A DNA stretch of 64,000 nt from Glycera tridactyla (lineage: Eukaryota), in assembly GCA_965644265.1 (NCBI GenBank), contig OZ286469.1:64604001-64668000 (forward strand), given 5' to 3'. The notes under the pieces were generated by a model. It saw only the letters and a program-made list of their open reading frames with translations. It made no database searches and was not told the DNA's origin. This document shows, piece by piece, positions 1 to 64,000 of the stretch; within the stretch, counting starts at the first letter, position 1, and every line of letters begins with the position of its first letter. The position numbers were made by a program, and so were the translations under genes.

Positions 1-12346: not shown

Positions 12347-15300
12347 CATTTTCCCAAATTCCATTCATAGGTAAAATTCAAATAATTTATCATAATAGAA
12401 TTGACAAATACACAAGGTGCATAAAATACAACAGAGAGGTTTGGTAGAGATGTAAGACATCTACCCATTGGCATACAATAGCTTGTTCCGCATTCACTCT
12501 ATTATTCAACTGCTATTACTGGCCTCGTATCCCCTGCCGATCCAGATATCTCGACAAATCGTACCAAACTACGGGGATTCCGACATTTACATCAGTCTGG
12601 TTGTGATATCAAATTAGCCAGTGTTAACTTACAATGTTTACATTTCAGAATTATCTCCGCCAGGTGATGACAAAACTCAAATCGAATTAAGGATTAGGTA
12701 TCAGTATAAGAGTTTGCCAATGGAAAGATGTGTAAAAAATAGTTTGGTGTCTTTGCACCTTCAACTAGAGCGCAATTCACTACTCCATCACACAACACTG
12801 AGATAATAAGAACTCTCGTCAAACCACCTCTCTCACACATTTCCCCACCAAGCATTCTGTGAGATCACTCAACAAAGTTTGTTACTGAAGCACACTACAA
12901 AACAACAAAGGTCATGAGAGAAAAGGAACCACAATAAATGATTTTTCTTTCTCCCGTGAATCTTAGCCAAATCATCCAGTAATTGAGTCGTCTGTGAGAC
13001 AAATTATTTTTTTATGCATTTTTACAATATAAATGCACCTATTTGCGACATACTGTTTTCTATGCTACTGTTATTTATCGATTTGCTTCAATGAAATAAT
13101 CCTCTTCAAACCGGAATTCCAAGCAATTGTACAGTAATTTATCATTCATCTCCATATTATACCTGACTATGACTATTTTGGTTAGTTGAAAAATTACAGT
13201 TATATACAAAGTGGATGGAATGAAGTGGAATCTATCTAGAAAATTTGCAAAATACGTGGGATTTGCATCCAAAAATGTGGTATTATTACTTCATTGTGTG
13301 CCCCAAAACAAACCTCTAATGAGATGAACACCTGGGTGGAGAAATATAGAAGAGAGATGGAAGAGAACGAAACCCCATAAAGACCGAACCATTCTGAAAC
13401 AAGGAGCGACACCCGGCACCTTTCTTTAATTATCCACAGAAACAGAATCAAACCGAAATGCAACCGATATATATCATGGCACCAATGCTTATGTCACAGT
13501 ATCTAGTGACAATGCTCAAGAGTGGTTTTGAAATCATGGGGAATGGTTGTTCTTCTGGTCTTCTTCAGGTTATTTTTGTATAAAATACAGGGAAATGAGT
13601 CTGAGTATGCCAAGCTTTCAGTTTAAGAAACTAAGGTTACAATAATGATGCAATTCGAGATGCTAGCAGAATCATATGGCTGAGTGTCTTAATCACATGA
13701 CGAAACAGTGTGAGCTGCCTAGTAATCTATACAATATCGTGAGAAACCGCAGCCAGGAAAACTAAACATATACACCAAGAAGAAAAGACTTGGATAGGAT
13801 TCCACAAGATCATCTTGAAAACACTACACAAATCCCATTGAGTGGTGCATAGCTTATATATCCCGACGCCATGGTTCCTACTCTCACACCACAGATTAGA
13901 GTTCTACAGCACCCCGTCATCATTCATATCCATGGTATAATACCCGTTCAGTGAGGCAGAGACAATCTTCAATTTCAATGTCATTTGACAGCAAAAGTAT
14001 CCAAGCAATCAGAATTGCCATTTGACTCTTTGTGCTCAAATATTCCCTGATACAACAGCATAGTGCACAAACATGATCTGCAGGCCCCCAAGACCAGATC
14101 AACCTAACAAAAGCCACCAGCTTCTAGCCAACAATCAGATCACTGAAAGCTGACCCCAATCCAGAATTTCCTAGATGGTATAAACATTTCTGACATTATC
14201 ATAATTTGACCATTAGTCTTTTTTCCACCAAAGATACCCAATACAAAATATGATCGTGTGCACGTACAGATCATGTTTGTCATCTATTCAATCAACGAAA
14301 CCTGGCAGAAACTCAAATATCTAAGATAGAAGATTTCAGCTTGTTTCTAGAACAAATATCTTCAGTGAGCTGGTCACCATCAATAAAGATCTGCCTCAAA
14401 ACAATGAAAAAATGCCCTTGGAAGATGAAGCTTGTCAACATTGCGGGAAAATATCAACTACTTAACTCCCTCTTATCAACTGATAACACTAACACAAACG
14501 GTACGCTGCAGCAACTCATTCAATTGTACGGCCATTAAGAGTACGAGGTGATAATATACCAACATGATCAAAGATGGCTGAACAAGAAGACCCACAAAAA
14601 ATGGCGATAACTTCCTCACTTGACCAACAGAGTGCAGCAGATCTGCACATGTTCAAACGTCTCAAGTTGGACAAAACAGCGGATACGCGCCACTTTAGGG
14701 GGAACCAGGAATTACAGCAGTAAGCATACTGAGGAACAACACAACAGATCGTTGATGAAGTGAGAATCTCACATACCATCAAACTTTGATAAACTGTGAG
14801 TGTAAGCACTGTACATAGTGGAAGTCCAGATCCAAGCATGGATCAACAACGACTGAAGAATCCTTATCCCTGATCTAATGTAAGTAACGAACCTCACAAA
14901 CAGGAGAGTATCGAGACAACAGAATGCATCCTGGGAGAAATGGAGTATTGCTTTCAATGTCAGAATTGGTGACTTGGAATGGAAGAAGGACAGGAAAGTG
15001 TCTCCCAGATACGGAAGCAATGAGATCCATATCTTTCTTCTGTGGCGGAATACCTTGGACATGACTGAAAATTCTTATTTTGATTTTGTTCTGCATGATG
15101 TGACCAATCAGCAACAGATCGACGAAGTGAATCCTGGCACTGCTTTCAAAAAACATTTAATAATATGCTAAAGAAGCATCTTCTCTAAATATGAGGATTA
15201 TGTCTCGCAGTTTGAGAATAGCATTTCGCTCAAAATCCCAACGCAAATTCCATCGAGTAGGATATATTTCACATCCTCAACAGGCAAGGAACGTCTGACT

Positions 15301-16705
15301 AATACAACCACATGGCAATTGGAACTATTGAAGCTGTGGCATGCCGCTTATGAGTCTGAATCTATACTCTCCTAATATGTAAACTTATCAACACAAGATC
15401 TGCCTTCTTACCAGTCAAAGTGGATGAACTAATTCAATATCGGAGCTGGCAGTTGCCATCTTGAGCAAATGTACTTTCTACTACATGTGAGCATTTATCA
15501 ACAGTCCTCACCCGCACCCAACCCCAAACCCTCATTATAGAATGAGCACTTGTAATCATGACTCTTGAGAAGTGTGATATCAAATAGGCCATAATGTGTG
15601 TAGCTGGTACTCACAATGAGTGTAAGTGTTATGTATCAAAAGCCTGGGGCAGTAAAGTCAGAGCCTTCCTATATTAACAACCAAATTATGATATGCAAGC
15701 AGAATATCAAAAGGTCGGTACAGCCATGTGTGAATACACTTATCATTATCGAGTTCCATAATAGTCCACAAAATCTGAACTGGTAACATATTTGATGATG
15801 AATCTAAAATCAGCGATTAAATTGATAACTGATACCTATAAGCCATTATCTGATCTCTTCTGAAAACAAATGAAGACCTTTGAATTTTGTATGAAATTTG
15901 AATATTTCACCTTTGAACATCTAAAACTGTCCACATGATGAAATACATGAGATATATGTATGGAAATTATCTGCAATACCACCCATGGGAGATTTGTTTT
16001 CCCAGCAAACTGAACACTGAATCATCAAAAGTTCAGTAATAAAGACATTGAAAGCACAATAAATATTTTCATGAGATGGTTGTTGAGCCCTATGTGAATC
16101 ATGTCATCCAACCCGGTACGTGTGGTTCCTAATGAACATCGGTTGAAAATGAAAAAAGTGCAGCAGCAATTTAAGATGCACAATCAAATATATATCGAGC
16201 AAAAAATGGAACTGGAATGCGGAACAAAGACTGTGTTTGGTAGTAGGAGTAGAGTGAAAACACCAAACTTTGACTGACTAAGTTGGCTCGAACATGCGTA
16301 ACATACCTGCTTCACACATCATCATAAAGACCTTGACAACAGAAGAGAAATCAAACACAACTCTCAGCTAAGGTCACTCACAGCTTCTTGTCCCTTGTCA
16401 TATCTGAACAAATGGCTCCTTCTTAAAATTAACTTTTCTAAAGAACAGCTGACTTAATTGCAGAAATTCAGTGAGCAATATGTATGAGCCAGATTCAACT
16501 TGCCACTTAACTAGTGGCACTCATCTACGAAGACGGAAAAAGCCATTCCACTGGCATCACTGGACCATTACAAGAATTACAAGATTATCAAAGCCTTCAA
16601 GAATCACAAACTGATCTTCCAATCATGTGAATTCAGTAGTACACAGTGCCGAAGCAATTCCTCCCAGTTTATCATCTGCTCACAAAATCATTATGCAAAT
16701 TATCA

Positions 16706-16805
16706 CATCTGTGGTATAACCTTTCAGTGTCTATCAACAAAGTTATGAAGCCAAATTCATCTGTGGTATAACATTTCAGTGTCTATCAACTAAGTTATGA
16801 AGCCA
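16706..16805. repeat. Tandem duplication, 52-bp unit, 2 copies
   Basis: CATCTGTGGTATAAC(C/A)TTTCAGTGTCTATCAAC(A/T)AAGTTATGAAGCCA begins at 16706 and 16758. Confidence 0.9.
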
Positions 16806-19800
16806 GAACCCACATCATGGTATCATTCAAAAAGAGCAAATGTCAAAATTTGCATCGTCTCTTTAACCATCACATTTGTGCAGTACCGATTTGTGAATTA
16901 TACAAATTGCACATCAGGACATAGGAATTAAAAAAAGGGGTGAAGACCAGTCTTCCAATATTGTGCTGTATGTTGATCTATATTGCTCACCAGGCAACAG
17001 AGATGAAGCTCATAAACATGTATAGGAAGAAATAGATAAGGACACGAACTTTACATGAACGCATTCACGCCGGATATTCCGGCGTTATATAAAGACACCA
17101 TTAGCATGGGAATAATCTCATACTCATCAAGTGTCAAAAGCCATATTGCTTCTGGAAATGTATCAAATCCAAAAAATCTTCAATAAAGAGAGAACAATCC
17201 CTGCTTGATAAGGGCAATTTTAATGATTATGAAAGAAGAAACATTTAATTTAAAAGACCAATCAAAAATTAAGATCATTGAAGGCAGCTGAGGGTCATTT
17301 ATTGTTCTTAATAAATAATGGAAGTCACAGACGTTATTCAAGAAGGATAATAGATCTTTGTTGTAAGACAATGAACCTTGGATGAAAAAAAGTGTTAAGA
17401 GTAGAATTAAGCAAATGTCTGTTTTATCAAAAGATTTTAGTAATTAAAATCACCCACCCCTCCCTTCATACTATGTATATATGGTACACATGACATTTAC
17501 AATGGAGAAATACGCAATTGCTTGTTTTCAACATGTGGATCACATTTAGCATTTATTCCAACAGACAGAGGACCTTTTCAATGAGGTCTTCGTGCACAAA
17601 ATAGCTGCCCACTCCCTGTTGTTAACATTACTGGAGGACTGACGCAAATTGGAGCATTCTCTCTGAATTTGGATGCTCACAAACTTCACTAAAACCTCCA
17701 ACAATCCAGTGTGACACACGTTCAGTGGCATCCCAGTAATATTATACAAAATGGGAATCCTTCACTGATATCTTGTCACCAGATGAGTAAACTCATTCAC
17801 CTGAATGCCAACACTCAAAGTCTATTCCATCCTAACGGGCCAATGTGGTTCTGTAGTCATGAAGCTAAGGAACAATAGAAACTAATAAACTCATGTAGTA
17901 ATTAATCCTTCTAGCCACCAGAATAGAAAGAAACCACGCACACGACTCCTTCACAAGAACTAACACAGGGACACACCGCGGTTATCATGTAAACTACCTA
18001 AAACCTACTGCGGGAATCCACCCAGCTGAATCTCACAGTAGTCACGGTTTGGAATGGACATTTGACGAGATGTTCCCATATGAATCAAACTAGAACTGCA
18101 TAAGCCTCACTGACACTGCTACAAAAAACACCGGAATTATCTCTATGTCCTGACACAGCTCCAATGAAAAAAACACTCCAGGAGGGTACAAGGAAGCAAA
18201 AACAAGATATCTAATGTACAATCTATCTGGGAAAAATCCAGTTTAGCAGCTCAACGTGTATGTCTTATCGTCATTTACATCTAACTGCACTCGTTAATGT
18301 ATGCATATATTAACACTGTGTTTACACCTAACGGACTGCACATGACATTTCTATTCACACATGAATCCAACAGACGATGAGCAGCTCCTCAATTTACACT
18401 TCTGCATCATTGATGTGAGCATGTGTGCTTTATTTGCTTCATGTGCGCGGTTTCGACAAGAAGCAATGACCACACACTGCACCACTGAACATACTCTCCC
18501 TTGCGAATAAAACGGGACTTCAATCCAACCCTCCGAAGGAGACTTCATCCTTTTTGCTCACAAGGGAGGTTGAATGGCTATAAAACACCTATAATATCAA
18601 CAGTTCTTATGACAATACAAACTTTCTGAGACATTATTGGGTTATATAAGTGACATATAAACAAGTATAACACAGTATCCACCCTGACAAAATGCTTACA
18701 ATCGCCATGACAACGCCCTATATTTAGTACATCCTGCTCTCCATCGTCATTGTTTATCAGGTAAGACAGTCTCGTTCCCTGGCACTTGTGTATACACCAA
18801 AGCGGTCAGCTGTATGTGTGATATCAGGTTGAATATCAAACGTACTTCTGGCCGCTTTGTGATACAAGAGAGCCATGGAGCGAGCATCAGTCAATGTCTT
18901 ACTCAGCAGTTCTACAATGTTTACAGACTGACTCATGAAAGCTTGGCCCTCAGAAATGTATAAAAATCTCTACCAATACTACATACATGTATACATACAA
19001 AAATAGATAAAATGTAAACATTGCAAATCCAGAAGAGTGGTCCCTTTGTGAGGTTAGCAACTCATTGGTCAACACAAACACTTCATTATCTGCAGCACAG
19101 ACTCGCAGATGCCATGTGGATACTTACAGCGTATGCATGCATGTGTCAGCGAACTACTGTAGTACACAGTCTTTCAGTCCCGTAAGGCATATGCTATAAA
19201 CAGACTTATGTTGGTCACTCGGAGCATTATCTTCGATACCACCTTTTAGAGGAAAGAGGAAGAACAAGCCAGACTTCGTCCTATGGCCTCTGTCGGAATC
19301 GGTCCTCTTCTATTCTCAGTAAGGCTATACCCCGCACAATGCTCCAGTGGCAAACATAAATCCAATATCGACATGCTCTGTAAGAGGAAATCTGTGCACA
19401 GATTTGTGATTATGCTGACAAAAGACCTGTCAAATCAATGCAGCGTGACTATCATGCATCAAAACTTCTCCCGGATTTTGTATATTAATGTACATCAAAC
19501 CCTGCGGTTATGACATCTTCAAGACATGACTGCATTAGTAGAACAGGCCCCAGAGAGTTGGCCCCATGAGGACAAAGCCATTCATTGATTTTGACACAAG
19601 ATCTATAAGTGTGGTATACCAACAAACGTAAGGCATGCAAGATAGCCTTAAACAACCTAGGTAAAGCAAGCAGCCAAAGCATTGCAAGACGTACACTGGG
19701 GCCTTCACACTCCCAACTGCAGTGAAGAAGTAATGAATAATGGCAGCGACAGGCCAACATGTGGTTGCAATTGTTCACGATTTCTTCGCTCCATCCGAGC

Positions 19801-22118
19801 GTGTAGAAGCCTCAGTGTACTGCTCTCGTGGAATCAACATTCACTAAAAGCCTGACGATCACTTGCATTGACGCTTCCTGTTTACAGTGGAACCGAAGAG
19901 CAGGTTTCAGTTACTCAACAAAACATATTCCATCATGACTTTCACTCTCTTGCTTTTGTCAGTAAGTAACTTGACAAGGCCATTTCTTTCTGGAGTTGCA
20001 ATGTGAACAACTCTCCCGAAGAGATGTGAGCATTTTCAATTTTTAATTTGTGATGATGTTGATTTTTCAACAGTCAGGTCTTGTCACGCCCAGGAGATGG
20101 CTCCTGATAGTTTCGTCACACCTGGTTTCAATGTGACAGCCACTCAAAATTGGCCATTGCCTGGGCATAATTCATTCTGCGTCAACACTGTAAAACAGAA
20201 TAGGGAAACTAAGACATGCAGTAGGGCGATAAAAAACAACACGTTGTTCCACCAAAGTTCTATTACTCGACAGTGCATGCATATTAGCCTACAAACTCCT
20301 AACTAAGGTCAGCCTAACCCTCACTGGCTTATAACCAGTGTTCCAGGTCAAGATCCAGAAAATCTTCATGCTGAGCAGCTGTAGAACTCCTTCGGCACTG
20401 GGACTTTTGCAAGTCTCAAAAGCCGCAGTGTCGGAGAAATAATACAGGGAATGCCTCAGCATCAGTATTTTCTGGAATCTTCTACCTGGGTGAGTTGGCT
20501 GCCAAAGCAGGAATGCAGGATATATTTAAGAAGAAAAAAAGAAATGCAGATGTTATAATTCCTCATAAATGACACAGATTAAACCAGTACCAAATGATCA
20601 AAGACAAATGAAAAGATTGAAAAACAAACAAATCAGTGTTTCATGAATTTTAGCACAAGTTTGCTTCAAAATATAACAACACCAAAAACCAGTGGATGTA
20701 TTACACAACCATCAACATTGGAAAGAGCATCCATTTTGGTCAAGCATCTTTACCTTGAACCAATGCATTGTAAAACTAGAGACCAAATATATTCTGTGAG
20801 GCCATCAGCCAACGGTCAGTTAGGATTCTGGCGTTCAACCACAAGAAGACATCCATTCAAGTATCACAACATCCCCTTCCATTATCAAATCCAATGGTAA
20901 TGCCATTGGCTTCAGTCATGGGAGAGTCTCATCATGGTTGAATGGACAATATTAATCTTGTGGAAGCATGCCAATGAAACCAACTTATGCCCTGCAGCTG
21001 ATCAGCAACGCAGAATACATTCAAACTTTTACCATACAATGATCAAACGCCAAGAAGCTGGACCAAAATACTGCTTCCGATGAAGATGATATCACAAGTA
21101 GATCGTTAAATTTGGATTTGGAAAATTGCTGGTGGCGGTATAGGAATGGTTTCTGACTTTCTGTTTTACAGTCTTGCCCAGAACTGACCTATCAATGAGT
21201 CATTACATATTAAGCAAGTGGTAAAAACATCAAACACCAAGAATCGACACATACTGGTTGAACCAGCACCTTCCCTCCGCTGTAATGTTGCCAACATGTA
21301 CAAACGATGATGCATGTCGGGATATCCAATAAAGCAGTGTTCACCTGTGATATATGATGCATGGGGAAGCCAGAATTGAGCACGCTAGTTACATCTGCTA
21401 TGGTCATGGCTGTTGCCCAAGGACAACAGCTATCGCCATAACAACTGGAATTAGGATGCTCAACTGGTATGAGAAGATACATGTCATGGAGCTATGAATG
21501 ATGCCTGGTCAGAGCAGCATTTATGCCATTTGCTTTCATCCGACTTGTCGTCTCTCAAACAACAAGCATGACTAAAGCAACGGAAGACAGCGTACTCTGA
21601 TCAGACCAACTATGATGAGACAGACAGTAATGCATTCTTTCTATCAGTGAACCAAAACAAAAGGTGAAGATGTCAGGTACATCACAGACTGAGAGATGCT
21701 TGATCAATCATGGGGGGGTCGTTCTTGCTGGTTGATGTAGTTACGTGTTATATATATATATATATAATAATTACAGTGCCCACAGCCTGTGTAGCCAGGT
21801 CACCCCAATGGTTCAGGATGCACCCTGTTCATCCACAGCCCTCCCCACACACAAGACACACACACCAGCCACTATAGATCCAGTAAATCGAACACTATCT
21901 TAAGCAGTATGTGCAGAAATTTGAACACATCTGTTATGGTTTTTATGCAAAAAGAAGGGTCATATTTCATCATTGTAAGATGGTTACTACAATTTACAAA
22001 TAAGAATAATTTTTCTTAGTTTGAGTATGAATATTATAAAGTAGACTTGAAATTGATTGGAACTTCTTCAACTGCATACTGTTTAATATGTAAAATTTCC
22101 ATAAAATTATTGTGCAAA

Positions 22119-22124
22119 TTTATT
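22119..22124 (-). promoter_or_regulatory. Candidate proximal polyadenylation signal (AATAAA) for the TIA1/TIAL1 transcript
   Basis: First AATAAA on the minus strand downstream of the GC-rich terminal coding region, in U-rich context. Confidence 0.35.
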
Positions 22125-22593
22125 CGAAAAATGAATAAAACGTGTAATACTGGGAAACAAGTGCTATATATGATAAATACATGGTGACAAGATGGACATG
22201 AAGATTTGAAAAAGAGAAAAAAGAACACAAAAATGACTATAATGGTAGAAAATGATTGCTTCGTGGAAATGATATGGAGTATTCCGATGGGTGGACAGTA
22301 GTGGCTGCTGATGGGACATAGTGATAGGGGGCGCCGCTATCTGAGATGATGAGGGGCACTGACGGGGCCGCGGCCGCGTCACCAGTTGGTGACGCCGCAA
22401 AAGCGGCCGGAGGTGAGTGGGCTATACAAGATGGGGTTTTCATGATGGCGTCGCCAACGCCTAGTGGGGATGATAGACAACGCCACGAGGCGGCGGCGGC
22501 GCCAGCATCATCGCTTATGCCTGCACCCCTTGAACACTCTGGGCCTAAACAGCTAGCACTGCACAGTGGGAGGAGAGCTCTCTCTAAAAGGGG

Positions 22594-23020
22594 TCACTTA
22601 TAATGTTTCACTTTGGGAGAGATCATGTGCTCCCGGTCGTCACCACCATTACGTGAGTATGGGTGCGCCCGAACATTCGAAGACGGCTGATCGGAAGATG
22701 GAGAGTATTTTGATTTTTGGAATTTGAGAAAAGGATTTTCGACTTGAGTTGGGGAAGAATCTGCCTGCTCTGAGGGGAAGGCACCAGAGGAGGTGGGAGT
22801 AGCTACAGTGCCAGAGATGGTGGAGGACGGTGTGTTTGTAACACCGGTGGACTGCGGCGATGTGAAACGAGGAGGTAAACGAGGTGTGGAGGAAAGCGCA
22901 CCTTGCTGTATAGGGTGATATCCCAGCATGCTCGCTGCTGCCGTCTGCTGCCCGTTGTAGGTTTGCTGCTGCCCCGGTGTCATTTGCATCCCTGTCCACT
23001 GCATTGGCATGTTCATGCCT
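22594..23020 (-). CDS. TIAL1: TIA1/TIAL1 last coding exon ([39 protein letters not shown]...KVKHYK*)
   Basis: Acceptor gctgtgttacag|A completes the Gly codon in phase 2; Q/M-rich start continues the prion-like domain; TGA at 22594-22596. Confidence is higher for 22902-23020 than for the distal part. Confidence 0.8.
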
Positions 23021-26000
23021 CTGTAACACAGCATCAACGATACCCACATAAGTCCCATCAAGTTCATCCACACGGACCCACACACAAAGTTCATTCAAAA
23101 ATAAAAGGTATATATGATCAAAGTATTATTCAGCTACTTTGGAATGACAATTGTGACGTTTTGGCAACGTTTCGACCATCCATCTAGTGGCCTTGGTCAG
23201 ATGATGGGTTTTGTAGCCCGGTGTCACATGACCAACGCCACTGGAAGACTTGTCGAAATGTCAATTTGGGTTTGAAAATGAATGAAAAATACTTTGATCA
23301 TGGATCATCTTGGAACTAAAATGAACATATCAACAAAAGATATATAGTTCCACAATTCCTAGAAAATCCTGCAGACTGACATTCACACTGACCAAATACT
23401 CAAATGTCCTTTCTGGTGACCTAAATGCAGCACATCATATCATTGATCTTGTATGGGAAGTTTGACATAATCTTTCCAAGTGTTTAGTCAATTTTGGTTT
23501 TCTGTATGCTCAAAATATTTGAATGATTCAGAGTAATCAATCGAGTTTTGATCAGATTCATATGCATGTCAAATATATTCCTGCTGTATGATAATGACTT
23601 GAATAAAGCGAACCTTGGCCCACCATCAGAGATTCTCTGAAGTGACAATATTTCACCAAATTCAAGTGTTTGATCACTAATGTAAGTTCACTAAATTTTG
23701 GATGGCCATTTCAGCTATGATTGAGCTTATAGTAGAAACTTGGATCATGCTCCAATGTATATGACAAGTGAAGCAAGCTAATTGGTCTATGAGGAAGAGG
23801 CTTGTCGGATACATGGTGGGCTGACAAGACATGTCTGTATGATAATGCAATATAATGTGCATAAGTAACAATAGATAACTTATAAATAATAGGAAGTGAA
23901 ATACCTGATCAACTCTGGCAAAATTCACATGATCTTCCAGAGAAGAAAAAACATACTCACCAACCAACTTCTGAATGATCCCAGTTCAGTAATGAATCCC
24001 TTCTGNNNNNNNNNNNNNNNNNNNNNNNNNNNNNNNNNNNNNNNNNNNNNNNNNNNNNNNNNNNNNNNNNNNNNNNNNNNNNNNNNNNNNNNNNNNNNNN
24101 NNNNNNNNNNNNNNNNNNNNNNNNNNNNNNNNNNNNNNNNNNNNNNNNNNNNNNNNGGAGTTGCAAGCTCCACTGAGAAGAAACTAAGGGCTGAGCCTTG
24201 TTCCTATATTACCTGTACATACCTGTGACACCAACAGCAATGAGTACTCCTGGTCTGCTACTTTCTATGGTTTTGAGTAGAAAAGTGTTAAAAAACTCAC
24301 CCAATGCTTGCTATTCCCACCAGTTGGACAGATCCATCACTTACCTAACTACACCGACATTGTCCCGATTTCTGATATGATATGATGTGATATGATATGA
24401 TATATATCAATGGAGCCACTGAACTCATACAGAATTTCCTGAGTCATAATCAAATTTATGGGAAATACTTGATTTGAAAGTTTCAGTATGATTCCACATT
24501 TCGCTTTTGCAAGTCTGAAAGCAGAGAAGTTCCACAAAAAGTGGCCTCACTGTATATGATATAACCTAAGAACAAGAACCACCCTTCAGGTACTAACCAT
24601 TCATCAATGGACAGAGGAAGTCTTTCAGACTATACATACACAATAGACTCTGTCTGAGGACTGGTTTCTGCTCAAGGGGTGGTTTTTGTTCAAGAGGTTG
24701 GCAAAAATGTAGAAATAAAATCACACAAATGGCTAATGATGACCACTAAAAAATGAGAAAGATGAAAAATGATTCATGAATGAAATATTGTGGGAAGAAT
24801 CTGGAAATGGTAAAACTCACCCCTGGTATCCATAGCCGGCTTGCTGCATATATGGTTGCATGTATCCGGGTGTCTGTTGAGCGGCCATTGTTTGCTGGTA
24901 ACCCTGGGGGTACCAGTAGCTCATCTGCCCCGCGTAGTAAGGTTGCCCGTAAGCTGCTTGACCAGCAAACTGCTGCTGAAACCAAACACAAAATTCACAC
25001 CAACTGTTTTAACAAGAATTCATCATTTATCCATACTGCAATCAGCAAGTAGATACATTTTCTATCCCCCCCCCCCCCCCCCCAAAAAAAAAGATAATTG
25101 AACAAAATGTTTAGCTGGATACAAGATCGATCTCTCAAGGTACAGGCTCAATACACAAAATCGGGGTCACTATTAAAATGAAGTTCGTTTGTTTGAGGTT
25201 TAACGGCATGTATCAACCCTAGGGTTATGTATGCCGTGCGTTCCTGGTTAATCAAAGCTAGATGTTCTCTCCCCTGCAGACATGAGGAAACAACTTCATG
25301 AGTTATATACATTTCAAGAATCATTCAACTGGAGAAATAGAGATCAAGATAAATGAGAGCGCAGACACATTTCATGTACACTCACACTTTAATGTGATGG
25401 GTACAAGAATCTTAGAGGATTATGACCAAATTTAAAGCAACAATTCACTGCAGACTATATTCCCTCCAACCCCTTTGTCTTATTACACATGAAAATCCTC
25501 CAAACAAATTTTCAATGATCATTCTATATTTGGTTAATAGAAGCATCATGCAGGGAGCACCAAGTGATTCCGATGAATATTGAAGTGAATTGACTTATTC
25601 TGCCCCATGCAATATAAGATAGTTCAGTAAGAGAACAGGAAGTGTGGTTATATGATTTTGAAAAAATTATGTAAAAAGCACAAAGAATTATCACTCAAAA
25701 AAATCAATCAAGCTATTGATATTCTTGAGTCTTTAGCAGAAGGCAACCACAAGTGTTGAAAACCACTCTTCCTAATTCCATTTTCACTTCCATGATATTC
25801 TATTATCACTCCTCAATCCAGTGGCATTGATGATGAAGTTATACCTTGGATGATACCATGAGTAACAATTGGGCAAGCTTCTGAAGAATTCAAAAGTTTC
25901 TAGTCACCAGACATGTCTCCATCCTAAAGAGATACAGGGGTCTGGCTTGGGATAAAAACTAACTTCATTTCAGAGTTATATTTGGGTGAAATGAGATACA

Positions 26001-29000
26001 GTGAAACCTGTCACAAAAGGCCCCTCACCAAGAGACCACCTCTGATGGGAGACTGCTTCTTGACATAGTCAAATATGCCTCTGAAGAGAGATCACCTCTT
26101 TTGAGACCATATTTTGGAGACATTTGGGGCCAGTCTCTCTTCGCAGATTCACTTTATTGTGTGAAAAGGCATGACATAACATAGTTCTATGGTTACACTG
26201 GACCAAATGTACAGCTCACACTTGACTCATAGATGTTCAACAACTGCTATTCTTGTTGAATTTTTGACAGACAAATTGTCACCATCCCCAGCTAACCATA
26301 TAGTCACCACATTTCTGAATTTCTGAATTTAATAGAATATTCAAACTCATTAGACAACTGGTTAAAAGGCTAAAAACAAGGAAGCCGGTCCCCCACCTGC
26401 ATGTATACATACACCATTCATACACAAGTCAATCATAGTGTCTTAATAAGAAAGCATAACCACTAGCGGGGCTGTGGATAGATCTAGTGATTTGTCAGAA
26501 CAAGGGCAACACAGGGTTATCTAGGACATTATACCACAGATAGAGCCAAATTCATTAAAGAAATATATTAGATATCAAAAGAAATATATGCTATTTTCTC
26601 ACGGATAGAAAATGCAATGTATATAACAAGCTCAAAATGCCTCATCTGTGGTATGAAAGAGAGAGACTGTGATTAGGAAATTGAATTACCATATCCGACA
26701 AGAGAAATACTGCTATGTGTATTACACTCATCTTACGACCATGCGGAAATTTCATAGCAATCATGCTCATTCGCTGGACATGGTAACGCTATCTGATAAT
26801 CACAGTTCCTGACTATAATGTCCCAAGTTAGCAAATCCAACCACCAGGCAAACATGGAACACAAAATGAAACAGATGCTGTATGTTGAATTGAATATTTC
26901 AGTTGACTGTGATACAGCCTGCTGAATATTTGTAGAAAAAAAATGAAAAAATATATATACAAGTGAAAATTCAAATGCTTCAGAATTGCACTGAATTTTT
27001 TGTCAAAGCGTATGAAATAAATCCTTTATAAGCAGATAGAAAGTATTCATTCACTAATATTATGTATGAAGTGAAAAAAGCTTGAATGATTAAAAAAATA
27101 CTTTAAAAAAAGCACAATTCCAGAAGTATGTTCACAGTTCATGTATCTCATTTTTGTGTGGGTATCAGGGTTTGTAAGTGTGAGGAAGGGGGAGGGGTGT
27201 CGGGGAAACCATCACAATCACCGAAATCTAGCGTACTCCCAACTAAGTCAATGGTACATCAATCAAGCCTCAAGAGAAGAGTCTGAAGTAACTGTCTATA
27301 ATGACCTGATAATGACTACTGTTATCTAGCTAGGTAATTTTCATTTTCAGGATTGAAATCTTTTGAGCAAGTCCTCATTTTTTTCATGTCATGTGATCAA
27401 GTCATGTGATTCCAACACTGCCCTATGAGTGGTGATTCTTGGTCACATGGCATGCATACAATGCAGTGATTGGCTGATTATGAAAGGCCATTTGGCATGC
27501 AGTTTGTACACTAATCAACAAGAATCCCCCTCACTCTCAATGGTATAACGCAACTACAATGTAGCAATTTTATAAACTCAACTTTGATCAGAAGCTTCGG
27601 GGAAATCACAACCGGCAAAAGTATTCTGATAATCTCTGAATCTATCTCTGATATCTTCCCCAATGTATTAGTGGCTTGCATATTCTGAATACTGACCAAA
27701 TTCCATATTATTTTCGCCAGATTGGGCCAAGAATATTTGGGATTGAAGCCAGAATATACTTGATAGCAAGGCCAGGGTGGGTAACAAAGGGACCTCCCCT
27801 GGAAGAGGCCCTCAAGATAGGATGATTTCTTGGATGTGGCTGAATTGCGGGTTCCACTACTGCAATATAAAGCAACCTTGAGATGAAATTTTTAGGGATT
27901 GCTGCCAATATAGTATATTCAATTGTGATCCAAAAATAATCTGAAGTCATCCATATGTGTTAAACATATTGGTTTCAGTCACATGAAGGTCATATTGTAC
28001 TGGGGTATGTATGATACAGATCAAGGTTATAAGTGTGAAGTAGTATGACTATTTCATTCCATCAATCAATATATCTGAGGTAAAAAAGCATGACATCATA
28101 GTTCTTTGGTAGAGAAAACCATCTCCAAGAATGTTGTTTCCGTATAGGAATGACCTAATGAAATCCTGCCATGTTAACCACCTCATATGTTCTGTAGCTC
28201 TGACTGGAAATTACATTCTTAGTACACAATATCATTCATTGTAATATACTGATGATGACAAAATATGAGCGCCAACCATGATGCCTATTATGTGTATTAT
28301 ATCCAAAGATTACAGCTGATGTTGGCTCAATGGGATAAATTTTTGTGCGAAAACCACCATCTCTACAGATTGCTGTGAGGACAAAAAATATACAAAGCAA
28401 CTTTTGAATGCTTGGTGGTTGTGAGATTGAATGATTATCATCCATACAATCTTAGCAGCAGGCTTCAATTCAATCTAATGCATCATATTATCATTATAAC
28501 TGCTTAAATATCCAAACGGCATTCCAGAACAGTTAATGCCAACTAGAAACAAACACATCAGCAAGATAACAGGTATTAGTTTGAATATGTGTTACTCTTA
28601 ACTGCGTAACAGGATAGTCAGAAGGTCAAACGGGAGTCATGGTCAAAGGACGGACCTCTAGAATTTCTGGATGCAGGTTAGAAGTTTGGTTTCAACCATA
28701 CAACTAAGTAAGGTATTGAGAACACTCTTGGTTTCTTCTTACAACTAACTACGAACACCTGAGATACTTAATACTACCCAGAAATGTGAGACTACTGATG
28801 CCCTTGAATCTTTCCGACACTCATCATGGATACCCTGTCATGAATTACTTAGTATTTTTAAATTTTTTGATTCATAATGAATGTGACAACTTCCAATGCT
28901 CTTAGGAAGCTCACGATACTCACAGTTATCGTTGAAAACAAGAAGCTCTCAGAGATCCAATGCAATTCCATCATAGAGAGCTTTCAATTCATTGTTTATT

Positions 29001-32000
29001 TTTGCATACACAAATGTGTTCTCCTTTGCCTTGTAACTAAGCTAGCATTATCAAAGAGAGTGAGCTACCGATGAAATATGGTGGAGAAAATGGATCGGAA
29101 ATAACAAAAATAATCCAGTGATCATGCAATGCTTGTTGAAGCGACTACCTCTTTTCATTTTTTCACACTGAATACAAGAACTGCCAAATCATAATAGCAC
29201 TAATAAAATATGAAAATAATAATGAAACGATAGTGACCGCAGCATGCTGATTACAAATCAAATAGGCATTTATCCGAATTATAAATGACTGATCTGGCAG
29301 ATAACTGATCTGGAACATGACTGGCATGCAATACTTCAGTTTCGCCATAACAAAAAAAATTTCTCGATTAGACCTACGGTTTGTATTTCACTGACTAACT
29401 GGGATAATTATGTGTGCTGCTGGCGATAAAATAAGATTCAAATCGGCATTGTTGCTATCGTCTACGTATGAGCAGTAATGTGAATGGTTAGTGAGTATTA
29501 CGGGAGGATAGGTGTTGGGCGAGCAAAGGCACGAGCGGCGGTGAGTTTGGCAAACTCGCAGTAAAGAGGTGTGAAGGAGAGATGATATTGAACTGTGAAC
29601 ATACTTGTGCTTGGGTTTGTGCTGCCGCAGCACCTCCGGGTGGCACATTGACGCCCCCGGCACTCACCGGCTGGGTGGCAACAGTGGTTGCTCCCTGCGC
29701 CACTGGGCTGGCGTTTTGACTGGGATCACTGGATTCTTTTCCCCATGAGCATTTCACTGTATGGCCATTAATTTCTGTACCATGCACAGAGACAATAGCC
29801 TGTGTTGCTGCTTCTTTTGTTGAAAACCTTGAAAACAGAAGAAAACAAACATTAAATCAGACTGAAGACCAAGCATGAAATTTGCATAACATACATACAA
29901 TTACGATCCATACGTCAAACATGCATCAAAAACCGCGAAAATCTGGAATACTACCTCTCCCTGTCATACAAGATGCTCATCACCAAGAACAAGGTCATAC
30001 GGCCATTATATGGAAGCCATGTACAACCATAGGTTTTTTTTTTCTTCTTTTTTTTATATACAAGCATAGTTGAGATGACCTTGATTGATTGATTGATTGA
30101 TTGACTGATTGAGCAATGTTCATGACAGATTGGAGACAGAGCCATATATCTCCATTGATTTGATCACCTTTAAGAAACATTTTTGTCATATTTATGCGAA
30201 CTAGACTGGCAACTGTTGCATGTGCACTGTGTATCAAATCAGGTTCATATAAGGATGGTTTTACAGAATTTGGAATTTCTAGATTAATGTGAGCCATCGA
30301 TTAGGTGGCACCAGAAGATGTGAACAGGAAACATGGACGTAGAGCCACTGACTCGAGGCAGTCCATTGTTACAGGTGATCGGCGAATTAATCACAAGCTT
30401 GCGCTCTTAGAATACAGCAAATCGCCGTCCTGTCCAAGCGCCTTCGTTGCAACCGCCATGCAAGGACGAGATACGTTTAAGCCGTGATGACCCCGTGACC
30501 CACGCAATACATGTTGGTCATCATCAAACGCCTATCATTTGTTTCCGTGTGACACTACCGTCTATTTCCACGTATAATGAACCTCCCATCATCCATCAAA
30601 CGCAAAGGTCATTGACGATCAGGGTTCCACATGCCTCAATTTATGCAAGCTTTATCGTCAGCTTTTAATATTTGATGGGATGTAGCCATTTGTCTTTTAA
30701 TATCGCCTGCGTGATGATTAATAGAGGAAAATTTAATGAGCCGCAGCCAATACATGGTCGCTTGCAACATGCTTTAATAATCTGTATGTAAACATGAGCA
30801 AATACTGCAACCAACTGCAGGAATTGAGAGATTTCCGCATTCATTTATCATTGCTGACTTTAGAAATAGAATGAATGGGGTGATAAGATGGACATTCAAA
30901 CCTGTGGTGTACAAATCTGATACAAGAAAGTCAATGATTGTGTATGTAGGAACATTCAACATTCAAAGCATCATCTGAGTCACCAATGTCTTTCAAGATA
31001 TTGTCAAATATTCTCACACATGTAGAGGCACAGAAAGAAGTTCACAATAGGAGCAACTTCATCTCAATTTTGGTACAGAACAGCAATAATTCTTATCACT
31101 TGATCTTTCCTTCTGTGGACAATTTGATTTCTGCATCAGCACTTCAGTGAAGCCTAGTACCTTCTGTGGACAATTGGATCTCTGAATATGCACAGCATTG
31201 GATCCTGGTATTTTGTGTGGACAATTTGTTCTCTGAATCTGCAGTGAACAGGATCCTAGAATTATCTCCAGATAATTTGATCTCTGATTCCACAGTGCAT
31301 TGGCACTTAATACTTCCTGTAGACCATCGGATCTCAGAAGTCTTTGGCACTGTAAGCCAAGCTGGAAGGCACATAACTTTGAGAGTGGTATGTACAACCA
31401 TATATATTATGCACAAAGGCACAGACTTTTCAATGTACTTCGATCTGATTGAATAATCTGGCAAAGTCAAAAGTGTAGAATGGTACATAAAAACTGCATC
31501 AATGTGACAAATGGCACATCTTCTTTGGTCAGTAAATCCCTAATTTATTTGAAAATCAGGATGCCTCGGATGCCTCAGGATTTTGATGTCTCAGTCCAAC
31601 GAAATGCCCAGCAGTTATAAATACTACTCATGGTATGAATTTAGAATTTAGAATTAGAATCAGGTGCTCCATCAAGCTGAGAAGATGATATCAGCATGGA
31701 CACATCAGATAATCTGGAACAAGCTTCTGAACACTGCATATGTTAGTAGCCACGCGTCAATATCATCACTAATATTGATGAAGCTAGCCAGCTCCACTCA
31801 TTTGTTTCATAAATCAATACTGTCACAACTCGTACATNNNNNNNNNNNNNNNNNNNNNNNNNNNNNNNNNNNNNNNNNNNNNNNNNNNNNNNNNNNNNNN
31901 NNNNNNNNNNNNNNNNNNNNNNNNNNNNNNNNNNNNNNNNNNNNNNNNNNNNNNNNNNNNNNNNNNNNNNNNNNNNNNNNNNNNNNNNNNNNNNNNNNNN

Positions 32001-35000
32001 NNNNNNNNNNNNNNNNNNNNNNNNNNTGGTTCAAATCCCATACAAGCCAAAATAATTTTGGCGTTTGAAACACATTTCATGGACCTGTTGCCAGCACAAT
32101 CTGGAAATATGTCTCTGACATGATTTCTATAACTAAAAAAATGTGGGGGGGGGGGGGCATGGTTTGTGTGTGGTATGTGTATGAGGTGTGTGTGAGTGTG
32201 TATGTGTGTGTGTATATCCATGTTTGTGTGTATGAGCGTGTGTATGTAGTGTGTGGTGTGGTGTGTGTGTGTGTGCGGTGTCTGAGTGTGTGTGTGTGTG
32301 CATATGTGGTGTGTGTGTGTCTTAATCAACAGACTATCACCAACATACTGTGCACTGACAATATAGCCTCATCAGCTGTATCAATAGCCACATGGGAAAG
32401 AAATTAAGGTTGGTGTGCGAGGGTTGATACTAATGCAATAGTGGGAGAGTTAATGACTTAATCAAACAGATATCATGAGGGCGGCTGAGATAAAGGCTGT
32501 GGATTTGAGGCGATTGCCGGCCATTACGTCGCCGTGGCGTCCTGATTAGAAGTGAGCGTGGTGTCAAGACGGCCATGCATCTTATCGTTAGCGGCCGACT
32601 AACGTGCTCGTCGGAGAATATTTCTGATCCCGCGTGACCACCACCACTGAGACAATTGCGAGCATGTGTACTCATTTCATATCCACCCCGGTGGGCCTGA
32701 CTCATTTCCTCGTCTCCAGGTTACACTGCGTAAATCGCCCACATCATTAAGGTCTTCAGCCATACATCTCTTCATCAGCCATTTAACACCTTCAAGTCTC
32801 AAAAGAAACTCGGTGCCCTAAAATTATCTTCAGTTTTCTCGATCTTATTTGCACTCCTGAAAAGGAGGCTCAACGATGTCAACCATCTCAATTCTACCAA
32901 GGTGAATGAAGACAGTAGAACTACCAATGTGTTTAACCCGTGGCCAACTTCCTATATTGATCTTTTCACAACCTGATGCGAGATGTGAGCCAATTAAGTG
33001 ATCCTATTCAGCCTGATATACTTTGGAAGAACATTGAAGACCTTAGAATTGAAATATAGATGAACGTAAATGAGAAGATATTGCATTGAAGCCAGCACAC
33101 AAAATAAGTTGATCTTTCTGATCATTATCTCAGTTTGACACCTGATGGCTTAAAATGAAGAAATAGTGCACGAGTCACTCCTGCAAGGAACAATCTCCTA
33201 CAAGCTCAAATGAATTGAGTTCCTTGATTACAAACTCAAATCAAGGGCTTACAAATAATTCCACAACTGTACATTATTACAGCCAAACTTTGGATTCACT
33301 GAAAAAAGGAGTCTCCTATCAGTAGTAGAGTCTCCTCAGGGAGTTTGCCATTGCAGGTTTCTATGTACAGTGAAACCTGCTCGAGAGTAAACCTGTGCTA
33401 GGCGAAATCCTGTCTTAAGCACATACCCCACGGTCTGCCCAGATGTTTTTTCTCACTATAATTGTCCTGCGCTAAGCAAAATCCTCTCTTAAGAGGAAGA
33501 AAAATTTGGTCCCTTGACTTTTCACTCAAGACAGGTTTTACTGTATTGCATTTTCCCCAACCATAAAACACTCATTAAACCAGTGATGTCAATGAGATGA
33601 TGTAGAATTTTCGGAAATATGGATGAATTCACCTAAATTACCACATCCTATTCTCAAAAGTATCTTCTGGAAATTCTGGAAATTTCTCAACTTGAATTTC
33701 ACAATATTTTCAGAATTCCGAAAATTTTCCGAAAATTGGCAGCAATGTCAAACCTATGCTCAACTGAATCAACCAATAACAGCAATCAATACCACTCCTG
33801 ATAGTCGGAGAGTACTTTGACGGAAAGTAACAGACCAGAATGACACTTGATAACATTTTTCATGCATTTGTACGTCATCAGCATCCTGTGTGGTATCAAA
33901 CCCTTTTCTGAGGTGATTATTCAATCGAGAGAGAAATTTGTTTTCCATCCACGTGAGGCCATCACGAAAAATTTACGACCGGTTCTCATGACGACTGTCA
34001 CTCAATCACCGCTGCTGTTTCCTTTAATATCTTTATCAACGGTGCCATCAAAGGCCACTAAAATGTTATGGCCAGTAGCAGGTTCATGACACGCTGTATG
34101 CATCATAGTGACAGGCGTAGGAATGCTGGACCTGCATGCGTGCGAGATGAATGATCGCTAGCAACCACCAGCCTCACACCACCCATGACAACACCATCAT
34201 CAAACTTATACAGTTGAACCCGCAGCAAGGAAGCCTCCCTAACAAGACCTATTGAACCAAAACCATCCATCTAGTAACCTCATCTTTGAGCCATTCTAAA
34301 TACGTTGCAGAGCCTCTTTCTCTCCTAAGTCATTTTGTATGTTATCTTATAATAAATTTCAAAGTAAATGGACGAGTTACTAATAGTTATGGATTGATTA
34401 TGTATGACTCGATGTAACGACACAGAGAGACAATCAAAACACGTACACTGGTAGGATATATCCATGACTATTGAGTACTTGGAATGATTTTTACAATCTC
34501 TGTCATAGATAATTGGAAACTTTCAACAAAGGACATATGTAATCCAAGTTCACTACAGAAGAACATACAATAAAAGAGACAGATTCTTAACACAAGATGT
34601 ACCGAATATGACTACATACCTGATGAATGCATAACCTTTATCTTTGAAGACTCGGATTTCTTGGATGGGGCCATAAGGACTGAAGGTTTTTTGCATTAGC
34701 TCCTCTGAAACAAAAGAAACAGACAGCTCATGAACAGACACTTGTCCTTGAAATTGGTGTAAAAATATATATATATCAATAACAACAGTAATGTCCTCTC
34801 CCATGTGATCATTCAACTTCAGATACATCAAACAGATAACCCCTGGAGCTGCAGGTTTCAGGTTGAAATTCAGTTACGCCGAGAGATCATTCTAAATCTA
34901 TTACTCAACCCTAGCAGCAAAATCTGAAAGCACAGACAAAAACTAAATTTCAGCAGTCACAAGATGATGAAGGTGCCTGTCCATGTGTGACAGTTGAATC

Positions 35001-38000
35001 ACTCCCCGGATCTCTCTAAAATGTCAGAGTGCTATTTACCCAAAGATTAGTTGATCTCAAACTAAAGCGGGTGCTCTTAGTTGCTATGGTTCACACAGGG
35101 AACCATAGCAACCAAAGTGATCTATCAAAATCTTGAAAGTAGGTGAAGCTAAGATTCAACCGATACAGCCTCAGCTCTTGTCCTGCCAACTAGGTCGAAT
35201 ACAAGATCAATCCATTAATCAATCAATCAGTCGACTTGACGGAGTGGATCCAAGGTCTTTGGCAAGAACTGTTCCCTTAGCGCTAAAACTACCATGTGCT
35301 TCTTGAAGAGCTGAATGATATGAGCATCGTCTCACTGAGTGTCATGGGATGCTGGCGATCCTATCAAGCACCGGTCAGAGAGGTGTGAAAGCCATGCGCA
35401 CTCACGAGCGCATGTGCAAGCTAGCATTACCGACTATGCTACTCAAAATTCACTGCAAGCATGTCAGAGGCAGTGATAGAGGGCAGTTGTAGCTATTCTT
35501 GGTGGGTGACTAGCGGGCAGGTGGAAAGCGTAACCAAGCGGTAACCAACGGAGACGTAACTCTCCTCCCAGCCAATAGCAGTTAGATTTCCCTTGTGGCC
35601 AGCGTGTTGATTAACTGTTGGCCGGTGTATGGCCAAGGTGCTGATCCCTGACGATTCACACACGCACACGCACACATTACGCACACACGCACACATTACG
35701 CACACACGCACACATTACGCACACATGCATGCACGTACACACGCACATGTCTCATGTACTCAACTTATCCACGAAGGCATGTGTTGGAAATTGGCTTCCC
35801 CCCCCCCCCATGCTTCAAGCTGAATTCTTGATGTATAGTAACAGCATTGTACAAGTGAGACAATTTACACTAGGCCACAAAAAAGAGAGCAAGTCATTTG
35901 GGGGGGTATCTTGGAGAGTGGGGGGGGGGGGGGGGGGCGACGACAGAAGAAATACAGATGAGATATGCCTTCTCAAAACCGTGAAATCATCGTATGTGAA
36001 GAAACAAAAAGCGCTCATTACATAGCGATGTCATCCTTTCCACAATCCATTATCAGTTTTTGTCCCCGGATCCCCCATCAATAATGCCTCCTGAGATAAT
36101 GTCACATTAAAATCAGCCACAATCTACCTCGCATGGGCATTTTTATATCAAACTGTGCTGATAATTGACAGGGTTGTGACAGAGGCGCTTTGCACTGTTG
36201 CGCCGAGAGGCAAGGGTATAAATAATGAAAACATCATATAAGCGATCGCGTTGGAAACTACCTGTTGTGATCTGCTCATCAGTCATGTCAAGCACGCCGA
36301 AACGTCACGAAACATGACCACCGCCAACCTCGTTGAAATGCATCAATATGACCGTGATGACCCCATTAAAATATCCGGATACAGTTACACTATCCGGTGA
36401 GAATACAAACCGCGATCAATGCACAGAGCAGCCATCAAAAACGCACCAGTCATTGGAAACTTTTCTATGGTGCGAATAAATTCCTTGTCATTGATAGCCA
36501 AACATCATCTAAAATTGACCAATCGACGAGTGATGGGGGCTTCCAAAATTACCATACTGAAGTTTATGCCCTATATGTACATGTGTGAGTGAAACATTCA
36601 AGAGCACATCGTTGATCCAATACCTGGGCCCTGAACTCAGCAGCATCATGAAGGGCTCAATCGTGAAAGGTTTGATCCTGAAAGCTCAGGTCTTGAAGGC
36701 TTTAATTGTGAAATCACCCTAATTCTATCAGTTGCTGAAAACCCTTCATACTGGGTCAAAAATAGTAGGCATGCCAATTTCAAAGAGTAGCACTGACAGT
36801 ATTTACAATGGAATGAGAAAGGTCTTGATTTTGCAGAGTATCATCACCTGTAAAATGCAGAAATATTTGGCCCAAAAATAGTTGCTACTCCCGAAATCAT
36901 AGTGATCAGCATCTCTGCTGGAATTTCAATTTGCCTGAATTAGTTTTGTCCTCAATATAGCTCGGCACAGAGGATGTGTGACAAACATTTTCAACACCCT
37001 CACTAGTATAATTTGGTTTTAAATTAGCATAGTAGGTCTGACCTAAACAAAAATCTTTTATGAATGCAGGAGAATTTGGTGACCGACCTCCCCACCCCCG
37101 CCCACCAGTGCCTCCTCATATGAGTCTGGTTCATAAGTGGAGTGATAAAATGAAACCCGTCACTGTCACAACTCAGGTATTGATTTATCCCCTCTGCTTG
37201 GCATAGCCACGGCAATCAAAGCCTCTGCAGGGGTTCTTTTAAAAGCACATCAATCCCATGAATATTGGTCATTTGTCATTTTAATATCGTTATTAACCAT
37301 TGCATTCTCAGGTGGTCTGCCGTGTCCAGGGATACTATCGTATCCAGCAGTGGATTGGATACAAGTCCATGGCCCCTTCATCCAATACCAGTTCTTATAA
37401 TCCACCAAATGAAAATCTCGAAAATGGACCATAGAGCTCATTTCATTGGCACAAATATAGTCAAACATGTCCAGAGCATATATAAAATGCAGAAGCCTAT
37501 ATAATTATAAATAGAGAGTATCTCAGCGACTGTGACAGCAATTCTAGTTGTGCGGTGTCAAGAGCATCTGATGCTCACAAAAAATGAGGTATTTTTCTTT
37601 TCAAAGGACTTGTAAGTTCGATTCAATGCCCACAACAGTTCAGATATGTGTCCTGCAGAAAAAAACACAGTCTTTTGCCATAGATTGCAGGTATTTATAA
37701 ATAAGAATGGGAATCATTAATTTCTGTCATTTCATCAATTTGTATCAAGTCGGAGGTTGGCACATAGCCTCTCTCGCCTGTATTTCAGACATCTGAATAG
37801 GATGGGATGATGTTTAGCTCACGTTTCTTGACATACATATATATTTCTCTTCAAAGGTTGCTGACACATGTGAACCAATAACAATCAATTTAATGCACAT
37901 TTTTTATCCCTTTGTGAATACTTCCCACTTTCACCTGTATACCTTTTGTACGACTGATGAATCTTGGGAGTGTGTATATCAAATAAAACATCAATCCATC

Positions 38001-38910
38001 AGACAACTTTCACCCCTATGATCTCTACCACAATATCAGATGGACCCATTCCCAATAGATTCAATTCTATTTGTAGGAACAAGAGTTAATGGACCTGCCT
38101 AAATTTGATATTATGACCATTATTATACGATCCCCACAAATTGTGGTAATGATCCATGAATACTGAAAATCTGGCGAAAAAATCGCCTCTTTTTTCGCTT
38201 CTCATCTCGGGCAACCTGACTCTGTTGTGTATCTGGCGTGACAGGACATGCTTCACCGACTATCACCGTGACGTCCGACACCATTATTACTCCTGATTTA
38301 TTAATACGATTTACGGTTTTTACTACCATGTGTAGCATTTAATGGCAATTTTATCTCCACAAAGCTGAATTATGGCGAATCCATAATGATCAAAAATCGA
38401 TCGCTTTACTTGACAACATGCAACTCATACATGAGCTCCGACAGGTTATGCAAGAGTACTGTCAATCCATTAGCAGAATAAAATGCACAAAAAATTACTC
38501 CTGCTCTGGAAGGGACTATAACTAATGATTTAACATGCTGAAACTGGCACAAAAACCAGGTATAGCTCATCAGCTTTTATGAGGTCACAAAGAAGAGCAC
38601 AGTAACATTAGGCAACCCATGTTTGGTGGTGGTGGTGGTGATAGTGGAAATNNNNNNNNNNNNNNNNNNNNNNNNNNNNNNNNNNNNNNNNNNNNNNNNN
38701 NNNNNNNNNNNNNNNNNNNNNNNNNNNNNNNNNNNNNNNNNNNNNNNNNNNNNNNNNNNNNNNNNNNNNNNNNNNNNNNNNNNNNNNNNNNNNNNNNNNN
38801 NNNNNNNNNNNNNNNNNNNNNNNNNNNNNNNNNNNNNNNNNNNNNNNNNNNNNNNNNATTGTGTGCATGTGTGTGTATCTGAGTGTGTGTATATGTGATT
38901 GTGTGCATGC

Positions 38911-38947
<37 letters not shown>

Positions 38948-41900
38948 TGTGTGTGCACAGGCACATGTGTGGGGATGTTTGTGAGTGTGTGCATCTCAGC
39001 CTGCACACATACATAATCAAGATGGTGGGTTTTCTCCTTGCAAGACATCATATGGCTGGTAGGTGGGGCTGATTGGCCGGCCATCACCTCATGGGGCCCC
39101 AACCAGAACTCTGTAAGAACTTTACTTCATCATTACTTCTCCACTACCCCAGAGGATGGCGCTTCACAAATCCCTGCTGACTAGTGCCCTCCTCTGGTGA
39201 CTAACCGAACCCCTGCATCCCGCCGTCCCCGAGGAAGCCTGAGATTACTTTGTGCCACCTTGATTACCGAAGCGTCCAGCAAGCAGCCAACTGAGAAGGG
39301 CGTACAACTCCCCGCTGCATTCTCGCATCACTACTGAATCACCCAAATCAGCATCCAATGATAAATAATCCGACAAAATATGAACCAACGGCTGCACACT
39401 ACTCCGGCCGATGATGAACGAGTTGTCAACCCTAATGGTACCTGAACGAACTCGATGATGATATGCTTTCTTCCATAATACATCCCATACAAATCACTCA
39501 TACACACCACTCATCTCTATCCATTGGGAGAAACAACCCAGTAGACACAAACTAAATTATAATTGAGTGATAGGGGAGTAATAAAAAAAGTGAGTGCCAT
39601 TGATAGATCCAGTTATGTATATTTTCACGATGGGCAATATTGTCTTAAGTGTTCCGAGACTTTTCTCACAACTAGTCCGGTGTCTTTCAATAGGGGTCAC
39701 AAAGGACCCGTACCGACAAAATAAGTTTGTTTCTCGTGTGAGTTTAATTGACAGCATGATCAATCATCTCTGCCATCTCTCCTGACATCACCACCCTCCT
39801 CATTGAGACTGTTTTGTTCAACGATGCAGGTAAACTTATCAGTTCAACATTTAATGCACATATCAAAACCCACCCAAACTGAGTATTACGTTCCAGGATA
39901 TCACACGAAGACTATCAATATTATCACACCACTAATCCGTACCATATCTGACTATACCTATCAGAATATATATTCACAACTGCAAAATAGCCCATTTGAT
40001 TATGATAAATATTCAACTCAATCCTGTACAGGAATGCAGAATATTGCATAAAGAAACACATGGCCAAATCAGCTCTTGTTTTTGTTCATGAAGCTCCCTG
40101 CATTACTGCATTCCCACAAAATTGAAATCATGATGTGTAGTTTTTATAGTCCTATTCTGCATATATCTGGAAGAATGGTCATTGTTCTACATTGGACTCA
40201 TCCTATGGAGTTGAATTATTCTCATGTATATTTGTAAAAACCATGCACTCTTATCAATATCATTTCAGCTGAATGATAAAGTCTATGTTTTGGATACAAG
40301 ATTTTCTGAGAAAAAGAGATGAACCTGCATGTAGTTCACCGATTTTTGAAAATGTTTCACACTTGTGTGATGGCTCCATATCTCCGAAGCCTGTCATCCA
40401 TGATTATTTCTGCACGTGCCAGCCACGGGTGAGCGACCTGACCACACCATGAGCGTGACCTGACAAGTGTACTTGTCATCGAGATCTGACACTCGCAATG
40501 ATATACTATGATGAATGCTGGAAAAACCACGCTGACGAGGAAGATGGATGGTTATTGATATGAAGAGGAAACTCACATCAAACGCTGGCTTGTGAATTTG
40601 GCTGTGTTGTGTATTTGCCAGTGACAAATCAATGACACACTATGACACACTATATACTTTATAAATCTATATACACGTATAGACTGAATGCAAAGAGTAG
40701 CAGTGGAGTGTTTGAAACAAGGAAATGCGTTAAGTTACAGATTCAAATTATGGACCTACTATTATAGGTACTGGAATGCATGATATGTGAGGCAGATCTG
40801 AGATATCGAATACGATGGGATTGGTGCAGGGATGATGCACATCCTGACAACTGCCATCTAGTGGGAAAGACAAAAGACAGGCAGAATGGCGGACATTCCT
40901 GATTACCAGCATATTCTGTGTTCTAACTCCAATAATTCTTGTCTGATTTTTCATGATCTAAAAACCAAAATTATCAGCAGAAAATGTCCTCTTCTATCCC
41001 ATGGCATTTGTCCCGACTATAATGGGAATCTGTGGCATATAATTATATTTGTATGTGCTAATTGGTATTTTTCATGTTTATTTCAGGATATATATGATCC
41101 ATGACAAGGGTGGAGAATACAATCACATTACATGTATGAAGATTTCCAGCTGACTGCCAGCAACTGCTCACGATCTACTATCACAATATCAGCCATCATT
41201 CTAGTCTATGTAAGTTGTTGAATCTATGCAGAGAGCATGGAGGGATTCAAGCTCTACATTAACATGCATATATTCAATGGGCCCACACACATAGAGCAAT
41301 GTATTCTTGGTTCAATGTCCTCATGTTTAATCAATAACCGCTTCTCTGATCAAAGCACTAGCTGTCGACCATTGTTCTAACAAACACCAAATTTCGTAAT
41401 TCAGTGTAGGCAACTCTTCCATTTCAATCAGAATTGATCCAATATTATGGACCAAAGTTTTACAGATATATCCAAAATATTTTCATCTATCAAGTGTGAT
41501 ATCCTATGAAAGATTCCACTGGGCAGATTCATAAGATAACATATAGTGAATTGTAGTTTTTTACTCTGATCTGTAAGAGAGCCCATTAAGAACAACCTCC
41601 AGCCTGGATTAACGTGCAATGGGTCTAGTGGGAAAAGTCAAGCTTCTTTTACTGAAAAAAATGACCCCGTCTTTTGGGAAATCTGGAGGTGATGCATCTT
41701 AGCGTGCTGACAATATAGGACGGTCACAAAAAACATGCGTCCTCTCTCGAGAAAAGGATGGCATCATGACATTCACTGTGCGCGATTCTGACAGTCGTGT
41801 AGGGAATGAACCCCGCCTTTGACCTGCAGCTCCAAAAAGGGTTAAACTTCTACCCTCAAGATAGGCAATATGCAACACATTTTCCCCACAATATCACCGT

Positions 41901-44900
41901 TCACAAAATGAAATCTACATGTGAGTATCAATACATGAAACGCAGAACAAGAACAGTGAATGCAAGCATTCAACCAATGTCTTCAATGGAACCTGCAAAT
42001 TGAGACCACCGCGGATGACAAAATTAATTGGTCTCTCGATGATATATCAGCTTGCTCGGAATAGTGCACTTCTGAAACGTGGTCCATCAATACCACTGAA
42101 ATATTGTTGCAGGTTCCACTGAGAACATTTCTTAACAAGGAAGCAGCACAAACCAGAGCCCTTCCCATCATTTAGTAAAGTCCTTGTGACTATGACCTAA
42201 TTTACAGAGAGTCATCCATTCAGTATCATCCTACTCCAGTCATCTCACACAAGCTCAGTAACATACTGTGATTGGCAAAGGTGTGTCTGATTGAAGTGGA
42301 AATGTGACAGGGATGAGGCAGCAAGGGAAAATGTTTGGGCCCTTTTGGCACATTTATGTGGTTTCTATGTGCGCCAATGAAGGTCATCCGATCAGAATGC
42401 ACTGATATATATGTGCATTTCGGGGGATCATGTACGGCCATATGTGCCATTTCTCAACTTCATGTGCCTTTTACAGAACAGGGCACATAGTCTAGCTATC
42501 CCACTTGTAATGAAAGCACCTACTTTCATTAAGATATGCCTCAGATTTGAGCAATCATACAAAACCTCTAAAGCTAGATCATTCACTGCAATACATCCAT
42601 ATTCCTACCACCCAAGTCAAACTATACTAGATCTTCTCCCAACATCTATATTAGTACTTGATTGATTAACCCATTCATAGTGTTATCTCCACATTCATTA
42701 TATTCTGGCAATCACATCAGTGATGGATACGAAGTGAAAAGATTCAATAAATTTGCCTGGATTGGCCAAAAACTGCTACCTTTATCAATTTTACATTAGG
42801 TTTTCTTATTCGAGTTAATGTATAGAATGATGACCAAAACTGTCACAAATTGGAAAATGGAAATATCAGAGATTTCATGCGAAAACCATGCGGTAAAGCA
42901 CAGAGAAATTATTCTCAGTAATGAACATATCTCTTGCATTTTTTGAGACAATTTTATTTATTTTTCTTGTTTTCCTTGATAACTCTTCCGATATGAAAAT
43001 GGGTTATCCAAAAGTTCTCTTGAACAATGAAGTAGCAGAGAAATCCTCAACTATGAATGGGTTATTTAGACAAGGCTTATTAGAGATTCTCATACAACCA
43101 ACAGTCATATCAGTCAACCTGGGTTAGTAATTATAGAAGCATCATTCACCACACAAAAGATCCACTAAACATGGGAATAAAATGTCCAATACTTCATTTG
43201 TTTGGTTGATATTTTGCAAATTGGCAATGATGCAAAATAAGTCCAAATTCTAATAATCGCCTGACTTTTTCATACTCTCTTACAAGGTGTAAACACAGGC
43301 AGGATCATTCCATATCATTATAAATCACATCAGATATTTCACAAAATGTAATATAATAAGACCATTTCCAAATCTTTTAATAAGATATATTGTTAGAATC
43401 TAAGTTTTATCCATGTATCTTGAGTGCTATCCATGTCAAGAATACATCAATCATGGTCAATTTCTGGAATGGATAAATAGTTGGGTAATCGATAAAAGAT
43501 GAGTATGACCCATATGTATATACTTGAGTTGCTTGAAAATTCAAAAATCACAACTGATATGTTTGAATGAGCACTGGCGTGTAGTTGTATTTTCATTTGT
43601 ATCACAAAAGGGTCCAAGTTGCCTTCAGAGCAAGGAATGAATATTGAAAATTCAAAGTATGAATACAGTGGCCTGATGTCAAGAGCCGATCAGGGATCTT
43701 GAATAGCATGCAAAATTTTCATTGAAGAAAGAATGCATGCACTTTAATATTCAATATGCTGCTTATCTTGTACTGTATCATTTTGGTGGATATTTGTGTG
43801 GTGACAAAGGTGACTCAGTTAAAGAGTCAGGCAGAAGAGGAGGAGGATGTGTCAGTATAACCGCCCTTAATTATCCCCCATCAAGATAATATGGCTGACC
43901 TGCTTTAGCTTGATGAGATTCTACAAAATAAACACAAAATGAAAAACAAAAAGTGCCACAAGAAGTTCACACAAACACAAATTTAAGGGATGCATACACT
44001 CCAGCAGACCTGCTACTTAACTGCTGCAGTCATAGCAAACTGAGGGGGCGACTGAATAATTGATTGATCTGCATTAAGTATCCCTTTTATGGGATATATT
44101 GATAAAGCCTGAATGCTATCCATTTAATCCATTCACATGACCTTCACCAGTACAGGACCATTTCCTACCACTTCAGTAGGGGATAAAGAGTTGGTTGCTT
44201 AGATGTTTGTTTCACATCTGGTGAGCACCATTTGGGCTATATTGAAATGCCCATGCGTTGGTCATGGTGGGATCATACAGGTCTTTTCTCTCTTGGTCCC
44301 TAAAAGGAGGGGAAAATTCATGAAATTCCAAAACACTCAAGGTGACATTTCTGCAGGGTGGGGTAAGGGAAGAAGAGTTTGAGGTGTGGTAGATAAATTA
44401 CAGCTCCGATTATACAAAATTATACCGACATTCTTTGCAAGATGGTCAGCCTAAGCCCCCATTATCATCAACATGTCACAGAAGACCTTCATGATTTATC
44501 AGAATTTTCTTTTTATCATTTCATCTATGAGAAAAATAACAATCAGAAGTTTTATCTGATTCATAGTACAGAACACCAATACTGAAGTTGAAATAGAAAC
44601 TAATGAATCTCATGTAAGCTTTCAGATGAATATGATCTAGCTTAAAATATCCCATGAATGTACATCACATGAGTTCTGCAGTATCAGTGGCAGAAATTGG
44701 TCAGGTCAATGAACGAAGACCAATGTGAGATGGAAAGAGTCAGAATAAATGAATGACATTTGCATGGCGACCCGCTGACTTTTGCAATGAATTGATAGAT
44801 GAGGGAAGAGGGAATCAGGCAGAGAAGGAATGCAGCAAGGGGGCTTCTTCCGTCTATCTGCGAACGCCTGGGGAAACACAGGCAGGTCGTGCTCGGGGAA

Positions 44901-47900
44901 ATCAAGAAGAGCAGCACTTGATAAAGGATGGTCAGCAGTGGACGAACATGGCAACAAAGTCCGTTGATGGATCACCCACCGACCGCTGCCTACGCCACCG
45001 CCAGTTGGTGACCCGCCTGATGAGCAACAGGACAAACAGCAGGGCAAACACACGGTATACAGATCGCCGACTTAACTACCATCCACAAGCACATTTCAAC
45101 ACAACATTTGCATCACTTGCCGCTTCTAAAGTTGCGACACAATCGTACGACAACTTTTAGCACTAGAAAACTGCTTTTGCTCATCCTCTGAATAAATTGT
45201 GAGATCTAAACATGCCCAGTCCTGATGTATGAGATCAGTAACCGCTCCCAGTAGTTCAGTCTCTGAGGAAAGTGTCGGACGACGTAACATTCACTAGTAT
45301 AGTACTATCAATGGGACAGAGCAAAACTCCTGTAATTATGGTCAGATTTTCTCATAGTACCATCACTTATTCACAAAAGTATTTTTACTCAAATATCCAG
45401 CCCCAAAAGAGCAACTTCTCAATTCAAATTTTTCATCAAATTTGGAATTCAGAACTGATTCAGATAATTGGCATCCCTACCAGTAAATAAGAATATTTGT
45501 TGGAATTTGAATTTGAATATATGTGTAGAATACCAGAGATTGTACATGACTTCCGAATGAGGGTGAGTAAGTTAGAAAGTAGGTTTTCATTCTACCTCGA
45601 TGGTACCTTGATGGACAAATACAGGTATAGTGATGGCATTGAGTTCATTAAATGTCCACCCTCACATACAGGTTTTTATCCAGGTAAACTTTCAACTTGA
45701 TCAATTAAAGAATTCAGGGAATTGAGACATCACTGATGAAGTACTGGACTGCCATCAGTTTTGGAGATGGTATTATGAATGAAATCTGAATGATATGGGA
45801 AACATTTTGGCACTGAAATTCCACCCCACCCACCTCTCCTACAGTGCAAACAATCTGATATCATGTACATATAGAAAGTCAAATATCTCACACGACCATT
45901 TAAGTAGCACATACTGATGATTACTGTTCCTCGATTGACACAACCTGCTTCAGAACTGTCTCGTGAAACTCTCAAAATAATAAGTTTTCACAAGTAGGGG
46001 ATTTTCTCTACTGACTCGTCCAGAAGTCAGGTTTCGTGCAGGATTAACAAGCCGGGCAACTCTACACAAAATTCTGACATCACATCATAACGGATGAAGT
46101 ACCTGATGAGGAAAATTAAGAGAAACTGTTTCTGAAGCAGGTATGTTCACATGTGAATACAATACAGTCACGGACACAGACATTGAAATGGTTTCAACAC
46201 ACACATATGGTTACACATAGACACACACACACAAACACACACACACTCACCATTACACATATTCACACTCACAAACACAGGTACAAGCATGGCTCACTGA
46301 AAACATAGTCTCCATCACCTCAAGAATTGGCCTCGAATAACCAACAAAGCAAATTTGGGAGAAAATTTAGGCTTCCAACTTCTTGCAAACCAAGAAAGCA
46401 TCTCAAAATAGTACAATGAAATGGTCAAAATGGAGAGATGAAAATGGAGAAAATATATTTTGACGGAGCCCAAATCAATGCGTATAGCACTTGCCACATA
46501 TGTAGCAGGTGCGTGTAAAGGTAGAACGTAAATAATAAAAATATAGGTACCGTATGCGTGAGAGTCAAGCTCACCTGTGAGGCCTGACAGGATGCCCCCA
46601 CAATAAACCGTACAATTGGTGGGGCTCGACTGCCCATATACCTCCTCAAAACTCAACGGTTTCTGTGCTGTAAACAGAGAAAAAACATGTCTCAGTATAT
46701 AGTTTTCAATACAATTCATACATGTGACAGAAAAATCCATGAATTTCTCCTTTTTTTCAAAAAAGTACACATTATTGCACTCAACTGAAGATGATCTCTT
46801 CCAAAATTATGGGATATGTCCCTGCAATCATCTAACGTTGGGTCAGTTGTAGGCTGATTTGGGCATGCATCAGCAGAAAATCTCAAAATTATAAATCCTT
46901 TTTTCTTAAATTAGTTGCTAGGCCCTAAACCAAATTTGATTTTTTTTCCAGGAATGCAGGCGTGCCATAAATCCATGGTTACAAGCACAGGTCAGGACGA
47001 CCGCAGTAACTGTTATGACCTTCAACTGGGGCTGCGTGTCCTTCCCTGATCTGACCTTCGCAATATGGTAATGTTGATGACAGTCAGTCTATTACGGCCC
47101 AAAAGACGCACATAACAGCTCTTAATTGTCTTACAAGTGACCTTTGATGGTCAATGTTAGTGACGTGCGGGGTACGTCGGGGGAGAGTGGGACGCATCGC
47201 AACAGGTACTGATCACCACCAGATATGTGTACTTGTAGTCCGCAGCCAAACAGTAATCAGGTCAGTAACATTCTCCACGTCGTCTCGCACTACTTTGTCT
47301 AAATGTTGGCCTCTTCTTATCGCTCCGTGGGGACGGCGCCGAGGCACCACCACAGTGAAATTACTTACAAATTTGACGGATAAATATGGGCCTGTCAGTG
47401 TGTCTTGTGACCAAACCAAGCGCACTGGTCACATAAGGCGGCCACACCACTCATTCATGATATATTAAAAAGTCGGGATTAAATGTTTTGATGCATACAG
47501 GCCAGATGTGACCTGCCACTTGGCAACTTGAGAGCCCTTTCAGATGACCGTCACAAGTCCCCGTCACCCACACAGCCTACCACTTACATGACCACCTGAT
47601 TAACAATTGATGCAAATGGCCTACGAATCGAACCCTTCATGTTTGGATGTCATTCTCAGCTTGACATTAACTTGTACAATTCTACCATCTTTCATGATAC
47701 TAGCTACCATTGGTGATTTCCTTTAAAAACCGTACTACATTTCATATAACCAAATCCTGAGGATCATAATGCTAGTGACTGGCAGCTGGGATATTGAATG
47801 TACTGATCGACTGAGTTATGTTTATCCTCCTCTCAACTAATGCTGAGTCATATGAGACAGTATTGTTTAAATAAAGACAGAGATCTGTTTGGACATATTT

Positions 47901-50549
47901 GCAGAAAACCCGCAATGAGAGGCAACCATAAATGTCACCAAAAAAGCAACTGCTCAAAAGATGTGATTTCTTTTATAGAGGTATATTTGACTAGGTTGAA
48001 CAGAAAAGCAGCCCTGAGGAAATAGACTTTAATTGTACATGGTCTCTCTCCTCAGAGGATCATCTGAAAGGCAATTTTAGGTACATCTGGTATAAAGCTA
48101 CTCCACACAGAAAATGTACTTTGAAACCTGGTAAAGTATAATAGAGATTAAAAGTTCTTACAAGACACAAGAAACAAGAGATGTCAAGAGGATCAACTTT
48201 CTGATGATTAGCTTTTAGATACAGGAGATCTTTTATAAGGACGGTCACTTTCACTACAGGTTCATCTGTATTGATAATGGTGCTGAGGCAAATTTTCTCA
48301 ACCACTGTTTCCCAATTGCCACACAAAAGCTAGTACACCGAACCACAGCACCACTGGTGCTTAATTCTACAGCTTCAGCTCTCGGCTGTATCACAGAAGG
48401 AAATTAATAATTCACGGCTCATCACAACTCATTTTTCCGATATTAAACCCGGGAATATGTCTTGATTACCGCCATGGTAGCGTCTTATAAATCCTCATTT
48501 GTAAATTACCCACCGCTCGTCATAACTTACAATCTGCTCCATTGCAGCACCTGATGGAAGTATGAATTATAAATTCCGTTATTAGTCAAATATTACTATT
48601 TAACAATAAAAGAGAGCTTGTTGGCAGCAGGCACATGGCAGCATAGATTAGTTGAGGCATTGTTAATTCCCAAACTGGCTAGTTTGAAATCAGCTGGGGC
48701 CGATAGCGTGAGAGGTATGCACAGATGATAATCATTCGCGTCTCGTGTTCTACTCCAAGCGTGCTCACAATTATGACGCACAACTATCACTCAGGGAACG
48801 TCATTAACGAGAAATGAACGGGCTTCTCATTATGAGAGTTTTGAATAGTTAAAGAGGCGGTGTGAAGCCGCGCAAGTTTTAAGTTTGATTGACTACTGGG
48901 CCATGTCCCCACTGCTTTACCTCTCTTCATAAACAAATATCCAATTTTAATATCAAATCAGATTTCTTCCTGTCCAATTCTCTTGGGACTGCTCACCAGT
49001 GACATCGCAGTAACGAGGTTTAACCATATAAGTTCTAAAGCTTCGCCATGATGACAGTCAAAACCATAATGTCCTTAACCCATACAAGTCGACATGCATC
49101 TAAACGAGAATCTTGACAGGAATAACTACCAACATACCAGGACATAAATTTTTCGCAAATTCTGCACATGCCAAAATTGATTAGATCACCCCCCCCCCCA
49201 CCCCATATCAGTGATCACATCTTTCAGTCAAAAGAACACCTACTCAGCAAAACAATTCTGGCATACTTCTAGCATGTTACTATAGCTGGATGAATCCCTG
49301 AATATCTCACAAGTTGTGCTTTGAGCAGCAAGCATGTCTGAGAAGACCATCATTGGAAAGATGATCAGTTTGCCGAGAGCCCTCAGAAATTCATAGTTGC
49401 TTTAGAGTGAGGAGTTATCAAACCTGGCTGGGGAGACCACTTGTTTGGGAGAATGACATTCATGCTAGATTGGAAAGATAGAATTGTTGAGATACTGGGA
49501 TTAAATGTGTACATGTACTTACATTCTTTACTATTTGGTGCTGGGGGTTTGCGAGATGCCCAGTTGGTTCGAATGGCTCGGCTACCAATCCACTGGCCAT
49601 TCATACCAGCTATTGCATTCTCGGCATCCTGAAAACACACAGAAAAACCATCATGAAAATATGATCAAGCCGAAAATACAGGTGGAATCAGATGGAATGT
49701 GAAACTTGGGTAGCCATCTCCTGCTCTCTTCAGCAGAACTGAACAAATGTTTGGACAATCCGACGGCTTTCTTGAAACCTAAAAATGTAGGTAATCGCGA
49801 TTAATTCCACAAATTGATAGCCCAACCATTATTTTTCATGAGTCAGACCAAGCACATATAGATGCATTCTATAAGCAGATCTCAACATTGGTGTTTAGTT
49901 GATTGGATAATCTTGGAATTTCTGGAGACAGCTGGTCCCTAACATTCAATTTTTGACAGATTTCTCACTACCGGTTTCCGAATCACACACTGTGTTAGAT
50001 AATCCCCAAAATGACTTGCTTGTAACTAGTTGGAAGGAAAGATTCAAACATTATACTGCTGCTTTTTCTCAGGATGTTGGCCAGGTGAAGGGTCAATATG
50101 TCCAGTTATTTGGGCATGAGCGGTAACTTTATATTCATTGAAATTGAAGCAACCAAGTGAGTGGGTTGTACAAGATAGGATGACAGGTGCTCAATAAAGG
50201 TGCCTTCTTGCTCTTACAAGTGAGTGCACGCAACATGGATGCCGTCTCGATTGAAATGTGACCATCAAGTGGGTAAATTATTGGACTCGTGTCCGCGTCA
50301 GGGTGACGATGTCACCAGCCGTCACTAGACCTCCTGATGCGTACGCCAATACGGTCCGATGAACGAATATAAAGCAGAACATGTTCGGAGGCAACAAGAA
50401 GCCCACCCTAACATGGTGTCCCCTGATCATCTCACTCCATGATAACTCCATGGAGAATCCAGCTTGATAGACACATCATTTTTGTCATTAGGACCATATC
50501 AGGGCTTGGAGTTCTGGATGGTCATTCCAGACAGACAGGGGGATATATG

Positions 50550-50605
<56 letters not shown>

Positions 50606-62718: not shown

Positions 62719-64000
62719 CTGCAACAGAAGAAGAGAATACAACATCAGTGAGATACAAAGGTGACAAGATAGTATCTGAAGAAGAGATATTATCGTAGAC
62801 AGCGGTGAATGCAGTACACTGAAATTGATACATTGTGTATAGTATGGGTGAATTGTGTATGTCATGTACTTTTGAATCATAAAAGCTGTATGCTCTGCCC
62901 CCTACCATCATCACTCTCACAAACCCCCAACACAAGATGATGGCAAACTAGATAAGTTGTCATAAGCGGAAGTAGCTCAGACACACCTATATGCACCTCA
63001 AATATATAACAGAATAAACTCACTAAATGCATATCTGACTAAGTAAATGTGCATTTTTTGCTGAGAAACTTGTTAACTGACTAAGTAGTCATCTCTTTTG
63101 AGTACATTCCGCAAGTTACCCACTTCAATATCTAACAGCAAAAGTTGTTCGAGACAAACATTGGTTGAAATCCCTGATTGTGAGTATAAGAAGAGAAAAT
63201 ACATTGCAAGTTTAAGATTGTTAATGATGTGGCGATGATGATGATGATGATGATGATGGCGCACTCAGCCAATGCTTCCTTGCCACCGCACCATCATCAA
63301 AATATCAACATCAATTTGCATCATACATCATGCATGAACATCACTCAAACCTCCATCTACTTGATTACAGCCACCACCATCCCACCATCACCTCCATCCA
63401 CCAGTTCTCTCCCTCAAAACTATTACATCGATCTTTTAAACTACCTCGAATGTATGCATCACGACTGACCACAGAGATGCGATTGATTGATTGTTCGACG
63501 TTTAATGGCATGTACCAACCTAAATGATTACGTAGATTTGGAGTCTTAATTTAAAAGAAAAAAAAAGAAGAATAAATTGAAGCTGAAGAAAGCAACTAGT
63601 GATTGTAAGTGATGATATGGGAGCACTAGGCCAAAATATTGTTCAGAGAATTTGGCTAGAGATGGGTGAATCTTTCTGGCCAAAAAATGGAAATTCTCTC
63701 CTATGGCTATTCGACTAAAGGCCAGTGCTTGCTGTGGACTGAATCTGTCACATTTCAGGTGGCAGAATGACAGCGATAACCTCATCTATTCTCACGCATG
63801 TACTTCACAATCTTATAATCATTATTCATTAGCGTCCTTATTTATTTTTCAACCCGATGAGGATGATCTAAATTTAATTAGGATCAAAATAATGCAATAA
63901 ATCACGGTATTTATCTGGTGTCACATATCCTGTGAAGGCAGAGAGTGACACGGAGAGTGATGCCATGTTATACCGTATATTGCCGAATACACGCGCAGTG

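Follow-up and report, generated by a model that had tools for sequence, protein, structure and literature searches.

Insects and a handful of vertebrate genes provide well-documented cases of conserved readthrough extensions; in lophotrochozoans such extensions are, to our knowledge, almost undocumented. TIA-1 and TIAR, for their part, splice their own pre-mRNAs alternatively, at weak 5′ splice sites with U-rich tracts after them. How leaky a stop is varies with the stop codon itself and with its 3′ nucleotide, and readthrough candidates are recognised by conserved stops with coding signatures past them (PMC5100048). The same work infers abundant readthrough in Pancrustacea only, and it cites a proposal of 2013 for an annelid case, Platynereis EFLGa, which we describe here as that citation gives it. 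Yeast Pub1 and Drosophila Rox8, homologues of TIA-1, are counted among the accessory factors of translation termination, and overexpression of Rox8 left readthrough of the tested reporter unchanged (PMC9226519).

The locus considered here is the 3′ end of a minus-strand gene in a 64-kb window, by which we mean the whole stretch of DNA analysed. It shares with the readthrough genes of Jungreis et al. (PMC5100048) an open frame past the stop, a conserved TGA whose +4 base is C, a coding-type pattern that is specific to the frame and ends at a second stop, and a host that is a long gene for a regulatory RNA-binding protein. It differs from them in being judged from one pairwise comparison instead of a multi-species alignment, in belonging to an animal outside Pancrustacea, in having no supported stimulatory RNA structure, and in being a case known from sequence alone. 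If the present animal is an annelid, Platynereis EFLGa, as cited, is a case from its own phylum for which readthrough has been proposed, but that gene encodes a neuropeptide precursor and not an RNA-binding protein. With the alternative splicing by TIA-1/TIAR of their own pre-mRNAs, the locus has in common a donor-like site at 22901 and a pyrimidine tract; it differs in that use of the donor is not seen in RNA contigs and that the partner acceptor is not conserved. Pub1 and Rox8 belong to the protein family of the host gene and, by analogy, an action of the host protein on its own stop would be possible in principle.

The upstream open segments of the host gene carry RRM pieces (Pfam RRM_1 matches). 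Compared with PDB chains, the exon at 29850-29602 (minus strand) matches RRM3 of TIAR (1x4g, E=3e-11) and TIA-1 (2mjn, E=2e-8), and Q/Y/G-rich exons at 24978-24821 and 23019-22903 (minus strand) lie downstream of this RRM3 exon. By the two criteria of RRM3 similarity and a Q-rich C-terminal domain behind it, the sequence identifies the host as a member of the TIA-1/TIAR family. RNA contigs of four public runs (X1, X2, X6, and X5) were aligned to 19200-25100; X1, X2, and X6 carry two organism labels and are identical in sequence, and X5 comes from a closer relative, organism B. The joint 24821>23020 is present in the contigs of X1, X2, and X6, so the last exon begins at 23020. From there the features of interest are as follows.

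22597..23020, minus strand: coding part of the last exon, from spliced contigs and from the substitution pattern of the tail against a relative's contig, L001
23019-22903, minus strand: end of the Q-rich domain, within the last TIA-1/TIAR exon
22902-22597, minus strand: 102-residue S/T/P-rich tail, within the last TIA-1/TIAR exon
22594..22596, minus strand: TGA stop, followed by C at 22593; the CCCC context is also found in the relative (L001 715-713)
22240..22593, minus strand: in-frame, A/S/P-rich extension of 118 codons, whose frame is open in L001 as well as in the window, with coding-type evolution
22522..22578, minus strand: near-invariant 57-nt block with one change, beginning 16 nt past the stop
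22237..22239, minus strand: TAG closing the extension, at the same place in the relative (L001 355-353)
22085..22236, minus strand: U-rich 3′UTR, at 95% identity with the relative; AATAAA lies at 22124-22119

The ORF of the last exon has a C-terminus in ...KVKHYK, followed by the TGA. The preliminary description of this DNA had reported that the frame stays open beyond that stop, and this is exact: the 118 codons run from 22593 to the TAG at 22239-22237, and the stop context is UGA-C. It had also seen the composition change abruptly at the TAG, and indeed the G+C content falls from 0.63 (22300-22499) to 0.26-0.31 (22000-22299).

The tail upstream of the stop serves as a reference for known coding sequence. 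Compared with X5, 6 of the 11 listed changes are at third positions of the ORF frame and 5 are synonymous; the tail 3′ of the donor-like site is accordingly coding and not intronic. The tail (22597-22902; L001 716-1024) is lineage-specific, and one stretch of it, of 20 residues, is fully conserved as protein. This stretch contains an NPF motif, which we take to be an EH-domain-binding motif, and directly after it the relative has an in-frame insertion of 18 nt. The last-exon peptide has no match by word search, in JGI metagenome contigs, or among 1.84 billion representatives. Likewise, for the extension there is no Pfam match in a scan of all pieces, and no protein relative by word search or in JGI metagenome contigs, the pieces being searched separately; the ESM Atlas look-alikes of the extension score 0.81 or lower and are uninformative. 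These searches are subject to a length filter and to clustering at 50%, so a blank is no proof that relatives do not exist. Within the 64-kb window the extension is single copy, with no repeated or duplicated segment.

A nucleotide comparison is possible nonetheless. An antisense ORF at 22328-22600 (plus strand), used as query, returned a single protein, P0001 (E=1.7e-29, 74% identity), which had been called on L001, a scaffold of 1025 nt from a metagenome assembly in ENA. L001 is the relative's genomic copy of the window from 22888 to about 22080 (alignment A1) and the sole relative covering 22240-22593, so that the comparison of the extension is pairwise. The preliminary description had left it to related genomes to say whether the TGA itself is conserved, and in this one TGA-CCCC (L001 715-713) and TAG (355-353) are both kept in place. 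The frame between them is open in L001 for 119 codons, and a single 3-nt insertion, after 22358, makes up the whole difference in length. In the tail there is one in-frame 18-nt indel, and identity is 81.5%. Substitutions at first, second, and third codon positions are distributed as follows.

Tail: 15/8/31, p=5e-4, dN/dS 0.235
Extension, ORF frame: 10/14/29, p=0.0034, dN/dS 0.287
Extension, other two sense frames: dN/dS 1.06 and 1.09
UTR, 22236-22095: 1/3/3, 95% identity, no period-3 pattern

Thus, for the one relative available, a codon-substitution check of the kind that had been suggested is positive past the TGA (dN/dS 0.287), with p=7e-5 for dN<dS over the extension by Fisher's test. Every sub-interval of the extension shows the third-position excess, with 3/3/9, 6/7/14, and, for the 36 codons that lie outside the antisense ORF, 1/1/4. 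The first five codons past the TGA are poorly conserved and the last 36 residues strongly so. The order of first- and second-position changes in the extension, 10 vs. 14, is opposite to that in the tail (15 vs. 8). The TAG is a boundary, with period-3 evolution before it and uniformly conserved U-rich sequence after it. Given the conserved stops, the frame-specific excess of third-position changes, and a sole indel of 3 nt, the extension looks like coding sequence, and we consider it probable, from this pairwise alignment, that coding constraint acts on it in the sense frame.

Similarity to L001 stops about 35-40 nt past the AATAAA at 22124-22119, in keeping with a conserved poly(A) site. U-rich tracts are the type of sequence bound by TIA-1/TIAR. 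The U-rich 3′UTR, at 95% identity, is far more conserved than the tail (81.5%) or than synonymous sites (dS 0.4-0.5), and the segment 22085-22236 is, by its conservation, probably a strongly selected regulatory UTR.

How would ribosomes come to translate the extension? The account that we propose, tentatively and at somewhat under an even chance, is that of a coding-constrained extension reached by readthrough of the conserved UGA-C. The TIA-1/TIAR frame would continue through the 354 nt between TGA and TAG under purifying selection on the encoded amino acids. A minority of ribosomes would read the conserved UGA-C by means of a near-cognate tRNA and go on to translate 118 further codons up to the conserved TAG, and the product would be a minor isoform, in which the tail that follows the Q-rich prion-like domain gains an A/S/P-rich extension. 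Readthrough would be the preferred route because it fits all the observations and needs no extra element. Since abundant readthrough is inferred only in Pancrustacea, the prior for it in this lineage is low, and other routes have to be weighed with some care.

The first of these is splicing. The preliminary description had put forward an intron of 318 nt whose removal would take out the TGA and join the tail to the extension in frame, and for it the following sites come into question.

22896..22904, minus strand: donor-like AAG/GTGCGC, agreeing with 7/9 consensus positions; passed unspliced in contigs
22584..22593, minus strand: acceptor-like CCCCTTTTAG; an X1 contig is colinear across it, and the AG is absent in the relative

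As to the sites themselves, the proposal was accurate: the donor is CAAG/GTGCGC, with its GT at 22901-22900 and TTTCCTCC after it, the acceptor CCCCTTTTAG has its AG at 22585-22584, and removal of the 318 nt is in frame. As to their use, it finds no support: no joint is found in the contigs and the acceptor AG is unconserved. The tract after the donor, UUUCCUCC, is not U-rich. The in-frame pair is not special either, since 130 equivalent GT..AG pairs remove the TGA and keep the frame open, among which the donor at 22901 scores best. The junction that the intron predicts, 22902>22583, does not occur among the contigs of the four runs, where the sole joint reported is 24821>23020. Contigs are colinear through the donor in X2 (22719-23020), X1 (22743-22929), X6 (22861-23020), and X5 (22765-22970). 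An X1 contig at 22400-22704 crosses both the TGA and the acceptor with no differences from the window, and another, at 22069-22413, crosses the TAG; the spliced RNA contigs are thus colinear over 23020-22069 with the TGA retained, with the proviso that contigs drop rare variants and that rare spliced or edited forms could be missed. In the relative, the acceptor site reads CCCCAATCCG, with AATCCG for TTTTAG and hence CG for AG (L001). The donor, 13 nt beyond the end of L001, is unchanged in X5 but lies within coding sequence. The prevalent mRNA retains the TGA and the 318 nt, the main product ends in ...KVKHYK, and the 318-nt intron is not supported. The autoregulated switch between two tails that the preliminary description had linked to TIA-1 finds no support here either.

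A rare alternative splice that takes out the TGA may still lead to a coding extension, through this intron or through some other in-frame intron, for example, from the conserved donor CAC/GTAATG at 22652 to conserved AGs at 22462-22461 or 22309-22308. The window has 130 in-frame GT..AG pairs, 66 in-frame pairs are conserved in both species, the donor at 22901 does agree with the consensus at 7/9 positions, and contigs would drop a minor isoform. We nevertheless consider such a splice unlikely: 24821>23020 is the only joint in four runs, the TGA and both sites of the 318-nt intron are crossed unspliced, the acceptor AG of that intron is absent in the relative, and coding-type substitutions reach the TGA on its upstream side and resume soon past it.

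A second alternative does away with translation. The extension could be a G+C-rich 3′UTR, a decayed GCN-type repeat, or a segment under constraint at the RNA or DNA level, with a frame that is open by chance. The open frame alone is weak evidence against this, since chance makes it only mildly unlikely: 2.8% of dinucleotide shuffles leave the extension frame open, a neutral model keeps it open in 37%, and open frames of at least 100 codons are common within the window. Three-base periodicity speaks for coding. In phase with the ORF, it reaches a chi2 of 26.2, which matches known exons and places it among the top 0.6% of windows of 354 nt; G is favoured at the first codon position and C at the second, and a core at 22524-22255 lies above the 99.5th percentile. 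This signal stems mostly from 21 in-frame GCN codons, and also from in-frame NCA codons, and it vanishes once GCN is masked; masking the two GCC/GCG runs leaves it at p=0.006. There are, moreover, other low-complexity stretches of period 3 in the window that are not TIA-1 exons, and no protein relatives were found for the extension. Against an untranslated origin stand the substitutions, as the third-position excess and the dN/dS of 0.29 are specific to one frame, the sole indel is of 3 nt, and the adjoining true UTR evolves differently, being uniformly conserved at 95%. Tandem Repeats Finder, besides, finds no repeat here. On balance, an untranslated extension appears distinctly unlikely.

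A microsatellite origin of the periodicity was considered in its own right and rejected, since Tandem Repeats Finder finds no tandem repeat in the extension at a score of at least 30. Elsewhere in the window, periodicity of exon strength occurs at 61-870, 1051-1350, 4741-5040, and 43711-44040, with low-complexity translations (T/S-rich or H/C-rich), and short tandem arrays of 6, 12, and 18 nt are present at 746-780 and 4865-4899.

Returning to the ways in which the extension could be reached, three further routes may be grouped together, and as a group we regard them as quite improbable. The first is A-to-I editing of the UGA to UGG. Differences of the A>G type do cluster further downstream on the transcript, and a predicted fold pairs the A of the UGA, but the sole contig over the stop has no change at 22594. 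Initiation at the ATG at 22443, which is conserved in the relative, would provide a downstream ORF; yet the coding-type pattern is also found upstream of this ATG (3/3/9). Finally, the extension may be the decaying former coding sequence of a recently truncated gene, against which it can be said that the TGA is common to two species at a dS of about 0.4-0.5, hence not recent, and that the extension is still constrained.

Other features of the RNA contigs may be recorded here. Contigs of X1 and X2 are colinear for about 3 kb beyond the conserved poly(A) site (19318-22069), and the upstream intron is empty. Their differences in that region are mostly plus-strand T>C, that is, A>G in minus-strand RNA (21386, 21404, 21433, 21451, 21452, 19738, 19785, and 21075), and five of them lie within 67 nt (21386-21452). 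The pattern looks like A-to-I editing of a long 3′UTR isoform, though polymorphism could also account for it; no inverted-repeat partner for 21386-21452 is present in the window. In all runs, the intronic segments 23140-23340 and 24322-24518 show a high summed depth of contigs with numerous loose ends; they resemble expressed copies of dispersed repeats and not part of the mRNA of this gene.

The antisense frame through which L001 was found requires separate consideration.

22328..22600, plus strand: antisense open frame of 91 codons, sharing the third positions of the sense frame; it is the frame of the gene caller (P0001) on L001

On this alternative, a plus-strand gene from an ATG at 22346 to a TAA at 22603, of 85 residues, overlaps the 3′ end of TIA-1, and the sense extension is its shadow. 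The plus-strand ORF is open in both species with 74% identity and a dN/dS of 0.33, and in its frame the first- and second-position counts become 14/10, a slightly better fit. Discordant sites number 4 vs. 2 in the comparison of sense with antisense, and codon statistics do not decide the strand. The control is provided by the known coding tail, over which the antisense frame of the same phase has a dN/dS of 0.22, so that a low value is the expected effect of a shadow; after this control an antisense gene was dropped as the main reading. Its stop is, furthermore, unconserved, with 91 codons in the window vs. 127 in L001, counted from stop to stop. Both facts lead us to read the antisense frame as the shadow, and so does the sense frame itself, which is bounded by two conserved stops and is in phase with the upstream CDS. 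In addition, the 36 codons of the sense frame that the antisense ORF does not cover are well conserved and still show 1/1/4, the transcripts seen are the spliced minus-strand TIA-1 mRNA, and the antisense product has no Pfam match. Antisense stops in that phase need Tyr, His, or Gln codons in the sense frame, so the antisense is open only over the A/S/P-rich part. It is the sense frame, we infer, and not the antisense, that is selected, and an antisense gene is very improbable. On L001 itself (465-827, plus strand), the gene caller of the public collection chose the antisense shadow P0001 (120 aa) over the TIA-1 sense frames. G+C-rich disordered tails yield spurious antisense proteins in metagenome catalogues, and some caution in annotation is called for.

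If readthrough of the UGA-C is the route, it may be asked whether the RNA around the stop assists it. Two pairings that had been suggested fare badly: CCCCUU with AAGGGG loses two pairs in the relative, with no compensation, and the hairpin CACUG-UG-CAGUG would have a loop of 2 nt, which we take, by reasoning and not from a tool result, to be sterically impossible. The 117 nt after the TGA fold no more stably than shuffles (z=-0.45). In a two-species consensus fold all predicted pairs are invariant; there is no compensatory change, and structure is therefore neither supported nor refuted. The 57-nt block, at 22578-22522, is the paired core of a predicted stem-loop, in which the A of the TGA is paired as well.

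That the TGA encodes selenocysteine can practically be dismissed: the in-frame TGA is conserved, coding sequence lies on both sides, and the 3′UTR is highly conserved, but an Rfam scan of 17000-23100 at E<=1 finds no SECIS family and only a sub-threshold match to mir-598, the conserved UTR, inspected by eye, has no AUGA core, and around the TGA there is no redox-type motif.

One could imagine that TIA-1/TIAR tunes the readthrough of its own UGA-C by way of the 57-nt block or the U-rich 3′UTR. We consider this highly improbable; were it true, the ratio of the two tails behind the prion-like domain, and hence the behaviour of stress granules, would be set by recoding and not by splicing. If readthrough of the conserved UGA-C as such is correct, a stress-granule protein would carry a conserved extension of 118 residues behind its aggregation-prone domain. 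This would be a clear and testable case, with one stop codon, a well-defined product, and two candidate cis elements, namely, the 57-nt block and the ultra-conserved U-rich UTR.

What the first reader, a model, noticed from the sequence alone, without database searches (positions are those of the whole stretch)
27124..29606. Perfect 18-nt long-range complement covers the distal alternative 5' splice site of the RRM3 exon
Seen: in the pre-mRNA (minus strand), AAGUAUGUUCACAGUUCA (29606-29589) spans the distal donor CAA|GUAUGU. Its exact complement UGAACUGUGAACAUACUU lies about 2.45 kb downstream in the same intron (27141-27124). Pairing can extend on the exon side (AAGCAC, across an 8-nt bulge) and on the intron side (AUCUC, across a small internal loop). 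A specific 18-mer has a 1 in 4^18 (about 7x10^10) chance per position, so a hit inside a 4.6-kb intron on top of a splice site is very unlikely by chance. The flanks are not a repeat family I recognise. Established: long-range intronic duplexes control splice-site choice (e.g. Dscam1 docking/selector sites). Inference: the duplex hides the distal donor from U1 and sets inclusion of 21 aa at the RRM3/prion-like-domain boundary. I do not know of this being described for a TIA-1 family gene.
Basis: partly seen in the sequence, partly recalled or inferred. Interest (0 to 1): 0.8.

Follow-up and report, generated by a model that had tools for sequence, protein, structure and literature searches.

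The report
Inverted repeat covering an alternative splice donor
An annelid TIA-1/TIAR gene has an exact 18-base reverse-complement copy of one of its two truly used alternative splice donors 2.4 kb further into the same intron; the resulting RNA helix could hide that donor, but nothing yet shows that it forms or was selected, and it looks most like a small copying accident.

Summary
27124-27141 (+) is the exact reverse complement of 29589-29606, and 20 of 21 bases pair if the arms are extended. One arm covers positions -2 to +16 of the downstream donor CAA|GTATGT of the RRM3 exon of a minus-strand TIA-1/TIAR gene. Spliced transcript contigs confirm both donors: 29668>24972 in one run and 29605>24972 in another. 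The contigs use acceptor 24972, not 24975. The difference between the isoforms is 63 nt, or 21 aa.

The regulatory reading is unproven.
- The helix wins against local structure (pair probability 0.73-1.0, at least 0.95 for 16 of the 18 pairs; net -19 kcal/mol). It is absent from the global 5-kb minimum-energy fold, where forcing it costs +10.8 kcal/mol.
- The supposedly hidden donor is used in at least one of four assemblies, and probably a second.
- No genome close enough to align this intron could be found. The two relatives reached share only exons.
- Closer relatives' cDNAs show the donor position drifting (+9, +27 or +63 nt), so the arm is lineage-specific.
- This window holds three exact inverted repeats of 17 nt or more within 5 kb, against about 0.1 expected. 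Overlap with a splice site is therefore not significant across a genome scan.

Earlier notes on this genome describe frequent splice-junction duplications and an intronic inverted repeat judged a relic. My best reading is a short inverted copying event that created a potential, at most partial, donor mask.

The parts
29589..29606 (-). Arm 1: 18 nt spanning positions -2 to +16 of the downstream alternative 5' splice site (CAA|GTATGT...)
   Evidence: exact reverse complement of 27124-27141.
27124..27141 (-). Arm 2: the intronic exact complement (UGAACUGUGAACAUACUU in the pre-mRNA). It lies 2447 nt downstream of arm 1 and about 2.15 kb upstream of the acceptor.
   Evidence: I3. No other copy of its flanks occurs in the 64-kb window.
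27121..27123 (-). Three-base extension of arm 2. It pairs with 29607-29609 as two pairs plus one C.C mismatch.
   Evidence: I3 (21 nt, 95% complementary); energy -26.9 against -26.2 kcal/mol.
29668..29827 (-). Constitutive part of the exon encoding the end of RRM3 and the linker ([31 protein letters not shown]...TQP). It ends at the upstream donor CCG|GTGAGT.
   Evidence: The X2 contig joins 29668 to 24972.
29605..29667 (-). 63-nt alternative extension (21 aa, [21 protein letters not shown]), included when the downstream donor is used.
   Evidence: X1 record 1 joins 29605 to 24972. X5 record 30 ends 3 non-intron letters after 29605.
24973..29604 (-). The intron: 4632 nt from the downstream donor, 4695 nt from the upstream donor.
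   Evidence: joint 24972/29668 skips 4695 with GT..AG ends. Table 8 record 1 gives the other junction.
24821..24972 (-). Next exon ([13 protein letters not shown]...GYGYQG), the start of the Q/Y/G-rich prion-like tail. Its acceptor is a NAGNAG.

Best explanation
A short inverted copy of the downstream-donor junction sits 2.45 kb further into the same intron of an annelid TIA-1/TIAR gene. It is 18 nt exact and 20 of 21 with the extension.

Origin (inferred): one small inverted copying event of the template-switch or templated-repair kind, not stepwise selection for pairing.

Consequence (inferred from thermodynamics): the pre-mRNA can form a helix of about -26 kcal/mol. This would bury the U1 binding site of the weaker, downstream donor and favour the stronger upstream donor, giving the isoform without the 21-aa linker insert.

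Shown: the repeat exists, both donors are used, and the helix beats local competing structure in silico.

Not shown: that the helix forms in vivo, that it changes the isoform ratio, or that selection maintains it. I take it as a young, lineage-specific by-product that at most partially damps the downstream donor.
For: - Exactness and sharp boundaries. All 18 pairs are Watson-Crick with no G.U, and flank similarity is at chance. This is the signature of copying rather than convergent evolution of pairing. Template switching is documented to create perfect inverted repeats and RNA hairpins (PMC5453318, PMC8794818).
- Background. This window has three exact inverted repeats of 17 nt or more within 5 kb, against about 0.1 in nulls. 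One is another orphan 19-nt pair 2256 nt apart.
- Earlier notes of this scan report frequent duplications of splice junctions in this genome. I did not test them.
- Lineage specificity. cDNAs of closer relatives read GTC AGT GCA through the site of the window's upstream donor and splice 9 or 27 nt later. More distant relatives use only the upstream position. The +63 donor, and hence its copy, is therefore young.
- Masking is plausible. The 18 bp give -26.2 kcal/mol. The donor region binds the arm-2 region at -42.6 kcal/mol, against -28.4 for the next best place in the intron. Pair probabilities are 0.73-1.0 (at least 0.95 for 16 of the 18 pairs), with a net gain of -19.4 kcal/mol, when two 321-nt fragments fold together. 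Modelled U1 pairing is -4.0 at this donor and -10.2 at the upstream one.
- Masking is only partial. The downstream donor is used in X1 and probably X5. The X4 contig holds the 63-nt extension but ends 6 nt into the intron, so it shows no junction.
Against: - Documented template-switch events are mostly local, over tens to hundreds of bases, not 2.45 kb (PMC5453318).
- No outgroup lacking arm 2 could be examined, so the direction and age of the copying are not shown.
- That one arm falls exactly on a confirmed alternative donor of a splicing regulator is what a selected element would look like.
- The bin holding arm 2 (27048-27229) has contig depth of about 2.4-3.2 in 3 of 4 runs with no differences listed. 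This could hint at a stable or conserved segment.
- The global 5-kb fold omits the helix, with a +10.8 kcal/mol cost to force it. That argues against any effect at all, though such folds are unreliable.
Confidence: 0.5

Rival explanations
1. Selected regulatory element: an evolved long-range cis duplex acts as a U1 decoy. It competes with U1 for the weak downstream donor and so sets, perhaps by tissue or transcription speed, how often the 21-aa linker insert is included between RRM3 and the prion-like tail.
For: - The exact 18-nt complement sits on a confirmed alternative donor.
- The helix is far stronger than U1 pairing at that donor and survives local competition.
- Different samples of one study assembled different isoforms, X1 long and X2 short.
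- Structures that obstruct splice sites are a known class (PMC8052449, PMC3783185, PMC2724269).
Against: - There is no conservation evidence. Relatives' introns do not align, and their donor regions have only 10-nt, chance-level complements.
- The extension differs in length among relatives (3, 9 or 21 aa) and is low-complexity, which suggests weak constraint.
- A perfect helix with no G.U pairs points to recent copying.
- The empirical background of inverted repeats makes overlap with some splice site expected in a scan.
- Even conserved complementary regions have false discovery rates of 10-50% (PMC8052449).
- The masked donor is commonly used.
Confidence: 0.2
2. Arm 2 belongs to a dispersed repeat or transposon fragment that happens to contain a sequence complementary to a splice-donor-like motif. 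The match to the donor is then incidental.
For: - The intron holds other dispersed repeats: 25183-25283, hugely abundant in RNA contigs, and 25996-26160 with copies elsewhere in the window.
- A third 16/18 match to the 18-mer lies at 2891-2908.
- The bin with arm 2 is covered in 3 of 4 runs.
Against: - The flanks of arm 2 have no other copy in the 64-kb window.
- The third match shares nothing beyond the 18 nt.
- There is no Rfam hit.
- The rest of the genome could not be searched.
Confidence: 0.1
3. Pure coincidence of two unrelated sequences.
For: Very many windows were scanned. The AAGTATGT part is a common donor-like motif.
Against: - Expected exact occurrences of a given 18-mer in this window are about 2e-6.
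- The tool's shuffles give 0.02 matches even with 2 mismatches allowed.
- Markov nulls give 0.025 inverted repeats of 18 nt within 5 kb per window.
Confidence: 0.05

Closest known systems
Human conserved complementary regions in introns (PCCRs; Kalmykova et al. 2021, PMC8052449)
   Same: These are long-range intronic base pairings near splice sites. Helices overlapping a splice site are generally obstructive, and such regions are enriched at weakly used or cryptic sites.
   Different: PCCRs are defined by conservation across vertebrates, which could not be tested here. This helix is perfect, AT-rich (33% GC) and overlaps a donor that is actually used.
SMN2 intron 7 ISTL1 long-distance interaction (Singh et al. 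2013, PMC3783185)
   Same: An intra-intronic long-distance pairing inhibits inclusion of SMN2 exon 7. Blocking the 3' strand with an antisense oligonucleotide relieves the inhibition, which is the same experiment that would test this case.
   Different: From my own recollection, not read here: ISTL1 is a short stem whose 5' strand starts just after the exon 7 donor and whose arms lie a few hundred nucleotides apart. Here the helix is 18 bp over 2.45 kb and covers the donor itself. ISTL1 controls exon skipping, not a choice between two donors.
Fungal TPP riboswitch control of alternative 5' splice sites by long-distance pairing (Li and Breaker 2013, PMC3597705)
   Same: The choice among alternative 5' splice sites is governed by pairing between an intronic element and a sequence next to a 5' splice site, about 530 nt away.
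   Different: There the partner is part of a ligand-binding aptamer, and the pairing increases use of the site. No aptamer or Rfam family is present here, and the expected effect is occlusion.
Dscam1 docking/selector and other Drosophila long-range structures (PMC2724269, PMC12962786)
   Same: Kilobase-range intronic RNA pairing decides the splicing outcome.
   Different: There is no set of competing selector sites. The donor region has a single strong partner, and the next exact complement is 12 nt. The event is alternative donors, not mutually exclusive exons. No deep conservation is shown.
Template-switch mutations that create perfect inverted repeats and RNA hairpins (Loytynoja and Goldman 2017, PMC5453318; PMC8794818)
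   Same: A single event writes a reverse-complement copy of nearby sequence. This gives perfect stems with sharp boundaries and needs no selection.
   Different: Described events are short-range, within one replication fork. Here the arms are 2.45 kb apart, and the ancestral state is unknown.

Membership tests
Functional long-range RNA structure regulating splicing (PCCR-type) | Complementarity beyond chance between two regions of one pre-mRNA | tested here: met
   18 nt exact. The next best in the 5-kb unit is 12 nt. Shuffles give 0.02 matches even with 2 mismatches allowed.
Functional long-range RNA structure regulating splicing (PCCR-type) | Conservation or compensatory substitutions of both arms in related species | not testable with these tools
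   The only genomic relatives reached (L002, L003) align in exons only. A search with the exon read-through ORF found no closer genome. The closer relatives are cDNA only.
Functional long-range RNA structure regulating splicing (PCCR-type) | Overlap with, or looping of, a splice site whose use varies | tested here: met
   Contigs join 29668>24972 (X2) and 29605>24972 (X1).
Functional long-range RNA structure regulating splicing (PCCR-type) | Predicted to form against competing structures | tested here: inconclusive
   Pair probabilities are 0.73-1.0 (at least 0.95 for 16 of the 18 pairs), with a -19.4 kcal/mol gain, in the two-fragment ensemble. The helix is absent from the global MFE of 5009 nt, and forcing it costs +10.8 kcal/mol.
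Functional long-range RNA structure regulating splicing (PCCR-type) | Structure probing or mutation with compensatory rescue | not testable with these tools
   This needs a minigene, an antisense oligonucleotide, or DMS/PARIS data.
Dscam-like docking/selector system | One docking site with several competing selector sites | tested here: not met
   There is a single partner. Other intron segments reach only background duplex energies, -28 against -42.6 kcal/mol, and no second exact complement of 13 nt or more exists.
Template-switch / short inverted duplication product | Perfect reverse-complement identity with abrupt boundaries | tested here: met
   18/18 Watson-Crick pairs and no G.U. Flank similarity p is about 0.10 and 0.21.
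Template-switch / short inverted duplication product | Outgroup showing the ancestral state without the copy | not testable with these tools
   No alignable intron from a relative is available.
Template-switch / short inverted duplication product | Donor and copy close together (tens to hundreds of bases) | tested here: not met
   The arms are 2447 nt apart. A second orphan 19-nt inverted repeat in the window is 2256 nt apart.
TIA-1/TIAR family gene | RRM2 and RRM3 signature sequences followed by a Q/Y/G-rich tail | tested here: met
   Window exons match TIA-1/TIAR-named proteins and annelid cDNAs at 70-100% identity. RRM1 lies outside the window.

The most novel reading that the evidence does not exclude
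The helix is an evolved cis-acting U1 decoy in a lophotrochozoan TIA-1/TIAR gene. It competes with U1, and possibly with TIA-1 protein itself bound to the pyrimidine-rich stretch just after the donor, for a weak alternative donor. It would thereby tune the length of the linker between RRM3 and the prion-like domain, possibly depending on transcription speed or on autoregulation.
Probability: 0.15. Interest if true: 0.55.

Novelty: new member of a known kind. Interest (0 to 1): 0.33.

Why it matters
If the helix works, this would be a clean and easily testable case of a kilobase-range RNA duplex choosing between two 5' splice sites. It would sit in a gene that is itself a 5'-splice-site regulator and stress-granule protein, and in a phylum where such structures have hardly been studied. 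It would also show how a single copying accident can create a splicing switch. If the helix does not work, the case is a useful caution. In this repeat-prone genome, exact inverted repeats of about 18 nt are roughly 30 times more common than random models say, so a perfect complement on a splice site is not in itself evidence of regulation.

Tried and rejected
- Conservation test. I searched protein representatives with the exon, then fetched loci. P0002 and P0151 turned out to be cDNA contigs without introns. P0003 and P0004 gave genomic loci L002 and L003, but these are too distant, and only exons align. A search with the exon-plus-intron read-through ORF found no closer genome.\n- Analogous donor-masking complements in L002 and L003. 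The large -47.5 kcal/mol figure for 80-nt flanks is inflated by background, since the unrelated upstream-donor region reaches -38.9 with arbitrary intron segments.\n- U1 pseudogene idea for arm 2, which resembles the 5' end of U1. Rejected: any complement of a donor must resemble U1, and there is no Rfam hit.\n- Introner or repeat-family idea, prompted by the third 16/18 copy at 2891. The three sites share no flank similarity.\n- circRNA-promoting inverted repeat. Rejected because both arms lie in one intron and enclose no exon.\n- Read-level quantification. Only assembled contigs were available, so isoform ratios cannot be given.
Full report
**1. Observation**

The 18-mer AAGTATGTTCACAGTTCA occurs on the + strand at 27124-27141 and on the - strand at 29606-29589, both without mismatch. 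With one C.C mismatch the complementarity runs to 21 nt, at 27121-27141 / 29589-29609, and 2447 nt lie between the arms (pair I3). In the 5-kb transcription unit segment 24821-29829 the next longest exact inverted repeat is 12 nt. The tool's dinucleotide shuffles expect 0.02 matches in the window even with two mismatches allowed.

**2. Gene and splice sites**

The minus strand carries the 3' two thirds of a TIA-1/TIAR homologue. RRM2 exons lie near 62.7 and 49.6 kb, a linker exon near 46.6 kb, RRM3 exons at 34.7 kb and 29827-29668, and Q/Y/G-rich tail exons at 24972-24821 and near 23.0 kb. Homologues are named nucleolysin TIA-1/TIAR. Earlier notes of this scan call the genome an annelid.

The RRM3 exon has two in-frame donors. 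The upstream one is CCG|GTGAGT, with the exon ending at 29668. The downstream one is CAA|GTATGT, with the exon ending at 29605. They are 63 nt apart, which encodes the 21 aa [21 protein letters not shown]. Arm 1 covers positions -2 to +16 of the downstream donor.

**3. RNA evidence (the one read-laying run allowed; assembled contigs only)**

- X2 record 8 (679 nt) joins 29668 directly to 24972, skipping 4695 nt with GT..AG ends.
- X1 record 1 (1186 nt) joins 29605 directly to 24972.
- X5 is from another study and another organism code. Its contig ends three letters beyond 29605, and those letters did not align to the intron. This fits the same junction.
- The X4 contig carries the extension and ends 6 nt into the intron.

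Both donors are therefore real, and the supposedly hidden one is commonly assembled. The acceptor used is the second CAG of tttcagcag|CAG, at 24972, not 24975. Contigs cannot give ratios.

**4. Can the helix form?**

- The 18 bp are worth -26.2 kcal/mol. The donor region binds the arm-2 region at -42.6 kcal/mol, against -28.4 for the next best place in the intron.
- Modelled pairing to the U1 5' end is -4.0 kcal/mol for the downstream donor and -10.2 for the upstream one. If the helix forms, U1 cannot compete at that site.
- When 321-nt fragments around each arm fold together, all 18 pairs have probability 0.73-1.0 (at least 0.95 for 16 of the 18), and the net gain over separate folding is -19.4 kcal/mol.
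- The minimum-energy fold of the whole 5009-nt unit (-1298.3 kcal/mol) does not contain the helix. Forcing it gives -1287.5. Global folds of this size are unreliable, but the helix is not thermodynamically inevitable.
Anchored flank alignments give p of about 0.10 (exon side) and 0.21 (intron side) against random intron segments. The unrelated upstream-donor region reaches -38.9 kcal/mol with arbitrary intron pieces.

**5. Relatives**

A profile-free search with the exon and a word search with the closest full-length hit gave annelid cDNAs and two genomic loci.

L002 and L003 share only exons with the window. They use the upstream position (CCG|GTACGT and CCG|GTAAGT), as the protein P0154 confirms. 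Their donor regions have only 10-nt complements in the intron.

Two closer relatives are known only as cDNA (L001 and L004). Both read GTC AGT GCA (VSA) through the site where the window has GTGAGT, and both splice 9 or 27 nt further on. The donor position therefore drifts within this clade, and the insert is a low-complexity stretch of 3, 9 or 21 aa. The window species keeps both an ancestral upstream donor and a lineage-specific downstream one. The intronic 16 nt of arm 1 and all of arm 2 could not be compared with anything. A search with the exon read-through ORF found no closer genome.

**6. Background**

This window contains three exact, non-simple inverted repeats of 17 nt or more within 5 kb. 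They are 19 nt at 8929/11203 (2256 nt apart), the present 18 nt, and 17 nt inside a dispersed repeat. Markov-1 nulls give about 0.1. With that empirical rate, I estimate the chance that some arm overlaps one of the roughly 17 splice sites in the window at a few percent. Such overlaps are therefore expected several times among the hundreds of windows read in this genome.

Earlier notes in this scan describe frequent duplications of splice junctions here, and an intronic inverted repeat judged a relic. I did not test those notes. The flanks of arm 2 are single-copy within the window, and no Rfam family matches.

**7. Reading**

Perfect Watson-Crick identity without a single G.U pair, sharp boundaries and the inverted-repeat-rich background point to one short inverted copying event. 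Template switching is known to write such perfect stems (PMC5453318, PMC8794818), although usually over much shorter distances.

The helix this created is the kind known to obstruct splice sites (PMC8052449, PMC3783185), and long-distance pairing can steer alternative 5' splice sites (PMC3597705). A real but partial damping of the weak downstream donor is therefore plausible. Selection for it is not shown.

I give 0.5 to a young by-product with at most a modulatory effect, 0.2 to a selected regulator, 0.1 to a repeat fragment and 0.05 to pure coincidence.

**8. Limits**

- No raw reads were available.
- No close genome was available.
- No genome-wide copy count could be made.

Noticed in passing
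window 25183-25283: A dispersed repeat of about 100 nt with an internal palindrome. Summed contig depth is 5e4-9e4 across about 2000 contigs in all four runs. A/T-rich loose ends lie at 25183-25188, which suggests a SINE- or MITE-like element carried in many transcripts. A 31-nt exact copy lies at 7403-7433. There is no Rfam match.
   Followed up: partly
window 8929-8947 and 11203-11221: A second orphan exact inverted repeat, 19 nt, with arms 2256 nt apart and only weak flank similarity. It is the same kind and spacing as the finding, and serves as evidence of a mutational background of short long-range inverted copies.
   Followed up: partly
L002 12874-13023 and L003 11709-11854: In two more distant annelid relatives, the orthologous intron holds a block of about 150 nt that is 86% identical, more conserved than the flanking coding exons (about 80%). 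It reads as an in-frame cassette after an AG: 93 nt to CAA|GTGAAA, or 54 nt to CAG|GCAAGT. It has no Rfam hit and no counterpart in the window intron. It is a possible alternative or poison exon at the same RRM3/tail boundary.
   Followed up: partly
L001 and L004 (cDNAs of closer relatives), at the junction after KCSWGKE...: Both cDNAs carry GTC AGT GCA where the window has the strong donor GTG AGT GCC, and they splice 9 or 27 nt downstream. The donor has shifted in this clade, and the window species appears to retain both states.
   Followed up: yes
window 24972-24977: The acceptor is a NAGNAG (tttcagcag|CAG). Both spliced contigs use 24972. Use of 24975 would add one Gln.
   Followed up: partly
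window 29724-29740 and 29107-29123: A 16-of-17 complement between the RRM3 exon and the intron about 0.5 kb downstream of the donors. It is borderline beyond chance for this region and would loop out both donors.
   Followed up: no
window 2891-2908 (+): A 16/18 match to the 18-mer (AAGTAAGTTTACAGTTCA) that also looks like a donor on the + strand. It shares no flank similarity with either arm.
   Followed up: partly
window 27048-27229: The 182-nt bin that contains arm 2 has contig depth of 2.4-3.2 in three of four runs, with no differences listed. Most other intron bins are empty or covered in one run. The contigs themselves were not listed, so this stays unexplained.
   Followed up: no
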